A DNA stretch of 64,000 nt from Candidatus Aenigmatarchaeota archaeon. GTDB taxonomy: Archaea; Aenigmatarchaeota; Aenigmatarchaeia; QMZP01; QMZT01. The stretch lies in the NCBI GenBank assembly GCA_016932735.1, contig JAFGCI010000006.1, positions 36,167 through 100,166 of the forward strand. The letters run 5' to 3'. The notes beneath the pieces are model-generated. The model was not told the origin of the DNA, did not search any database, and saw only the letters and a list, made by a program, of their open reading frames with translations. The stretch's first letter is position 1, and each line of letters opens with the position of its first letter. The translations under genes and the position numbers were made by a program. Shown here in pieces: positions 1 through 64,000 of this stretch.

Positions 1-1612
1 TTGTTTTGCCCGTCCCGGGAGGGCCGTATAGGAGGATGCCTTTTGGGGGCTTTATTCCGATATTCTCGAATGATTTGGGATATTTCAGGGGCCATTCTAC
101 CATTTCCTTTAATCTTGACTTTACTTCCTCAAGGCCGCCGACATCTTTCCATGTGACCTTCGGAATCTCTATCATGACTTCCCTCATTGCGGACGGCTCG
201 ACCATCCTTCTCGCATTTATGAAGTCTTCCTCCGTGATGACAATCTTGTCTATGATGTCCTTTGAGAGCGTGTGCTCCTTCTTCCATGATATCTGCGGAA
301 GATGACGCCTGAGAGCCGACATTGCCGCCTCCTTGCAGAGCGCTGCAAGGTCTGCACCAATGAAGCCGTATGTGACTGATGAGAGCTTCTTGAGGTTGAC
401 CGACTTATCCATCGGCATGTTCCTTGTATGTATCTCAAGGATTTCCCTTCTTCCCTTCTGGTCAGGAACGCCTATCTCTATCTCGCGGTCAAACCTTCCC
501 GGCCTTCTGAGTGCGGGGTCAAGCGCATTCGGGCGGTTCGTTGCCGCTATAACGATGACCTTTCCCCTTGCGTTAAGGCCGTCCATAAGGGTAAGAATCT
601 GCGATACAACGCGTCTTTCGACCTCGCCTGAGACCTCTTCTCTCTTTGGAGCGATTGAGTCTATTTCATCAATGAATATTATCGAGGGAGCGTTCTTCTC
701 GGCCTCCTCGAACTTGCTTCTCAAATTGGCTTCTGATTGACCGTAGAACTTGTCCATTATCTCAGGGCCGTTGATTGATGTGAAGTTGGCTCCGGATTCG
801 TTCGCGACAGCCTTTGCGAGAAGCGTCTTTCCTGTTCCGGGTGGTCCATATAAAAGGACTCCTTTAGGCGGTTCTATCCCGACCTTCTCGAACAATTCAG
901 GATGTCTTAACGGAAGTTCTACCATTTCCCTTATTTTCTCTATGGCGTCCTCAAGGCCGCCTATATCCTCATAAGTTATCGCTGTAGGTCCTATGACTAC
1001 CGGCTCCTCTCGGAGCTCGATTTTTGTATTTTCTGAAATCCTTACAATGCCTTCAGGAGATGTTGAGAGAATCATGAGCCTTGCCTCGCTTCCGACAGGC
1101 ATAAATGAGTATTCGCTCATTCCCTCGACGCGGATACCGAAGTTCCTCATTATATCCTCAAAGAAAGGGTCTGTATCCCTTTTTCTTGCTATGGGAAACG
1201 GCATAAGGACATCGCCTTTGTTCACGGGACGCATGAAAAGGTTCCTTTGAAGTATAGTCGGATCTGACTGGCTGAAGCCCTGTATGGGCCCGTCAGCAGG
1301 AGCAATGACTATCTTTGTTGCATCCTTTACATCAGCTTTCGAGACCTTTACAGATTCGCCTACGCCGATTCCGGCATTCTTTCTCGTGATGCCGTCTATC
1401 CTTATGACATTAAGCCCGACATCTGCGGGGTAGGCTCCGACTGCTATTGCTGCTGTCTTTTTTGAGCCTTCAATCTCAACAATATCACCTTCGCGGATTC
1501 CGAGGGACGACATATTCCTTGAGTCAATCCTCGCTATCCCTCTTCCTGACTCAGAACGGTTGGTCAGTTCGCCAACCCTCAAAGTTATTCCGTTTGCAGT
1601 TTTTCCGACCAT
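1..1612 (-). CDS. CDC48/VCP-like AAA+ ATPase (two AAA domains), partial; C-terminus lies beyond the window start
   Basis: Minus-strand translation starting at ATG (complement of 1610-1612) reads [20 protein letters not shown]... The + strand ORFs 6..305 and 750..974 are antisense shadows of two 'GPPGTGKT' Walker A motifs. The plus-strand ORFs tiled across 6-1250 are all antisense. Confidence 0.85.
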
Positions 1613-1656
1613 AAATACCACCTTCCTTAACCATCAAATCTGCAATATTCTACTTA

Positions 1657-1866
1657 TTATTTTTCAACCCTTAATATCACTGACCTCGTCGTCTTGATTA
1701 TCTCTACGCGGTCTCCCTGGACCCTTTCTATTATCTCCACATAGCGCTTCACAGTCACGTTATGAAGGCCCGTCTCCCGGGCTATTGCATTGACGCTCAT
1801 CGCGCAGCGCGACCTCTCAAGTATTCCCAGTATTTCTTCCATTATAACCAGAGGGTCTTTCCGCAT
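1657..1866 (-). CDS. small winged-helix/HTH DNA-binding protein (69 aa)
   Basis: ORF with HTH-like segment 'SVNAIARETGLHNVTVKRYVEII'. Assignment by motif resemblance only. Confidence 0.4.
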   Translation of the reverse strand: MRKDPLVIMEEILGILERSRCAMSVNAIARETGLHNVTVKRYVEIIERVQGDRVEIIKTTRSVILRVEK

Positions 1867-1943
1867 ATTGACACCTTTCTATATTTCAGATATAAGAGTT
1901 TTATATTGTAGTGTATAACATCTGACATTTAAATACTTTTGCA

Positions 1944-2987
1944 TCAGAGCAAAAGATACCCCATGAAAGCGGCGAAAAGCGCGATGAATAGAATTCCTTC
2001 ATTCCTCGTTATCCTGCTCCCCGTCTTCATGAAAACTATGAGCAGCAGTGAGACAAATATCATGAATGGTATCTCAATGAAGACTGTTCTTGATGCTATA
2101 TCGGATATGGGTCTTACCAGAGCAGCGGCGCCTCCGACTAAAAGGATGTTGAAAATATTGCTTCCTATGACGTTTCCTATTGTTATATCGTGCTTCTTTT
2201 TCATTGCCGAAATGACGCTTGCGGCAAGCTCCGGAAGAGACGTTCCGAAGGCCATGAGCGTCAGCCCTATTATGAGCTCCGGTATCCCGAAAGCGTACGC
2301 AAGAGACCTTCCGTTATCAACGAGCATCTGGCCTCCGAGTCCTATCCCCGCAATACCTATTATAACCATCAGGATGCTTACAGGCATCCTCTTGTTGGGC
2401 GGCCTTTTCTTCCTTTCTTCAGAGTGCGCTTCCTTTTGTTTCTTTGCATCCCCGAGGGTTTTCCATAGATAGAATGCGAAGCAGGCAAGAAGTATGATTC
2501 CGTCGATTGCTCCGATTATGTAAATATCCATCGCCGTTTCGAAGAGTCCGAAAGAGAGGATAAACAGAAGCGTTGCTGCAAGCATCATGAACTTTGAATC
2601 AAAACCGGTTGCTTCCTTTACAAGAAGCGGTGATATTATCGCAGGAAGACCGAGGACTATCAGTATGTTGAAGATATTGCTTCCGACGATGTTCCCGACA
2701 GATATTCCGCCTGAGCCTATGAAGCTTGCATAGACGCTGACCATGAACTCGGGCATTGAAGTCCCGAAAGCGACAATTGTCAGCCCTATAATCATGTGCG
2801 ATATTCCGTAATGCTCCGCAATCTCAGAACCTCCATCAACGAGAAAATCGGCGCCCTTGATAAGGATTGCAAGACCCGCGACAAGAAGAGATGTGGACAG
2901 GGAAACGCCGGAACCTGAAATCAGCGCCGCTATCAGCGATAGGGCGATTATCAGTATGAATATCCTGTCCGTCCGGGATATTTTCAT
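1944..2987 (-). CDS. Ca2+/cation antiporter (CaCA family, Na+/Ca2+ exchanger-like)
   Basis: 347 aa polytopic membrane protein with two alpha-repeat signatures 'GTSMPE' and 'GTSLPE' plus 'GSNIFNIL' motifs typical of CaCA exchangers. Confidence 0.8.
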   Translation of the reverse strand: MKISRTDRIFILIIALSLIAALISGSGVSLSTSLLVAGLAILIKGADFLVDGGSEIAEHYGISHMIIGLTIVAFGTSMPEFMVSVYASFIGSGGISVGNIVGSNIFNILIVLGLPAIISPLLVKEATGFDSKFMMLAATLLFILSFGLFETAMDIYIIGAIDGIILLACFAFYLWKTLGDAKKQKEAHSEERKKRPPNKRMPVSILMVIIGIAGIGLGGQMLVDNGRSLAYAFGIPELIIGLTLMAFGTSLPELAASVISAMKKKHDITIGNVIGSNIFNILLVGGAAALVRPISDIASRTVFIEIPFMIFVSLLLIVFMKTGSRITRNEGILFIALFAAFMGYLLL

Positions 2988-3050
2988 AAGAAATAATTAC
3001 ATGCGCTTTTTTATATTACTCAATATTTGCATATTTCTTAAGAAGTGAAA

Positions 3051-3133
3051 CGCTGGAACTGGGATTTGAACCCAGGAACCCCGAAGGGAACAGGGTTAGC
3101 AACCCTGCGCCTTAACCGCTCGGCCATCCCAGC
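3051..3133 (-). tRNA. tRNA-Ser (anticodon GCT), long variable arm, no intron
   Basis: Reverse complement is GCTGGGATGGCCGAGCGGTTAAGGCGCAGGGTTGCTAACCCTGTTCCCTTCGGGGTTCCTGGGTTCAAATCCCAGTTCCAGCG. It forms a 7-bp acceptor stem (one GU), an anticodon loop TTGCTAA (GCT), a long variable arm, a T-arm CTGGG/TTCAAAT/CCCAG and discriminator G. Confidence 0.8.
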
Positions 3134-3184
3134 ATTGGTATATCTTAAATGAAAACAATTAAATAAAAAGAAATGTGTTTGTTT

Positions 3185-3802
3185 TTACTGTTTTTTCTTG
3201 GTTGGTTTTCCCACGTCTTCTTTTGATGACGGTTTGACTTTGAGCCCGATTTCTTCAAGTTTTATCTTGAATTTGTCAAGCGCCTTGTATATGTCATCAA
3301 TCTTGTGGGCGCCTGTGCAGATTATCTTTCCCGAGCTGAACAGAAGGAATGCAACTCTCGGTTCCTGAATCCTGTAGACAAGTCCCGGGAACTGCTCCGG
3401 CTCGTATTCTGCATCCTCAAGAGCGAATGCGATATCATCAAGGCTTAATTTAGCATCGATTTTCGATGATGCTACTATATTCTCAATGTTCACCGGATAT
3501 TTCTTTGGCATCTTTATTCCTATTTCCTCAAGCTTGTCTGTTACCTTTTTCATTGCCGTGTGCGCAAGCTCGATGCTCTTCGTTCCGGTACAGACAATCT
3601 TACCTGATGAAAAGATAAGTGCCGCTGCCCTCGGGTCCTGCGTCCTGTAGACAAGTCCTGGGAACTGCTCCGGCTCGTATTCAGCGCTCTTAATAGAAGA
3701 GACAACATGATTCAAAGATATATCGACCCCCAGAACAGAAAAAGCTACAACGTTCTCAATCTTTATAGAGAACTTGCTCTTAGTCTCAGTTGGTTTTGGC
3801 AT
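3185..3802 (-). CDS. tbp: TATA-box binding protein (TBP)
   Basis: Two direct TBP repeats, each with 'EYEPEQFPGLVYR', 'FSSGKIVCTG' and 'KLEEIG'. The C-terminal tail is basic (KPSSKEDVGKPTKKKQ) rather than the usual acidic archaeal tail. Confidence 0.9.
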   Translation of the reverse strand: MPKPTETKSKFSIKIENVVAFSVLGVDISLNHVVSSIKSAEYEPEQFPGLVYRTQDPRAAALIFSSGKIVCTGTKSIELAHTAMKKVTDKLEEIGIKMPKKYPVNIENIVASSKIDAKLSLDDIAFALEDAEYEPEQFPGLVYRIQEPRVAFLLFSSGKIICTGAHKIDDIYKALDKFKIKLEEIGLKVKPSSKEDVGKPTKKKQ

Positions 3803-3836
3803 AAAAAATCCCCCTTTTCGAAAAATCTATAGGCCC

Positions 3837-3867
3837 TTTATAAAGGGTTTATAAAGTATTTATAAAG
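3837..3867. promoter_or_regulatory. three tandem palindromic TATA-like elements (tttataaag at 3837, 3848 and 3859; 11-bp period) upstream of tbp
   Basis: Sequence cctttataaagggtttataaagtatttataaagagg lies 35-65 bp upstream of the tbp start codon, which is on the minus strand. Each unit contains the palindrome TTTATAAA. Confidence 0.4.
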
Positions 3868-4015
3868 AGGTATTTAAAGCTATCGGTCCAATCCAGCAGA
3901 TACCGGGATATACCTAAACCTTGTATTCATAAAATTATTGTATGTCAGAAACTTTTATATCGACATCAGAATAGTCCATAAAGAGCTATGAGCTATGGTT
4001 AGTTATAATTAAAAA

Positions 4016-4591
4016 TCAATATCTCACAATATTCACTTCTTTTCCTGAAAGATCAAAAACTCTCGACGGGAGGCCGTCAATCTCGCCGGCATCTATTGCT
4101 ATATCTGTCAGAGCCTTTATATCTTCCGGAAGCTCGCTTATCTTCTTTATCGGCTCTTCGCCGGAAAGGTTCGCGGAAGTGGTTACAAATGGTATTCCGG
4201 TTGTCCGGACAAGGTCTGTGAATTTGTTCAGCGGTATCCGGATTCCTATGGTTTTCTGTAATGAGACGAGTTCTTTCGGGGCTGAAGGCGTTGCCTTAAG
4301 TATCACTGTATAAGGTCCCGGAAGGAGTGATTTTACGAAAGCGAGATTCTCTTTCGTTCCCGTCGCGTTTTCCTCAATCCAGTCAAATGATGGAGCTATG
4401 ACTGACATCGGCTTTCCGGGGTCTCTCCCCTTTGCGTTCTTGATTCTCGAAACAGAGCCGGAATTGTTAGCATCGCATCCTATTCCGTAAACCGTGTCCG
4501 TCGGATAGACGAAAACCTTTCCGGCTTTTACCGACTCTATGATGTAATCCTTTTTAGAACCAAGGGCGTCACTGAGCCTTATTATTTCCAT
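4016..4591 (-). CDS. L-threonylcarbamoyladenylate synthase (TsaC/Sua5/YrdC family)
   Basis: The 'VFVYPTDTVYGIGCDA' motif and overall YrdC-domain pattern; 191 aa. Confidence 0.8.
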   Translation of the reverse strand: MEIIRLSDALGSKKDYIIESVKAGKVFVYPTDTVYGIGCDANNSGSVSRIKNAKGRDPGKPMSVIAPSFDWIEENATGTKENLAFVKSLLPGPYTVILKATPSAPKELVSLQKTIGIRIPLNKFTDLVRTTGIPFVTTSANLSGEEPIKKISELPEDIKALTDIAIDAGEIDGLPSRVFDLSGKEVNIVRY

Positions 4592-4641
4592 AATGTTATA
4601 TTGTCGATTCAGTATTTATTTATCAAATCGAATCTGATATT

Positions 4642-5673
4642 ATGTTTAATTTTATGCAGAGGCAGAAACGCCTAAAGGAAAGCATGAAGGAAGCCGGACT
4701 AGATTGTCTTATAGTTTCTGACAGAAAGGACATTTATTACCAGACAGGCTTCCTTCCGCTTGACGGCGATTTCGCTTTTCTTATATTCACCACAGAAAAA
4801 AGGCCGGAACTCTTCGTAAATCCGGTTTCCAACAGGGCGGAGAGCCTGAAAACAGCCGATACATGTTTCGTAAAGGATGTAAAAGAGATGGTCGGTAATG
4901 CAGGCTTATCGGGAACAATAGGATTCGATGAGAAGAGTTTGTCTGTCTCATCTTTTATGGATATATCAAAGCACCTGAGAAAGCATCGCCTGAAAAAGCC
5001 GTGCTCAGATTTAATCAGGTCGCAGAGAGCGGTAAAAGATGAAAGCGAAATATCGGAAATGGGAAATGCCGTGGCAGTTACTGAAAAGATTCTTTCCGAT
5101 GCCAGAGGCTATATGGAAGGAAAAAGAGAATTCAATATCGCGAAAAAAATCGAGAAGTCCATGCTCGAAAAACTCATGGAGAGATCCTTTGAGACCATCG
5201 TCGCTTCAGGAAAGAACTCATCTCTCATACATTACATTCCGGGCAAAGGTCTTATCGGGCAGAAGAGTCTTGTTGTCATTGACATGGGGATTATTTCCAA
5301 TAACTATTGCTCTGACATGACGAGAACATTTTGTCTGAAGCCCGGCCCGAAGGAGCAGAAGCTCCATGATAATATTCTTGAGGTTCAGGAAACTCTTATT
5401 GACAGAATCCATGAAGGCGTCCGCGTAGAGGAAATCAATAGAATCTATCAGGAAGAAATGGCAAAAAAAGGATATGCTGTCAATCATGGCTGGGGACATT
5501 CCATCGGACTGGACGTCCATGACCCCGGCTTTAAGGAATTCAGGAAGGGGATGGTCATAACAGTCGAGCCGGGCGCATACATCAAAGGGTTCGGAGGCTG
5601 TCGCATCGAGGATATGATTCTTGTTGGGAAGGCTAAAAGTAAGAAAATGACGAAAATGAAGAGTTCGCTTTAG
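4642..5673 (+). CDS. M24 family metallopeptidase (Xaa-Pro dipeptidase/aminopeptidase-like)
   Basis: Pita-bread fold signatures 'HGWGHSIGLDVHDPG', 'GMVITVEPGAYI' and 'GGCRIEDMILV'. Confidence 0.8.
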   Translation: MFNFMQRQKRLKESMKEAGLDCLIVSDRKDIYYQTGFLPLDGDFAFLIFTTEKRPELFVNPVSNRAESLKTADTCFVKDVKEMVGNAGLSGTIGFDEKSLSVSSFMDISKHLRKHRLKKPCSDLIRSQRAVKDESEISEMGNAVAVTEKILSDARGYMEGKREFNIAKKIEKSMLEKLMERSFETIVASGKNSSLIHYIPGKGLIGQKSLVVIDMGIISNNYCSDMTRTFCLKPGPKEQKLHDNILEVQETLIDRIHEGVRVEEINRIYQEEMAKKGYAVNHGWGHSIGLDVHDPGFKEFRKGMVITVEPGAYIKGFGGCRIEDMILVGKAKSKKMTKMKSSL

Positions 5674-5677
5674 AGTG

Positions 5678-6499
5678 TCAGAATCTCTGAAAGTATTTTA
5701 CAAGCTCATTTGCGAATTCCCTTTTTTTATCCGGAAAGGCATGAGTCCCATCAAATTCAATCGTTTTGACATTTGCCCCGAATTCTTCTAGTCTTCTGGA
5801 AAGCAGCCTTGAGTTGTGTATAGTCATTATTTCATCGCCTTTCGCCGAGATTGTAAGAACATTAAGTCCTGTCAAATCTGGCTCCATATCACTAAAGGGC
5901 GTCTGCATCGACATAAGATTAATTAGGCTGCTTGCAATCTGGTAATATCCTTCTCCTCTAAGGTCGTTATACCCGAAAACTGGCTTCAGTACGTTGCCAT
6001 CGAGAAAAAACCCTTTGCCGTTTTTGCTGTTATGAAGTTCCGGATGCTTGAAAGGTCTCTGAAACATGTTCAGAAGCCCCTTACGGATATCGGTTCCTCC
6101 GCATCCTATAGCCATGCAGGATATATAGTCCTTTATTTGTTCTGCAACTCTTGCCATTGGATAACTGCTCAGGCTGATTGCAGCAAACATTCTCTTTTTT
6201 CTTTCGGGGTTTCTTCTTGCATATCCAATCAGCTGTTCTTCATGGACTATGTGATCATATCTCCTGATGGGGTGGCGGCCATGCCCCGGCAGGAATATAT
6301 AAGTCACTCCTATTCCTTCTCTGTTTGCTGTTTCATGTAAATACTGAAAAGTTTCTTTTTGTGGGTTTTCCAGATCGTTTCCCACGCCTGCAGAAAAGAC
6401 TATCTCTGAATCATTATTTCCGTATCTTATGAAAGGGACTTCGTATCTTCTGGATTTTCTTCCGACTGAATATGTCCCTTCGGCTGCCTGTAAACTCAT
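5678..6499 (-). CDS. hypothetical protein (273 aa)
   Basis: Long ORF with coding-like composition. No family recognised from the sequence. Confidence 0.5.
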   Translation of the reverse strand: MSLQAAEGTYSVGRKSRRYEVPFIRYGNNDSEIVFSAGVGNDLENPQKETFQYLHETANREGIGVTYIFLPGHGRHPIRRYDHIVHEEQLIGYARRNPERKKRMFAAISLSSYPMARVAEQIKDYISCMAIGCGGTDIRKGLLNMFQRPFKHPELHNSKNGKGFFLDGNVLKPVFGYNDLRGEGYYQIASSLINLMSMQTPFSDMEPDLTGLNVLTISAKGDEIMTIHNSRLLSRRLEEFGANVKTIEFDGTHAFPDKKREFANELVKYFQRF

Positions 6500-6523
6500 A
6501 AGATTCTAATGAAAGAAAATTAT

Positions 6524-7351
6524 TTATTCAAGTATTACACGGTCAATCTTTGCGACTTGTGACTTGGTTTTTCCTAAACCTGAGAATTTGACTGATGAAG
6601 AACCTATCCCAACTATGCTTCCTTCGATTGCGAAGAAAACATTATCTCCCTTCTTTATTCCTGAATCGAAATCGCTGACATAATCCCCGATTATCGGTTT
6701 CCCGTTTCTTACGTCCTGCCCGTTTTCTTTTTTTATCGAAATCCTTTTTACCCCGACCTTCAGGAGGACATCCTCTATCTCAAGAAGATGAGCTTCAGGC
6801 TCCTTCTCCAGCCTTTCAAGCGTGACGGCCTCATCGACGCTGAATGGTCCTACTCCCGTCCTCCTGAGCCATGACATCTGCGCTCCGCTTCCGGCCTTTT
6901 CGCCCATGTCGTGGCAGATTTTTCTGATGTATGTTCCGGCCTCGCAGAGAATCCGGAAGGAAACCAATCTTCCGTTAGTTTCAAGGATTTCAAAGGAACG
7001 GACGATCCTTTCCCTTTCCTTTCTTGCGACTGCCGATTTCACAGGCGGAATCTGCTTTATTTTTCCGGTGAACTGTTTTGCAAGTTCTTTTACAGAATCT
7101 TCTGAAATATCTTCATGAAAAAGCATCTCGCCTTCATACTCCTTGTCCATTCCATTAAGGAGGGGCATACACTTCCTCGCTTCACCAAGAGCTATAAGAA
7201 GGAGTCCTGTGACGTTTGGGTCAAGCGTTCCTGCATGACCTGCCTTTTCTATTCCCAGAATTCTCGTGACTGATTCGACTACATCGAATGATGTCGGGCC
7301 TGCTGGTTTGTCTATTAGGACGACGGACTTTTGTAAATTCGCCATAACCAT
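6524..7351 (-). CDS. cbf5: tRNA/rRNA pseudouridine synthase Cbf5 (TruB family, with PUA domain)
   Basis: The 'GHAGTLDPNVTGLL' catalytic motif, N-terminal 'IDKPAGPTSFDVV' and a C-terminal PUA-like region. Confidence 0.85.
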   Translation of the reverse strand: MVMANLQKSVVLIDKPAGPTSFDVVESVTRILGIEKAGHAGTLDPNVTGLLLIALGEARKCMPLLNGMDKEYEGEMLFHEDISEDSVKELAKQFTGKIKQIPPVKSAVARKERERIVRSFEILETNGRLVSFRILCEAGTYIRKICHDMGEKAGSGAQMSWLRRTGVGPFSVDEAVTLERLEKEPEAHLLEIEDVLLKVGVKRISIKKENGQDVRNGKPIIGDYVSDFDSGIKKGDNVFFAIEGSIVGIGSSSVKFSGLGKTKSQVAKIDRVILE

Positions 7352-7383
7352 GAATTGTTTTATATCTTATTTAATTCCTTCAT

Positions 7384-8004
7384 CTAGAATACTTTCCTTT
7401 CAAAGAATGTTTCCACAGTATCCAATATTCGTTTTGATTCTCTCCGGAAATCGTCCCTCCTTTGAACGGTTTCGAATCTTTTCCCTTTTCTGCGGAGAAT
7501 CAGACTCCCGTATGCTTCTCTGGAGTATAATTCAATGCCTGAATATCTGGAAAGGAGAAGATAACCATCATCTGAAACCAGCCTTGAAACCTGCCCCAGT
7601 CTTTCTTCTGTCATCTCAGGTGTCATTATATGCATTGCTTGGAGAATGCCGTTCAGGAAGAAAACCGCCTTGAATCGTTTATCGGGGAAACTGTTTCTAT
7701 ACCCGTCCTGAACAGAATAAATTCCCTTCTTCCTGTTCCTTCTTGCAATCCATATGTTGCCGGGCATTATATCGATTCCCTCTGCATCATTGCCACAAGC
7801 ATATGATATCTCTTCGGTCGTCCTGCCCCCCGAGCATCCTATATCAAGAAGTCGTCTTCCTTCCACTCTTCTCGGATATATGTTACCTCCAAAAACCAGA
7901 CCGACTCTACCGTAAAAACTGAAATTACTGAGATGATATCCCGAACTTCTGTCATAATTTTCTCCGGATGTCTTTTTTGAAAACATGTTCAGTAGCATGT
8001 GCAT
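7384..8004 (-). CDS. class I SAM-dependent methyltransferase
   Basis: Motif I 'LLDIGCSGG' and overall Rossmann MTase pattern. Confidence 0.6.
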   Translation of the reverse strand: MHMLLNMFSKKTSGENYDRSSGYHLSNFSFYGRVGLVFGGNIYPRRVEGRRLLDIGCSGGRTTEEISYACGNDAEGIDIMPGNIWIARRNRKKGIYSVQDGYRNSFPDKRFKAVFFLNGILQAMHIMTPEMTEERLGQVSRLVSDDGYLLLSRYSGIELYSREAYGSLILRRKGKRFETVQRRDDFRRESKRILDTVETFFERKVF

Positions 8005-8058
8005 AAACCCTAAGTCCGGTATAATAAGAAAAGAAGCGGAAAAAATAAAAACAGACCC

Positions 8059-8328
8059 TTATCCAATCTTCCTCAGAGTTATCGTAAAGAACAAATCCTT
8101 TCCAGCCAGCGGATGGCCACCCGGCTTCTCCCCATATGCATCTTTAGCTTTGATTTCGACCTGCTTCGTCTGGCCGGTTTCCATTCCCATGACAGCGTCA
8201 TCAAAACCCCTGATGACCTTTCCTGCCCCGAGGACGAAATCGAACTCGCCTTCGTCGAAGACCGAGCCGTTCTTCAGCTTTCCCTTGTACTTTACTGTTA
8301 CTTTATTCCCTTTCATAGCTTTCGTCAT
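8059..8328 (-). CDS. FKBP-type peptidyl-prolyl cis-trans isomerase (short form)
   Basis: 'VKYKGKLKNGSVFD...FVLGAGKVIRGFDDAVMGMETGQ' is an FKBP-domain signature. Confidence 0.8.
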   Translation of the reverse strand: MTKAMKGNKVTVKYKGKLKNGSVFDEGEFDFVLGAGKVIRGFDDAVMGMETGQTKQVEIKAKDAYGEKPGGHPLAGKDLFFTITLRKIG

Positions 8329-8384
8329 AAAATCTCCTCTAATTCTATGAATTATATATTTTCTTTTTAAATCAAAGCAAAAAC

Positions 8385-8816
8385 TTGAATATTAGAGACG
8401 ACTTTATGGATTCAGTAACATTGACCATAGGAGACCTTAAAAGCGGTGATAATAAAACATGGAACTATCCAAGGTTTCAGCTCAACCTTACAAATGAAGA
8501 CGCGGAAACCCTCAGTCAGCCGCTTCATGAGAACTTCAGAATACATCTCAAATTTCCGCATGGAAAGATAACCGATGAAAAGGGCAACGAATACGAAGAT
8601 GGTTTCTTTACTACAAGACTTGTAAAAGATCATCCCGGAAGATTCGGCAGAAATATTGTTTATGCCATATGCGCTGTCTGGGAATCAAGAAAGAGCAGGG
8701 ACGGACTTCTCACCGGCTGGCTCAAAAGCCATAAACTTAAAGCAGGAGATAAAGTAAAAATCAGCCTTGAGGGCAACAACTATTATTTGGAACCAAGCTC
8801 TATTTGCAATTATTGA
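8385..8816 (+). CDS. hypothetical protein (143 aa)
   Basis: ORF only. Confidence 0.45.
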   Translation: MNIRDDFMDSVTLTIGDLKSGDNKTWNYPRFQLNLTNEDAETLSQPLHENFRIHLKFPHGKITDEKGNEYEDGFFTTRLVKDHPGRFGRNIVYAICAVWESRKSRDGLLTGWLKSHKLKAGDKVKISLEGNNYYLEPSSICNY

Positions 8817-9483
8817 TATTGGCTTTCATAACATTAAATGTGATTGTTGCCATATCCTGTAAAGATATTGATCTTGGAGATGATAAACCACCTATTTTTG
8901 TCTGTATTCTTATATCAAATCTCAAGAATTTACCTTGGTGTGCAAATGGACATCTTGATTCATCATAAACATGTCCAATAGCCTTTCTAAACTCAGTCAA
9001 ATATTCATTGATATCATTATATCCTTCTGTTCTGTATGTAGTCTTTTCTACTCCGTTTTTAACTACTGTTTTGAACTTCATGAATCCGGGAATAATATTT
9101 AGCGTCTTATAGGTATCAACAATTATATTAATGAAATTCTTTCGGGGACCATAAGTTTCTCTGTATATTATATGCCACTTTTCTATTATTTTTCTTGGTT
9201 CATCGGTTTCCTTAATTTCTTTTATGAAATTATCAAAATCTCCCATATTAGAAACCCAATAATCAAATGTCTTGTATTCTTCATAGTTCCTTTTTGCAGC
9301 AATTGATTCTATTACAGTACAGAGAAGTAGCATTCCGATTTCTAAATGTTCATTTTTAATGTTGTCAAGAGCTTGTTCAAACAAATAGCACATCCTCTTC
9401 CCGAAATTATCAGTTTCGTCTATAGTTTCTATAAATTCAGAGAATTCTGAAACCACCTGTTTAAATTTATCAGATTCAATCAT
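8800..9483 (-). CDS. hypothetical protein (227 aa), AT-rich
   Basis: ORF convergent with the 8385..8816 ORF, with a 17-nt overlap. It is markedly more AT-rich than its neighbours. Confidence 0.45.
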   Translation of the reverse strand: MIESDKFKQVVSEFSEFIETIDETDNFGKRMCYLFEQALDNIKNEHLEIGMLLLCTVIESIAAKRNYEEYKTFDYWVSNMGDFDNFIKEIKETDEPRKIIEKWHIIYRETYGPRKNFINIIVDTYKTLNIIPGFMKFKTVVKNGVEKTTYRTEGYNDINEYLTEFRKAIGHVYDESRCPFAHQGKFLRFDIRIQTKIGGLSSPRSISLQDMATITFNVMKANINNCK

Positions 9484-9525
9484 TTCTTCAACTCCTTTTA
9501 TCTAAAACGTCCTTCTTAGCTCCTG

Positions 9526-10164
9526 TCATAAAATCTCCTCTAATTCTGTTAAAGAATGAATTATATCTTCTCCTTTTCTTTTGCCTTTCCTGTCAATAAG
9601 AATGCATCTTATTCCAAGGGTTGATGGTATACTGACATCGGTTATCGGATTGTCTCCGATATGGACGATTTCAGAAGGTTTTACGCCTTCTTCTTCTATT
9701 ATATAAAGGAAGAGGTTTTCATCCATCTTGGATACGCTTTTTCCGCCGGTGATATCATCGCAATACGTCTTATCAAAATATTTCGAAAGGCCGGACGCCT
9801 TCATCTTTATCTCCAGCGTCTCTTTGCTGTTCAGCGTGGACAATATTAACCTGTGTTTCTTTTTCAGGCTCGAAAGAGCTGTATTTGCATCATCGTATAC
9901 TTTGATGAATTTCTCTATCTCCGATGTATTGATTTTCTCCCGGATTCCAAGACGCTTAAGCCAGTATGTTATATCTGCCCATTCATGTATTTTCTCCTGG
10001 TGCTCGGCCTTGTAGTATTCGGAAAACACAAACATCTTCGCTTCATCCAAAGAGACGTCCTTCTCTTTAGCGTAAAGGGAAGGTATTGCATCATCCCACA
10101 AAATCCTGTCGAAAGTCCCGTCAATAAGAGTGCTGTCAAGGTCAAAGGATATTACTTTAATCAT
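9526..10164 (-). CDS. HAD-superfamily hydrolase
   Basis: Motif I 'VISFDLDSTL' and motif IV 'HIGDNPITD'. Confidence 0.7.
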   Translation of the reverse strand: MIKVISFDLDSTLIDGTFDRILWDDAIPSLYAKEKDVSLDEAKMFVFSEYYKAEHQEKIHEWADITYWLKRLGIREKINTSEIEKFIKVYDDANTALSSLKKKHRLILSTLNSKETLEIKMKASGLSKYFDKTYCDDITGGKSVSKMDENLFLYIIEEEGVKPSEIVHIGDNPITDVSIPSTLGIRCILIDRKGKRKGEDIIHSLTELEEIL

Positions 10165-10324
10165 GTAAATTAATCCCCGTGCAGAACTATTAAAGATTGC
10201 ATTCCGAAAAGAGTTTCACTTTTCACAAATCTTGCCCTTTAAACATTATTTTATAAATACCATTGCAAAAAAAAATACAAAAGAACTGAAAAGAGGTAAA
10301 TAGTATAAAATTTGGAGGGATTTA

Positions 10325-11272
10325 ATGAACAAAAAAGGAAGTTTAGCCTTAGCAGGAATCATTGCGGTGGTATTGATTCTTGCTGTAGGTTTGTTCGCAC
10401 TTGCACCGGCAACCAATGCGGCAAAACCGGAATGCTCAGATAAAATCGATAATGACGGCGACGGAAACGTGGACTATCCGGCAGACGCGGGTTGCACAAG
10501 CAAACAGGATAACGATGAATCCAACTGCGGAGACGGCGTCTGCGAAGGTGGGGAAACATGCGCTACATGTGTAGCAGACTGCGGACCATGCGATTCCTGC
10601 TCTGATACGGACGGAGGTATTACAATCACAACATTCGGGACAACATCAGGATACTACGGAGGCAGTTCTTACAGCAACGACGACTACTGCGTCGATTCAG
10701 GCAATGTAATGGAATACTATTGCAGCGGAGATTATGAGCAAAGTTCACAGCAGAGCTGCGGTACAGACGGCTATGGAGGACTTTACTGCGCTGCAGGCGA
10801 CGAAGTGTATAAGGATTACACAGACTACTTCTGCGCTTCAGGAAAATGCGACAGTGACGTAACTCCTGTATTCCAGGAAGACTGCGACGACAATGACGCA
10901 TATGGAGCCAATTACTGTCTGAACAATACAGTATTCAGGGATTACAGCAACTATTACTGCAGCAATGGTGCATGCGACTTCACAACAACTCCGGAATTCG
11001 TTGAAGCATGCGAGGAGCCATATGTATGCATGTACGGACAGTGCATGATGCCGAATTCATGCTCTGACACTGACGGAGGATTCGTACCACCCACTACAGG
11101 AACAGTAAGCGGATACTATATGGGAAGCCCTTACAGCAATACAGATTATTGCGCTGACAGCACGACACTGGTAGAATACTGGTGCGGAGGAATCTATGCA
11201 GGCAATAGTCAGGTATCTTGCTATGATCCCGGAAACTCCACAACGATGTGTTTAAATGGCGCATGTGTTTAA
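10325..11272 (+). CDS. secreted/membrane-anchored cysteine-rich protein with internal duplication
   Basis: N-terminal hydrophobic signal/anchor (LALAGIIAVVLILAVGLFALA). A 'DNDGDGNVDYPADAGC' stretch resembles a Ca-binding motif. More than 30 Cys. The module 'CSDTDGG...T(T/V)SGYY(G/M)GS.YSN.DYC.DS....EY(Y/W)C.G' occurs twice. Confidence 0.7.
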   Translation: MNKKGSLALAGIIAVVLILAVGLFALAPATNAAKPECSDKIDNDGDGNVDYPADAGCTSKQDNDESNCGDGVCEGGETCATCVADCGPCDSCSDTDGGITITTFGTTSGYYGGSSYSNDDYCVDSGNVMEYYCSGDYEQSSQQSCGTDGYGGLYCAAGDEVYKDYTDYFCASGKCDSDVTPVFQEDCDDNDAYGANYCLNNTVFRDYSNYYCSNGACDFTTTPEFVEACEEPYVCMYGQCMMPNSCSDTDGGFVPPTTGTVSGYYMGSPYSNTDYCADSTTLVEYWCGGIYAGNSQVSCYDPGNSTTMCLNGACV

Positions 11273-11365
11273 AATAAAACCATTTTTTCTTTTTTCTTTT
11301 AATGTTATCAAAATTTATTTCTGATTATCTTATCTTATTATCTGAAATGGCCGAAATGACCTTTT

Positions 11366-11956
11366 ATGATAAAGCAATATCAGGAATATCAGAACTTCGG
11401 AGAGCAGTATACTACGGCTTTGTCTCTGCTTGAGTCAAATCCTCGGAGCGGTGCAATCCTGTTTCTCAGGAACAGTCCTCTAGCAAATTTTTTCATGATT
11501 AGGAAAGGTCTTAAGGATGGGTATGATATTTCGCCGATAGCCGCCACGCATCCAATAACATATTACGAGTCGCAGATAATCGGAATGGATCCTGTTGATA
11601 TATTCCTGAGATATTTAAGAGGGGGCTTTACTGCTGAAGGAAATTCAGAAAACGCTGTTTTCGGCGACCGTGGTTTTGAGTGTCCAATAACGTGTTGCCG
11701 TTCCAAGAAAAGGGGATTCGAGGGGGACAAATTATACCTTAAAATAAGAAGAGGATTCACTCCGGAAAGAGGTCCTAAACTTCTTGGAGAAAAAAATAAA
11801 ATCTTCATAGAAAGCGCGACTCCTGAAGATGTCGAAGGCATTCTGGAGCTGGGGTGGACAAGAGTAGAGGACAATCATGCAGAAAGACAAACAAGGATGA
11901 TGTATCTTGAAAAGTATTTTCCGATCGCCAGAGAAAAGATAAAAATCTTCAGATGA
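11366..11956 (+). CDS. hypothetical protein (196 aa)
   Basis: ORF only. Confidence 0.5.
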   Translation: MIKQYQEYQNFGEQYTTALSLLESNPRSGAILFLRNSPLANFFMIRKGLKDGYDISPIAATHPITYYESQIIGMDPVDIFLRYLRGGFTAEGNSENAVFGDRGFECPITCCRSKKRGFEGDKLYLKIRRGFTPERGPKLLGEKNKIFIESATPEDVEGILELGWTRVEDNHAERQTRMMYLEKYFPIAREKIKIFR

Positions 11957-11958
11957 TG

Positions 11959-12411
11959 TCAGTCTCCGTGCAGGACTATCAGTGACTGTGTATTATCTAT
12001 CCCTTCTATCAGCTGAATCCTCTCCAGAAGTATCCTGTCATATTCCTCGACGTCCTTCGCCCTGACGAAAGCAATTATATCGGTTCCTCCCGAGACTATG
12101 TGAACCTTTTCGACATTTGGGATTCTGTTCAGCTCTTTCACCACATCATACTGGCTCATGTGTTTTTCTTTCAGGACCCGAAGGTTTGCCGAGATCAGAA
12201 TGTAAGCTGAGAATCCCCTGCCGGTTTTTTTGCTGTCAATATCAATCGTATATTTCCTTATCACACCCTCCTTTCTCAGAGACTTTATCCTGTTATGGAT
12301 TGTAGTCGGCGGAAGAAGGGTCTTCTTCGAAATCTGCCTTGTCGTGAATTCGCCATGCTCCTTTAAGACTTCAAGAATCTTCCTGTCCTTTTCATCTATT
12401 CTATATTCCAT
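11959..12411 (-). CDS. Lrp/AsnC family transcriptional regulator
   Basis: N-terminal HTH 'IDEKDRKILEVLKEHGEFTTRQISKKTLLPPTTIHNRIKSLRKEGVI' and a C-terminal RAM domain. Start set at the internal Met (MEYRIDEKD). Confidence 0.8.
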   Translation of the reverse strand: MEYRIDEKDRKILEVLKEHGEFTTRQISKKTLLPPTTIHNRIKSLRKEGVIRKYTIDIDSKKTGRGFSAYILISANLRVLKEKHMSQYDVVKELNRIPNVEKVHIVSGGTDIIAFVRAKDVEEYDRILLERIQLIEGIDNTQSLIVLHGD

Positions 12412-12516
12412 AATGGAATATATGTTCCATAATTTATTTAAATCTAACACGAAATGGAACTATTGTCCATATTTTATGGAATATGTTTATCTAATATACC
12501 GGATAATAACCTTCTC

Positions 12517-13047
12517 ATGTTCAGACTGCACCCGGAACAGGGTTATGTTCATGAGATTGCGGGCACGTATGAAATCAAGACTGATATGAGGTATCATACA
12601 GTTCCGACCAAAACATGCGACGAGAAGGCAGCCTTGCTGGGCTGGCCTTCCAGCCGTGTCGTTAAAGCACTTTATCTTTGTGATGGGAATGGTTATATTG
12701 GTTTAGTGACGCCTGAAACAGGACAGCCTATAGACTTCAGGGCTGTTCTCGCTGAAGGCCTCGGGATCACAAAGAACAAGGCAGGCAGATACAGGTTCAA
12801 CGGAACCCCGGCGGGAATGACATACGGGACCTGCACCCCTTTCATACTTGAATCAAGCGCGGGAAAACAGGTTTCTAAAATAATCATTGCCGACCCGTTC
12901 AGCCTGAAAGATACTGTTGTTGACATATCCGTCGGCGGGGAAACCGATGATGCATTCCTGACATCCATGCACATTCCATACGATGCCATACATGAGATAC
13001 TTTACAGGAAGTTCGGAGAGGGTTTTGTGAAAAAACAAGAGCAGTAA
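12517..13047 (+). CDS. YbaK/ProX-like aminoacyl-tRNA deacylase domain protein (tentative)
   Basis: Pattern resembles YbaK ('GTPAGMTYGTCTPF', 'IIIADPFS', 'DISVGGETD'). Start uncertain; the ORF track begins at 12454. Confidence 0.45.
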   Translation: MFRLHPEQGYVHEIAGTYEIKTDMRYHTVPTKTCDEKAALLGWPSSRVVKALYLCDGNGYIGLVTPETGQPIDFRAVLAEGLGITKNKAGRYRFNGTPAGMTYGTCTPFILESSAGKQVSKIIIADPFSLKDTVVDISVGGETDDAFLTSMHIPYDAIHEILYRKFGEGFVKKQEQ

Positions 13048-13116
13048 AACTTACTCTTTCTTACCTATTTCTCTAATTATATTTTCAAAAATCCAAATGT
13101 TTATAAAGGTGCTAGA

Positions 13117-13164
13117 ACAACAATATATTGTTAAATTCTGGGGGGAAGACACAACATATTGTGT
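13117..13164. promoter_or_regulatory. two tandem NrdR-box-like palindromes upstream of nrdR-nrdD
   Basis: The first box is acaacaatatattgtt at 13117-13132; it contains the perfect 14-bp palindrome aacaatatattgtt. The second is acacaacatattgtgt at 13149-13164. The second matches 15/16 of the consensus acaCwAtATaTwGtgt as I remember it. The box centres are 32 bp apart. An archaeal TATA-like tttataaa sits at 13100-13108. Confidence 0.6.
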
Positions 13165-13207
13165 TTTTTCATTCCTAAGTAACACAAATCATTTTTCTGG
13201 TGTTAGC

Positions 13208-13672
13208 ATGAAGTGTCCATATTGTTCCAGTCAGGAATCGAAGGTCGTTGACAAGAGAACTTCCGAGACTTCTGATGCTATCAGAAGACGAAGAGAATGC
13301 CTGAAATGCGAGAATCGGTTCACTACTTTTGAGCGCGTTGAAAGGGGAGACCTCCGCGTCGTCAAAAAGGACGGAAGAAGGGAGCAGTTCGACCGCCAGA
13401 AACTCCTTGCAGGAATTAACAAGGCATGCGAAAAACGACCGGTGACGGCGGAGCAGATTGATGATATTGTTGATAAGATTGAAGCCGACCTCAGGAAGAA
13501 GGGGGAACAGGAAATACCAACCACAACAATCGGCAACACTATAATGAAGCATCTCAAGAAGCTGGATAAGGTCGCATACATCAGGTTCGCTTCTGTCTAC
13601 AAGGACTTCGCGGACCTTGAGGACTTCGGCCGCGAAGTCGATAAATTGATAAAAAGGCCTGCATCGCAGTAG
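13208..13672 (+). CDS. nrdR: transcriptional repressor NrdR (zinc ribbon + ATP-cone)
   Basis: 'MKCPYCSSQESKVVDKR...CLKCENRFTTFERVE' zinc ribbon followed by an ATP-cone ('VVKKDGRREQFDRQKLLAGINKAC'). Start taken at the internal ATG at 13208 (MKCPYC). Confidence 0.85.
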   Translation: MKCPYCSSQESKVVDKRTSETSDAIRRRRECLKCENRFTTFERVERGDLRVVKKDGRREQFDRQKLLAGINKACEKRPVTAEQIDDIVDKIEADLRKKGEQEIPTTTIGNTIMKHLKKLDKVAYIRFASVYKDFADLEDFGREVDKLIKRPASQ

Positions 13673-13682
13673 CGATCGGGGA

Positions 13683-15791
13683 TTGGAATTGAGATTAAAT
13701 AAGAGAAAATACATTGAGAGGGAGAGGAAAATGGGACTTGAAAAAATCAAGAAAAGGGACGACAGGATTGTTAAATTCGATAATGATAAAATAAAGAACG
13801 CGATAATGAAGGCTGTCAAGGCGGTCGGCGGCAAGGACGAGAAATCCGCCGAACAGCTTGCAACCCAGGTCATAACGCTTCTTAAGAGAAAATTCAGGGA
13901 CCAGATTCCTTCTGTTGAAGATGTCCAGGACATGGTCGAGAAGGTCCTGATAGAGAACGGCCATGCAAAAACGGCGAAGGCTTTCATACTATACAGGGAG
14001 CAGAGAGCCGCTGTCAGGGATGTCAAGAAGCTTTTATCGGACACTGAGATTGTTGATGATTACCTCAAGGAAACGGACTGGCAGGTCAGGGAGAACTCTA
14101 ACATGAGCTACTCTCTTCAGGGATTGAACTCCCATCTGTCATCCCAGATAATATCAAATTACTGGATGAGCAAGTTATATCCGAGGGAAATTCAGGAAGC
14201 CCACAGGACAGGGGATTTCCACATTCATGACCTCGGCGTCCTCGGCGCATACTGCGTCGGGTGGGACCTCCGCGACCTTCTCATTTCAGGATTCAAGGGA
14301 GTCCGCGGAAAGATTGAGTGCAGGCCGCCCAAACATTTCCGCGTGGCGCTTGGGCAGATTGTGAATTTCTTTTATACACTGCAGGGAGAAGCCGCGGGAG
14401 CGCAGGCTTTCTCGAACTTCGATACATATCTTTCGCCTTTCATCAGGGCGGACAACCTTGATTTTAAGCAGGTCAAACAGACACTCCAGGAATTTATCTT
14501 CAACATAAACGTCCCTACCAGAGTTGGATTCCAGACACCTTTCACCAACATAACGCTTGATCTGATCGTCCCCGCTAACATAAAAGATGATGCAGTGATA
14601 ATCGGCGGGAAGATGACCGAGACGACCTATGGGGACTATCAGAAAGAGATGGACGTCTTCAATGAGGCCTTTGCCGAGGTCATGATGGAAGGAGACGCCT
14701 CCGGAAGGGTCTTCACATTTCCCATACCGACTTACAACATCACAAAGGACTTCGACTGGGACAGCCCCAAGTACAAGGGCATTTGGGAAATGACTGCAAA
14801 ATACGGAATACCGTATTTCTCGAACTTCATAAATTCCGACATGAAGCCGGAGGATGCAAGGTCTATGTGCTGCCGCCTCAGGCTTGACAACAGGGAACTG
14901 CGAAAAAGGGGCGGAGGCTTATTCGGAGCCAACCCATTAACAGGCTCAATCGGCGTCGTGACAATAAACATGCCGAGGCTCGGTTTCCTTTCAAGGAACG
15001 AGAAAGAATTCTTCGCAAGGCTCGACAGCCTCATGGACCTTGCAAAGGAGAGCCTTGAGATAAAGAGGAAAATAATAGAGAGCTTCACTGACAAGGGCCT
15101 TTATCCATACTCAAAATTCTACCTGAGGGCGACAAAGGATGCGACCGGGTCCTACTGGACTAACCATTTCTCGACAATCGGTCTGGTCGGCCTGAACGAG
15201 GCCGTCATGAATTTCATGGATGCTAACATCGCAGATGAGAATGCAAGGAAATTCGCCATCAAAGTGCTTGAGTACATGAGAGAAAGAATATCGGGTTATC
15301 AGGAGGCGACAGGCCATATATACAATCTGGAGGCTACGCCGGGAGAAGGAACTTCCCACAGGCTTGCAAGGCTCGATAAGAAGCTCCATCCTGAAATTGT
15401 CGTTGCCAATGAATACAATGTAAGGAAGTTTGGAGCTGCTCCTTACTATACGAACTCAAGCCAGCTTCCTGTCAATTACACGGATGACATTTTCACAGCG
15501 CTTGACCTGCAGGAAGAGCTTCAGACAAAATACACAGGAGGGACGGTCCTCCACGGTTTTGTCGGGGAGAGAATGCCGTCGCCTGAGGCAACGAAGATGC
15601 TCGTGAAAAAGATTGCGGAGAACTACAAGATACCGTACTTTACGATAACGCCGACATTCTCGATATGTCCGAAGCACGGATATCTTGCAGGCGAGCACAA
15701 GTTTTGTCCGAAGTGCGACGAAGAGATTGGATATGTGAAAAAACCGGTTGCTGCCAGCGAGCCCGTCAGGGCAGTGGCAGAAGTCAAATAA
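13683..15791 (+). CDS. nrdD: anaerobic ribonucleoside-triphosphate reductase (class III, NrdD) large part, lacking the glycyl-radical motif
   Basis: N-terminal ATP-cone (KRDDRIVKFDNDKIKNAIMKAV), a central class III core (CCRLRLD) and C-terminal Zn site 'CPKHGYLAGEHKFCPKC'. There is no RVxGY glycyl radical motif before the TAA at 15789-15791. Confidence 0.9.
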   Translation: MELRLNKRKYIERERKMGLEKIKKRDDRIVKFDNDKIKNAIMKAVKAVGGKDEKSAEQLATQVITLLKRKFRDQIPSVEDVQDMVEKVLIENGHAKTAKAFILYREQRAAVRDVKKLLSDTEIVDDYLKETDWQVRENSNMSYSLQGLNSHLSSQIISNYWMSKLYPREIQEAHRTGDFHIHDLGVLGAYCVGWDLRDLLISGFKGVRGKIECRPPKHFRVALGQIVNFFYTLQGEAAGAQAFSNFDTYLSPFIRADNLDFKQVKQTLQEFIFNINVPTRVGFQTPFTNITLDLIVPANIKDDAVIIGGKMTETTYGDYQKEMDVFNEAFAEVMMEGDASGRVFTFPIPTYNITKDFDWDSPKYKGIWEMTAKYGIPYFSNFINSDMKPEDARSMCCRLRLDNRELRKRGGGLFGANPLTGSIGVVTINMPRLGFLSRNEKEFFARLDSLMDLAKESLEIKRKIIESFTDKGLYPYSKFYLRATKDATGSYWTNHFSTIGLVGLNEAVMNFMDANIADENARKFAIKVLEYMRERISGYQEATGHIYNLEATPGEGTSHRLARLDKKLHPEIVVANEYNVRKFGAAPYYTNSSQLPVNYTDDIFTALDLQEELQTKYTGGTVLHGFVGERMPSPEATKMLVKKIAENYKIPYFTITPTFSICPKHGYLAGEHKFCPKCDEEIGYVKKPVAASEPVRAVAEVK

Positions 15792-15805
15792 GGCAAGGTG
15801 ATAAT

Positions 15806-15955
15806 ATGGAAAAAGAAATAACTGAAGAAATGAGAACTAAATGCGAGGTCTTCTCGCGTGTTGTCGGTTACTTAAGGCCGGTCGACCAGTGGCACGACGG
15901 CAAGCAGGCAGAGTTCAGTGACAGAGTGACCTTTGATAAGCAGATAGAGAAGTGA
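15806..15955 (+). CDS. stand-alone NrdD C-terminal glycyl-radical domain (49 aa)
   Basis: MEKEITEEMRTKCEVFSRVVGYLRPVDQWHDGKQAEFSDRVTF contains the glycyl radical motif RVVGY and the NrdD C-terminal pattern N/D-x-G-K-x-x-E-x-x-D-R-V. It has its own SD (aaggtga) and ATG 14 nt after the nrdD stop, in a different frame. Confidence 0.6.
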   Translation: MEKEITEEMRTKCEVFSRVVGYLRPVDQWHDGKQAEFSDRVTFDKQIEK

Positions 15956-15960
15956 CTCTA

Positions 15961-16647
15961 ATGAATATCGGGGGGTTTGTCAAGAACACGCTAATAGACT
16001 ATCCGGGAAAGATGTCGTGCATCATATTCACACAGGGATGTTCTTTCCGCTGTCCCTTCTGCCAGAACAAAGAGCTGGTTGACGTCCCCGATGATGCAGA
16101 ATCCATAAAGGAGTCATACATCTTTTCATTTCTCAAAAAAAGAAAAGGCTTGCTTGATGCGGTTGTAATAACCGGAGGAGAGCCGACACTTCAAAAAGAC
16201 CTTCCCGATTTCATAAGGAAAGTCAGGGAGCTTGGATTTCTCATCAAGCTCGATACCAACGGATGGGCTCCTGAAATTCTTGAAAGGTTGTTAAAAGAGA
16301 ACCTAATCGATTTTGTTGCAATGGACATCAAGGCTTCAAAGGATAATTATGAGAAGGCGGCAGGCGTCAAAGTAAATATATATAATATAGAGAAGTCAAT
16401 CCGCCTTATACGTTCATCAGGACTCCCATACGAATTCAGGACGACTGTCGTCCCCGGAATCCACGATAAAGACGACATCAGGAAAATGGCTCAGTGGATT
16501 GAAGGCTCAAACCTCTTCCTGCAGAAGTTCGTCCCTCAGAACACGCTTGACCCCGAATACGAAAAGAAGAATCCATTCACTAACAAGGAAATGGAAGAGA
16601 TGAAAAAGATTGCGGGGCAGTTTGTGAATTGTGGGCTGAGAGCTTAA
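15961..16647 (+). CDS. nrdG: anaerobic RNR activating enzyme NrdG (radical SAM)
   Basis: The 'GCSFRCPFCQN' CxxxCxxC cluster and 'VVITGGEPTLQ'. An alternative GTG start at 15952 overlaps the stop of the preceding small ORF. Confidence 0.8.
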   Translation: MNIGGFVKNTLIDYPGKMSCIIFTQGCSFRCPFCQNKELVDVPDDAESIKESYIFSFLKKRKGLLDAVVITGGEPTLQKDLPDFIRKVRELGFLIKLDTNGWAPEILERLLKENLIDFVAMDIKASKDNYEKAAGVKVNIYNIEKSIRLIRSSGLPYEFRTTVVPGIHDKDDIRKMAQWIEGSNLFLQKFVPQNTLDPEYEKKNPFTNKEMEEMKKIAGQFVNCGLRA

Positions 16648-16751
16648 TGTTCGCTTTCTGCCCGAATAGGGCGCAAATAACGAATAAAATTCGTTAAATA
16701 GTTGTTTTTCTCAATAGATTTTTCACTACTGGCTCTTGCTTCAATTGGTTA

Positions 16752-16765
16752 GGAAAACGGGGGGG
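16752..16765. repeat. left inverted repeat aaaacGGGGGGGGG (G9 homopolymer) of cassette 1
   Basis: Perfect reverse complement of 19299-19312. A second shared 12-mer (tagatttttcac, about 16716-16727) lies about 30 nt outside. Confidence 0.7.
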
Positions 16766-16810
16766 GGAGCTATAATACTATTTTATAAATAATGTTTTCA
16801 ATTTTGGAAT

Positions 16811-17683
16811 ATGCCGAAAAGAAATATGTTGTGGATTTCATTTGCTGTCATTTTTTTGATTTCATTTAGTGGGTGTATCCAACAAAACACGAAAGAAAAT
16901 GCAGAATCAATCGCACAGGAATTTGCTATAAATTTACAAAAATCAGACTATGAAAGCTTATATGATTTATTCATACCTGATCTCAAAAGCATGAGAAAAA
17001 AATCAGATTTCGTTAAATATGTGAATATAAAAGGATCGCCACTTGATAACAATTATATAATTTTTGACAAAGTCGTAATGCAGGGAGATAATGAAGCTTA
17101 TGCATATTATACGTTATCAAGTGGCATATTTGAGGCTAAAGTTCCTCCTATGCATTTGATTTTTACGTCGGAAGGTTGGCGTGTTGACGCATTTTCAGAT
17201 TACTTTTCTGCTGGATGCATCATAGATGATGACTGTTCAGCAGATTATCCTCGGTGTAGCAAAAATTTAGAATGTGTAAAATGTGTAAGTGATGCAGATT
17301 GCTCCGATTCGGGAAAGAAGCATTGTGATAGTGTTCTTAATATCTGTCATGAATGTATAGAAGATTACCATTGTCCCAAAGATAAACCAATATGCTATGG
17401 GTTTAGTTGTATTGAATGTAGGAAAAATTCAGATTGCCCAACAGAAACTCCATATTGTAATTATGTGTTAGGCAGTGGTTATGTTTGCAATAATAATCCT
17501 ACCGGGATAGAATGTATAGAGGATGTAGATTGTATCGTACTTTATGGAACAAAAAAGATGTATTGTAATGCGAATGGAAAGTATATTAGATTTACTCACG
17601 AGGATGAATGCATTTATTGCAGAGACGAATCAGACTGTCCTAGAGGAAAAGATTATTGCATTTCAGGTGAATTCTGTGTCTAA
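16811..17683 (+). CDS. putative lipoprotein with C-terminal cysteine-rich repeats
   Basis: Signal and lipobox-like 'FLISFSGC'. The C-terminal half has four 'C-x2-C-x3-5-DC-x5-8-C' repeats (e.g. CVKCVSDADCSDSGKKHC, CIECRKNSDCPTETPYC). Confidence 0.6.
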   Translation: MPKRNMLWISFAVIFLISFSGCIQQNTKENAESIAQEFAINLQKSDYESLYDLFIPDLKSMRKKSDFVKYVNIKGSPLDNNYIIFDKVVMQGDNEAYAYYTLSSGIFEAKVPPMHLIFTSEGWRVDAFSDYFSAGCIIDDDCSADYPRCSKNLECVKCVSDADCSDSGKKHCDSVLNICHECIEDYHCPKDKPICYGFSCIECRKNSDCPTETPYCNYVLGSGYVCNNNPTGIECIEDVDCIVLYGTKKMYCNANGKYIRFTHEDECIYCRDESDCPRGKDYCISGEFCV

Positions 17684-18104
17684 ACTTGGATATAGTGAAG
17701 ATGATAAAAGAAAACACCTTGAGTTTATTCAGTTGGCTATAAACAGAATGGCGGCTAATTCATTTATCCTAAAAGGTTGGAATATTACACTTGTTGTAGG
17801 TCTATTTGCTGTTTCAATAACAAAAAACCAAAATCTTTTTTTAATACTTGCTTTATTACCGGCCATTGCTTTCTGGGGTTTGGATTCATATTATCTGAGA
17901 AAAGAAAAACTGTTTCGTGAACTGTATAACTTTGTAAGGATGAGAGATAAGAGTCTAATAGATCCTTATTCATTGGAGACAAAGGAATTTGAGAAAAATA
18001 TCAAAAGTTGGTTTCATATACTATTTTCACGAACCGTGATAGTATTACATGGCCCCATAATTATATTTATTTTATGTTTTTCTATGATTCTATGGGGTGG
18101 TTAA
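17676..18104 (+). CDS. small 2-3 TM membrane protein (SLATT-like candidate effector), partner of the TIR-like protein
   Basis: It has an N-terminal amphipathic helix (DDKRKHLEFIQLAINRMAANSF). Three hydrophobic segments follow: 'WNITLVVGLFAVSI', 'LFLILALLPAIAFWGL' and C-terminal 'VIVLHGPIIIFILCFSMILWGG'. The stop TAA at 18102-18104 lies 2 nt before the TIR start. Start uncertain (GTG 17676 or ATG 17748). Confidence 0.5.
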   Translation: MSKLGYSEDDKRKHLEFIQLAINRMAANSFILKGWNITLVVGLFAVSITKNQNLFLILALLPAIAFWGLDSYYLRKEKLFRELYNFVRMRDKSLIDPYSLETKEFEKNIKSWFHILFSRTVIVLHGPIIIFILCFSMILWGG

Positions 18105-18106
18105 AT

Positions 18107-18598
18107 ATGGCAAGAAAAGTATTTTTCAGTTTTCATTATGAAAAGGATGCATGGAGAGCTGGACAGGTTAGAAATAGTAATGTCGTGCGTTCAGAAGATA
18201 CTACTGGATTCATAGATGCATCTGAATGGGAGAAAGTTAAAGAGAGAGGACAAGATGCAATTAAGAACTGGATTAATGAACAATTAAAAGGTACTTCGAT
18301 CACAGTAGTTCTAATTGGAAGTGAAACATCTGAAAGGGATTGGGTTAAATACGAACTTCAGAGAAGTTATGAAAAAGGAAATGCCTTTTTGGGGATATTC
18401 ATACATAATCTTGAAGATCAAGAAAAAAGAACAACGTCAAAGGGGGATACCCGATTTGGTGAATTAGGAAAAGATTCTGAAGGTAAATCTGTCTATTTAT
18501 TCCAACTCGCTAAGTTTTACGATTGGAAAAATGATGATGGTTACAACAATTTTACAAAATGGATTGAAGAAGCTATCTCAAACCAAAATGGAAACTAA
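18107..18598 (+). CDS. TIR-like domain protein (DUF1863 / ThsB-like)
   Basis: 'MARKVFFSFHYEKDAWRAGQVRN...ITVVLIGSETSERDWVKYELQRSYEKGNAFLGIFIH' carries the FFSFHY-x-D signature and the 'VLIGSET..R.WV.YE' pattern of Thoeris ThsB-type TIR domains. 163 aa from ATG 18107. Confidence 0.75.
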   Translation: MARKVFFSFHYEKDAWRAGQVRNSNVVRSEDTTGFIDASEWEKVKERGQDAIKNWINEQLKGTSITVVLIGSETSERDWVKYELQRSYEKGNAFLGIFIHNLEDQEKRTTSKGDTRFGELGKDSEGKSVYLFQLAKFYDWKNDDGYNNFTKWIEEAISNQNGN

Positions 18599-18975
18599 CT
18601 CTTCTTATACCCAAACTTCTTCTCATAATCCCTGTGGTTCATGATATCTAATATCAAAGAAATAATCTCGACTTCGTTGCCTCTTATAGTATATATCATT
18701 CTCCATGCTCCCGAAAGGTTGATTTTCCACAGGTTGTTTACATCATAATTTTTGATATATTCTTTTGGTGTTCTGTCTTTCGGGATATGAATTCCATATT
18801 GCGGGTTATCTCTTAACAACTCGATTTTCTGTTTAATAGAGTTAAGAAGCGTTTGGTGGTCACTGTTAGTAATACCCTTGGAAATCTCTTCGCCTACGAG
18901 TTTGTTCAAATCATCAAACTCTTCTTTAGCTTCTCCGGTAATAATGACTTTGGTGATCTTTCCTTTGAACATCAC
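18595..18975 (-). CDS. RelE/ParE-family type II toxin
   Basis: C-terminal 'NLWKINLSGAWRMIYTIRGNEVEIISLILDIMNHRDY' matches the RelE/YoeB-fold pattern. A 4-nt ATGA overlap links it to the upstream ORF. Confidence 0.7.
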   Translation of the reverse strand: MMFKGKITKVIITGEAKEEFDDLNKLVGEEISKGITNSDHQTLLNSIKQKIELLRDNPQYGIHIPKDRTPKEYIKNYDVNNLWKINLSGAWRMIYTIRGNEVEIISLILDIMNHRDYEKKFGYKKS

Positions 18976-19244
18976 AACTCAACTCCCTCTTTTATCGCCT
19001 TGTCAAGTTTCGGGCTGGGATTGTATATCCATAAAATTCCTTTCCTGCCGTCAATTATTTTACCGCTGTTCTCTAAATAGCTTAATATGACATTCAGCGT
19101 TTGGTGCATTATTTTTACAGGCAGTTTTTTCTTTATATCTTCCCGTGTCATTAATTCATTTGATTCCTTTAGAACTTCTTCTACCATTAACACAGTCTTC
19201 AGATTCGGGTAATGAATGACCTCGGCTTTTTGCATACAAAACAC
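18972..19244 (-). CDS. putative cognate antitoxin (90 aa)
   Basis: Upstream of the RelE-like gene on the minus strand and overlapping it by 4 nt. No antitoxin family recognised. Confidence 0.45.
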   Translation of the reverse strand: MFCMQKAEVIHYPNLKTVLMVEEVLKESNELMTREDIKKKLPVKIMHQTLNVILSYLENSGKIIDGRKGILWIYNPSPKLDKAIKEGVEL

Positions 19245-19298
19245 CTTGTATAAACTTATATAATATTATATATAGAAATATATAAACTTTTGCTTTCG

Positions 19299-19312
19299 CC
19301 CCCCCCCGTTTT
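19299..19312. repeat. right inverted repeat CCCCCCCCCgtttt (C9) of cassette 1
   Basis: Perfect reverse complement of 16752-16765. The 12-mer gtgaaaaatcta at 19343-19354 is the reverse complement of tagatttttcac at about 16716-16727. Confidence 0.7.
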
Positions 19313-19634
19313 CAATAACTTTGCGAGTTGGTTAGCTGTGAAGTGAAAAATCTACTCTCGCCTTCGGCTCGGTTTCCCTGCGGTCAACGAGAAAAACAGG
19401 AAATATGCGGGAAAACTATACAAAGTTGTTGAATTTTCCCCAAATTTCAGCTTCGCTGAAACTATCGCATATTTCCATCGGTTATGCTCAATTGCGAATC
19501 CGCCTCTGGCGAGGTTACCATAGAAAATTCTCTTGTTGTTGCCTTCGTTAAAATTCACAAAACGAAAAAATAACGAAATTGCTTTGCAAATCGTCTAACA
19601 AAATTTTAACGAAATTTTTTCTTATCTTTAACAA

Positions 19635-19645
19635 GGGTTGCCGCC
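19635..19645. repeat. inverted repeat gggttgccgcc (preceded by ttttttctt) bounding cassette 2
   Basis: Reverse complement of ggcggcaaccc at 20990-21000, which is followed by aaaagaaaaaa. Confidence 0.6.
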
Positions 19646-19646
19646 T

Positions 19647-20468
19647 TTACTTATCTTTCTCAATCAATACAAATAACATTAGAAGAAGCATAGTAGACCT
19701 TTGTTCATTATCATAGTTAATCTCTCTTCCATGTAAAATTGGGTGTCTGAAATCCTTTGAATAAACATTACTTTTAGTATGCTCGCCGAATTTTGAAGAA
19801 TTATTAAAAATTTTTATAATTAGTTCTCCCAGCGAACATTCTATTGGTTTTCCATTTTTCCCTAAAATTAAATTCCCTTTAACATCTATCAGATTTTTGC
19901 TATTAAATTTATTCTCGATTAATCCTTGATTAATTCCAATATCCCAAAGTATACCTTCAATTTGCGATAACAAAAGAGGAATAGAGCTTATATAATCCTT
20001 ATTTTTATGATGCTGAATAGCCTTTTCTAAAATCTTTTCTCTTGCTTTAATAATCTTATCCGTTCTTACCTTTGAAATCAATTCATTCAATAACTTGTCA
20101 TCTTCAAAATCAGATATTAGTTGTTTCCATACTTCTTCTTTTCCGCTCGCTTTAAGCTTATCCTTGAGTTCAGAAGCGTAAGACATTGATATTGCTTCAA
20201 TCCACCCAAATTCTTTAAGAAATTCTTCCCAGCCTTTGAAATCAAAATTTTTTGCTATCTCAGTAAGAGGTTTTAATGATTGTGCAATTGATTGAGATAG
20301 TAATTGCATTCTTTTAAATGGTTCAGTAAGTGCTTCCATTTGTGCCTGAAATTGCAGATTGAATAATTGAATTGGTGCCAGAGAAATAGAAATTTTATCA
20401 TGAAGTTCTTTCATTATTTTGTTTATTTGATCCAGATTATTCATTTGTATCATCTTCAAGTTCTTCAT
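19647..20468 (-). CDS. hypothetical protein with C-terminal HEPN-like Rx4H motif (candidate Abi-like nuclease)
   Basis: 273 aa, AT-rich. 'SKDFRHPILHGREI' fits R-x4-H. Lies 18 nt downstream of the SHOCT gene on the same strand. Confidence 0.45.
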   Translation of the reverse strand: MKNLKMIQMNNLDQINKIMKELHDKISISLAPIQLFNLQFQAQMEALTEPFKRMQLLSQSIAQSLKPLTEIAKNFDFKGWEEFLKEFGWIEAISMSYASELKDKLKASGKEEVWKQLISDFEDDKLLNELISKVRTDKIIKAREKILEKAIQHHKNKDYISSIPLLLSQIEGILWDIGINQGLIENKFNSKNLIDVKGNLILGKNGKPIECSLGELIIKIFNNSSKFGEHTKSNVYSKDFRHPILHGREINYDNEQRSTMLLLMLFVLIEKDK

Positions 20469-20486
20469 TGTCCATTTAAGACAGAA

Positions 20487-20942
20487 TTATAATCCAAGCA
20501 ATTTTTTCTTTTTTTGCTCAAATTCTTTTTGAGTTATAACTCCTTTCTTCATTAAACTATATAATTTCTCTATCTCATCTGCATCGCTAGAAGTAGATTT
20601 TTCTGAAGAACTATTTGCTTTCTCAATGTGTTCTTTTATTTCAAGAGCCTTTTCGTAATTATCTTTACCATTGAACGAAACCGTATTTTCATCACTTACT
20701 GCATTAAAAACGCCACCTCTAGCCTCAATACCTCCTGGCAAGGAAAATTGAATATATCCTGCGGTAAACCCTGGTTTTTTAATCTGAATTGAGGTTATAT
20801 TTTTGAAGTAAATATCTTTCTTTCCTTTTAACCCATGAATCATGAAACCCATTGCTGTTCCTCTATCTAGCCTAACAAATTTTTCATAAAGTTCTATTCT
20901 TCCATTTGTTCCTTTGAATTCAATTATTGGTTTTTGTTCCAT
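20487..20942 (-). CDS. SHOCT-domain protein with N-terminal bPH/DUF4429-like domain
   Basis: C-terminal 'EIEKLYSLMKKGVITQKEFEQKKKKLLGL' is a typical SHOCT motif. Start set at the internal MEQKPIIEF. Confidence 0.6.
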   Translation of the reverse strand: MEQKPIIEFKGTNGRIELYEKFVRLDRGTAMGFMIHGLKGKKDIYFKNITSIQIKKPGFTAGYIQFSLPGGIEARGGVFNAVSDENTVSFNGKDNYEKALEIKEHIEKANSSSEKSTSSDADEIEKLYSLMKKGVITQKEFEQKKKKLLGL

Positions 20943-20989
20943 GATAACACTATTATATCTAAGGAATTTATAAATTCTTCTAATTGAAC

Positions 20990-21000
20990 GGCGGCAACCC
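20990..21000. repeat. inverted repeat ggcggcaaccc (partner of 19635-19645)
   Basis: See the partner repeat. Confidence 0.6.
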
Positions 21001-21251
21001 CCAAAAGAAAAAACTACGGCAACAACGAATTTTCGGCGGACTCGCAACTCGAAATTTTTGCCTTCGGCATTGTTGCACTAAAATTTCGTCCTAACGGAGA
21101 GCATAACAGGGCTTAACCGACTACGAAACCTTGCAGGTTTCTCCGACCCAAATTTTTTCTTCAGCTCTGTTCCGCTTCGCTCCACGAGGAAGAAAAAACT
21201 TCCCTTAAGCCCGATGTTATACGCAGTTTCTATAACTAAAAAACAAGTCTC

Positions 21252-21371
21252 TACATCAAATCAACAAAGCTCGACCTTCCTTCGCCTGCAATCTTCTTCT
21301 CCTTCTTCTTCGGCTTTTTCAGGTAAGACATTCTTGTCTTGACCTTCTTGGTGGAAGTTGGCGCTTTCATA
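21252..21371 (-). CDS. small basic ORF (39 aa, MKAPTSTKKVKTRMSYLKKPKKKEKKIAGEGRSSFVDLM)
   Basis: Hand translation of the minus strand. Lys-rich; could be a small ribosomal or nucleic-acid-binding protein, or spurious. Confidence 0.2.
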
Positions 21372-21463
21372 TCCAATAATTAGCATTAAGATTAAAAACA
21401 GTTTTGCATGAAAACAACGCCCAAATTTAAATATTCTTCCTGACAATAGGTATTGATATAAAT

Positions 21464-21673
21464 GGGCTCGTAGCTCAGCCTGGTGAGGCTTTAAGCCTTT
21501 AGGCAATTAGAGCACCAGACTCTTAAACCCAGGATATGCCGAATTTCCTTCTGGAAATGATGACTTGGAGATATCTGGGGGTCGCGGGTTCGAAACGGTA
21601 TTTGCAAAGTAATTTGTAAATGTGTTTCATGATGCACCATGCATCAGTTGCCGGTGAAATCCCGTCGAGCCCA
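21464..21673 (+). tRNA. tRNA-Lys (anticodon CTT) with three putative introns
   Basis: Exon 1 is GGGCTCGTAGCTCAGCCTGGT (21464-21484). Exon 2 is AGAGCACCAGACTCTTAA (21509-21526). Exon 3 is TCTGGGGGTCGCGGGTTCGAA (21574-21594). Exon 4 is TCCCGTCGAGCCCA (21660-21673). Spliced, they give a 74-nt cloverleaf with a 7-bp acceptor stem, D-stem GCTC/GAGC, anticodon stem CCAGA/TCTGG, loop CTCTTAA and T-arm GCGGG/TTCGAAT/CCCGT. The introns are about 24 nt (D-loop 20/21), about 47 nt (37/38) and about 65 nt (T-loop 59/60). Confidence 0.55.
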
Positions 21674-21676
21674 TTT

Positions 21677-22315
21677 TTATTTATCAGGAAGCCTGTTTCT
21701 TGTATTCCTTTCTACCTGCTTCTTGTAGCCGTAATCGACTTTCTTTGCTGTTGCGAAAAGGGCCGCCGGTATAGCGAATATTCCGATTGCGCTTTTCCAC
21801 GCGGCTTCCTGAACGGTTTTGGGCGGTTCTTTTAAGAAATAATTGGCCGTTGCCCCGACTGCGGCAGCTTCTGCAATCATGCCGGCTGGGTGCAAAATCC
21901 TTCTGGATGTGGTTTTGAACTTCCTCCTCACATGCTGTCCAAATCTTCTGAAATGGCTGTCATAATTGAAATTGCTCCTTCCTGTAATCCTCTTCCTGCT
22001 CTCGCTGTAATTGAAATACACGCGTCCCGTCTTGCCTGAGTCGTTGTTTGTGACGTAAGCAACACCATCATAAGAATCCGTTTTGTTGGTTCTTGCCCTG
22101 AATTTTTTATCTCCTGTAGCTATTTCTATAGTGCCAATACTGTAATCAACGCCAATCTTTCGTCTTGGGACAAGGCTGTTCCTTAGTTTGGTATAAATTG
22201 CAGAATGCTGATATCCTTTTAACCTGCTGGTTTGCTTCTTCGGGTCAAGATATACACTCTTCATTATTTCACCAATTACGAGTATTTTGTCACCAAATCT
22301 TATAAAACTAACCAC
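21677..22315 (-). CDS. hypothetical protein (212 aa)
   Basis: The ORF ends 4 nt downstream of the tRNA-Lys 3' end. Confidence 0.45.
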   Translation of the reverse strand: MVSFIRFGDKILVIGEIMKSVYLDPKKQTSRLKGYQHSAIYTKLRNSLVPRRKIGVDYSIGTIEIATGDKKFRARTNKTDSYDGVAYVTNNDSGKTGRVYFNYSESRKRITGRSNFNYDSHFRRFGQHVRRKFKTTSRRILHPAGMIAEAAAVGATANYFLKEPPKTVQEAAWKSAIGIFAIPAALFATAKKVDYGYKKQVERNTRNRLPDK

Positions 22316-22341
22316 TATAGAATGATAATTGGTGTGGTTTT

Positions 22342-22737
22342 ATGGCAGAGCTGTATTTGCATAAGATTCCTGCAGGAACAAGCAAAAGGATAGGCGGTGT
22401 AGTTTATTCTTTTAAAAAAGATTTTGTGATTCAAAGCACTTCAAGGAACATTGCTCAATCCCCGGGAAGCCCCCATTACGCGCGCTTCACCTTGGAGTCG
22501 GGAACCGTCATAGATGCGACAGGAAGAATCCCTGAAGATTGCCATGTTTATGTTACAGGGAAGGTGTTTGAAACATATAGAAGGCTTAGCAAAAAGAAGA
22601 AGAGGGCCGGAGAGAGTCCGTTTAAGATGGGTAATGAAGAAAGGATGGACTTAATGGAACTCTCTGAAATCGTCAACGAGGAGAAAGTCCGTAAAAAACC
22701 CGGAATCTGGAGATTGTTTCCGGTTATCGATTTCTGA
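22342..22737 (+). CDS. hypothetical protein (131 aa)
   Basis: ORF only. Confidence 0.4.
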   Translation: MAELYLHKIPAGTSKRIGGVVYSFKKDFVIQSTSRNIAQSPGSPHYARFTLESGTVIDATGRIPEDCHVYVTGKVFETYRRLSKKKKRAGESPFKMGNEERMDLMELSEIVNEEKVRKKPGIWRLFPVIDF

Positions 22738-22846
22738 AAACCAAATAAAGTATTTAAAGATTCCCATCCATATAAGATGACAGCTAACTCCACACATCTA
22801 TAAATAGATACGTCTATATAATGAAATTGTCTTTAGCGGTGGTTCC

Positions 22847-23188
22847 ATAACATTTGATATACTTGCGCATGAGCTCGTTCCTGATTTTAAGATTCTAAAG
22901 AAAGAAGAAAAAGCCAAAGTCCTGGAGAAATACGGCGTTGATGAGTCCAAAATGCCCAGGATACCTGATTCAGACCCTGTTGTACAGGTGATAGGTGCAA
23001 AGGTTGGCGATCTTCTTGAGATAACAAGGGCTTCAAAAACCGCGGGAACGTCTCTTTATTACAGGATCGTAACAGGCAAGAAGGTCGTTGTAGAGGAGCC
23101 TGCCGAAGTGGAAGAAGCCGTCGATGAGGAGCTGGAAGACGATTCTGATGATGAAGATTCCGACTCCGAAGGCGGCGATGAGGACTAA
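22847..23188 (+). CDS. rpoH: DNA-directed RNA polymerase subunit H (Rpo5/RpoH) with acidic C-terminal tail; start codon uncertain
   Basis: 'HELVPDFKILKKEEKAKVLEKYGVDESKMPRIPDSDPVVQVIGAKVGDLLEITRASKTAGTSLYYRIV' is the RpoH signature. The reading frame is open from 22808 but has no ATG/GTG/TTG before the conserved HELVP, so a non-canonical start such as ATA at 22847 may be used. A 33-aa D/E-rich tail follows. Confidence 0.75.
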   Translation: MTFDILAHELVPDFKILKKEEKAKVLEKYGVDESKMPRIPDSDPVVQVIGAKVGDLLEITRASKTAGTSLYYRIVTGKKVVVEEPAEVEEAVDEELEDDSDDEDSDSEGGDED

Positions 23189-23219
23189 AGTCCTCGTATA
23201 ATGATTATTAGAGGGGAGC

Positions 23220-24701
23220 GTGTACGGGATGCCATATATCGATATAATTGACTCTTTCTACAAGGAGAGGGGATGGGTAAAATTCCAGATTGAATCTTTT
23301 AATAATTTCATTGATTTCGGGCTTCAGAAAATCATCAATGAGGTCGGAACGATAAACATAGGACAGGAAGGTCTTGAAGACTTCAAGATAAGGTTCGGGA
23401 AAGTCACTGTCGGGAAGCCGGCGATAAAGGAAGCGGACGGTTCCGTAAGGATGATATACCCTAACGAGGTCAGGACAAGAAGCCTGACATACATAGCTCC
23501 GGTCCATGTCGAGATTATCCCTATTTTCAACGGCGTCCAGGAGAGGAGCGAGACTGTCCATATAGGCGATCTTCCAATCATGATAAAGTCGAAGCTCTGC
23601 AACATCACGAACCTCACTGAGAATGAGCTTGTCAAATACGGCGAGGATCCTTCCGACCCGGGCGGGTATTTCATTATAAACGGCACGGAAAGAGTCCTTA
23701 TTCTGATTGAGGAGATTGCATCGAACAAGCCCATATTCGAAAAGACCGAAGACGACGGGGCCATTAAGGTCAGAGTCAATTCGCAAAGAAGCGGATTCAA
23801 GCAGAGGCATCTGGTCGAGATGACGAATTACGGCGAGATAACGATTTCCTTTGCCAATATACACAAGCTTCCCATTGTTGTTCTGTTAAAATCGCTCGGT
23901 GTTGAAACCGATAAAGACATTTGTTCTATGATTTCTTCCGATGAAAAGATGCTGAATGCATTTTATGTGAATCTATATGAAACCAATGTCATAAGCATGG
24001 CCGAAGCCGTGGATTTCATAGGAAGGAAGCTGAAGATATCCGAGGATTACAGGGTTGAGAGGGTCAGCCAGATTCTCGACCGTTACCTGCTTCCGCATCT
24101 GGGACAGGATCCTGCGGATAGGTTAAGGAAGGCCAAATACCTTTCAAGAATAATTAAGAGGACTATCAAGGTCCAGATGGGCGATGCTCCGAGGGATGAC
24201 ATAGACCATTATTCCAACAAGAGGCTGCTAATGTCCGGAAATCTTCTGGAAAACCTTTTCCGTTCCATCCTTTTAGGAAGGTGGGGCCTGATAGCAAAGA
24301 TGACTTACAACTATCAGAAGCTTATCAAAAGAGGGAAAATCCCGTCTCTGCAGTCTATAATTGAAGCTAATACGGTAACGAAGCAGATACTTTCATCGCT
24401 AGCGACGGGAAACTGGATAGGAGGCCTTACAGGCGTTTCACAAAGGCTTGACAGAGGCTCCCACAGGAAGACCGTCTCCCATCTGAGGTCGGTGGTATCG
24501 CCGCTGACAACAACCCAGGAGCATTTCAGGGCGCGTCAGATTCATCCGACAGAGTGGGGACGACTTTGCCCGGCCGAGACGCCGGAAGGTTCTTCAATCG
24601 GACTGAGAAAGCATCTTGCTTTATTGAGCGAGATAACCCCCGGTTTATCGATTGAAGAGGAAAGGGGCATAATGAAGCTTGTCGAGGGCAAGTGCAGTTA
24701 A
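23220..24701 (+). CDS. rpoB2: RNA polymerase subunit B'' (N-terminal part of split RpoB)
   Basis: Shows the conserved N-terminal RpoB/Rpb2 regions. It sits immediately upstream of B'. Confidence 0.9.
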   Translation: MYGMPYIDIIDSFYKERGWVKFQIESFNNFIDFGLQKIINEVGTINIGQEGLEDFKIRFGKVTVGKPAIKEADGSVRMIYPNEVRTRSLTYIAPVHVEIIPIFNGVQERSETVHIGDLPIMIKSKLCNITNLTENELVKYGEDPSDPGGYFIINGTERVLILIEEIASNKPIFEKTEDDGAIKVRVNSQRSGFKQRHLVEMTNYGEITISFANIHKLPIVVLLKSLGVETDKDICSMISSDEKMLNAFYVNLYETNVISMAEAVDFIGRKLKISEDYRVERVSQILDRYLLPHLGQDPADRLRKAKYLSRIIKRTIKVQMGDAPRDDIDHYSNKRLLMSGNLLENLFRSILLGRWGLIAKMTYNYQKLIKRGKIPSLQSIIEANTVTKQILSSLATGNWIGGLTGVSQRLDRGSHRKTVSHLRSVVSPLTTTQEHFRARQIHPTEWGRLCPAETPEGSSIGLRKHLALLSEITPGLSIEEERGIMKLVEGKCS

Positions 24702-24707
24702 GGTGTT

Positions 24708-26522
24708 ATGATGACAGCAAAGAAAGAGCAGGAAAGAGCTGACGTTTATACCAACGGAATCTTCATAGGGGAAACAATAAAGCCTCTTGAGCTTGTGGAA
24801 GAGATAAGGAAAAAGAGAAGATTCAACATCATATCCTCCCAGATTAATGTGGCTTACTTCCCTGAAACAGAAGAGATAAGAATAAATACCGATTCGGGCA
24901 GGGCCAGAAGGCCTGTTGTTATTGTTGAAAATAAAAAACCGAAGCTTACCGACGAGCATATCAAGAAACTGCAGTCTGGTGAGATTGGGTGGTCATACCT
25001 GATTGAACATGGCATAGTTGAATATCTCGATGCTGAAGAGGAAGAAAATTCCTGCATTGCGATGAACCCTGATGGGGTAGAAAAGAACCACACACATGTT
25101 GAAATCCACCCTTCCATAATGCTCGGAACATCCGCCAATCTCATACCCTTCGCGGAATTCAACCGTGGCGACCGTGTAAACTACGGAGCCAAGATGGTGG
25201 GGCAGTCCATCGGAATGTTTACCAACAACTTCCTTGTAAGGACCGATACAAAATTCAACATACTCACATATCCGCAGGGGCCTCTGGTGACGACAAAAAT
25301 AGACAACATAATGGAAGAACATCCATACGGACAGAATATTGTCATTGCTGTAATGTCATGGGACGGTTACAACCTTAACGATGCTGTTGTGCTGAACAAG
25401 TCTTCAATTGACAGGGGCATGTTCAGGTCATTCTATTTCAGAACATATGAAACCCTCAAGAAAAAATACTGGGGAGGCCAGGAGGATACCATTGGAATCC
25501 CCGAGCCAGGAATAAGAGGTCATAGAGGCGATTCGGCTTATACAGAGCTGGATGTGGATGGTCTCATAAACCCGGAGACTGTGGTAAGTTCAGATGATGT
25601 GCTTATAGGAAAGACATCACCCCTGAGATTCCTTTCCAGCGAGGACATGATGAGCGACATCGAGAACAAGAGGGAATCGTCGCTGACCGTCAGGTATGGC
25701 GAGAAAGGCATTGTCGATGGCGTCTTCATGAGCGAAACAGTTGATGGTAACCAGATGTTCAAGATAAAGATAAGGGATGAAAGGATACCGGAACTGGGCG
25801 ACAAGTTCGCCACAAGGCACGGCCAGAAGGGTGTTGTTTCCCTCGTTGTTCCGGGAGAAGATATGCCTTATACCAGAGATGGCGTTGTTCCTGATTTAAT
25901 ATTCAATCCGCACGGCATTCCTTCAAGAATGACCGTCGGGCAGCTGCTCGAAATAATAGGCGGCAAGGCCGCGGCCCTTCAGGGCGAGAAGGTTGAAGCA
26001 TCAATCTTCAATGCAACGAAAGAGGAAGACATAAGAAAAGCGCTTGAGAAATTCGGTTTCAGGAATGACGGCAAGGAAATACTTTATGATGGAAGGACCG
26101 GAAGGAAGTACGAGGTCATGATATATACCGGTATGGCATTCTATATGAAACTTGACCATATGGTCGCCAACAAGATACAGACAAGGGGACGCGGCCCGGT
26201 TGCTCTTCTCACGAAACAGCCAACAGAAGGCCGTTCGAAGAAGGGCGGTTTGAGATTAGGAGAGATGGAGCAGCAGTGTCTGATGGCGCATGGCGCATCA
26301 CTCACTTTGAATGAAAGATTCAACTCCGATATGGTCTCCCTGCCGATATGCGCTAAATGTGGATTGCTGGCAATACACGACGAGATAAAGAACAAGAGCC
26401 ATTGTCCGGTGTGCAAGGAAGCCGACATCATATGGGTCAACACATCATTTGCATTCAAGCTTATGCTTGAAGAGATGAAATCCATGATGATATACCCGAG
26501 ACTCGGGGTTGAGGAGATTTGA
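24708..26522 (+). CDS. rpoB1: RNA polymerase subunit B' (C-terminal part of split RpoB)
   Basis: Contains 'GDKFATRHGQKGVVS' and 'NPHGIPSRMTVGQLLE' plus a C-terminal Zn-binding CPVC. Confidence 0.9.
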   Translation: MMTAKKEQERADVYTNGIFIGETIKPLELVEEIRKKRRFNIISSQINVAYFPETEEIRINTDSGRARRPVVIVENKKPKLTDEHIKKLQSGEIGWSYLIEHGIVEYLDAEEEENSCIAMNPDGVEKNHTHVEIHPSIMLGTSANLIPFAEFNRGDRVNYGAKMVGQSIGMFTNNFLVRTDTKFNILTYPQGPLVTTKIDNIMEEHPYGQNIVIAVMSWDGYNLNDAVVLNKSSIDRGMFRSFYFRTYETLKKKYWGGQEDTIGIPEPGIRGHRGDSAYTELDVDGLINPETVVSSDDVLIGKTSPLRFLSSEDMMSDIENKRESSLTVRYGEKGIVDGVFMSETVDGNQMFKIKIRDERIPELGDKFATRHGQKGVVSLVVPGEDMPYTRDGVVPDLIFNPHGIPSRMTVGQLLEIIGGKAAALQGEKVEASIFNATKEEDIRKALEKFGFRNDGKEILYDGRTGRKYEVMIYTGMAFYMKLDHMVANKIQTRGRGPVALLTKQPTEGRSKKGGLRLGEMEQQCLMAHGASLTLNERFNSDMVSLPICAKCGLLAIHDEIKNKSHCPVCKEADIIWVNTSFAFKLMLEEMKSMMIYPRLGVEEI

Positions 26523-26578
26523 AGTTCGGAAAGCCAAGACGTGCTTGGCAGGAATTCGCATGATATGGGTGGAGATAA

Positions 26579-29074
26579 ATGACAAGTAATATTAATTCAC
26601 TGGAATTCGGAATACTAAACCCCGAAATGGTCAGGCAGATGGCAACGATACGCATAGTTACATCTGATCTTTACGATGCTGACGGCTACCCGGTTGATGG
26701 CGGTGTAATGGATTCAAGGATGGGTGTCATTGACCCCGGAATGAGATGCAGGACATGCGGCGGCAACATTGACCAGTGCAAAGGTCATTTCGGCTATCTG
26801 GAGCTTGCAAAGCCTGTTGTTCATGTTTTATTTATCAAGGTCGTTTACAGCCTGATAAAGTGCACCTGCCAGAAATGCGGCAGAATCCTTACGAAATCAG
26901 AGAAGATCGGCCTTGAGAAGCTTGCAAAGAACATCCCTGCAAAATGCCCTTACTGCGATGCGCAGCAGAAAAAGGTTGTTTTTATCAAGCCGTACACGTT
27001 CAATCTGGGAAAAGATGAATTCGATTCAGAGAAAGTCAGGGAGATGTTTGAGAAAATACCGGACGAGGATCTGAAAAAAATCAAGTTCAGAGGCGGAAGG
27101 CCTGAATGGCTAGTGCTCACTCTTCTGCCGGTTTCGCCTGTCAATACAAGACCGTCAATTACGCTGGAAACGGGTGAAAGGTCCGAAGACGATCTTACAC
27201 ACAAGCTTGTCGACATTGTCAGGATAAACCAGTCACTCAGGGAGAACATAGACATAGGCGCTCCCGAATTCATTATCAACGATTTATGGGAACTTGTGCA
27301 GTATCATGTTTCAACCCTTTTTGATAACGAGCTTACGGGAATACCACAGGCACGGCATAGGTCGGGAAGGCCTTTGAGAGGGATGATACAGCGTCTGAAA
27401 GGCAAGGAAGGAAGAATAAGGGGAAATCTTCTCGGTAAGAGAGTCAACTTCTCAGCAAGGACTGTCATTTCACCTGATCCCATGCTTTCGGTAAATGAGG
27501 TAGGGGTTCCCGAAGAAGTTGCCAGCGAACTGACTATACCTGAGCATGTCACACCACTGAATATTGAGGTGGTAAAGAATATGATACTCACCGGCAAGGT
27601 TAATTACGTCCTGAGGCCGGATGGAAGAAAGATTAAAGTCACTGACGATAACAGGAATGACCTGATAAGGCTCATTGACAAAGGATGGATTATCGAGAGG
27701 AAGTTAAAAGATGGCGATGTGGTTCTTTTCAACAGACAGCCTTCGCTTCACAAGGTTTCAATAATGGCTCATTATGCTGTAGTCATGCCTTACAAGACTT
27801 TCAGGATGAATCCCTCGGTCTGCCCGCCATACAATGCAGATTTCGATGGGGACGAAATGAACCTCCATGCCCTGCAGACGCAGGAAGCAAGGACTGAAGC
27901 CTCCCTGCTGATGGATGTCAAGCATAACATAATATCACCGAAATTCGGAGGATCCCTTGTCGGCTTGGATCTGGACCAAGTTACAGGAATTTATATGCTT
28001 ACGAAAAACGGCGTGGAGTTTACACCTGAAGAGGCTGCAGACATGCTGGCAAGCGCCGGCATCGACGCCGAGCTTCCCAATAAAAAGAAAATAACAGGGA
28101 AGGATCTTGCAAGCATTCCCATCCCGAAAGAAATAAATATGAAATTTAAGGCCAATATATGCAGGCAGTGCGCAAAATGCGTCGGAGAGGATTGCAAGAA
28201 TGAGGGAATGGTTGTTATAAAGAAAGGCCAGCTGATATCAGGTGTCCTTGACAAGACGGCTATCGGCGCTTTTAAGGGAAAGATAATCAACAAGATAAAC
28301 ACGCTTGGTGACGACGAGCAGCTCAAGAATTTCATTGACGTTATGGGAAGGCTCGGGACTGCATATCTCATGAAGAGAGGCCTCACCATTGGTATTTCTG
28401 ATATAGATCTTTCGAAAAGCGTTATGAACGATATCCAGAAAGATATACAGGACGCTGTCAGTAAAGCCAACAAGCTCATTTCCAAGTATAATGAAGGGAG
28501 CATAAGGGCACTTCCGGGAATGACTGCCAAAGAGTCTCTCGAGGCACAGATGCTCAACACTCTTGCAGGTGGTCTGAACGAAGTCAGCAAGATAGTCGTG
28601 AAGAACATCTCATACAGTGATATTATCGCGATGACAGAATCCGGGGCAAAGGGGTCCAATATCAACACGACCCAGATGGCGGCATGCGTAGGTTCGGAGA
28701 CCATCCTCGGTGAAAGGATACAGAGAGGGTACATGGGCAGGACTCTTCCCCATTTCGAAGTGGGCGATTTGTCTGCCGCATCGCATGGTTTTGTAGCCCG
28801 CGGTTTTAAGGAAGGTCTTCTTCCGTATGAGTTCTTCTGGAACCTCATGAACGGAAGGGAAGGACTTATGGATAAGTCACTGAGGACAAGGAAATCCGGT
28901 TACATGCAAAGACGTCTTATAAACTCTCTTCAGGATCTCAAGGTCTTTGATGACATGACTGTAAGGGGTTCCAACGGGGAGATTATCCAGTTCTTTGCAG
29001 GCGAAGACGGAATAGACCCGTCCAAGTCGGACTGGGGCAAGCTGGAGTGGCAGAATTATATTACGGTTGGATGA
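26579..29074 (+). CDS. rpoA1: RNA polymerase subunit A' (RpoA1)
   Basis: N-terminal Zn motifs and the catalytic '[13 protein letters not shown]' motif. Confidence 0.9.
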
Positions 29075-30503
29075 TGTTATGATGAAGTTACCGGAAAAGA
29101 TTGAACAGCAGGTTGAGGAATTCGCCAAAGAGAAGAAAATGACTCCTGATAAGAAGAAGAAGCTTCATGAAGAGGTCATGACGGCGTACAAAATGATGCT
29201 CTATTCACCTGAAGAGGCTATAGGCATCATAGCGGCCCAGTCTTTATCTGAGCCTGCCACGCAGATGACAATGCGAACATACCACTTTGCAGGTACTGCA
29301 GGTATACAGGTCACGCTCGGTCTGCCGAGGATTCTTGAGATATTCGATGCCAAAAAGGAACCAGAAACCCCCGCAATGACTATTTATATTGACAAGAAAC
29401 ACCAAACAGAACCCAAAGTTACCCATATAGCGGAGATGATTAAGGAAGTCAAGCTGAAGGATGTCGTCACAACAAGCATCATGGATGTCATAAACATGGT
29501 AGTAAAGTTCAGGCTGAACGATGAGAAAATCAAGAGGCTCGAAATAGATATCAAGAAGGTGTCATCCAAGATAAAAATCAAGAACATTGAAATAGGAGTT
29601 CAGGGAAAGGACCTCGTTGTGACTTCAAAGAAGGAAAATATAAACATCCACAAGCTCAGGTACAAGATACTTGAGAGCCATGTAAGCGGCATCAAAAACA
29701 TATCACAGGTCATAATTCAGAAAGATGAATTCGACGAATGGGTCATACATACCTTAGGTTCGAACCTGAAGAAGGTATGCGAGATAGAAGGCGTAGATGG
29801 AACAAGAACTACGACGAACAATATATTCGAAATCAAGGAAGTATTCGGTATAGAAGCCGCAAGGAACGCCATAATAAAGGAGGCAATGCACACCATAGAA
29901 GAGCAGGGCCTTGGTGTTGATATAAGGTATGTCATGCTTCTTGCGGACATAATGACATTCAATGAAAAGATAATGGGCATCGGCAGGTATGGCATTGCCG
30001 GGCACAAGCATTCAATAATCGCTAGGGCTTCCTTCGAGGAAACAAAGAAACATCTTATTGATGCGGCTGTCAAGGGTCTGAAAGACGACCTTTCCGGCTC
30101 AGTCGAGAATATAATAATGAACAAAGTCGCTCCCATGGGAACAGGAAGCTTCACGCTCATAGGCAGTCTTCCAAAGGTCCCTTCCGAAATCAAAAAGGAG
30201 TACGAGAAGATTGAAAAGGAAATGACAAAAAGAAGGGAAGAGGTTGAGGCTGAAAGGCTGAAGGTTCTGGAAGAACAGAAGCAGGCCGAAAAGGTTGCTG
30301 AAGAACCAAAAGCTGAACTCCTCACAGAAGAACCGAAGACAGAAAAACAGAAAGAGGAGAAGGCAGCCAAAAAGACTGAAAAGAAGGCAAAGGTTGGGGA
30401 GAAGACCAAGAAGGAGCCAAAGACAAGAATTGCTAAGAAAAAACCGGCTACAGAAAAAGCCAAGAAGTCTGCTTCTTCTGAAACGAAAAAGAAAAAGAAA
30501 TAA
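29067..30503 (+). CDS. rpoA2: RNA polymerase subunit A'' (RpoA2) with about 110-aa K/E-rich C-terminal extension
   Basis: A''/Rpb1 C-terminal homology ('[24 protein letters not shown]', '[18 protein letters not shown]'). The tail after about residue 370 is lysine/glutamate-rich low complexity ending in KKKKK. Confidence 0.85.
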
Positions 30504-30603
30504 ATACTTAACTTTTTATCTATTAGTACACCTATACATACAACATATAAAGAACGGCTGCTAATAGATTCTGAATAAAGCGGGCCATTAAAAGGCGGAT
30601 ATT

Positions 30604-31140
30604 ATGCTCAAAACAGGATATGAATTCCCCGAAGGCGTTACGGCAACGCTGGAAGACACGGAGATTGTCGTAAAAGGTCCCAGAGGGGAGCTTAAAGAGA
30701 AGATGTCGCACCCTAAAATAGACCTGAAGGTGGACAAGAACGTAATGATTGTAACTTCTGAAGACGAAAACAAAAGGACAAAGGCTGTCATGTGGACATG
30801 GAAAGCCCTCGCAAAAAGCATGACAATCGGCGTCACTGAGGGATGGCAATGTGATCTCAAGCTTGTATACTCGCATTTCCCTGTAAAGCTTAAGCAGGAA
30901 GGCAGCAAGCTCATCATAGAGAATTTCCTTGGCGAAAGGGAAAAGAAGGAAGTTACTATTCCAAGCGAGGTTAAGCTCGAAATTAATGGCAATGACCTGA
31001 AAGTTACAGGCAATGACAAGGAAAAGGTCGGGCAGGCAGCGGCTCTGATAGAGCAGAGGGTCACTGTCAAGAAATTCGACAGAAGGGTATTTCAGGACGG
31101 TATTTACAAGATAGGAAAAACCCATACACTTGAAACTTAA
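30604..31140 (+). CDS. rpl6: ribosomal protein uL6
   Basis: Two-domain L6 pattern: 'EFPEGVTATLEDTEIVVKGPRGEL' and 'IPSEVKLEINGNDLKVTGNDKEKVGQ'. Confidence 0.8.
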   Translation: MLKTGYEFPEGVTATLEDTEIVVKGPRGELKEKMSHPKIDLKVDKNVMIVTSEDENKRTKAVMWTWKALAKSMTIGVTEGWQCDLKLVYSHFPVKLKQEGSKLIIENFLGEREKKEVTIPSEVKLEINGNDLKVTGNDKEKVGQAAALIEQRVTVKKFDRRVFQDGIYKIGKTHTLET

Positions 31141-31142
31141 TA

Positions 31143-31535
31143 TTGATGATGATTATGGTCGATTCAAAGAAACTTGAACTAAAGAAAAAAATTAAGAAGA
31201 AGAAACCCTCATTCAAGAGGCAGGAAGAGTACAGGCATGTCAGGCTCAAGGATACCTGGAGGAAGCCCAGGGGAAAACAAAGCAAACAGAGGATGCATGA
31301 AAAGGGCAGAGGCGCACAGCCGAATCCCGGGTATGGGACTCCTGCAGAGCTGAGAGGCTTTAACAGGGACGGATTTGAGGAAATCCTTGTAAATAACATC
31401 AGCGATATTTCATCAATTGACCCAAAGACACAGGTAGCTGTAATAGCTTCCGGCGTAGGCGCGAAGAAAAAGGAAACAATTATGGCGAAAGCCATTGAAT
31501 TAAAGATAAAAATAACCAACGCCAAATCATTGTAG
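31143..31535 (+). CDS. rpl32e: ribosomal protein eL32
   Basis: 'FKRQEEYRHVRLKDTWRKPRGKQSKQRMHEKGRGAQPNPGYG' and 'VAVIASGVGAKKK' are L32e signatures. Confidence 0.8.
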   Translation: MMMIMVDSKKLELKKKIKKKKPSFKRQEEYRHVRLKDTWRKPRGKQSKQRMHEKGRGAQPNPGYGTPAELRGFNRDGFEEILVNNISDISSIDPKTQVAVIASGVGAKKKETIMAKAIELKIKITNAKSL

Positions 31536-31547
31536 AGGCGTTTGAGA

Positions 31548-31718
31548 ATGAACACAGTTCTGATATCTTTCCATAACCGTTGTCCCATTTGTGGGACCAA
31601 CGGAAGCATCTGGAACAAAAAGCCAGAGATATTTATGTGCCCTCACTGCTCAAGCGTATATTCTGAATTCGGGCTCGTTCTGACACCGCAGGAAGATCAG
31701 GAAGAGCTTTGGTCTTAG
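31548..31718 (+). CDS. small zinc-ribbon protein (56 aa; CPICG...CPHC)
   Basis: Hand-translated ORF MNTVLISFHNRCPICGTNGSIWNKKPEIFMCPHCSSVYSEFGLVLTPQEDQEELWS. It sits directly after rpl32e and falls below the ORF-track cutoff. Confidence 0.35.
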   Translation: MNTVLISFHNRCPICGTNGSIWNKKPEIFMCPHCSSVYSEFGLVLTPQEDQEELWS

Positions 31719-32011
31719 AATTTACAACCAAATTTTTCCAAATCTATTTTATTGTTCTTAATCTCAATACCTTCTTTTCTTAGAAGTTCTATCTTCTTTT
31801 TCGTTCCTTTTGCGAATCCTCCCGCCTTCCCATCGGAACGAACAACCCTATGGCAGGGAACGATTATAGGAGTCGGATTCTTATTAAGTGCATTGCCGAC
31901 AGCTCTTGAAGCATCCGGATTTCCTATTATTTCTGCTATCTCAGAATATGTTGAAACACTACCTTTTGGAATGCGCTTTACGGCTTTAAAGACTTTCTCT
32001 GAGAAATTCAT
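31715..32011 (-). CDS. ogt: methylated-DNA-protein-cysteine methyltransferase (Ogt/MGMT), short single-domain form
   Basis: Active-site 'PCHRVV' and the HTH 'YSEIAEIIGNPDASRAVGNALNKNP'. Confidence 0.75.
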   Translation of the reverse strand: MNFSEKVFKAVKRIPKGSVSTYSEIAEIIGNPDASRAVGNALNKNPTPIIVPCHRVVRSDGKAGGFAKGTKKKIELLRKEGIEIKNNKIDLEKFGCKF

Positions 32012-32015
32012 AAAA

Positions 32016-32399
32016 TCATGCTGATTTTTTGACTGGCCTGCCTCTCTGCTTTATTATATAAGTGGTTCCAAGCCATTTCTTATCAAGGAACTGTTCCGCT
32101 CCGGTTCCTGCGACAAGCTGTGCATTCGTGACTTCGGTGGCACCGCTTCTTATCGCATTGCGGTAATTGTTAAGCATGAGCTCTGCGGCATTTCTCAGAA
32201 GCGAATGCGTGTGTGCCTGCCTGTAGGAAGTTATATCCCTGATCCATGGCTTTCTGATAGTGCATCCGGAGACGCCAAGTGCACCGGCTAAATACGTGAC
32301 GATATTAACTCCATCAGGAACCCCGTCGATTCTTTTGCCATCATACTCGTCTGCCACCTTCCGGTACATATCCATTAGTCTGTTCATATCTCCTCTCAT
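32016..32399 (-). CDS. hypothetical protein (127 aa)
   Basis: ORF with a 4-nt gap to ogt. Confidence 0.45.
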   Translation of the reverse strand: MRGDMNRLMDMYRKVADEYDGKRIDGVPDGVNIVTYLAGALGVSGCTIRKPWIRDITSYRQAHTHSLLRNAAELMLNNYRNAIRSGATEVTNAQLVAGTGAEQFLDKKWLGTTYIIKQRGRPVKKSA

Positions 32400-32798
32400 A
32401 AAACCGCCTTAAAGATGATTGGATAAAGAAAATAAAAGGTTGATATGTTCAGAAAAATCAGTCTCATTCTCCGGATGCTGCATATTGTTCAGAAGAATCG
32501 ACCCCAAGAACTCTGCCGTAAGCAATGCTACTAATTTTACTATAAGAACTACTTTTTGATATCGGGTCATCAATGCTATAACTTCATGAGTATGGTTTAA
32601 ACCTCTTCTCAATTTGAATGATATTTGCTTAATTAAACTAATGTTTCTATTAGTCAAATTCATATTTACCAAAACTACAATAATCAAGACTTCAATGATT
32701 TTATTATTGAAGAATCTTGGCTCGAAACGCTTTCTAAACTCATCTTCCTTATATATTTATAAAATTTAATTATTATATAGTAACAATAGGTAATATCG

Positions 32799-33407
32799 AT
32801 GACAGATTTCATAAGCTTTGTAGCTTTCTATCATTTAATGGGTGATAATAACAACGATTCATATGATTTCAATAAAATATACTCTGATTATACCAGACAG
32901 AACGGAGTAATGAGTGATGAGTTTGCAGATATTGCGTTTGGTCCTCTAATTCGAACCGTGGAAACTCTACTGCCAGAAAAATCTAGAATAGGTGAAATGG
33001 GATGCAGCTACGGGGATTTTCTTTTGTCCCTCAGACGGAGAGGTTATAACAACACTGTAGGTTTTGAAAGTCAGAAAGGCCCTCTTGAAACCGCAAGAAG
33101 ACGTGGGCTTGATGTGCAGCAGATAAATAATTATACAGGCTCACATGAGCTTAAAAGAAAGGGACCATTTGACGGAATTATAGCCAATCGGGTATTTGAG
33201 TACCCTGTCATGAATAGAGTTGATTCAGAGTTCTTATCAAAGCAAATCGTGAGGTCTCTGAAGAGTGGCGGTTACCTTGTATTGGGCTCAACAGAAAAGG
33301 AAAGAATATATCTTTACGAGTTTGACAGAATCCTGAAAAGGGTTTTCTGCAAAAATATGCCCGATGAAAGTTATGTGAGAGCTTTAGTAACATACAGAAA
33401 ACAGTAG
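32799..33407 (+). CDS. class I SAM-dependent methyltransferase (tentative)
   Basis: Motif I-like 'IGEMGCSYGDF' and 'GGYLVLGS'. Confidence 0.5.
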   Translation: MTDFISFVAFYHLMGDNNNDSYDFNKIYSDYTRQNGVMSDEFADIAFGPLIRTVETLLPEKSRIGEMGCSYGDFLLSLRRRGYNNTVGFESQKGPLETARRRGLDVQQINNYTGSHELKRKGPFDGIIANRVFEYPVMNRVDSEFLSKQIVRSLKSGGYLVLGSTEKERIYLYEFDRILKRVFCKNMPDESYVRALVTYRKQ

Positions 33408-33447
33408 TTATGTGATTATTTAATAAGCAAAAAAACAAGAAATAGAT

Positions 33448-33843
33448 ATGACTGACACCAAGGAACATAAAAAGATAGCAAAGGATGATGTAATCCGCTT
33501 CGTCCTGAAAGAAGTGATGAAGGAGAAGAAAAGGGTCGAGAGCCAGCAGGAGCTAACCGAACTGGTTAAGAAAAGGCTCTCTAAAACAGAAGGAGCGACA
33601 GTCTCCGCCCAGAGATTAAGGCTCCTTGCGACAGAAACTCCGGGAATAAGCATACTGGCCGAGACAAGGGAAGGCGACGTCCCCGAGAAATGCCCTGTCT
33701 GCTATCGCTCCCTGAAGAAAAGAAAAATGAAGAACCTTAAAGGGAAAAACATCGTATTCGGATACACTTGTCCGAAGTGCGGCTTTGAATCGGACAGCAC
33801 GAAGATTGCCCCCAGAAAATATGTCTTCGTTTATGATGGATAA
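33448..33843 (+). CDS. hypothetical zinc-ribbon protein (CPVC...CPKC)
   Basis: ORF with a C-terminal CxxC-x18-CxxC. Confidence 0.45.
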   Translation: MTDTKEHKKIAKDDVIRFVLKEVMKEKKRVESQQELTELVKKRLSKTEGATVSAQRLRLLATETPGISILAETREGDVPEKCPVCYRSLKKRKMKNLKGKNIVFGYTCPKCGFESDSTKIAPRKYVFVYDG

Positions 33844-33879
33844 GCACTTGTTTTTAAAATTTGCCATGATTTCTATTTC

Positions 33880-34443
33880 ATGAATTATAGGCATATTAGC
33901 AAGGTTCCGGGATGGAGAGGTCTTTACGCTCCCGATAGAAGCGCAGCTTTAGACGGAACCAGTAATTTGCTAATAGGGGTCCATTCTTATTTCAATGGAA
34001 TTGGCGGCTATTATGATACAGTATTGCCAAAGCAAGATGAAGAAATCCAAAAACGCCTGATTTCTAAAATGAGATTTAACGGTAGGTACAGGAATAATGT
34101 CGACCAGGCAATTGTAAATTGGAACGGTACAGTGCTTTTAATGGAGGAAAGAGATAGGATAAGCCTCAATTCAGCTCATGTTGTCGGTAATCTGGGAAGA
34201 CGTAATAACATTTATTTTCTTAGAACGGGTATTGCAGATACTGAATTTGAGGATATGGGATGGGAAGAATTTACTGAATTCGCAGGAAATTTCCCGCGTC
34301 CTGTCTTTCTTATGGGAGGGAGATTAAGGAAATTCTCGAATGATATTAACGAAGATATGGGTTGTCTTGGATATCATGCATATGAGATGGAAGAAAGCGG
34401 CATTCCTGTCAGGTTCTTAAGGGGGGTAACGTTCTTTGGATAG
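33880..34443 (+). CDS. hypothetical protein (187 aa)
   Basis: ORF only. Confidence 0.4.
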   Translation: MNYRHISKVPGWRGLYAPDRSAALDGTSNLLIGVHSYFNGIGGYYDTVLPKQDEEIQKRLISKMRFNGRYRNNVDQAIVNWNGTVLLMEERDRISLNSAHVVGNLGRRNNIYFLRTGIADTEFEDMGWEEFTEFAGNFPRPVFLMGGRLRKFSNDINEDMGCLGYHAYEMEESGIPVRFLRGVTFFG

Positions 34444-34449
34444 AAATAT

Positions 34450-35475
34450 TTATATATATTTCAGAACCGCGTTCCTTCTCAGTTCTTCTAAATTCGATGC
34501 GTTCACTAAGAACATCGCTGTCCTGAGTTCTTTTGCAATCCTTTCAAAATAAGCGACAACCTCCTCAAAACCTTCCGTTGCGGGCTTGAGGACAGGCAGC
34601 GCGAATCCGACAAGGTTCGCCCCCATGACCAATGCCTTTGCGGCATCAATCCCGCTCCTGATTCCACCTGAAGCGATTAACGGGAGCTTGACTTCCTGCC
34701 TGACTTCCGTAAGGGCCTGAGCTGTGGGTATTCCCCATTCATTGAAAGTGTCAGAGCTGTTGTTCCTGTATTGCTCGACCTTGGTCCATGATGTTCCGCC
34801 TGCTCCTGCTATGTCTATGGCAGAAACCTTGCACTCTTTCAGCTCTTTTGCAACCCTTCCGGATATGCCGTTTCCGACTTCCTTCACTATAACCGGAAAT
34901 TTAACGGAGGATGCGACTTCCTTGATTTTATGGAAGACTCCCTGCCAGTTGGTGTCGCCTTCTTTCTGGACAGCCTCCTGAGCCGCATTAAGATGGATGC
35001 ACAGCGCATCAAGCCTGAGGTCTGAAACGAGCGAATCTATCTGCTCTATGTTGTATTCAGGCAACTGAACAGCGCCTATGTTGCCCGCGATGAACGCGGA
35101 AGGCGCGACATCCCTTACTTCATAGCTCTTTTTCTTTGAGGGGTCTTTCAGCATGGCTCTCTGGCTTCCGAGGCCGAAGCCTATGCCAAGGCTCTCGGCG
35201 GCCTTTGCAAGCGTCTTGTTTATTTTTTCCGCCTCATTGGTCCCGCCCGTTATCGCGCAGATGAAAAAAGGATAATTGAACGGCTTCCCAAGGAATCCTG
35301 TCGAAAGGTCGATATCGCCGATATTCACATCCGGAAGGGCGCAGTGTTCGAGTTCATACCGCTCAAATCCCGTCTTCTTACTGAAAGAAACATCCTCATC
35401 AAGGCAGATTCTTATGTGGTCTGCCTTCCTGTTCTCAATTGTCTTGTCTTCTGCCATAAAATACCTAATTATCAT
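34450..35475 (-). CDS. fni: isopentenyl-diphosphate delta-isomerase type 2 (FMN-dependent, Fni/IDI-2)
   Basis: 'RKADHIRI' N-terminus, 'CAITGGT', a 'GAGGTSW' FMN/TIM-barrel motif, 341 aa. Confidence 0.85.
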   Translation of the reverse strand: MIIRYFMAEDKTIENRKADHIRICLDEDVSFSKKTGFERYELEHCALPDVNIGDIDLSTGFLGKPFNYPFFICAITGGTNEAEKINKTLAKAAESLGIGFGLGSQRAMLKDPSKKKSYEVRDVAPSAFIAGNIGAVQLPEYNIEQIDSLVSDLRLDALCIHLNAAQEAVQKEGDTNWQGVFHKIKEVASSVKFPVIVKEVGNGISGRVAKELKECKVSAIDIAGAGGTSWTKVEQYRNNSSDTFNEWGIPTAQALTEVRQEVKLPLIASGGIRSGIDAAKALVMGANLVGFALPVLKPATEGFEEVVAYFERIAKELRTAMFLVNASNLEELRRNAVLKYI

Positions 35476-35618
35476 TTATGATAACTTTCTTAAATATGAT
35501 TCAATAAAGCATCTAACTGCATAATTTGAACAATCATTTAATTGTTTACCGGTATAAAGGCCTTATATATCCGGATTGAATCTGTGAGATATATAAGACA
35601 AGGTACCAATAGCTTTGT

Positions 35619-36195
35619 TATGAAAGATAAAGACCTTGTCAACCTGATTTTCGAATGGGGCCACCTCAGGAAGATAAAGCATGAAGGCTTCCGCTATCTC
35701 GGTGTATCGGACCCGGAGAGCGTCGCCGAGCATAACCTGCACGCAGCACAGATAGCTTATGTTATTGCCAAGATGGAAAAATACAAAAATCCTCTTGAAG
35801 TCGTCGCCATATCAGTATTCCATGAAATAGGAGAATCGAGAATAGGCGATGTTCACAGGATAGGAGACCGATACATAACAAAGGATGAGGAGAGAGCCGT
35901 AAGAGACCAGCTTGAGAAGTTCGATTTCAAAAATGAAATCCTGAAACTTTGGGAGCAGTCTGAGAATCGTTCAACGAAGGCCGGTAACATCGCGAAGGAT
36001 GCAGACCTTCTCCAGACATGCTTTGTCATCAGGGAGCTTCAGGAGCACGGCCATAATACAGGAGACTGGATTGAGAACACAAGGAAATACCTGAAGACAG
36101 AATCAGCAAAGAGTCTTCTTGATGCGCTTGAAAAGACCAGTCCATTGGATTGGATGAAAGACCTAAAGACTTTCAGAAACCTCGAGAAAAAATAG
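35619..36195 (+). CDS. HD-domain phosphohydrolase (YfbR-like 5'-deoxynucleotidase)
   Basis: 'HNLHAAQIAYVIA...VFHEIGESRIGDVHR' H...HD...D motif set. Start uncertain (the ORF is open from 35542). Confidence 0.65.
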
Positions 36196-36840
36196 CTCGA
36201 TAACATCTTTATGGACTGTAAAAACGATGTATATAGAAAAAGAATTAACCCTGGAACTTTCTGGAGTCATCCATGTGTATTTGTTCTTCAGGGAATGTCT
36301 CATGTCCCTTCTCGAATCCTTGTAAGTCTTTACATAAGTGTCGAAGGCGTCTTCGTTAGTGCCCTTTATGTTTATTGCGATTATTCTTCCATAGTCGCTG
36401 TTTATCCTGTATCCCTTTATGGCCAAGTCATTTCCTATGGTTTTTGCGAATTTGTATATTTCGTTCTCGCCTTTCAGTTTAGACGGGTCAAGCCTCTTCA
36501 GAATCTCATCTATCTTGTCTTCGGTCCTCCTGTCGTTTTCTATCTGCTTCTTTCCGGACAGGAATTTGAATATTCCTTTCACTATCCCTGTCTTGTCTAT
36601 CTCGGCTATCGCGGACAGCTTGTTAAGCGTCTTCTCGTCTGAGAGCTTCGACTTCAGGTAGGCATATTTCAGCGAGATATCCCTTCCGACTTCGTCTAAT
36701 CCGTAGGTCTCTGCAATCAGCCTGAAATCGAACGGTTTTTTGCCCTGATAGTCATCTATCTGTGGAGTCGTAAGGTATCGGATTGCATCTTTGTATGCCC
36801 CGTATTCTCTTGCAATCGAGCGAGAAATTTTCTTTATCAT
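36163..36840 (-). CDS. hypothetical protein (225 aa)
   Basis: ORF only. Confidence 0.4.
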   Translation of the reverse strand: MIKKISRSIAREYGAYKDAIRYLTTPQIDDYQGKKPFDFRLIAETYGLDEVGRDISLKYAYLKSKLSDEKTLNKLSAIAEIDKTGIVKGIFKFLSGKKQIENDRRTEDKIDEILKRLDPSKLKGENEIYKFAKTIGNDLAIKGYRINSDYGRIIAINIKGTNEDAFDTYVKTYKDSRRDMRHSLKNKYTWMTPESSRVNSFSIYIVFTVHKDVIELFFLEVSESL

Positions 36841-36927
36841 ACTACCCGACCAATTAAGAATTGGACATAAGAAATAAAAGTTTTACTATCGATAAGTTGC
36901 TACTATATTAATTAATAAATTAATCAA

Positions 36928-38010
36928 CTATATCTCGAAAAGATCGCTTACGGATTCTCCGGTTTGATTCCTGTATATTGCCTGGGCGAAAAGCTCTGCT
37001 GTGGATAATTCTCCCTTAAGCCATCCTTTATTCCTTTCAAAGAACTGAGGAGGTACATATCTTGCATCGGTTATCCACATTGATGTGTCATTCGTCCTTT
37101 GCATCTTCTGCTCAGCGCTCTCGTTTTTCTTTTTGTCATGGCTGAAGAGGCCGACGGTTTCAAATCCGTAGACATGCTTTGCTCCGCCCCTTTCTATGTA
37201 AGTCTGGCTGGCGTTCGCGAACGTGCCGCATGTATCAGCCACGTCTTCAATAACGACAACGTCTTTTCCTGATACGTCTCCAGTGATTCCCTTTATGACA
37301 GAAACGCCTGGCTGCGGACGGCCCTTGTCAATGTAGGCTCTGGGTATCGCTGTATTGAATCTTCTCTCGAGAAATCTGTGCATCCTGTCAGACCTTTTAT
37401 CTCCGCCGGAATCACACGTTCCGATTACTATGTTTCCTCCGATTTTATCGTATATGTAATCCCCGAAAAGCCCTGTGGTCTGAAGAGCATCTATCGGACA
37501 ATCATAGAATCCTGATATCTGGTCGGCATGCAGGTCGATTCTTATCATTCTTGTCATTCCGGCAGTCTCAAGAAGCTTAGGCCACAATCTTGCAGGAATG
37601 GATTTTCTGGATGACGGCTTCCAGTCACCCCTCTCGTACGGCATGAAGGGAGCCACGACAGTAATCGAACTTGCGGATCCCCTCTTAAGTGCATCAATTG
37701 TGAGAAGAAGTGCTGCCATCCCCCCGTCAGGGTTTTCGTGAAAATCGTGCAGAAGATATACATCGCCTTTTCTTATACTGGGCGATATTTTGATATCGGT
37801 CTCAGGATAATTGAACTTCGTGATTGTGGCTTCTGCCCGGTCAGGCTCGTGGCCTATAATCCGTGTAAGGCTCTGATACGTCTTGTCCCCGAGCGGATAT
37901 TGATTCAGAGGCTCAGAGTCAAGACTCTCTCTGTAAACACTTTTCACGATAACTGCGTCCCCGATGTTCCCCTTGTGACGGGTCTCGCTGTCTCTCCAAT
38001 TTATAATCAT
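36928..38010 (-). CDS. ribose-phosphate pyrophosphokinase (PRPP synthetase) family protein, divergent
   Basis: 'ITVVAPFMPYERGDWK' matches the (V)IPYF-Y-RQD(K/R) motif. 'VVVIEDVADTCGT' matches the PRPP-binding loop. Confidence 0.55.
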   Translation of the reverse strand: MIINWRDSETRHKGNIGDAVIVKSVYRESLDSEPLNQYPLGDKTYQSLTRIIGHEPDRAEATITKFNYPETDIKISPSIRKGDVYLLHDFHENPDGGMAALLLTIDALKRGSASSITVVAPFMPYERGDWKPSSRKSIPARLWPKLLETAGMTRMIRIDLHADQISGFYDCPIDALQTTGLFGDYIYDKIGGNIVIGTCDSGGDKRSDRMHRFLERRFNTAIPRAYIDKGRPQPGVSVIKGITGDVSGKDVVVIEDVADTCGTFANASQTYIERGGAKHVYGFETVGLFSHDKKKNESAEQKMQRTNDTSMWITDARYVPPQFFERNKGWLKGELSTAELFAQAIYRNQTGESVSDLFEI

Positions 38011-38091
38011 TTAAAGTCTTGTTTTCGAAAAGATTAAAAATGGAGGCATTTCATCTTTTATTTCTGCAATCCAAAAATTAATTTAAAAAAA

Positions 38092-38424
38092 TCATTTTGA
38101 AACTCTTCTGAAATTTATCTTATTTGAACCGTCATACCGGGTTCCGTATAAGTCGTTATCAACTATTCCCCAGCAGGCCTTTTCGTTTAATCTAATAAAA
38201 AATCCATAATCCTTTCTCTGAACCTCAATGCCGTCGCCCAGATGTTCAAATTGCTGTCTCTGGATAACGGCTTTCATCTTAGTTCCGTCTTGGGTTTTCA
38301 AAGGAATTTCCACTGGTTTATACTGAATTTTTCTGTTTTTGATTTCCAGCATATCGACAGTACATGCTTCTTGCTGGGTGAAATATATATCAATATCATC
38401 TCCGATGAAAGTTCCTCTGGACAT
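38092..38424 (-). CDS. hypothetical protein (110 aa)
   Basis: ORF only. Confidence 0.4.
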   Translation of the reverse strand: MSRGTFIGDDIDIYFTQQEACTVDMLEIKNRKIQYKPVEIPLKTQDGTKMKAVIQRQQFEHLGDGIEVQRKDYGFFIRLNEKACWGIVDNDLYGTRYDGSNKINFRRVSK

Positions 38425-38459
38425 AAGGGAATGTTATATTAAAGAAATTAAAATAAAAG

Positions 38460-38738
38460 TCCCGGGAAGGAGAATTTCAGCCTTATTTTCCCAAATTTCC
38501 TTTGAACTTGAGTTTCATCTCTGCGCCAGCAGAGTGGTTCCGACTTTTGAACTCCTAACCTATCGGTCTCAAAACCGAGCGATTGCGTCCAACAAACACA
38601 CTCCACAGACCGTGGCTTCGTCATCGTGCGCCCGTCTACAGCCGATCGCTCTAATACCCGAAAACTCCGTCGTTGAATTTCTTTGCCGACACATGAAATG
38701 TGTCTTTCCAGAGTTCCACCAGGTTGAGCTACCCCGGG
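38460..38738 (-). tRNA. tRNA-Tyr (anticodon GTA) with three putative introns (same positions as tRNA-Lys)
   Basis: GC-rich ORF-free 279-nt segment flanked by cccggg on both sides. On the minus strand, exon 1 is CCCGGGGTAGCTCAACCTGGT (38738-38718). Exon 2 is AGAGCGATCGGCTGTAGA (38652-38635). Exon 3 is CCGATAGGTTAGGAGTTCAAA (38566-38546). Exon 4 is TCTCCTTCCCGGGA (38473-38460). Spliced, they give a 74-nt cloverleaf with acceptor CCCGGGG/TCCCGGG, anticodon stem ATCGG/CCGAT, loop CTGTAGA and T-arm AGGAG/TTCAAAT/CTCCT. The introns are about 65, 68 and 72 nt. Confidence 0.55.
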
Positions 38739-38786
38739 ATTATAACATATTATGATTAAAAAGTATAAAAGTATTATTGCAGGGTA

Positions 38787-39140
38787 TTATTCAAGATAGG
38801 AGCTGAATTTGCCTTCAAGAGCCGTTTTCGGCAGGGCTCCTATGATCGTATCTATGTGCTCACCGTTTTTGAATACGAGCAGCGCCGGTATCGACATGAC
38901 GCCGAATTTCTGCGCTATGGCCATGTTCTTGTCAATCTCGGCCTTTCCGAAAACAATCTTTCCCTCAAAGCTTTTTGCGAGTTCGTCTATGACCGGGGAA
39001 ATCATCTTACATGGCATGCACCACTCAGCCCAGCAATCTACAATTGTCAGGGGGTATTTCTTTATGAATTCATCGAAATCGGAATCATTCACTTCCTGCG
39101 GTTCATTAGGGAATTTAGCCATAAAATCACTCCTTATCAT
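38787..39140 (-). CDS. trx: thioredoxin
   Basis: The 'WAEWCMPCKMISPVIDELA' active-site CxxC motif (Cys-Met-Pro-Cys). Confidence 0.85.
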   Translation of the reverse strand: MIRSDFMAKFPNEPQEVNDSDFDEFIKKYPLTIVDCWAEWCMPCKMISPVIDELAKSFEGKIVFGKAEIDKNMAIAQKFGVMSIPALLVFKNGEHIDTIIGALPKTALEGKFSSYLE

Positions 39141-39495
39141 CCTTTATGGATTCGTTAATGCCTTCTTCATCCGTGAGAAGGTTGCTTTCAAAGAATATCT
39201 TCTCCATCACCTGCGATATGAAAAGCTGTTTTTCAGCAAGCAATGGGTCATTATGCGAATTGATGCTGCACCATATCTGCAATCTCAGAAGGGCGTCCCT
39301 TAGCTGTTCCCTCGATTTCTCTTTCATATTATCTGCCACTTTCTCCATCAGGCTGAGATTGAAAATGAATTCCATTGGCTCCTTAATTGATTTAAGAAGC
39401 ATCTGGGCGAATTTAAGGTCTATGCTGTATTTTTTCGTCCAGACCGGAAGAGACATCTGCCTGTCCCCTGTAATCACGTTTTCAAGTTTTACCAT
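39127..39495 (-). CDS. hypothetical protein (122 aa) between trxB and trx
   Basis: ORF only. Confidence 0.4.
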   Translation of the reverse strand: MVKLENVITGDRQMSLPVWTKKYSIDLKFAQMLLKSIKEPMEFIFNLSLMEKVADNMKEKSREQLRDALLRLQIWCSINSHNDPLLAEKQLFISQVMEKIFFESNLLTDEEGINESIKDDKE

Positions 39496-39532
39496 AATAT
39501 ATACACCAATTACGCTTTTTTGTAACCAATAC

Positions 39533-40462
39533 TTATAAACTCGTTTTCCCGGAAAGATATCTGTAAGCTGATTCAGCCGCTATCGCGCCTTCGGCAACTG
39601 CTGTGACCAGCTGCCTGAACATATTGGAGCCCGTCGTAACGTCGCCTGCTGCGAAAACACCCGGGATACTGGTGCTCATATCCTGGCCGACTTTTATATA
39701 ACCATTAACGTCCTTTTCGAGCTTCAGCATCGCTGTCAGTGTGTCCTCAGGGGTTGAGCCGATTTCAATGAATATCCCGTCGAGAGGTATTTTCCTCTCC
39801 TTACCGTTTTGCTTGATGACCACAGACTTAACGACTTTTACACCTTGTATACGCAGGGGAACTGCATTATAAACATATTCAATATTGCCTTTCGAATCTA
39901 TTCTGTCGGCAAGTACGGGCTCCGCCCTTATCTTATCCTTCCGATAGATTATATAGACCTTCTTTGCAATGTCAGCCAATACGAGAGCTGCCTTTGCCGC
40001 TGAATCGTTTCCGCCTATTATAGCGACTGTCCTGTCTTTAAAGAAGGCGGCGTCACATGTCGCACAGTAGGAAACTCCTCTCCCCGCGAATTCCTTTTCA
40101 CCGGGGATTTCAAGCTTTCGTCTCTTTGAACCCAGAGCCACTATCAGCGCTTTCCCAGAAAACTCCTTTCCATCCTCAAGCCTGGCTATGAATTTGTTTC
40201 CATGCTTCTTTACAGAGACTATATCAGAATATATGAACACTTTCGAACCAAGCGACTGGACATGGCCCCTGAACTTCTCCATCAGCTCAAGACCTGTTAT
40301 CTTCTTGAAACCCGGATAGTTCTCGACTTCCGATGCTTCTGATGCGACTCCGCCAGGCTCCTTACCTATGACCGCTGCTGACATGTTATACCTTGATGCA
40401 TATATTGCAGCTGAGTATCCTCCGGCACCAGAGCCGAGTATCAGAACATCATAATCTTCCAT
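39533..40462 (-). CDS. trxB: thioredoxin-disulfide reductase (TrxB)
   Basis: 'YDVLILGSGAGGYSAAIY' FAD motif and 'SYCATCDAAFF' redox CxxC. Confidence 0.85.
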   Translation of the reverse strand: MEDYDVLILGSGAGGYSAAIYASRYNMSAAVIGKEPGGVASEASEVENYPGFKKITGLELMEKFRGHVQSLGSKVFIYSDIVSVKKHGNKFIARLEDGKEFSGKALIVALGSKRRKLEIPGEKEFAGRGVSYCATCDAAFFKDRTVAIIGGNDSAAKAALVLADIAKKVYIIYRKDKIRAEPVLADRIDSKGNIEYVYNAVPLRIQGVKVVKSVVIKQNGKERKIPLDGIFIEIGSTPEDTLTAMLKLEKDVNGYIKVGQDMSTSIPGVFAAGDVTTGSNMFRQLVTAVAEGAIAAESAYRYLSGKTSL

Positions 40463-40471
40463 TTAAATCCC

Positions 40472-40762
40472 TCAAAAAAATTCCTTAAAAGTCTTCTTAA
40501 TACATGCCCTTTCATCAACGCATGCTTTCTTTCCTCTTTCTGTGAGCGAATAGACCTTGCGTTCCCTCTCCCCGGTGCTTTCCGATTTGACCTTCAGGAA
40601 GCCCTTCTTTTGCATTTCGTTCAGGACAGGATAAATGTATCCCGGTCCGGCTTTCTTTCCTGTTCTCGCTTCCAACTCTTTCATCATGTCATAGCCGTGC
40701 ATCGGCTTAGTGGAGAGCATGCACAGAAGGCAAATCTTTTTCATATCGAGGGTTTTTTCCAT
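40472..40762 (-). CDS. PadR-family transcriptional regulator
   Basis: 'MHGYDMMKELEARTGKKAGPGYIYPVLNEMQKKGFL' is a PadR wHTH signature. Confidence 0.7.
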   Translation of the reverse strand: MEKTLDMKKICLLCMLSTKPMHGYDMMKELEARTGKKAGPGYIYPVLNEMQKKGFLKVKSESTGERERKVYSLTERGKKACVDERACIKKTFKEFF

Positions 40763-40915
40763 GTTATATTATGGATATATCTATTTATAAATATATCTCT
40801 TTTATGATATAAACTAACCGGACAGAAATCAGCCAAAGAACCATTATGACCCCCTCAGTTCCTTCCTTTGGCAGAATTAATAGTTAAAGTATAATGTTTT
40901 GATTTATAAACTTTA

Positions 40916-41380
40916 TCACTGTTTTACGATTTTCAAAACTTCTATCACAGTCTCATCAACGTTTCCTGAACTGTTAATTTCATAAAATTTCTTCCCGGAT
41001 TCGATAGCTTCGCTTTTAATGACTTCCATGATTTCCGAATCCATATTTTCCTCTATCTTCTTTCCATCCCAGCCTCTTTTCTCCATCCGTTTTTTCAGTT
41101 CCTTTAATCCGCATGTGAGTATGATAAGAATATCAGAATAAACATCATGCGCATAATGGGATTCTATGAAAATATTTTCTTTCTTTCTCTTTTCTATCTC
41201 ATTTGAGATAGCTTCTGTATCGACTATTTTACACTCCCTATCTTCATCATAACCGACGTAAAGGTCTTTCTCTTCAGCTAAATGATTGAGAGAAATATAC
41301 ATAAATCCTAGTTTATTTGCTGCCTTTTTGGCCACTTCAGTCTTTCCTGTTCCGGGGGTTCCTGATATTGCTATTATCAT
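40916..41380 (-). CDS. P-loop nucleoside/adenylate kinase (AK6/Fap7-like, archaeal type)
   Basis: 'MIIAISGTPGTGKTEVAKKAA' Walker A at the N-terminus; small (154 aa). Confidence 0.6.
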   Translation of the reverse strand: MIIAISGTPGTGKTEVAKKAANKLGFMYISLNHLAEEKDLYVGYDEDRECKIVDTEAISNEIEKRKKENIFIESHYAHDVYSDILIILTCGLKELKKRMEKRGWDGKKIEENMDSEIMEVIKSEAIESGKKFYEINSSGNVDETVIEVLKIVKQ

Positions 41381-41410
41381 AAGTAAAATGGAGAAAGAAT
41401 CAATAAAAAC

Positions 41411-41761
41411 CTAATAAGACTGGATGAAGTTGCAGTTCTCGTCAAGTTCTATGAAATGGTGCGCTTCCTGTTTGAGGAAGGATTGACACTGGTTTTCTGC
41501 AACATTATCAACATTCTGCCTCGGATTATGCGCTATGTCACATACCCAGTCCCTGACAACCTGATTGGAAAGGCAGGGGCCATCCGACAAGTCAAGACCG
41601 GCCGCCTTAGAATTTTTGCAGAGCTCCTGGCAGGCTGCCAGCGCTTCATCTCTGGAATATGCTTTATTGCCTGCAGATTCGGATTCCACGCATCCTGCTA
41701 CGAATACAAGAGCAATCATAACGACTCCTAACAGAATAAAAACTATCCTATTCATCCCCAT
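41411..41761 (-). CDS. putative small lipoprotein/secreted Cys-containing protein
   Basis: Signal peptide and lipobox-like 'ALVFVAGC'. Start set at the internal Met. Confidence 0.4.
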   Translation of the reverse strand: MGMNRIVFILLGVVMIALVFVAGCVESESAGNKAYSRDEALAACQELCKNSKAAGLDLSDGPCLSNQVVRDWVCDIAHNPRQNVDNVAENQCQSFLKQEAHHFIELDENCNFIQSY

Positions 41762-41882
41762 CCCTTGAACTATAGTGGAAGCTTCGTCTTTCACTATATT
41801 TTCATGGCATCTCCCATTTAATGCCATGAAACATAAGTAAAATATTATTTGCTATCAATTAGTATATAAATCAGATGAGTTG

Positions 41883-42332
41883 TCAGTTGCTCTTTGGCAC
41901 TTTTATGTGATCTTTCTCGGTTATCTTCCCGGCGGACGCCTCATTTACCTTAGTGGCTATCTCATTCATCTTTTCAACTATTTGCTTCATGTCTGTCTCC
42001 ACCTTCGCCGCGGCAAGCATTATCTCCCTTTTCCTTTCCTCGACGAACCTGCTCGCATCATCCGGCTTCTTGTTAATCAGAACATTCGCGCCGACATTCA
42101 CCAGGACCCTGTCAGAATGAGCTATCTTTCCATGGCCGTAGACACCGGCTCCTATCGGAAGCAATATTTCCTTTTCTTTCTCGACACCTTCTATCTCGAG
42201 GATAGCCATCTTGGTGGCTTCAAGCTCGACAAGCTTCTTCTGGACTGCCATCATCTGCTTTTCGAGCTGCTCGAACGTCGCCTGCAGAAGCTGGTAAAAA
42301 ACAAGATGTTCCTGCATTTCTTTCTCGTCCAT
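41883..42332 (-). CDS. pfdA: prefoldin alpha subunit
   Basis: Coiled coil - beta hairpins ('ILLPIGAGVYGHGKI...VLVNVGANVLI') - coiled coil architecture. Start at MDEKEMQ. Confidence 0.75.
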   Translation of the reverse strand: MDEKEMQEHLVFYQLLQATFEQLEKQMMAVQKKLVELEATKMAILEIEGVEKEKEILLPIGAGVYGHGKIAHSDRVLVNVGANVLINKKPDDASRFVEERKREIMLAAAKVETDMKQIVEKMNEIATKVNEASAGKITEKDHIKVPKSN

Positions 42333-42472
42333 GATATTCACTATAGTATAGTGGAGGACATAAATTTCAGAACTATGTCGTTCACTATATTTCAACGGCA
42401 TCTTCTAGTTTGTTGTGCCGGTGATTATAATTATGTCGTATGTATTTATACCATTGACTCATAAATCAACTC

Positions 42473-43474
42473 ATGAAAACCTGCTCAACATGCGGAAAGC
42501 CCGCTGTCATTAACAGGAAGCACGAAGGACGCCATCTTTGTGAGACCCATTTCTTTCGAAGCTTTGAGAAGAAAGCAAAGGCAACTATGAGCAAGTTCGA
42601 AATGGTCGGAAAGGATGACATCATATGCGTAGCACTTTCCGGCGGAAAGGATTCATGCGCGACACTCTACTTTCTGCACAAGGTTTTTGCAAAAAGGCCG
42701 GACATCAGAATATTCGCCCTGACGATTGATGAAGGCATCAAAGGCTACCGCGATGAGAGCATAGAAATGGCTTCAAGACTATGCAAAAAGCTAGGCATCG
42801 AGCATCATGTTGTCTCTTTCAAAGACGAATTCGGGAAGAGTCTGGATGATAAAATAAAGAATAACCAAAAAAATGTAAATTCGTGCATGCCTGCTAAAAC
42901 CGATATAAAAAAGCAGGATCCGTTACAGGATACAGGGCGAAGTTTTTGGGAGGGAGGCCCCTGCACATACTGCGGTGTTGCGAGAAGGTTCATGATGAAT
43001 AAATACTCCCGAAAATTCGGGGCGACGAAGCTTGCTACGGGGCATAATCTTGATGATGAAGTCCAGTCGATTCTTATGGATTATATAAACGGGAACCTAA
43101 GCAGGGCTTCGCGCATGGGAAAGACCCCGGTTACAACTCACAAACTATTTATCCCCAGAATAAAGCCTTTTCGGGAAATCCCTGAAAAGGAAGTCGCTTT
43201 GTATGCTGAACTAAAGGATATGGGGGCCCAGTTCGCTGAATGTCCTTATGTTACCGGAATCCGCTTCATAACAAGAGATTTCATAAACGACCTTGAAGCC
43301 AATTCAAGCGGAACGAAATTCACGATTCTCGAAACGTTCCAGAAGATTCTTCCCCACATAAAGAAAGTCGTCGAAAAAGAGCTCGAAGAAGGCAAAGGAA
43401 AGCTCATAAAATGCGAAAAGTGCGGGGAGCCGAGCTCAATGAAATTATGCAAAACTTGTGAGTTGTGGAGATAA
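42473..43474 (+). CDS. PP-loop tRNA thiolation enzyme (NcsA/Ctu1/TtuA family) with N- and C-terminal zinc fingers
   Basis: N-terminal CSTCG...C, PP-loop 'CVALSGGKDS', C-terminal 'CEKCGEPSS...CKTC'. Confidence 0.75.
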   Translation: MKTCSTCGKPAVINRKHEGRHLCETHFFRSFEKKAKATMSKFEMVGKDDIICVALSGGKDSCATLYFLHKVFAKRPDIRIFALTIDEGIKGYRDESIEMASRLCKKLGIEHHVVSFKDEFGKSLDDKIKNNQKNVNSCMPAKTDIKKQDPLQDTGRSFWEGGPCTYCGVARRFMMNKYSRKFGATKLATGHNLDDEVQSILMDYINGNLSRASRMGKTPVTTHKLFIPRIKPFREIPEKEVALYAELKDMGAQFAECPYVTGIRFITRDFINDLEANSSGTKFTILETFQKILPHIKKVVEKELEEGKGKLIKCEKCGEPSSMKLCKTCELWR

Positions 43475-43476
43475 AA

Positions 43477-44046
43477 TCAATTCTTCTGATGCTTTTCGGG
43501 GTCCTCTCTTCCCCACGGTTCTTTTGATCCATTATCTCCTGTTCTTATGATCCTAACATGAACATATATTGCATCTAAATCGGCTGGCGTTTCGTTACCT
43601 TTGAGCTTCCGTGTATACATTCTTCCCTCTTCAATCCTGCCTCCCCTGACTGTTATTTCATATCCATGCTTCAAAGGGTATGTCGCTCTATCGAAAAGTT
43701 TTCTACCTAACATCATTGTCGTTATTCTCTTTGGATCTATTATATCTCCTTCCCTGCATACATATCCTACCGAATCGTCAATTTCGCAGGAAACTGATGA
43801 AGTTGAGCCTTGATGCATGAATCTTTTTGATGATTCGGTATCAATTCCATTATAATCAAGAATTGATATTACCGGTATTGTTACTTCTCTTTTTTCACCT
43901 TCACTAAAAAATCCTGCCTGATATGTCTTTTTTCTTCTGGGAGAATTAGGATCCACAGAAAGGTTTGTATATAAAGAAGGAAAACTCAAGACTCCCTGAC
44001 CTATTATTGAAAAACCTGAATCTTCTTTTGTGTAATCATCAATCAT
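43477..44046 (-). CDS. hypothetical protein (189 aa)
   Basis: ORF only. Confidence 0.4.
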   Translation of the reverse strand: MIDDYTKEDSGFSIIGQGVLSFPSLYTNLSVDPNSPRRKKTYQAGFFSEGEKREVTIPVISILDYNGIDTESSKRFMHQGSTSSVSCEIDDSVGYVCREGDIIDPKRITTMMLGRKLFDRATYPLKHGYEITVRGGRIEEGRMYTRKLKGNETPADLDAIYVHVRIIRTGDNGSKEPWGREDPEKHQKN

Positions 44047-44149
44047 GGAAAAATATTGAGATTTATCTTTAAATAATTATCACTTTAAAATAACAACATA
44101 TATTGTAAATTTATTCTCAAAGATAAAAACCTCCCTTACCATCTTTCAA

Positions 44150-45694
44150 ATGATTGGTATGAAGAAAGTAATGCTCATTATACGGGATGGATGGGGTCAC
44201 GGTGAACATGATGCAGGAAACGCGATATTCAAGGCAAACACCCCCAGTCATGATTTCTACAAGAAGAATTATCCGACAACAGTCCTGCAGTGCACGGGTA
44301 ACGCCGTCGGGAACCCGGAAGGCGTTCAGGGAGGCTCGGAAGTCGGGCACCTGACAATCGGCGCCGGACGTATTGTATGGCAGCCTTACGAACTGATAAA
44401 CCAGGAAATAAAGAACGGCAACTTCTTCAAAAACAACATTCTTATTGATGCGATAGAACACGCAAAAAGTAATGGAACGGATTTGCATATTGCAGGTTTG
44501 TTTTCAGACCAGGGCGTCCATGCCGACTACAGGCACATGTCAGCATTTCTCGAGCTATGCAAACAACAGTCATTCGACAATGTCTTCATACATCTGATTC
44601 TTGACGGGAGAGACGTTCCCGAAAAATCGGCGATGAAATTCCTGACAGCTTTCGAGGAAGACATTGAGAGGATAGGGATAGGAAAGATTGCGACGGTTGT
44701 CGGCAGGTACTATTCAATGGACAGGGACAAGAACTGGGACAGGACTCTGAAAGGATATAATCTTATGGTAAATGGCGATGGTTTCGCTGCGGAATCCGCA
44801 AAAGAGGCTATAGAAAAAGCTTATGAGCGCGGTGATAAGACAGACTACTACGTCCAGCCGACCGTAATTGTAGACCAGTCCGGAAACCACGTTGGTCTCA
44901 TCAAAGAAAACGACTCATTCATATTCTACAACTTCAGAAGCGACAGAGCAAGGCAGATTACTGCTATGATGACAGGCCTCGATTATTGCCCGCAGAAACC
45001 GGAACATTTTGTAAATGTTTATTATACATGCTTCTGCAGATATGAGCCTTCGTGGACACTTCCCGTAGCGTTTCCGCAGCACAAAGTGCTAAACAATCTC
45101 GGGCAGATAATAAGCGGGAACAAGCTCCGCCAGTTAAGGATTGCGGAAACGGAAAAGTATGCCCATGTCACATTCTTCTTCAACAGCCAGGACGAAGAGC
45201 CGTATGAGAATGAGGACAGGATAATGGTCCCTTCTCCGAAAGTTTCAAGCTACGACCAGAAGCCGGAAATGTCTGCTTACGAAGTGACTGAAAAGCTTCT
45301 GGAAAAAATTGGCGAATATGATTTCATTGCAGTCAATTACGCGAATCCGGACCTTGTCGGCCATTCCGGTGTCTTTTCAGCGGTCGTAAAAGCCTGCGAA
45401 GTCGTTGACGAATGCGTCGGAAATGTTGTTAAGAAAGCGTTAGAAAATGATTATACAATCCTTCTCATGGCAGACCATGGCAATGCAGACCACATGCTTC
45501 ATGAAGACGGCTCAAAAGACCCGTCACATGGTCTTAACCCGGTTCTTATGACGCTCATCTCAAATGATAAAAAACTGAAGACTGTGAAGCTGAAAGAAGG
45601 CAGAGGTCTTCAGGATATAGCTCCCACAATTCTCGGTATAATTGGAATAGAGAAGCCAAAAGAGATGACGGGGGAGAGTTTGATTATTAAATAA
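44150..45694 (+). CDS. gpmI: 2,3-bisphosphoglycerate-independent phosphoglycerate mutase, bacterial GpmI type
   Basis: 514 aa with 'RDGWGHG', 'SEVGHLTIGAGR', 'ANPDLVGHSG' and 'ADHGNAD' motifs of the alkaline-phosphatase-fold iPGM. Confidence 0.9.
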   Translation: MIGMKKVMLIIRDGWGHGEHDAGNAIFKANTPSHDFYKKNYPTTVLQCTGNAVGNPEGVQGGSEVGHLTIGAGRIVWQPYELINQEIKNGNFFKNNILIDAIEHAKSNGTDLHIAGLFSDQGVHADYRHMSAFLELCKQQSFDNVFIHLILDGRDVPEKSAMKFLTAFEEDIERIGIGKIATVVGRYYSMDRDKNWDRTLKGYNLMVNGDGFAAESAKEAIEKAYERGDKTDYYVQPTVIVDQSGNHVGLIKENDSFIFYNFRSDRARQITAMMTGLDYCPQKPEHFVNVYYTCFCRYEPSWTLPVAFPQHKVLNNLGQIISGNKLRQLRIAETEKYAHVTFFFNSQDEEPYENEDRIMVPSPKVSSYDQKPEMSAYEVTEKLLEKIGEYDFIAVNYANPDLVGHSGVFSAVVKACEVVDECVGNVVKKALENDYTILLMADHGNADHMLHEDGSKDPSHGLNPVLMTLISNDKKLKTVKLKEGRGLQDIAPTILGIIGIEKPKEMTGESLIIK

Positions 45695-45744
45695 TTTTAC
45701 TATTTATTGGTAACATATTTAAATACAAAAAACATATAGATAAT

Positions 45745-46119
45745 ATGGTAATATTGGAAAGACCTATTTCCTATAATCTTACAAAAACGCAGTATATGGA
45801 TGCACTCTTAATTTCAGGATATAGACATAATCTACCACAAGATGAGGTTGACTTGCTTCTAGAAACTTTATTAGGAGATAAAAATGTTCAGGGCTTCATA
45901 ACAAGAACAGATGATTTATGGAATTTCAGATATGTCAGGACTCATAGAACTGAACCAAAGAATGCTGTAAATAATGATAAAGTTTGTGGAAATGCCGTAG
46001 CTTCAATAACAGAAAAATATATAGCGAAAAAGGGATTAAAAAAAGAGCTTTCAGCCACATACAAGACAGCGAAAGACAGGGATTTTCCCGCGTCTTTACC
46101 GATAAGAAGGAGAAGATGA
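45745..46119 (+). CDS. hypothetical protein (124 aa)
   Basis: ORF only. Confidence 0.35.
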   Translation: MVILERPISYNLTKTQYMDALLISGYRHNLPQDEVDLLLETLLGDKNVQGFITRTDDLWNFRYVRTHRTEPKNAVNNDKVCGNAVASITEKYIAKKGLKKELSATYKTAKDRDFPASLPIRRRR

Positions 46120-46120
46120 T

Positions 46121-47197
46121 TTATTCTTCCCATTCTTCCAGCAATTCCTTCTGCTTCTTAGATAATTTATCAGGGACTTTAACTATAACCCTTACCAGCT
46201 GGTCGCCCCGTTTCCATGAATTGACGCCTTTGATACCCTTTCCTTTGAGCTTGAAGAGCGTGTGGCTCTGGGTTCCGGCCGGGACTTTTATCTCCGCTTC
46301 GCCTTCAAGTGTCGGAACGGTGATTTTTGTTCCTAATGCCGCCTCAGGGAAGCTTATCTCTTTTTCAATATAAATTATGTCACCCTCTCTTCTGAAGATA
46401 TCATCTTCTTCGACATAGACGCTCACATACAGGTCTCCTGCATCTCCGTTCGGAATCCTGTTTCCCTCTCCGCGAAGCCTCAGGGTGAATCCGTCGTCAA
46501 CACCTTCGGGAATCTTAATCTTGATTTTTTTCTTAGTTCTCAGCCTTCCCTGTCCTCTGCATTCTTTACAGGGATAGGTTACTATATGACCTTCGCCCCT
46601 GCATTTCGGGCAAGTGGAAACAGTCGTGAAAGCGCCGAAAGGCGTCCGCTGGACAATTTTCATCTGCCCTGTCCCGTTGCACTGAGGGCATTTCTCCGGC
46701 TCATGACCTTTCTCTGACCGGCTTCCTTTGCATTTCGGACATGTATCAAAGATGTGAGCTTCTATCTCTTTCTCCGTTCCAAAGGCCGCTTCTTTCAGGG
46801 TTATATGCATATTATATTCAAGGTCTTCGCCCTTCGGTCTCTGCGGGCTTCCTCCGAATCCGTGGCCGAAGAATGAGCTGAATATGTCTTCAAAGCCTCC
46901 GCCGAAGCCGAAATTCTTGAAAATGTCCTCAAAATTCGCTCCGCGGAATATGTCCTCCTCGGTGTACTGGCTGTCTATCCCTGCATGTCCGTACTGGTCA
47001 TACTGGGCTTTCTTTTTCTCGTCTGAAAGAACTGCGTATGCCTCTGAAATCTCCTTGAATTTCTCTTCAGCATTCGGGTCTTTGGAGACGTCCGGATGAT
47101 TCTGCATGGCCAGCTTTCGGTAGGCCTTCTTTATCTCTTCCTTTGAAGCTTCCTTTGAAACTCCTAGAATCTCGTAATAATCACGTTTCACTGTCAT
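46121..47197 (-). CDS. dnaJ: chaperone DnaJ (Hsp40)
   Basis: J-domain '[31 protein letters not shown]', G/F region and four CxxCxGxG zinc repeats. Confidence 0.9.
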
Positions 47198-47263
47198 TAA
47201 TAACCGCCATGAGTATTGGTAATAGCCAATCTGTATATATGTACTGGGAATTTTTAAAAGAAA

Positions 47264-47542
47264 CTAACGCCGTCTTGTCCATCCATTTCCGGTTGTCAGT
47301 ATATATGGTACTACACTTCCCATATTTGCATTTTCTTTTTGTTTCATTATTGCAGAAAATGCGCGATATGCTTCCGTTTCTTTTGCTTTCGGAGCGCATC
47401 CGGAACATGCAACATATTCTCTTGATTTATTGTCCCTATATGATACTGCAGGTATCTGGTTCTCAAAATGATTGCCACAGAAATCGCAGGTATAATTTCT
47501 CATGTCGCTGTTCCCGCTTATAGGCTTCTTGTCTCTTGGCAT
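47264..47542 (-). CDS. hypothetical zinc-ribbon protein (92 aa)
   Basis: CDFCG...CSGC. Confidence 0.35.
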   Translation of the reverse strand: MPRDKKPISGNSDMRNYTCDFCGNHFENQIPAVSYRDNKSREYVACSGCAPKAKETEAYRAFSAIMKQKENANMGSVVPYILTTGNGWTRRR

Positions 47543-47601
47543 AAGTTAGATTAATAGAAGGTTAAGAATTAAAATCAATCGTTTTCTCATAAACATTCTG
47601 T

Positions 47602-47817
47602 TCAATCATCAAGAGTATTAAAATCCAGATCCATTTCAAACTTTGCGTGTTTTCTTATCATATTATACAACTCAAGCTCGCCTCCGCTAAAATTATCAAC
47701 GCATTTTTTACAGTATTCTTGAGAGCCGTTTCTGAATTCCGGCGGTCTCTGATAAAATTTTCCGCACTTGAAACATATATATTGTCCCTTTCCTGGTTTT
47801 CTTTCCTCATTTCCCAT
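47602..47817 (-). CDS. hypothetical zinc-ribbon protein (71 aa)
   Basis: CFKCG...CKKC. Confidence 0.35.
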   Translation of the reverse strand: MGNEERKPGKGQYICFKCGKFYQRPPEFRNGSQEYCKKCVDNFSGGELELYNMIRKHAKFEMDLDFNTLDD

Positions 47818-47909
47818 AAAAGCACTTGAATAAAAATGAGCACAATCTATATATTTTCTGTCTGTTCCATGAAATCCTATTTAAGAGTTTTCAGGAAATA
47901 ATTAATTGA

Positions 47910-48410
47910 ATGAGCAAGAGAGGCGAAAGACAGCTACTTATTGCCGGCATCGATGTCGGGTTGCATACAGGCGTTGCGCTGCTCGACTTGGACGGAGAGA
48001 TAATATTTCTTGAGAGCGTTTATTCTCCAACGATGTCCTACATCACAAACACCATTTCAAAGCACGGCAACGTAATCTCGATTTCGACTGACAGGGAGAA
48101 GACTCCCGCAAAGGCCAGGAAAATAGCATCCGCGCTCGGAACGAGCATCCTCGCTCCTATGAAAAATATGACCAACAAGAAGAAGAGGATTCTCATAGAA
48201 AGCTTCACCAGACAGGAAAAGCTCAAGCTTGATTCGCACCAGAAGGCGGCGCTTGCGTCAGCGATATTCGCATACAGGAACTATACTCCGCGCCTGAAGA
48301 AACTCAGGGAAAGACTTGAGAAAGAGAGATTGCCTGAACGCTACGAGGAAATCAGGGAAGATTTCCTGCTCGGGAGATACAGGCTTTCCGAAGAGCTGAA
48401 GAACATTTAG
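47910..48410 (+). CDS. RNase H-like fold protein (YqgF/RuvC-like, archaeal DUF460-type)
   Basis: N-terminal 'LLIAGIDVGLHTGVALLDLDGEII' resembles the first acidic motif of RuvC/YqgF-like nucleases. Confidence 0.45.
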   Translation: MSKRGERQLLIAGIDVGLHTGVALLDLDGEIIFLESVYSPTMSYITNTISKHGNVISISTDREKTPAKARKIASALGTSILAPMKNMTNKKKRILIESFTRQEKLKLDSHQKAALASAIFAYRNYTPRLKKLRERLEKERLPERYEEIREDFLLGRYRLSEELKNI

Positions 48411-48415
48411 AAAGT

Positions 48416-50179
48416 TCACATCTTTGATATAGCATCAAACAGCTCTTTTGCAGAGGCCTGCGGCCCGTCCGTTTCAAAACCAGGAATACCAAGTCTTGTT
48501 CTAAGATGACCTATGAAGGTTCCTGACTCGAAAACGGTCTTAAAATATTTCTGTGCAAGAGGCCCGCATATTTTTTTGTACTGTAGAGGACCGAACGGAT
48601 TTGCATAATAAGAATCCGTTATTCCCTTTTCTCCTGTCGTTCCTTTGGCCATTCTTGCGCTTGTCCTGAAAATGTCAATTATCTTTTCAAACGATTCGAA
48701 CCTCTCAAGAATCGGATGGTCGTCGTCTATGTTTTCATAGTTGTTTGCATAAAGAAGGAAGTCTATTGTATGTCCTCTTGAGACTTCTTCCTGAGTCGTA
48801 ATCGGAATGACCGCCCTTGCATTTATCTTCTGAGGGCTGTGTATAATAGCCCTGTCCATGTTACCGAAAGCGAATCCGGGTTGCAGGTCGTCGAGACGGA
48901 CAAATGCTCCCGTCTCCGTTCCGTAGGCTCTCACCTTTCCATCCTTTCCTATATCAAGCGAGCCCATATCATCAAAAACAACTGTCATGTCTCTTATGTA
49001 TTTGTCTCCAAGAACCCTGAATGCTTCCAGCGTCTCGGATTTTCCTGTGCCTGTGTCACCCCAGATAAGAATGTTTGCAGATTTCCCGTTTTTCAGGGAG
49101 ATTCTGGTCATCGCCCCGTGAACCGGGAGTCTTCCTCTTTTTATGGAAACAGAGTTATGGAGTGTCAGCATCATCTTCTTCAGATAGCCGAAATAACCGA
49201 ACCTGTCGCCTATTGGAACAGCTCCGACCAATACTCCTGTCTCCTTGTCATCATAAAAAACAGTTGGCGGGTCGCCGTATTTTTCCAGTTTTTTCAATGG
49301 GACGCCGTAAGCATAGATTGCATCCGGCTTTTTCTTAAGGTCGTTCTCGTCTGCAAGGTCGAAAAGGTTCGCAAGCGAACCGCCAAGTCCTATGAACTCT
49401 ATGTTAAAGAAAACATAAACGACTGTATCAAATATCTTTGCAGGATAACATAACCATTCCCCATTATTGAAATCGACTCCTTCTATAGGGTTCGTGTCGA
49501 CTTTCTGTATGAATCCTATCCTTTTGTTCATCGGAGGGTCAAGGATAAGAGGAGGCGACATGTACATCTGCCTTACAACAGGTATATTTTTTACTGCATT
49601 GTATTTTTCAGGGCACGGCCAGTTCTTCTCCACCGCGATAAATCCCATCGGGCATCCTGCAGCGACCTGTCTGTATATCCTTGGATGGTCGCCTGTAATA
49701 TTTTCCCTTATGTCCCTGTAGACCTTCCTGACCAGATGATCGAGCCATTCGACAGTGTCGTTGAAAATTCTGAAAGGCTTTTCATCGATTGGCTGCATCT
49801 CTCCATTCTTTGTAAACTGGACAAAGAACCTTTCATGTCCTCTCCAGAAGTTATATAGATGTTCCACGAACTGGTCGATTAGGTAAGTGTCCTTGAAAAA
49901 ATGAGCGCTTTCAGGCCATTTTTCCATTACTTTATCGCTCTTCTCTTCCGAGAGCATCTGCAGAAGCTTCAGAATCATTTCATACTTTTTGGCGTCTGTT
50001 TTGCCTTCTGGGAAGACTTCAAGAAAAACAGAATTGGTGTCTTTCAGGTGCTCCAGATATCTTCTAAGACCCTCCCTGAAAAGGGATGAGCTAAGAAGCC
50101 CCGAGGCTGTTCTTGGAACCTCGCCTTCATTGAAAATGATGGCCTGCTTTCCGTGGAAAGCGAATTTTTTCATTTCCAT
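48416..50179 (-). CDS. PEPCK/HprK-fold P-loop protein (ATP-PEPCK-like), function unknown
   Basis: Segment 'FGYLKKMMLTLHNSVSIKRGRLPVHGAMTRISLKNGKSANILIWGDTGTGKSETL...VVFDDMG' parallels the ATP-PEPCK kinase-1a region '[52 protein letters not shown]...IGDDEHGW', recalled from memory. 587 aa. Confidence 0.5.
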   Translation of the reverse strand: MEMKKFAFHGKQAIIFNEGEVPRTASGLLSSSLFREGLRRYLEHLKDTNSVFLEVFPEGKTDAKKYEMILKLLQMLSEEKSDKVMEKWPESAHFFKDTYLIDQFVEHLYNFWRGHERFFVQFTKNGEMQPIDEKPFRIFNDTVEWLDHLVRKVYRDIRENITGDHPRIYRQVAAGCPMGFIAVEKNWPCPEKYNAVKNIPVVRQMYMSPPLILDPPMNKRIGFIQKVDTNPIEGVDFNNGEWLCYPAKIFDTVVYVFFNIEFIGLGGSLANLFDLADENDLKKKPDAIYAYGVPLKKLEKYGDPPTVFYDDKETGVLVGAVPIGDRFGYFGYLKKMMLTLHNSVSIKRGRLPVHGAMTRISLKNGKSANILIWGDTGTGKSETLEAFRVLGDKYIRDMTVVFDDMGSLDIGKDGKVRAYGTETGAFVRLDDLQPGFAFGNMDRAIIHSPQKINARAVIPITTQEEVSRGHTIDFLLYANNYENIDDDHPILERFESFEKIIDIFRTSARMAKGTTGEKGITDSYYANPFGPLQYKKICGPLAQKYFKTVFESGTFIGHLRTRLGIPGFETDGPQASAKELFDAISKM

Positions 50180-50281
50180 AAGTGGTAATATTTGAGATTA
50201 AAGACTATAAACGTTTGTATAGAACCTACATAAATGCTTAAAAAAGTTATTTTCAATATCACTGAACAATGATGTGATTTT

Positions 50282-50551
50282 ATGTTTTCGATGGACCCGC
50301 TTTTCACGGCTGCTCAATATTTTCAACTGAGGAAAAGATACAGAAACAACCCCGACTACGTATCTGAACAGGCAGCAAGATATCTGGAAATACTGAAACA
50401 GAAAAAAGAATTGCCAAATCTTCATGACAGAAATGTTATGCGGTTCATGGGAAGAAGAGATGAAAATTTCATGCATGTTTATATAGACAAGCTTCTCGGT
50501 ATGAATGGTAACAGAGAAGCTACAAAAGAAATAAGGAGATTGCTCCGTTGA
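50282..50551 (+). CDS. hypothetical small protein (89 aa)
   Basis: ORF only. Confidence 0.3.
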   Translation: MFSMDPLFTAAQYFQLRKRYRNNPDYVSEQAARYLEILKQKKELPNLHDRNVMRFMGRRDENFMHVYIDKLLGMNGNREATKEIRRLLR

Positions 50552-50573
50552 TTTTAAAGAAAAAAAGAAAGGA

Positions 50574-52448
50574 TTATTTTTTATCCTTCTTATCATCCTT
50601 GACTTCTTCATAATCGGCGTCTACGACTTTTTCGTCTTTTTTCTTGTCCTTTTTATCTTCTCCGCCGGGAGCACTTCCTGCAGCCTGCTGGGCAGCTGCC
50701 GCTTCCTGATAAATCTGGGCACCGATTTCCTGAAGCTTCTTTGAAAACTCCTCAGTTTTTTTCTTTATTTCTTCAACGTTCTTTTTCTCCATTACATCCT
50801 TAAGCTCTTTTGTCATGTCCTGGATTGTCTTCTTCTTGTCCTCGGAAAGCTTTTCACCCATCTCTGAAATAAGTTTCTCTCCGGCATAGACAGTTGATTC
50901 AGCAGTGTTCATTATTTCAATCTCTTCTTTTTTCTTCTCGTCTTCTGCCTTGTGCTTTTCAGCGTCCTTTACCATCCTGTCAATCTCTTCGTCGGATAAT
51001 TTTGTCGAGGCGCTTATCGTAATCTTTTGCTCCTTGTTGGTTGCCTTGTCTTTTGCGGTGACGTTTATGATTCCGTTTGAATCTATGTCAAATGTTACTT
51101 CAATCTGCGGTATACCTCTCGGAGCAGGCGGAATTCCCGTCAGGTTGAACATTCCGAGGCTCGTGTTATCGGCCGCCATCGGCCTTTCTCCCTGCATTGC
51201 ATGAATTGTCACTGCAGTCTGATTGTCTGCCGCAGTCGAGAATATCTTGCTTTTCTTTGTCGGAATCGTTGTGTTCCTTGGAATCAGCTCAGTGAATACT
51301 CCCCCAAGGGTCTCGATTCCGAGCGTCAGCGGCGTGACATCAAGAAGGACAACGTCCTTTATGTCTCCGGCAAGTATTGCTCCCTGGACGGCGGCGCCTG
51401 TGGAAACGCATTCCATGGGGTCAACGCCTCTTTCGAGAGGTTTTCTGATGTAATTTTCAACATATTTCTGAACAGCGGGCATTCTCGTGGGACCGCCAAC
51501 CATTATGACCTTTCCGACATCTGTTTTGCTCATCTTTGCATCCTTTAATGCCTGATCTATTGATTTTCCGCATTTCTCTATAAGCGGGCTTACAAGCTCT
51601 TCGAGCTTTGCTCTTGTAAGCTTCCTGTTCATATGTTTAGGCCCAGAAGCATCCGCTGTTATGTAAGGAAGGTTGATTTCTGTCTCCATGACTGTCGATA
51701 ATTCTATTTTTGCCTTCTCAGCGGCTTCCCGAAACCTCTGCATCGCCATAGTGTCCTTGGAGATATCGGCGCCAGATTCCTTTTTGAAATCTTCGATGAG
51801 GAAATCCACGAGTACCTTGTCCATGTCTGTTCCGCCGAGCTGCGTATCCCCTGAAGTCGATTTCACCTCGAAGACTCCGTCTCCGAACTCAAGTATTGTT
51901 ACATCAAGGGTTCCCCCGCCGAAGTCGAAGACAAGAATCTTATGCTCCCCCTCCTTGTCAAGCCCGAACGCTAAGGAAGCTGCTGTCGGCTCGTTTATAA
52001 TTCTGACAACATCAAGCCCTGCTATCTTTCCTGCATCTTTAGTTGCCTGGCGCTGATTGTCATTGAAATATGCAGGGACGGTTATTACAGCTTTCTTTAC
52101 TTCCTCGCCTATGAAAGCCTCTGCATCCTTCTTTATCTTCTGGAGGATGTAAGCTGAAATCTGCTGGGGTGTGTATTCCTTTCCATAAATCTTGAACTTA
52201 TGGTCGGTTCCCATCTTCCTCTTGGCCGCCATCACGGTTCCTTCAGAGTTGGTGACGGCCTGCCTTCTTGCAGGCTCCCCGACGAGAAGCTGCCCGTCTT
52301 TTGTGAAGGCGACAACCGACGGGAATGCCTTCCCGTACATCGTGTTTCCTTCAGCGCTCGGAATGATGGTCGGCTTTCCGCCCATCATAACAGATGCTGC
52401 CGAATTCGAAGTTCCTAAATCAATTCCAATAATTTTTTCTTTTCCCAT
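50574..52448 (-). CDS. dnaK: chaperone DnaK (Hsp70)
   Basis: '[15 protein letters not shown]', 'DLGGGTFDV'-type motifs and a C-terminal EEVD-like acidic tail. Confidence 0.95.
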
Positions 52449-52557
52449 AAAACCACCTCTTGAAAGATATGTCTAATCGTAAAATTTGCTTTAATTAATT
52501 ATAGAAGATATTTATAAGTTTTATTAAACTGAGTTCTCTGAAATTAGAAAGAATATA

Positions 52558-53604
52558 TCAATTTTGACCCCATTCAAACAATCTCATTATGAACTCATCT
52601 GGTTTCTTTTCCCTTTGGTACGCAGTTTCGGCAAAACGCAGAAAGTTTTCAACCTGTTCGACTGGTCTTTCCATTATCTGATGCGTCCTATTAGAGATGT
52701 TAGTGACGAGGAAAGGCAAACTTGGAATTCCATACTTCCTTATAGATTTCTCTATCAATTGTCTTAAAATAGAATCATAATAACCTCTTTCGTGACCGTT
52801 TTCAAGGCTGTGAAGACCTCCTAAAACACTCTGTGTTACTTGGACTGTTCTGAACGGGCATTCAGATCGGGATATCTCTATGATTGAATCAAAATTAAGA
52901 TCTTCTGGCCTTACAAGTTGCTTTTTTCTGGAAATCCTTTTCTCTTGTCTGCTCTTATAAAGCAGCTTTTCTACCAGTTCCGGTCTTACACAAAACAATT
53001 CTCTGCTTTTGAAAGGCAATTTCTTATAATCGACGCCCTCTATTATTTCTCCTTTATCTCTCATATCTTTAAATCTTGTCGAAACTGTGTATGAGGATAT
53101 TCCTTTATCATCAAACGCCGGATCATGTAAATAAAGAGTCGCTACTGGATAGAAACCGTCAATTTCTTTCGGAGTTTTTAATTCATTCAGATTTTTCTTT
53201 ACAAGTTTGACTGTTTCTGGTGTATCTTTAACATAATCATATCTTCCTTCAGCATCAGTATACAGCTTCAAAAGGCCTTTCTGATAGAGAAGCCTTATCT
53301 TGGTCCTCGCCTGTGTTCTGGACATACCGGTTTTTTTTCCAAGCTCTCTACAGGACAGGAAACCATTTTCATGTGGAGCAGGTCTTGTTGATCTTGTTAC
53401 TGGGTAAGAAATAGAGTCAATATCATCAACGTTAATATACAACGACACTCCTCCATTTGGCCCCTTTCGGGGTATATTTATCCTATCAACGTGCAATTTT
53501 CTTTTGGCTATTCTCGAGACAAATACATCGTACGGTATGAATTTTTCTTCTGCTAATTGCCTAGCATTTACATATTTTTTGCCATCTATGAGTAGATATT
53601 CCAT
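52558..53604 (-). CDS. hypothetical protein (348 aa)
   Basis: ORF between dnaK and the DRG GTPase gene. Confidence 0.45.
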   Translation of the reverse strand: MEYLLIDGKKYVNARQLAEEKFIPYDVFVSRIAKRKLHVDRINIPRKGPNGGVSLYINVDDIDSISYPVTRSTRPAPHENGFLSCRELGKKTGMSRTQARTKIRLLYQKGLLKLYTDAEGRYDYVKDTPETVKLVKKNLNELKTPKEIDGFYPVATLYLHDPAFDDKGISSYTVSTRFKDMRDKGEIIEGVDYKKLPFKSRELFCVRPELVEKLLYKSRQEKRISRKKQLVRPEDLNFDSIIEISRSECPFRTVQVTQSVLGGLHSLENGHERGYYDSILRQLIEKSIRKYGIPSLPFLVTNISNRTHQIMERPVEQVENFLRFAETAYQREKKPDEFIMRLFEWGQN

Positions 53605-53661
53605 AAATAAAAATGATAGTAAGAATTAAAAAAATATCTTTTATGTGGGTTTTCAGGCGAC

Positions 53662-54792
53662 TCATCTCTCCATATGGAACTCGACGACGTCCTCATCCTG
53701 AAGGATTTGCTCGAAGCCGACTTCCTGCCCCGGGAACCTCGCAGACTTCCCCCAAATCTTTGCGAACTTAAACTTGTTCGCCCATTCCTTATGAATCTTT
53801 TCGCAGACGTCCTTTACAGTGACGCCTTCTTTCATTATGAGCGGCTCCTTCTTATCTGCTTCCTTTCCCAGTCTTTTCATATAAACGCGGACAAAGCCAA
53901 GAGCCCTCCAGACGCCTTCCCTGATGGCGTCAATGTTCTCCTTCTCGGTTGCAGATACAAACAGAGCGCCTTTGAACCTGCTGCTGAGGCTTCTCATTTC
54001 CGCCTGTGACAGGAGGTCAACCTTGTTCACGACGGGAAGCGCCCTTACATATATCCTATTGCCCTGAACGGCGTCTATGAGCCTGTCTATGTTTATATCC
54101 TCCCTGATGACGATTTCCGCATTTAAGAGCTTCATTTCCATAAGGATCTCCTTTATCATGTCCTTAGGGAGGCTGTCCTTTCCGCGGGCGACTGTCTGTA
54201 TATGGAGACCGCCGTCTATCTTCTTATGTATGAAGACTTCCGGAGGCTTCTCGTTCAGCCTGAAACCTGCATCATGAAGCTCTTTGCTGAGGATTTCGTA
54301 CTGCGCTTCCGCCTTTTTGGAATCAAGAACCATTATCACCAGGTCGGCGTTCCTGACGACTGCCAGGATCTCCTTTCCGCGGCCTTTGCCGGAAGCGACG
54401 CCTTCAATGATGCCAGGAACGTCCAGAATCTGGATTTTTGCTCCCCTGTACTCAAGCACGCCGGGAATCACGTCAATGGTGGTAAAATCATAGGCTCCGA
54501 CCTTGGAATCGGCATTAGTGATGACATTAAGAAGGCTCGACTTTCCGACTGACGGGAATCCTACGAGAAGTACTGTAGCATCGCCGGATTTCCGGAGCCC
54601 GTACCCGTATCCTCTGGCACCGCCAGATTTCGCTTTTTTGTCCTTCTCCTTGAGCATGGCGAGCTTTGCCTTGAGCTTGCCTATGTGGAACTGGGTATGC
54701 TTGTTGTATTTTGTATTTTTGAGTTCCTCCTCAATCTGCTCGATTTCTGACTTTGGCTCCTCTTCCTTGGGCATATTAGTAAGAATACGCAA
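53662..54792 (-). CDS. DRG/Obg-family GTPase with C-terminal TGS domain
   Basis: G1 'GFPSVGKSSLLN', G3 'DVPGIIEG', G4 'NKVD' and a C-terminal TGS-like region. Confidence 0.8.
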   Translation of the reverse strand: MRILTNMPKEEEPKSEIEQIEEELKNTKYNKHTQFHIGKLKAKLAMLKEKDKKAKSGGARGYGYGLRKSGDATVLLVGFPSVGKSSLLNVITNADSKVGAYDFTTIDVIPGVLEYRGAKIQILDVPGIIEGVASGKGRGKEILAVVRNADLVIMVLDSKKAEAQYEILSKELHDAGFRLNEKPPEVFIHKKIDGGLHIQTVARGKDSLPKDMIKEILMEMKLLNAEIVIREDINIDRLIDAVQGNRIYVRALPVVNKVDLLSQAEMRSLSSRFKGALFVSATEKENIDAIREGVWRALGFVRVYMKRLGKEADKKEPLIMKEGVTVKDVCEKIHKEWANKFKFAKIWGKSARFPGQEVGFEQILQDEDVVEFHMER

Positions 54793-54821
54793 GTTTAAAT
54801 TTAAAGAAGTGTAGTTTTGAA

Positions 54822-56141
54822 ATGTTTTTAAATCTAATACTACATAATAGTAGTATATTTATGAAGAGAGTATTCAGATATCTGAGAAATGGTATATTAG
54901 CCCTGACTTTGACAGCTGCAGCTGTAAAAAGTTACCACCTATCTGAATATGGGTCTTTCAGGAACCCAAAATACAGTATAATCCGGACAGATAATCAGAG
55001 CAAACCCTTTACATATTCTCAGATACTTTCTGATTATGAACAGTGTTTGGATAAAAGATTACTTGACTATGGTAACGGTAAAGAAATCTTCCTAAATAGA
55101 TGTAGACGCATAGAAGATACGAACAAGACCGTTAGAGATTCAATAAATTTCTCTTCAATAAATAACAGATTCTCATCTTTGTTAGGTTATCTAAAAAATT
55201 TTCCTAAGGATTCACTTGATATAATTTCCATTTCTAAATCACAGAAAAGGATGGAAGAATTCATAGACTCAATAAGTGCATTAGAATCTATAGAATACGA
55301 TCTCAAAGATCGCGCATCTATTGATAATTGGTTTAAAACAACCGCATCATGTCTTGATTCAGAGAAAGTGTGTGACTCAACGGTCCCTAATTCCGAGCTT
55401 ATAAAAGGAAATGCAAATCTTATTCAGAAAATGACAGGAAAGAATAAGCCAAGAAGTCTGTGCCAGATAATATCGGATAATAAAATACTTCTTAAGGGTG
55501 CATCAGGACGTTTTTATCCATTTCTTATTATATCAGGTACTTATAATGGTGAGAATGCTCATAAAGAAGAATATATAAGCGGAGCACTGGCACATGAAAC
55601 AGGTCACGCCTTGGCAAACCATCACGAGGGCAGAATATTAGATTTCATATTTAATGCAAAGAAAGTAAATGCAATGGAAGAGGCATGTGCATTTCTTTTT
55701 GAGAAATCTTCTTATGATTTTTTGGATGACGAATCAATTAAACCGTCTATTAAAAGGAACATCGTTAAAAAAACATTTCGACATTGTGATAATTTCTATC
55801 GCGATGATTCAAGACAACACCATGACTGGGGAATGGCTGTCGCAGACGCAACAGCAGAATATTTTGGAAGTTATCAAAAAGCATTCAATTACCTTCAGGA
55901 AACAAAAATGAGTGAGCTTGAACCGGGCATAATAGATATAATAGAGAGAAACAGGAGCAGATACAAAAGAATTCAGGAGAAGACGAGAAAGGATCCTTTC
56001 TTGGAACTGTTTGAATCGAGAAATGGGGAGATTCAGGAAATAAGACAGGATTTAGAAGAAATAAAACAAAAGTATTATGATTCTATCAAAAGATTTGGTT
56101 CACAAAGATTGGATAAAGAAAATGAGGAAAAGGATAATTAA
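54822..56141 (+). CDS. putative zinc metallopeptidase-like protein (HExxH) with N-terminal hydrophobic anchor
   Basis: 'GALAHETGHALANHHEG' contains HExxH. The N-terminus has 'GILALTLTAAAV'. Confidence 0.45.
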   Translation: MFLNLILHNSSIFMKRVFRYLRNGILALTLTAAAVKSYHLSEYGSFRNPKYSIIRTDNQSKPFTYSQILSDYEQCLDKRLLDYGNGKEIFLNRCRRIEDTNKTVRDSINFSSINNRFSSLLGYLKNFPKDSLDIISISKSQKRMEEFIDSISALESIEYDLKDRASIDNWFKTTASCLDSEKVCDSTVPNSELIKGNANLIQKMTGKNKPRSLCQIISDNKILLKGASGRFYPFLIISGTYNGENAHKEEYISGALAHETGHALANHHEGRILDFIFNAKKVNAMEEACAFLFEKSSYDFLDDESIKPSIKRNIVKKTFRHCDNFYRDDSRQHHDWGMAVADATAEYFGSYQKAFNYLQETKMSELEPGIIDIIERNRSRYKRIQEKTRKDPFLELFESRNGEIQEIRQDLEEIKQKYYDSIKRFGSQRLDKENEEKDN

Positions 56142-56395
56142 TTCTGGATATGGGTATTTACTATTCAAATAAAATAAAAAACAAAAATAGCTTTAACAAA
56201 GAATTAAAAGCTGTTATCAATCTTCAGTTTCTTCTTTTGGTTTTGCAGATTTCTTCTTCTTTCCGAATAATTTTCCTAAGAATCCCATTCTCATCACTTT
56301 ATGAATATATGTGGACGCCAGTTTAAATCTGTGTTATAAAAGGAAATATACTTATTTTTACATAATATACCTATAAGATTCATTCGGGTGTTTTA

Positions 56396-56860
56396 ATGTC
56401 TGCCAAGAAATCTGAGCACAAACCAAAGAGCGATACAAAGGATTTTGAGAAGCTTCTCGAAGAGAAGGAAGAGCTAATAAAGCGCGTTCAGGCGGATTTC
56501 GACAACTACAGGAAGTTTGTCGATCGCGAGAAGAATAATATAGCTATTTCTGCGAGCTCGGAGATTATAAGAGACCTTCTTCCTGTCCTCGACGATATGG
56601 AAGCTGCGGTCAAAAATGAGAAAGACGAGACAATCCGGAAAGGCATTGAAGGCATACTCAGGAATATGTCCGATACGCTCAGGAAGCACGGCCTCCAGCA
56701 GATTGACTCCGTAGAACACAAATTCGACCCCCACCTGCACGAAGCCCTCATGAAGGAGAAGTCGGACAAGGAGGACGGAACCGTTCTTGAGGAGTTCCAG
56801 AAGGGATATATGCTTAATCACAGAGTCCTAAGGCATTCCAAGGTCAAGATTGCAGGATAA
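56396..56860 (+). CDS. grpE: nucleotide exchange factor GrpE
   Basis: 'RVQADFDNYRKFVDREK' and the C-terminal 'GYMLNHRVLRHSKVKIA' GrpE pattern. Confidence 0.85.
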   Translation: MSAKKSEHKPKSDTKDFEKLLEEKEELIKRVQADFDNYRKFVDREKNNIAISASSEIIRDLLPVLDDMEAAVKNEKDETIRKGIEGILRNMSDTLRKHGLQQIDSVEHKFDPHLHEALMKEKSDKEDGTVLEEFQKGYMLNHRVLRHSKVKIAG

Positions 56861-57021
56861 AAGGCTTATTTTATTGCTATTTTTAAATCTTTCTATTATT
56901 TCTAATTATATGTCACTCTAGAGTCAGAACAACCGAAAGGTTTATAAAGTTGGAGTCTAAATAATTGTCATAATTTACTATGAAATGGTAAAAAGAGATG
57001 AATAATTGGGGGTAAGAGACC

Positions 57022-58965
57022 ATGAAAAATATTATATGTTCATTGGCCGTTATGGCTGTATTGTTCGTTCTTATAATATCACCGGTACAGGCTTTCGAGC
57101 GTCCAACAGCAGTGCTTTCTGCAAGTCCGACAACTGTCTGCAAGGGCGAATCCGTCAGATTCTTCGGCGGAAGCTCATATGACCCGGACGGCTACGTCAG
57201 GCAGTACAGATACGAATACGGCGACGGAGAGACATCCGACTGGATATACGGTCTCGACTATTCAAGCCATACATTTGACAGCACAGGCACTTTTTATGTA
57301 AAATTAAGGGTAATGGACAACGAAGGCTATATGTCTGATTACAGCAATACAGTGACAGTCAGGGTTAATGACTGCGGCTCCACGGGCAACGGCCCTGAGA
57401 TAACTTCTTTATACATAACACCGAGCAATCCCGGAACATTTGAGGATATCAGCTGTGTGGCTGAATTCAGGGACACCAACTATTACGACCTCAGCCACAT
57501 CAACTTCAGATGGTACAGGAACGGTGTGATTATGTGGACACACACATATACTGCTTCCGGGAAAAACGGAGCAGAGGATTCAATTCCATCGCATCTGACA
57601 ACTTCAGGCGACACTCTTCGCTGCGAGGCAATTGTTTATGATTATCAGGGAAACTGGGACACTGAAACAAGAAGCGTCACTATCGGTTCCGGAGGAACAA
57701 GCGACAGCCCGTACGCAGACCTCAGGGCAGACCAGACTAACATCTGCGTAGGTGAATACGTCAAATTCGATGGCTCCCACTCTTATGATAACTCTGGATA
57801 CGTAAGGCAGTATTATTTCGACTTCGGAGACAATCTGAATTCGGCATGGCTTACCGACACTTCATTCACATACCATAAATACGACAGAGTCGGAACGTTC
57901 AATGCAAGACTTAAAGTCAAGGATAACAATTATCAGGAATCTGACTGGAGTAGCACATTGAGAATAAATGTAATGGATTGCAATGGTCAGAATACATGTA
58001 CGGGAAGCTGCTGCGGATGCGGTTATCAATGCGATTCATGCAGTACCTGCAATACATGTAATCAACCCACTCAGCCGACAACGTCCTGCGGAGTCCAGAT
58101 AACAGACTTCGACTTCCTCGCATCGGGAATGACAGGTAACCAGGTCTGGGCAAAGGCAACGGTCAAGAACACCGGCGAACAGACAGAATCGGTGACCCTT
58201 TATCTTTATGTAGATGACGTCCTTGAAGACCAGCAGTCTATGTCTTTGAACAAGGATAATTCCCAGACAAAGAAATTCTACTTTTATGTAGATGAGGCGG
58301 GAAGCAAGAATATCCGCATATCCGCATATGCGGCATGCGGCTCTTCAGACGAATCCGAAGGAACAATGACAATCAGGGAAGGGTTCATCCCGACGCCTGC
58401 ACCTGAACCGGATCCTCTAAGAGTAAATATATACCCGAAAAGAGTTGACATGAGCGCATGTGAGGGCGGTTCTGTTATTCTGGAGCTGAATTCCCCGGAT
58501 AAGAGGGAGTTCTATCTTGAAGTAACAGGAATCCGTGACGAGTGGATAGAATACCCGGAGAGCGTCATAGTCGACGGAAGCAAGAAGGCTTATGTATTCC
58601 TCAACCCGATGGAAGCAGGAACATATGAAGTCACAATAACTGCAAGCACCGGCGACAAGGAATTCTCGCAGATGATATACGTTTATGTCTCCCCGGAAGC
58701 AGGAGATTCCGGAAGCAAGGGGGACATCCTCTCGGGAATGTTCTCTGCCGGAGCCGGAAACTGGCTTTGGGGGTTGCTTATATTCATATTAATTGTTATA
58801 GTCATCGTGCTCTTCGTCTCAAACAGAAGGGTTGAAGAGCAGAGAGAAACAACTTACATAGGAGGCGATTATAACCAGCCATACTATGGCCAGAACGGCT
58901 ACCGTTACGACCAGTATGGAAACCCGTATCCTGAGTGGTATAATCAGCAAAGAAGCAGATATTAA
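57022..58965 (+). CDS. cell-surface protein with two PKD domains, Cys-rich linker and C-terminal TM anchor + Q/N/Y-rich tail
   Basis: Signal peptide. The PKD consensus occurs twice ('FFGGSSYDPDGYVRQYRYEYGDGETS...HTFDSTGTFYVKLRVMDNEG' and 'FDGSHSYDNSGYVRQYYFDFGDNLNS...HKYDRVGTFNARLKVKDN'). A 'CTGSCCGCGYQCDSCSTCNTCNQ' cluster follows. C-terminal TM 'WLWGLLIFILIVIVIVLFV' and tail 'YNQPYYGQNGYRYDQYGNPYPEWYNQQ'. Confidence 0.75.
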   Translation: MKNIICSLAVMAVLFVLIISPVQAFERPTAVLSASPTTVCKGESVRFFGGSSYDPDGYVRQYRYEYGDGETSDWIYGLDYSSHTFDSTGTFYVKLRVMDNEGYMSDYSNTVTVRVNDCGSTGNGPEITSLYITPSNPGTFEDISCVAEFRDTNYYDLSHINFRWYRNGVIMWTHTYTASGKNGAEDSIPSHLTTSGDTLRCEAIVYDYQGNWDTETRSVTIGSGGTSDSPYADLRADQTNICVGEYVKFDGSHSYDNSGYVRQYYFDFGDNLNSAWLTDTSFTYHKYDRVGTFNARLKVKDNNYQESDWSSTLRINVMDCNGQNTCTGSCCGCGYQCDSCSTCNTCNQPTQPTTSCGVQITDFDFLASGMTGNQVWAKATVKNTGEQTESVTLYLYVDDVLEDQQSMSLNKDNSQTKKFYFYVDEAGSKNIRISAYAACGSSDESEGTMTIREGFIPTPAPEPDPLRVNIYPKRVDMSACEGGSVILELNSPDKREFYLEVTGIRDEWIEYPESVIVDGSKKAYVFLNPMEAGTYEVTITASTGDKEFSQMIYVYVSPEAGDSGSKGDILSGMFSAGAGNWLWGLLIFILIVIVIVLFVSNRRVEEQRETTYIGGDYNQPYYGQNGYRYDQYGNPYPEWYNQQRSRY

Positions 58966-59096
58966 TAATCACCACTGGATAAAGAAAAGTTTAAATATCT
59001 AATCATTAAGAAAAGATATATTCACCAGTTGATGGGAAAAATTAGTGTAAAATAAAGGAGAGCGTGAAAAACGTAAGAGATTCGGAGGTAAAGATT

Positions 59097-61307
59097 ATGA
59101 AAGGAAAATACCTTTTTATTGGGATATTAATGGCGGTGCTTTTGGCAGCTAACATGTCAGCAGCATCTGCTGCAAGCATGGATATGGATGTTTATCCTTT
59201 ATCGACATCAGCATGTCCTTGCACGACCATTAGTGAAGTAAGAGTTTTCGTCACTAACCTTGGATCGGTTTCTGATACATATGACTTGTCATTGGTCCTT
59301 CCGGCAGGATGGGGAAAGGGCTTCATAGGAACTTACCAGGGCGGTCACATGCTGACGCTTGGCCCTCAGGAGACCAGCAAGGAAGGCGACATAACTGTAT
59401 ATATAACGCCTTCATGCACGGCAGAGGCCGGAATGAATGAGGCTAAGATCGTTGCAAAAAACGAGAGGACAGGCGAAGTCATTGAAAAGACTTTCATGAT
59501 CGAAATACTGACGTGCAGGGGAATCGGAATAACCGCTCCCAGCATGGACATGTGCGAAGGCGTTGCTGATTCATATACTTTCAGCGTCGGAAACGTGGGA
59601 AAAGTGGCTGAATCATTTGATGTCGCTGTCTCTGCACCATGGGGCGAACTGACAAGACAGTCAGTGACACTCGGCCCGAATGAGGCTCAGGATATCACAT
59701 TATTGCTTGACATTCCTGAAGAATATAAGGATGTCCAGAAACTTGACATAGAAGTGAAATCGCAGTCATCGTATGCAGAGGCAAAGAAAACGGTCGAGCT
59801 GAACGTCAGGGACTGCTACAAATTCACCGTTTACCCGGCAGACGCTGTCAAGAGCGTATGCATCGGCGACGAGGCAAGATTCGTCTTTGTTATTGAAAAT
59901 AATGGCCTTAAGGCAGACACCTACACAATCGCCACAAACGACAACGTAGAGGTCGACAAGGCCGTGGTTACAGTTGCTCCTCAGGGTCAGGAGAGCGTTA
60001 AAGTCACTGCTAAATCATTTGAGGCAGGGACAACCAGCTTCCAGATTGAGGTAGCCTCCGAAGAGAAGCCTGAACAGAAGCAGACTGTAAGAGGAAAGCT
60101 TAATGCAAAAGAGTGCAAGAGCGTGGCTGTAGTGCCTTCAGAAGGTGCTGAATCCGCACAGGCAGTCTGCTATGGAAAGCCTGCTCAGTTCCAGTTCAAA
60201 GTTCAGAACACAGGAACAATCTTTGCGGTATATGAGCTTTCATCAGACTTTGGAACTCTCAGCGAGACATCGGTCTCATTGGAGTCCGGAGAGAGCAAAA
60301 CAGTAACACTCACTGTTAATACAGCATCCGAAATGGAAATCGGCGATACAGCATACATAACAGTCAAAGCTGTTTCAGACACAGTCGAAAGCGAGCACAA
60401 CCTTGAGCTTACGGCAACAAACTGCTACGGCGCTTCGCTTGAAATAACTTCGGATGATGATGGCAGGCAGATATGTGTATGCGACAACGTTGATTATGTT
60501 GTCATAGTAAAGAACTCGGGCCAGCTTAAGGATGAATTTGAGCTCGAATTCCTTGGTGAAACAAAAACGTTCAGCCTTGAGCAGGGAGAACAGAAAGAGT
60601 TCTCATATGTATATGGAACTCTTGGAAAGGAGCCCGGAATGAAGGAATTCACAGCTGTACTGACATCCAAATACGTCACACTTCAGAAGACTGTAAACCT
60701 TAACGTTGAAGAGCTTGAAGCATGCTTTGATGTAGACATAAGCGTCAATGGCGTAGACCAGAAAAACATACAGAGCCAGACAATCCAGAACACAAAGAAG
60801 GTTGAAGTGTGTGACGGCATTTCCTTCTCGCTTTCAGTCAAGAATGTCGGAAGCAAGGCAGATTCATACATGGTGACCGCTGAAGGTCCTGAATGGGTCT
60901 TCCTCAGCGCGAACAATATAATCCTTGACGTAGGCGAGGAAAGGGAGATATACGTTTATGCAGCACCTGAATACGGAGCAGATCTTGGGGTTTACACTCT
61001 GAACGTAAAGGTCGAATCTCCAAAAGACGCAAAAGATGAGGTAGGTCTTGTAGTCAATGTCGTTGAAAGGGGTACAATAACCGAGATTCCGTCCGGGGCA
61101 GAGCCGCTGACAAACCAGACAGGCAATGTCACGAATGAGATAATCGGCGACATAACCACAGACAATGCGACATCGAACATAACAGTCAACATGACAATAC
61201 CTACAGGAGCATTCACCATAACAGAGGTAAGCGGAAGGGCTGCGATAATCGGGCTTATCGCCCTTGCAATCATTGCAATCCTAGTCATAAGATTCTTTGT
61301 CAAGTAG
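59097..61307 (+). CDS. large repeat-containing cell-surface (S-layer-like) protein with C-terminal TM anchor
   Basis: Signal peptide 'LFIGILMAVLLAANMSAASAAS'. At least 5 homologous modules of about 90 aa with recurring 'C.G(D/E)....(F/V).(V/I).N.G...D.Y.L' CARDB-like patterns. N-glycosylation-type N-x-T/S cluster near the C-terminus. TM 'AAIIGLIALAIIAILVI'. Start taken at the internal Met at 59097 (the ORF is open from 59064). Confidence 0.65.
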   Translation: MKGKYLFIGILMAVLLAANMSAASAASMDMDVYPLSTSACPCTTISEVRVFVTNLGSVSDTYDLSLVLPAGWGKGFIGTYQGGHMLTLGPQETSKEGDITVYITPSCTAEAGMNEAKIVAKNERTGEVIEKTFMIEILTCRGIGITAPSMDMCEGVADSYTFSVGNVGKVAESFDVAVSAPWGELTRQSVTLGPNEAQDITLLLDIPEEYKDVQKLDIEVKSQSSYAEAKKTVELNVRDCYKFTVYPADAVKSVCIGDEARFVFVIENNGLKADTYTIATNDNVEVDKAVVTVAPQGQESVKVTAKSFEAGTTSFQIEVASEEKPEQKQTVRGKLNAKECKSVAVVPSEGAESAQAVCYGKPAQFQFKVQNTGTIFAVYELSSDFGTLSETSVSLESGESKTVTLTVNTASEMEIGDTAYITVKAVSDTVESEHNLELTATNCYGASLEITSDDDGRQICVCDNVDYVVIVKNSGQLKDEFELEFLGETKTFSLEQGEQKEFSYVYGTLGKEPGMKEFTAVLTSKYVTLQKTVNLNVEELEACFDVDISVNGVDQKNIQSQTIQNTKKVEVCDGISFSLSVKNVGSKADSYMVTAEGPEWVFLSANNIILDVGEEREIYVYAAPEYGADLGVYTLNVKVESPKDAKDEVGLVVNVVERGTITEIPSGAEPLTNQTGNVTNEIIGDITTDNATSNITVNMTIPTGAFTITEVSGRAAIIGLIALAIIAILVIRFFVK

Positions 61308-61368
61308 GGTCACGCTCTAGATTTTCGAGCCACCAAAACCTTACTCATCTCATTCACCTTCCCGAAAG

Positions 61369-61857
61369 ATGAAGAATTATGACAGAAGAAGGGCGCTGAG
61401 TTTTTCTAAACTCCCCCCAACCCCGCCCTTCTTCATTTTCTTTATTTATTTGATATGGTTATCTGTGAGTTTAATGAAAAGAGAGAAAAAACAATCATAC
61501 ACGAGAGAAGGTTATTGTTTTCAGTTGATAGCAGACACGACAGGAGTAACGCACCTCAGAGTTTATGATGACGGGGAATACAAAGGCCCCATGAAAAGAG
61601 ACAGACCCGAAACGGAAGAATTCTTTTATCTGACACCAAAAAAAGCGGATTCCCAGCAGATAACAGGATTACCAGACTTATTAGAGGCACTGGTTGATAA
61701 ATTCAGCGAGCTGGATAATAGAATCTCAGAAGCGGGCGTTAAATTTCCTGTTGATTACACGGTAAATGCCATCCGAGGAAAGCGGATTTATTTCTCAAGT
61801 TCAGATGCCGGTTACATAGGAGCACTTTTCCGGTCGGCCAGAAAGGCGTTCCAGTAG
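61369..61857 (+). CDS. hypothetical protein (possible N-terminal TM helix)
   Basis: ORF; start uncertain (alternative Met at 61474). Confidence 0.35.
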   Translation: MKNYDRRRALSFSKLPPTPPFFIFFIYLIWLSVSLMKREKKQSYTREGYCFQLIADTTGVTHLRVYDDGEYKGPMKRDRPETEEFFYLTPKKADSQQITGLPDLLEALVDKFSELDNRISEAGVKFPVDYTVNAIRGKRIYFSSSDAGYIGALFRSARKAFQ

Positions 61858-61911
61858 GACAAAGCTATCCAATACCATCTTATTTAAGTTTAGGTTTCCA
61901 AACATTTCTTA

Positions 61912-64000
61912 ATGTCTGAGAAGATTCTTATCACGGCGGCTCTGCCTTATGCGAACGGGCCTATCCACTTAGGGCATCTTGTGGAGTACGTCCAGGCGGA
62001 TATTTTCAGCCGTTTTCTGAAGCTTAAAGGATATGACGCAATCTACTGCTGCGCCGACGACCAGCACGGAACTCCTATTGAAGTAAACGCTATGAAGCAG
62101 AAGATTACTCCTGAAGAGTTCATAAAGAGATGGCTAGAGCAGCACAAGACAGATTTTTCCGCATTTCACATCGATTTTGATAGTTATTATGAAACGAATA
62201 GCCCGGAGAACAAAAAGCATGCGGATTTCTTCTTTACGACACTCAAGGATAAGGGATTCATTCATACGAAAGAAGTAGACCAGCTCTACTGCGAGAACGA
62301 CAAGCGGTTCCTCCCGGACAGGTTCGTTAAGGGTGTCTGCCCCAAATGCGGAGCGGAAGACCAGTATGGCGACGTCTGCGAAGTGTGTGGAGCAAGCTAC
62401 AATGCGACCGAAATATCCCAGCCAAAATGCGTTATCTGCGGAAATTCTCCCGTGGTCAGGAAATCATCCCATTATTTTTTCAGGCTCGGGTCATTCTCTG
62501 AAAAGCTCAGGAAATGGCTTACTGAAAATCAGGAGATGCAGTCCGACATCAGGAACTATGTCTTAAGCTGGATAGACAAGGGTCTTGAGGACTGGTGCGT
62601 CTCAAGGGACGCTCCATATTTTGGCTTCAAAATACCGGGCGAAGCCGACAAATATTATTATGTGTGGCTTGATGCGCCTATCGGCTATATCTCAAGCACA
62701 GAGAATTACTGCAAAAAAAGAGGGATACAGCTTGATGATTACTGGAGAAAGAAGGATTCCAAGATATATCATTTCATAGGGAAGGACATCGCTTACTTCC
62801 ATTTTTTGTTCTGGCCTGCGATGCTCATGGGAACAGGCTTCAACCTTCCGCATAATATCATAGTCCATGGCTTCCTTACAGTCAACAAGGAGAAAATGTC
62901 CAAGTCAAGAGGAACTTTCATCAAGGCATCAGAATACATTGAAAGCGGACTTGACCCGGAGTTCCTTCGCTATCATTACGCTTCATCGCTCACGAAGAGC
63001 ACGGTCGACATCGACCTCAGCTTTGAGGATTTCCAGAGTCGTGTAAATACCGAGCTTGTCGGAAATATCGCAAACCTTGCTTACAGATGCCTTTCTTTCA
63101 CTTCCAAGAACTTTAACGGGAAACTCGGGAAAACACCTGCCGGCCCCGGCGAGAACGTCATAATAGAGCAGGTCAGAGACCTCAAGAGAAAGATTGACTC
63201 CGACTACATGAGCTGTGATTATCGTTCTGTTGTAAAGAGCATTCTTGAGGTCGGCGATATCGGGAACAAGTATTTCCAGGAGAACGCCCCATGGGAGCTA
63301 ATAAAAACCGATAAAACGCGATGCAGGGAAGTCCTTGCATTCACTGCAAACATTGTAAAGAACCTCGCAATCATGCTTCAGCCAATACTTCCGGACTTCT
63401 CGGACAGTCTGAGGAAACAGCTCGGAATACAGGGCTTCTTCGGATGGGAAGACATTAATTTCGACCTTGAAGAGCATCAGATAGGCGAGCCTGAAATCGT
63501 CTTGAGAAAGATTGAAGAGATTAATATTGGGCCTCCGAAAGAGGAGCCAGAGAAAGACGCTGACCCTTTCTCCAGACTGGACCTTCGCGTCGCTAAAATC
63601 GAGAAGGTGGAACAGCATCCGGATGCAGAGAAACTCTACATTGAGCAAATTGATGTCGGCGGAAAGAAGAGGCAGATTGTCTCCGGCCTGAAAGGCCACT
63701 ACAAGCCAAAGGAGCTTGAAGGGAAAAGGATTATTCTTGTCGCAAACCTCAAGCCTGCCAAATTAAGGGGCGTCGAAAGCGATGGAATGCTTCTTGCAGT
63801 TGAGTCCAAGGATAAGAAAGTCGGTCTCCTGACGTCGAAAGACGAGCCCGGCGAGCATGTCTTCATTGAAGGAATGAAGCAGAAGCCTGCGAAGGAAATT
63901 GACATAAAGGAATTCGCAGAGATGAAGATGCTTGTCAGCGAAGGAAAAGTACTTTACAAAGGAAAGATAATGAAGACGAAGAACGGCGAACTGACCGTCG
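61912..64000 (+). CDS. metG: methionyl-tRNA synthetase with C-terminal EMAP/Trbp111-like tRNA-binding domain, partial (continues past the window end)
   Basis: 'PYANGPIHLGHL' HIGH motif, 'KMSKS' ('EKMSKSRG'), Zn knuckle CPKCG/CEVCG, and a C-terminal 'LDLRVAKIEKVEQHPDAEKLYIEQIDVG' OB-fold domain. Confidence 0.9.
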   Translation, partial: MSEKILITAALPYANGPIHLGHLVEYVQADIFSRFLKLKGYDAIYCCADDQHGTPIEVNAMKQKITPEEFIKRWLEQHKTDFSAFHIDFDSYYETNSPENKKHADFFFTTLKDKGFIHTKEVDQLYCENDKRFLPDRFVKGVCPKCGAEDQYGDVCEVCGASYNATEISQPKCVICGNSPVVRKSSHYFFRLGSFSEKLRKWLTENQEMQSDIRNYVLSWIDKGLEDWCVSRDAPYFGFKIPGEADKYYYVWLDAPIGYISSTENYCKKRGIQLDDYWRKKDSKIYHFIGKDIAYFHFLFWPAMLMGTGFNLPHNIIVHGFLTVNKEKMSKSRGTFIKASEYIESGLDPEFLRYHYASSLTKSTVDIDLSFEDFQSRVNTELVGNIANLAYRCLSFTSKNFNGKLGKTPAGPGENVIIEQVRDLKRKIDSDYMSCDYRSVVKSILEVGDIGNKYFQENAPWELIKTDKTRCREVLAFTANIVKNLAIMLQPILPDFSDSLRKQLGIQGFFGWEDINFDLEEHQIGEPEIVLRKIEEINIGPPKEEPEKDADPFSRLDLRVAKIEKVEQHPDAEKLYIEQIDVGGKKRQIVSGLKGHYKPKELEGKRIILVANLKPAKLRGVESDGMLLAVESKDKKVGLLTSKDEPGEHVFIEGMKQKPAKEIDIKEFAEMKMLVSEGKVLYKGKIMKTKNGELTV

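Follow-up and report, generated by a model that had tools for sequence, protein, structure and literature searches.

A tRNA-Tyr(GUA) gene with three introns, including a conserved canonical intron, in an Aenigmarchaeota archaeon

The tRNA-Tyr locus and its spliced product

The 64-kb stretch of archaeal DNA analyzed here (the window) contains, on its minus strand, a tRNA-Tyr(GUA) gene that runs from 38738 to 38460 and that, read from the sequence, consists of four exon pieces (Table 1). Genes are arranged locally in the order PadR, thioredoxin reductase, a 122-aa ORF specific to the clade, thioredoxin, and tRNA-Tyr. The window matches a Logan contig of run SRR13394437, and the proteins encoded around the tRNA are identical to ones that NCBI assigns to a Candidatus Aenigmarchaeota archaeon MAG (locus-tag prefix JW716_). 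For the thioredoxin reductase, the best match among GTDB species representatives is only 64% identical, and the next matches, at ~50%, mix other DPANN with other archaeal and bacterial MAGs.

Table 1. Features of the tRNA-Tyr(GUA) locus, in window coordinates and in the order of transcription
Feature	Position	Strand	Description
TTTTATA, TATA-box-like	38764..38770	-	26-32 nt upstream of C1; putative archaeal promoter
Whole tRNA-Tyr(GUA) gene	38460..38738	-	279 nt; 4 exons and 3 introns; kept in six related lineages
Exon 1, C1-G19	38719..38738	-	acceptor 5' strand, U8 A9, D-stem 5' strand, D-loop AACCUGG
Intron 1	38654..38718	-	65 nt, D-loop 19/20; bulges GG^U, AU^U; central helix ACCU/GGGU
Exon 2, U20-G37	38636..38653	-	D-stem 3' strand, G26, anticodon-stem 5' strand, CUGUAG including anticodon GUA
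Intron 2	38568..38635	-	68 nt, canonical 37/38; relaxed BHB
Intron 2 core CACGGUCUGUGGAGUGUGUUUGU	38592..38614	-	23 nt, identical in 6 of 7 lineages (L098 is the variant)
Intron 2 segment CGCAAUCGCUC	38577..38587	-	AUCGCUC complements exon 2 G22-U28 (GAGCGAU)
Exon 3, A38-A59	38546..38567	-	anticodon-stem 3' strand, variable loop AGGUU, T-stem 5' strand, UUCAAA
Intron 3	38474..38545	-	72 nt, T-loop 59/60; strict hBHBh'
Exon 4	38460..38473	-	U60, T-stem 3' strand CUCCU, acceptor 3' strand UCCCGGG, discriminator A73
Two T4 runs TTTTATTTT	38450..38458	-	start two bases past A73; putative archaeal oligo-T terminator

A sequence-only reading of this DNA had proposed a tRNA-Tyr(GTA) interrupted by three introns of about 65, 68, and 72 nt, and the proposal holds. 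For tRNA calling we joined the pieces 38738-38718, 38652-38635, 38566-38546, and 38473-38460, which read, from 38738 down to 38460, CCCGGGGTAGCTCAACCTGG(T), (T)AGAGCGATCGGCTGTAG(A), (A)CCGATAGGTTAGGAGTTCAAA, and TCTCCTTCCCGGGA; the gaps between them measure exactly 65, 68, and 72 nt. ARAGORN calls the 74 nt of joined exons as tRNA-Tyr(gta), and the same gene is found in six further lineages, described below. The spliced product has a 7-bp acceptor stem (CCCGGGG/TCCCGGG, followed by discriminator A), a D arm with a 4-bp stem in which G18 and G19 are present (GCTC-AACCTGGTA-GAGC), an anticodon arm with a 5-bp stem and a 7-nt loop that includes U33 (ATCGG-CTGTAGA-CCGAT), and a T arm with a 5-bp stem and the T-loop UUCAAAU (AGGAG-TTCAAAT-CTCCT). 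All of the acceptor, anticodon-arm, and T-arm elements quoted in the earlier reading, which gave no strand, were located on the minus strand. CCA is absent from the gene sequence. The pair C1-G72, A73, and the anticodon GUA are the tyrosine identity elements of archaeal/eukaryal TyrRS, and the window gene and its six relatives all have this set.

We found these six lineages by gene order, each with a tRNA-Tyr(GUA) directly downstream of thioredoxin (L082/83/84/95; L092; L085/86/94; L088/89/93/L002; L098; L096/97). Their thioredoxins are 93% to 54% identical to that of the window; the thioredoxin homologues P0014, P0056, P0094, and P0116, which belong to other lineages, have no adjoining tRNA. 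In every relative, tRNA-Tyr is preceded, at about -26 to -36, by an A/T-rich element (TTTATA or TTTTTAAA), and a T-run also lies 3' of the gene in relatives. The exons are near invariant, exon 2 being invariant across all lineages, and the few changes are compensatory or wobble-compatible in stems, or are located in loops. Pairing in the cloverleaf is complete, at 105 of 105 cells (21 pairs in five distinct mature sequences). In the T stem, two of the pairs have both partners changed (A-U to G-C; G-C to C-G or U-A), G7.U66 becomes A7-U66, and the observed covariation score was reached by only 1 of 500 shuffles. Conservation in six lineages, complete pairing, and covariation rule out a chance assembly of tRNA-Tyr pieces. 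This segment is very probably a functional tRNA-Tyr(GUA) gene of a Candidatus Aenigmarchaeota (DPANN) archaeon.

ARAGORN gave no call on the unspliced sequence (291 nt), with or without its intron option. Likewise, RF00005 gave no match to genomic 38460-38738, whether the gathering threshold or E<=10 was applied, in a search of the unspliced sequence only; such a miss is to be expected of a gene with three long insertions. When we scanned the 64-kb window for a T arm plus acceptor, allowing for insertions in the T-loop, only Lys, Tyr, and Ser genes were credible. Two of these three window tRNA genes (Tyr and Lys) bear three long introns each and are missed by ARAGORN and Rfam.

The segment had also been described as GC-rich and ORF-free. 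Its G+C content of 50%, against 36-42% in the flanks and 43% in the whole window, bears out the first description but not the second, as a mechanical ORF of 138 aa with a TTG start (38339..38755, plus strand) runs antisense through the gene. The public assembly calls no gene there, and we regard this ORF as spurious because the intron lengths of the relatives differ by non-multiples of 3.

The D-loop and T-loop introns

We placed introns by the BHB rule, which calls for two 3-nt bulges on opposite strands, spaced by a 4-bp helix, with cleavage following the second base of each bulge. Intron 3 follows this rule as a strict hBHBh' in every lineage that possesses it. The T-stem forms the outer helix, U54 U55 C56 A57 pairs with UGAA in the center, and the bulges are A58 A59 ^ N and N N ^ U60 (AA^A and AU^U in the window genome, where the inner helix is GUC/GGC). 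This inner helix covaries among lineages (G-C, U.G, C-G versus G-C, U.G, G-C, A-U versus G-C, C-G, C-G). Intron 3 measures 72 nt in three of the lineages and 39 nt in two others, with the common core TGCTGGCGCA. It is absent from L096 and L098, where the T arm is continuous (GCGAG-TTCAAAT-CTCGC and GTGAG-TTCAAAT-CTCAC, respectively). These uninterrupted T arms fix the exon boundaries at 59/60 and indicate that the intron was gained or lost within the family.

The same rule positions intron 1 after G19. In all six variants the 5' bulge is G18 G19 ^ N and the 3' bulge is N N ^ U20, and the central helix, A15-Y16-C17-U17a with U-R-G-G/A, forms four of four pairs in six of six variants. This helix covaries (ACCU/GGGU, AUCU/GGAU, AUCU/GGGU, and ACCU/AGGU), and its second pair, that of C16, appears as C-G, U.G, and U-A, so that both of its sides have changed. 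The D stem, broken by A14.A21, serves as the outer helix, and there is an inner hairpin, GACAC/GUGUC, with an A-U to G-C change in L082 (a comparison of the two closest lineages). The intron body, 31-70 nt long, is unalignable between lineages.

The earlier reading had set the D-loop intron at 20/21. In the window genome that placement gives the same mature sequence, but the BHB rule puts the intron at 19/20; the two placements give different products in L092 and L096, whose intron 1 begins with A. Only the 19/20 placement gives one conserved mature sequence across lineages. A cut one register further inward (G19 N20 ^ ... UA ^ N), which would leave an 11-nt D-loop, is a rival reading. The exon-intron helix can be extended to 6 bp, with G18 and G19 pairing with YC/CU in five of six variants; this extension is present in minimum-energy folds, and hand analysis indicates that a strict 4-bp, two-bulge reading is also possible there. 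However, such a cut would place variable bases (U/A) into the mature tRNA, whereas 19/20 yields an identical 9-nt loop, AAYCUGGUA, in every lineage and rests on the fully paired central helix with its double-sided change. We therefore consider the inward register unlikely and retain 19/20 for intron 1. The exact 5' boundary of this intron may slide, as the helix can shift register.

The tRNA-Lys gene of the window (21464-21673, plus strand) offers a direct comparison. Its joined exons are called as tRNA-Lys(ctt) by ARAGORN, and under the BHB rule its introns lie at 19/20, 37/38, and 59/60. The D-loop intron comprises 23 nt after G19 in a strict BHB and leaves the mature D-loop AGCCUGGUUA; the canonical intron, of 47 nt, has a strict 4-bp helix; and the 59/60 intron, of 65 nt, has a good inner helix and a relaxed central helix with two of four pairs. 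Thus, the claim that the Tyr and Lys introns occupy identical positions stands, at the sites given by this rule, and the three common sites support the shared intron architecture proposed for the two genes. The proposed comparison of intron sequences between the two genes detected nothing shared: eight of the nine intron pairs fall within the shuffled range, and the ninth, which reached a fraction of 0.04, fails once nine comparisons are allowed for. A recent transposition of introns between Tyr and Lys is unsupported, as there is no sequence similarity. A 212-aa ORF adjoining tRNA-Lys has no homologue other than itself.

The canonical intron

By sequence alone, the boundary of intron 2 could lie anywhere from 35/36 to 39/40. 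We place it at 37/38 because of the 3' bulge AG^A38 beside the anticodon stem and the C32-G pair, both of which are present in all variants of the intron. The remaining pairs of the helix are U.U, G.U, and U.U in the window genome and L085; U-A, G.A, and U.U in L092; U-A, G.U, and U.U in L098; and U-A, G.A, and U-A in L096, which gives the central helix two to three of four pairs in relatives. Opposite the 5' bulge there are 1-3 extra bases, followed by a 5-6-bp closing stem (CGGGCG/CGCUCG). The exon-intron structure is a relaxed, BHL-like motif. The BHB motifs anticipated for this gene are accordingly present and covarying at introns 1 and 3, but at 37/38 the motif is relaxed only.

The sequence of intron 2 is strongly conserved. 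It is 77-99% identical to those of the relatives, compared with 38-56% for the third codon positions of the adjacent thioredoxin gene and 73-97% for its first and second codon positions, and intron 1 has been wholly replaced over a divergence across which intron 2 stays conserved. The core (Table 1) occurs once in the 64-kb window, and its 20-mer was found in a metagenome collection only in tRNA-Tyr loci. It includes CGGUCU, the complement of A36-G41 across the splice junction, and a G/U-rich strand that takes part in the alternative helix described below. This conservation is well founded, and the purifying selection on intron 2 matches that on the exons in strength.

Two candidates for a function were rejected. 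A small ORF from an ATG in intron 2 (22 codons in L092 and L096, ~59 in the window) shows no synonymous-site pattern in the conserved core when examined by hand, and a 1-nt deletion in L085 shifts its frame. As for a nested or second BHB, the motifs common to all variants are registers of the G/U-rich strand, and cutting at them yields no tRNA.

Functional or constrained tRNA introns have precedent, and intron 2 might encode a guide RNA of the box C/D type known from pre-tRNA-Trp or might dock a trans-acting guide of the Sulfolobales H/ACA type. At 8 nt into the intron there is a C-box-like AYGAUGA, with CUGU 12 nt after it; the box is perfect in L092 and L096, and on the strength of these two lineages a box C/D sRNA looked promising. 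It is ruled out by L098, where the GA of the C box is changed to GG (AUGGUGA), and by the lack of a conserved D box: in place of CUGA, the 3' end of the intron has UUGA, AAGA, or UAGA. A candidate k-turn (G120-A121 with G156-A157) was rejected, L096 having GG in place of GA at the second site. The 12-nt "guide" after the C box is the most variable stretch of the intron, and Rfam box C/D models gave no match. For H/ACA docking the pattern is likewise the wrong one, in that the bases beside U35, which a guide would bind, vary and the distal part of the intron is invariant. A guide-RNA role, in either form, is thus very unlikely.

We turn instead to pairing between intron 2 and its own exon. In the 3' half of the intron, AUCGCUC complements G22-U28 and RCGC complements G31-U35, with U33 bulged, while the partners of the G/U-rich strand are G37 and the 5'-terminal 10 bases of the intron; the CGCUC of the 38577..38587 segment can alternatively pair with GGGCG at the intron's 5' end. 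In this alternative helix, 131 of 132 cells are standard pairs (six distinct sequences), seven pairs having a change on a single side and one on both, and by hand count 10 of 11 substitutions at paired positions preserve pairing; these counts are weakened by the G/U-rich strand, which tolerates any opposing transition, and shuffle controls on them, with six sequences only, are uninformative. The apical loop shows transversions too. The helix is incompatible with the D stem, the anticodon stem, and the closing-stem/BHB fold of intron 2, the last of which is 91% paired with one double change.

The alternative helix is the minimum-energy fold of every variant, the two most divergent included, and lies 0.9-6.5 kcal/mol below the best cloverleaf-constrained fold, so the two states are close in energy. 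Its stability is not unusual for the base composition (z = -1.3; 21 of 200 shuffles were equally good), and the duplex energy between intron 2 and the tRNA is no better than that of shuffled introns. We therefore dropped thermodynamic support for the exon-intron pairing.

With low confidence, we suggest that the likeliest reason for the conservation of intron 2 is that its 3' half must pair with G22-G37 of exon 2 and with its own 5' end. The resulting long helix would compete with the cloverleaf and leave the precursor bistable. A more specific and tentative possibility, to which we give less than even weight, is that intron 2 is a conserved cis-acting element with antisense copies of its own exon and that the precursor switches between the cloverleaf and the exon-intron helix. 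The antisense stretches would be AUCGCUC against G22-U28, RCGC against G31-U35, and CGGUCU against A36-G41 over the splice junction. The cloverleaf fold would be spliceable, and the long helix would hide a D-stem strand, the anticodon, and the 5' splice site. If this is true, the switch could order the removal of the three introns, make the anticodon region available to a modification enzyme ahead of splicing, or act as a gate on the maturation of tRNA-Tyr, and intron 2 would be a functional tRNA intron lacking any known guide-RNA motif.

Gene identity, proposed processing, and related systems

Two further accounts concern the nature of the segment itself. It could be a decaying tRNA pseudogene with insertions, with a separate intact tRNA-Tyr serving the cell; standard finders give no call, the canonical intron has no clean BHB, and our search for tRNA-Tyr covered the 64-kb window only. 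Yet the exons are near invariant even though neighboring synonymous sites are near saturation, and the changes that they do show are of the compensatory, wobble-compatible, or loop kind noted above. The BHB helices of introns 1 and 3 have been maintained through covariation, and the promoter-like element and T-run are retained in relatives. We consider decay of the gene extremely improbable. That the segment is some other structured RNA (SRP RNA or RNase P RNA) and its tRNA-like pieces coincidental can be set aside with near certainty, for although its length of 279 nt, elevated G+C, and lack of a called gene would suit such an RNA, no Rfam family scored above threshold, the E<=10 matches (a Staphylococcus sRNA, a microRNA, and snoRNAs) are at chance level, and exons that are near invariant while introns 1 and 3 vary in length or vanish are the reverse of what a contiguous RNA presents. 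The earlier reading had named an SRP or RNase P covariance match as the result that would count against a tRNA; Rfam gave none in the segment, even at E<=10.

For the functional tRNA-Tyr gene, we propose the following course of maturation. Its own TATA-type promoter would drive a precursor of about 280 nt. EndA would cut the D-loop BHB (19/20), the relaxed BHB (37/38), and the strict T-loop BHB (59/60), and an RtcB-type ligase would join the four exons. Trimming of the ends and addition of CCA would then give a 74-nt tRNA with the archaeal tyrosine identity set. A search of the 64-kb window with an M. jannaschii EndA query, which is a weak test, detected no EndA gene. Broad-specificity splicing endonucleases are known in DPANN archaea, such as the epsilon2 EndA of ARMAN-2 and alpha4 enzymes with an L3 loop (PMC3239211, PMC5829648), and relaxed motifs are reportedly accepted by DPANN endonucleases that carry additional loops (PMC5829648, PMC12397907).

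tRNA genes with three introns have been described in Thermoproteales, among them Pyrobaculum calidifontis tRNA-Glu(UUC) and P. islandicum tRNA-Pro(UGG) (PMC4390854), and the listed non-canonical intron sites include 20/21 and 59/60 (PMC4090602). As in those genes, tRNA-Tyr combines in one tRNA three BHB-type introns, one canonical and two non-canonical, and is missed by standard finders; 59/60 and about 20 are known insertion points. Thermoproteales belong to the Crenarchaeota, however, and the present host to the DPANN/Aenigmarchaeota. The non-canonical introns of Thermoproteales are mostly a few tens of nucleotides long, whereas those of tRNA-Tyr are long, at 65-72 nt for the three introns. 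In addition, unlike the transposed intron families of Thermoproteales, the different tRNAs of the window share no intron sequence. A tRNA of a red alga has introns in the D arm, anticodon arm, and T arm (PMC9602550). This is the same three-arm distribution as in tRNA-Tyr, but the algal gene is a eukaryotic nuclear gene unrelated in sequence, and its intron triple probably had an independent origin.

Closer to the present host, DPANN genomes are reported to contain many disrupted tRNA genes and to have incomplete predicted tRNA sets, for which hidden disrupted genes have been blamed (PMC5829648). These genomes belong to the same superphylum as the host of the window, in which a relaxed BHB is expected to be cleavable. 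In the literature that we searched, we found no report on tRNA introns of Aenigmarchaeota.

Two archaeal systems bear on the constraint on intron 2. In work attributed to Clouet d'Orval et al. 2001 and Singh et al. 2004, the euryarchaeal pre-tRNA-Trp intron reportedly encodes a box C/D guide whose pairing with its target competes with the BHB. There, as is predicted here, a conserved canonical intron pairs with its own exons and excludes the splicing-competent fold. Intron 2 of tRNA-Tyr differs in having no conserved D box or k-turn, and the exon pairing covers G22-G37 rather than positions around 34 and 39. In Sulfolobales, pseudouridine 35 has an H/ACA guide that base-pairs with pre-tRNA-Tyr(GUA) at its anticodon arm and intron (PMC2651775). 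The tRNA species and the intron position are the same as in our case, and there too the constraint is exerted by RNA-RNA pairing, which for tRNA-Tyr of the window is a prediction. In Sulfolobales, however, pairing is with an independent sRNA, and constraint falls on the stretch beside the anticodon; in the window gene it is the distal stretch of the intron that is conserved, with its complement in the same transcript. Multi-intron tRNAs are thus already known, and what is unusual here is the conserved, unexplained middle intron.

Recent surveys of DPANN genomes, complete genomes included, still record tRNAs as "missing" and consider gene loss or split genes. Hidden multi-intron tRNA genes are a concrete alternative to such "missing" tRNAs and bear on inferences of host dependence and genome completeness. 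The relatives of the window genome also display intron dynamics at close range: the 59/60 intron is present or absent, the D-loop intron has been turned over with a covarying 4-bp helix, and the 37/38 intron is frozen. A frozen canonical intron without the hallmarks of a guide RNA offers a testable case of selection beyond removability.

Interrupted and uninterrupted tRNA genes

Two of the three tRNA genes in the window are split, and tRNA-Ser(GCT) is intact; splitting is therefore not universal among the tRNA genes of this organism. The unspliced tRNA-Lys gene was detected by neither ARAGORN nor Rfam and required in silico splicing. Its four exons and three introns were placed by the bulge-helix-bulge (BHB) rule.

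Coordinates of tRNA genes, their parts and nearby ORFs (window positions, except in L096 and L098)
Feature	Position	Strand	Remark
tRNA-Ser(GCT), no intron	3050-3134	-	Rfam score 59.9 bits
tRNA-Lys(CTT), three introns	21464-21673	+	BHB rule
tRNA-Lys exons	21464-21483, 21507-21525, 21573-21594, 21660-21673	+	BHB rule
tRNA-Lys intron at 19/20		+	23 nt; strict BHB
tRNA-Lys intron at 37/38		+	47 nt; strict BHB
tRNA-Lys intron at 59/60		+	65 nt; central helix relaxed
C-box-like octamer	21557-21564	+	in tRNA-Lys canonical intron
tRNA-Tyr canonical intron	38568-38635	-
Orthologous tRNA-Tyr without T-loop intron	813-1025		lineage L096
Orthologous tRNA-Tyr without T-loop intron	1388-1569		lineage L098
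212-aa ORF	21677-22315	-	adjoins tRNA-Lys
122-aa ORF	39127-39495	-	between thioredoxin reductase and thioredoxin genes
Mechanical 138-aa ORF	38339-38755	+	TTG start; antisense across entire tRNA-Tyr gene

Canonical and T-loop introns

Within the canonical (37/38) intron of tRNA-Tyr, CGGUCUGUGG is complementary, G.U pairs included, to C32-G41 of the spliced tRNA, a segment that spans the exon junction. With AUCGCUC added to this match, the intron resembles an antisense copy, with interruptions, of tRNA positions 22-41.

The tRNA-Lys canonical intron contains the C-box-like octamer AUGAUGAC, identical to that in the tRNA-Tyr canonical intron of two related lineages (L092 and L096); no accompanying D box was found, and the shared octamer may be due to chance.

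The T-loop (59/60) intron of tRNA-Tyr is fully absent from L096 and L098 and measures 39 or 72 nt in the remaining lineages; it is a presence/absence and length polymorphism within one tRNA-Tyr family.

Neighboring and overlapping ORFs

The 122-aa ORF contains no Pfam domain and has only seven homologues in a collection of 5.8 billion proteins, all confined to the same clade and found at the same position. For the 212-aa ORF, the protein collection returned no homologue except its own NCBI record. Gene callers that miss the tRNA-Tyr gene could misannotate the 138-aa antisense ORF as a hypothetical protein.
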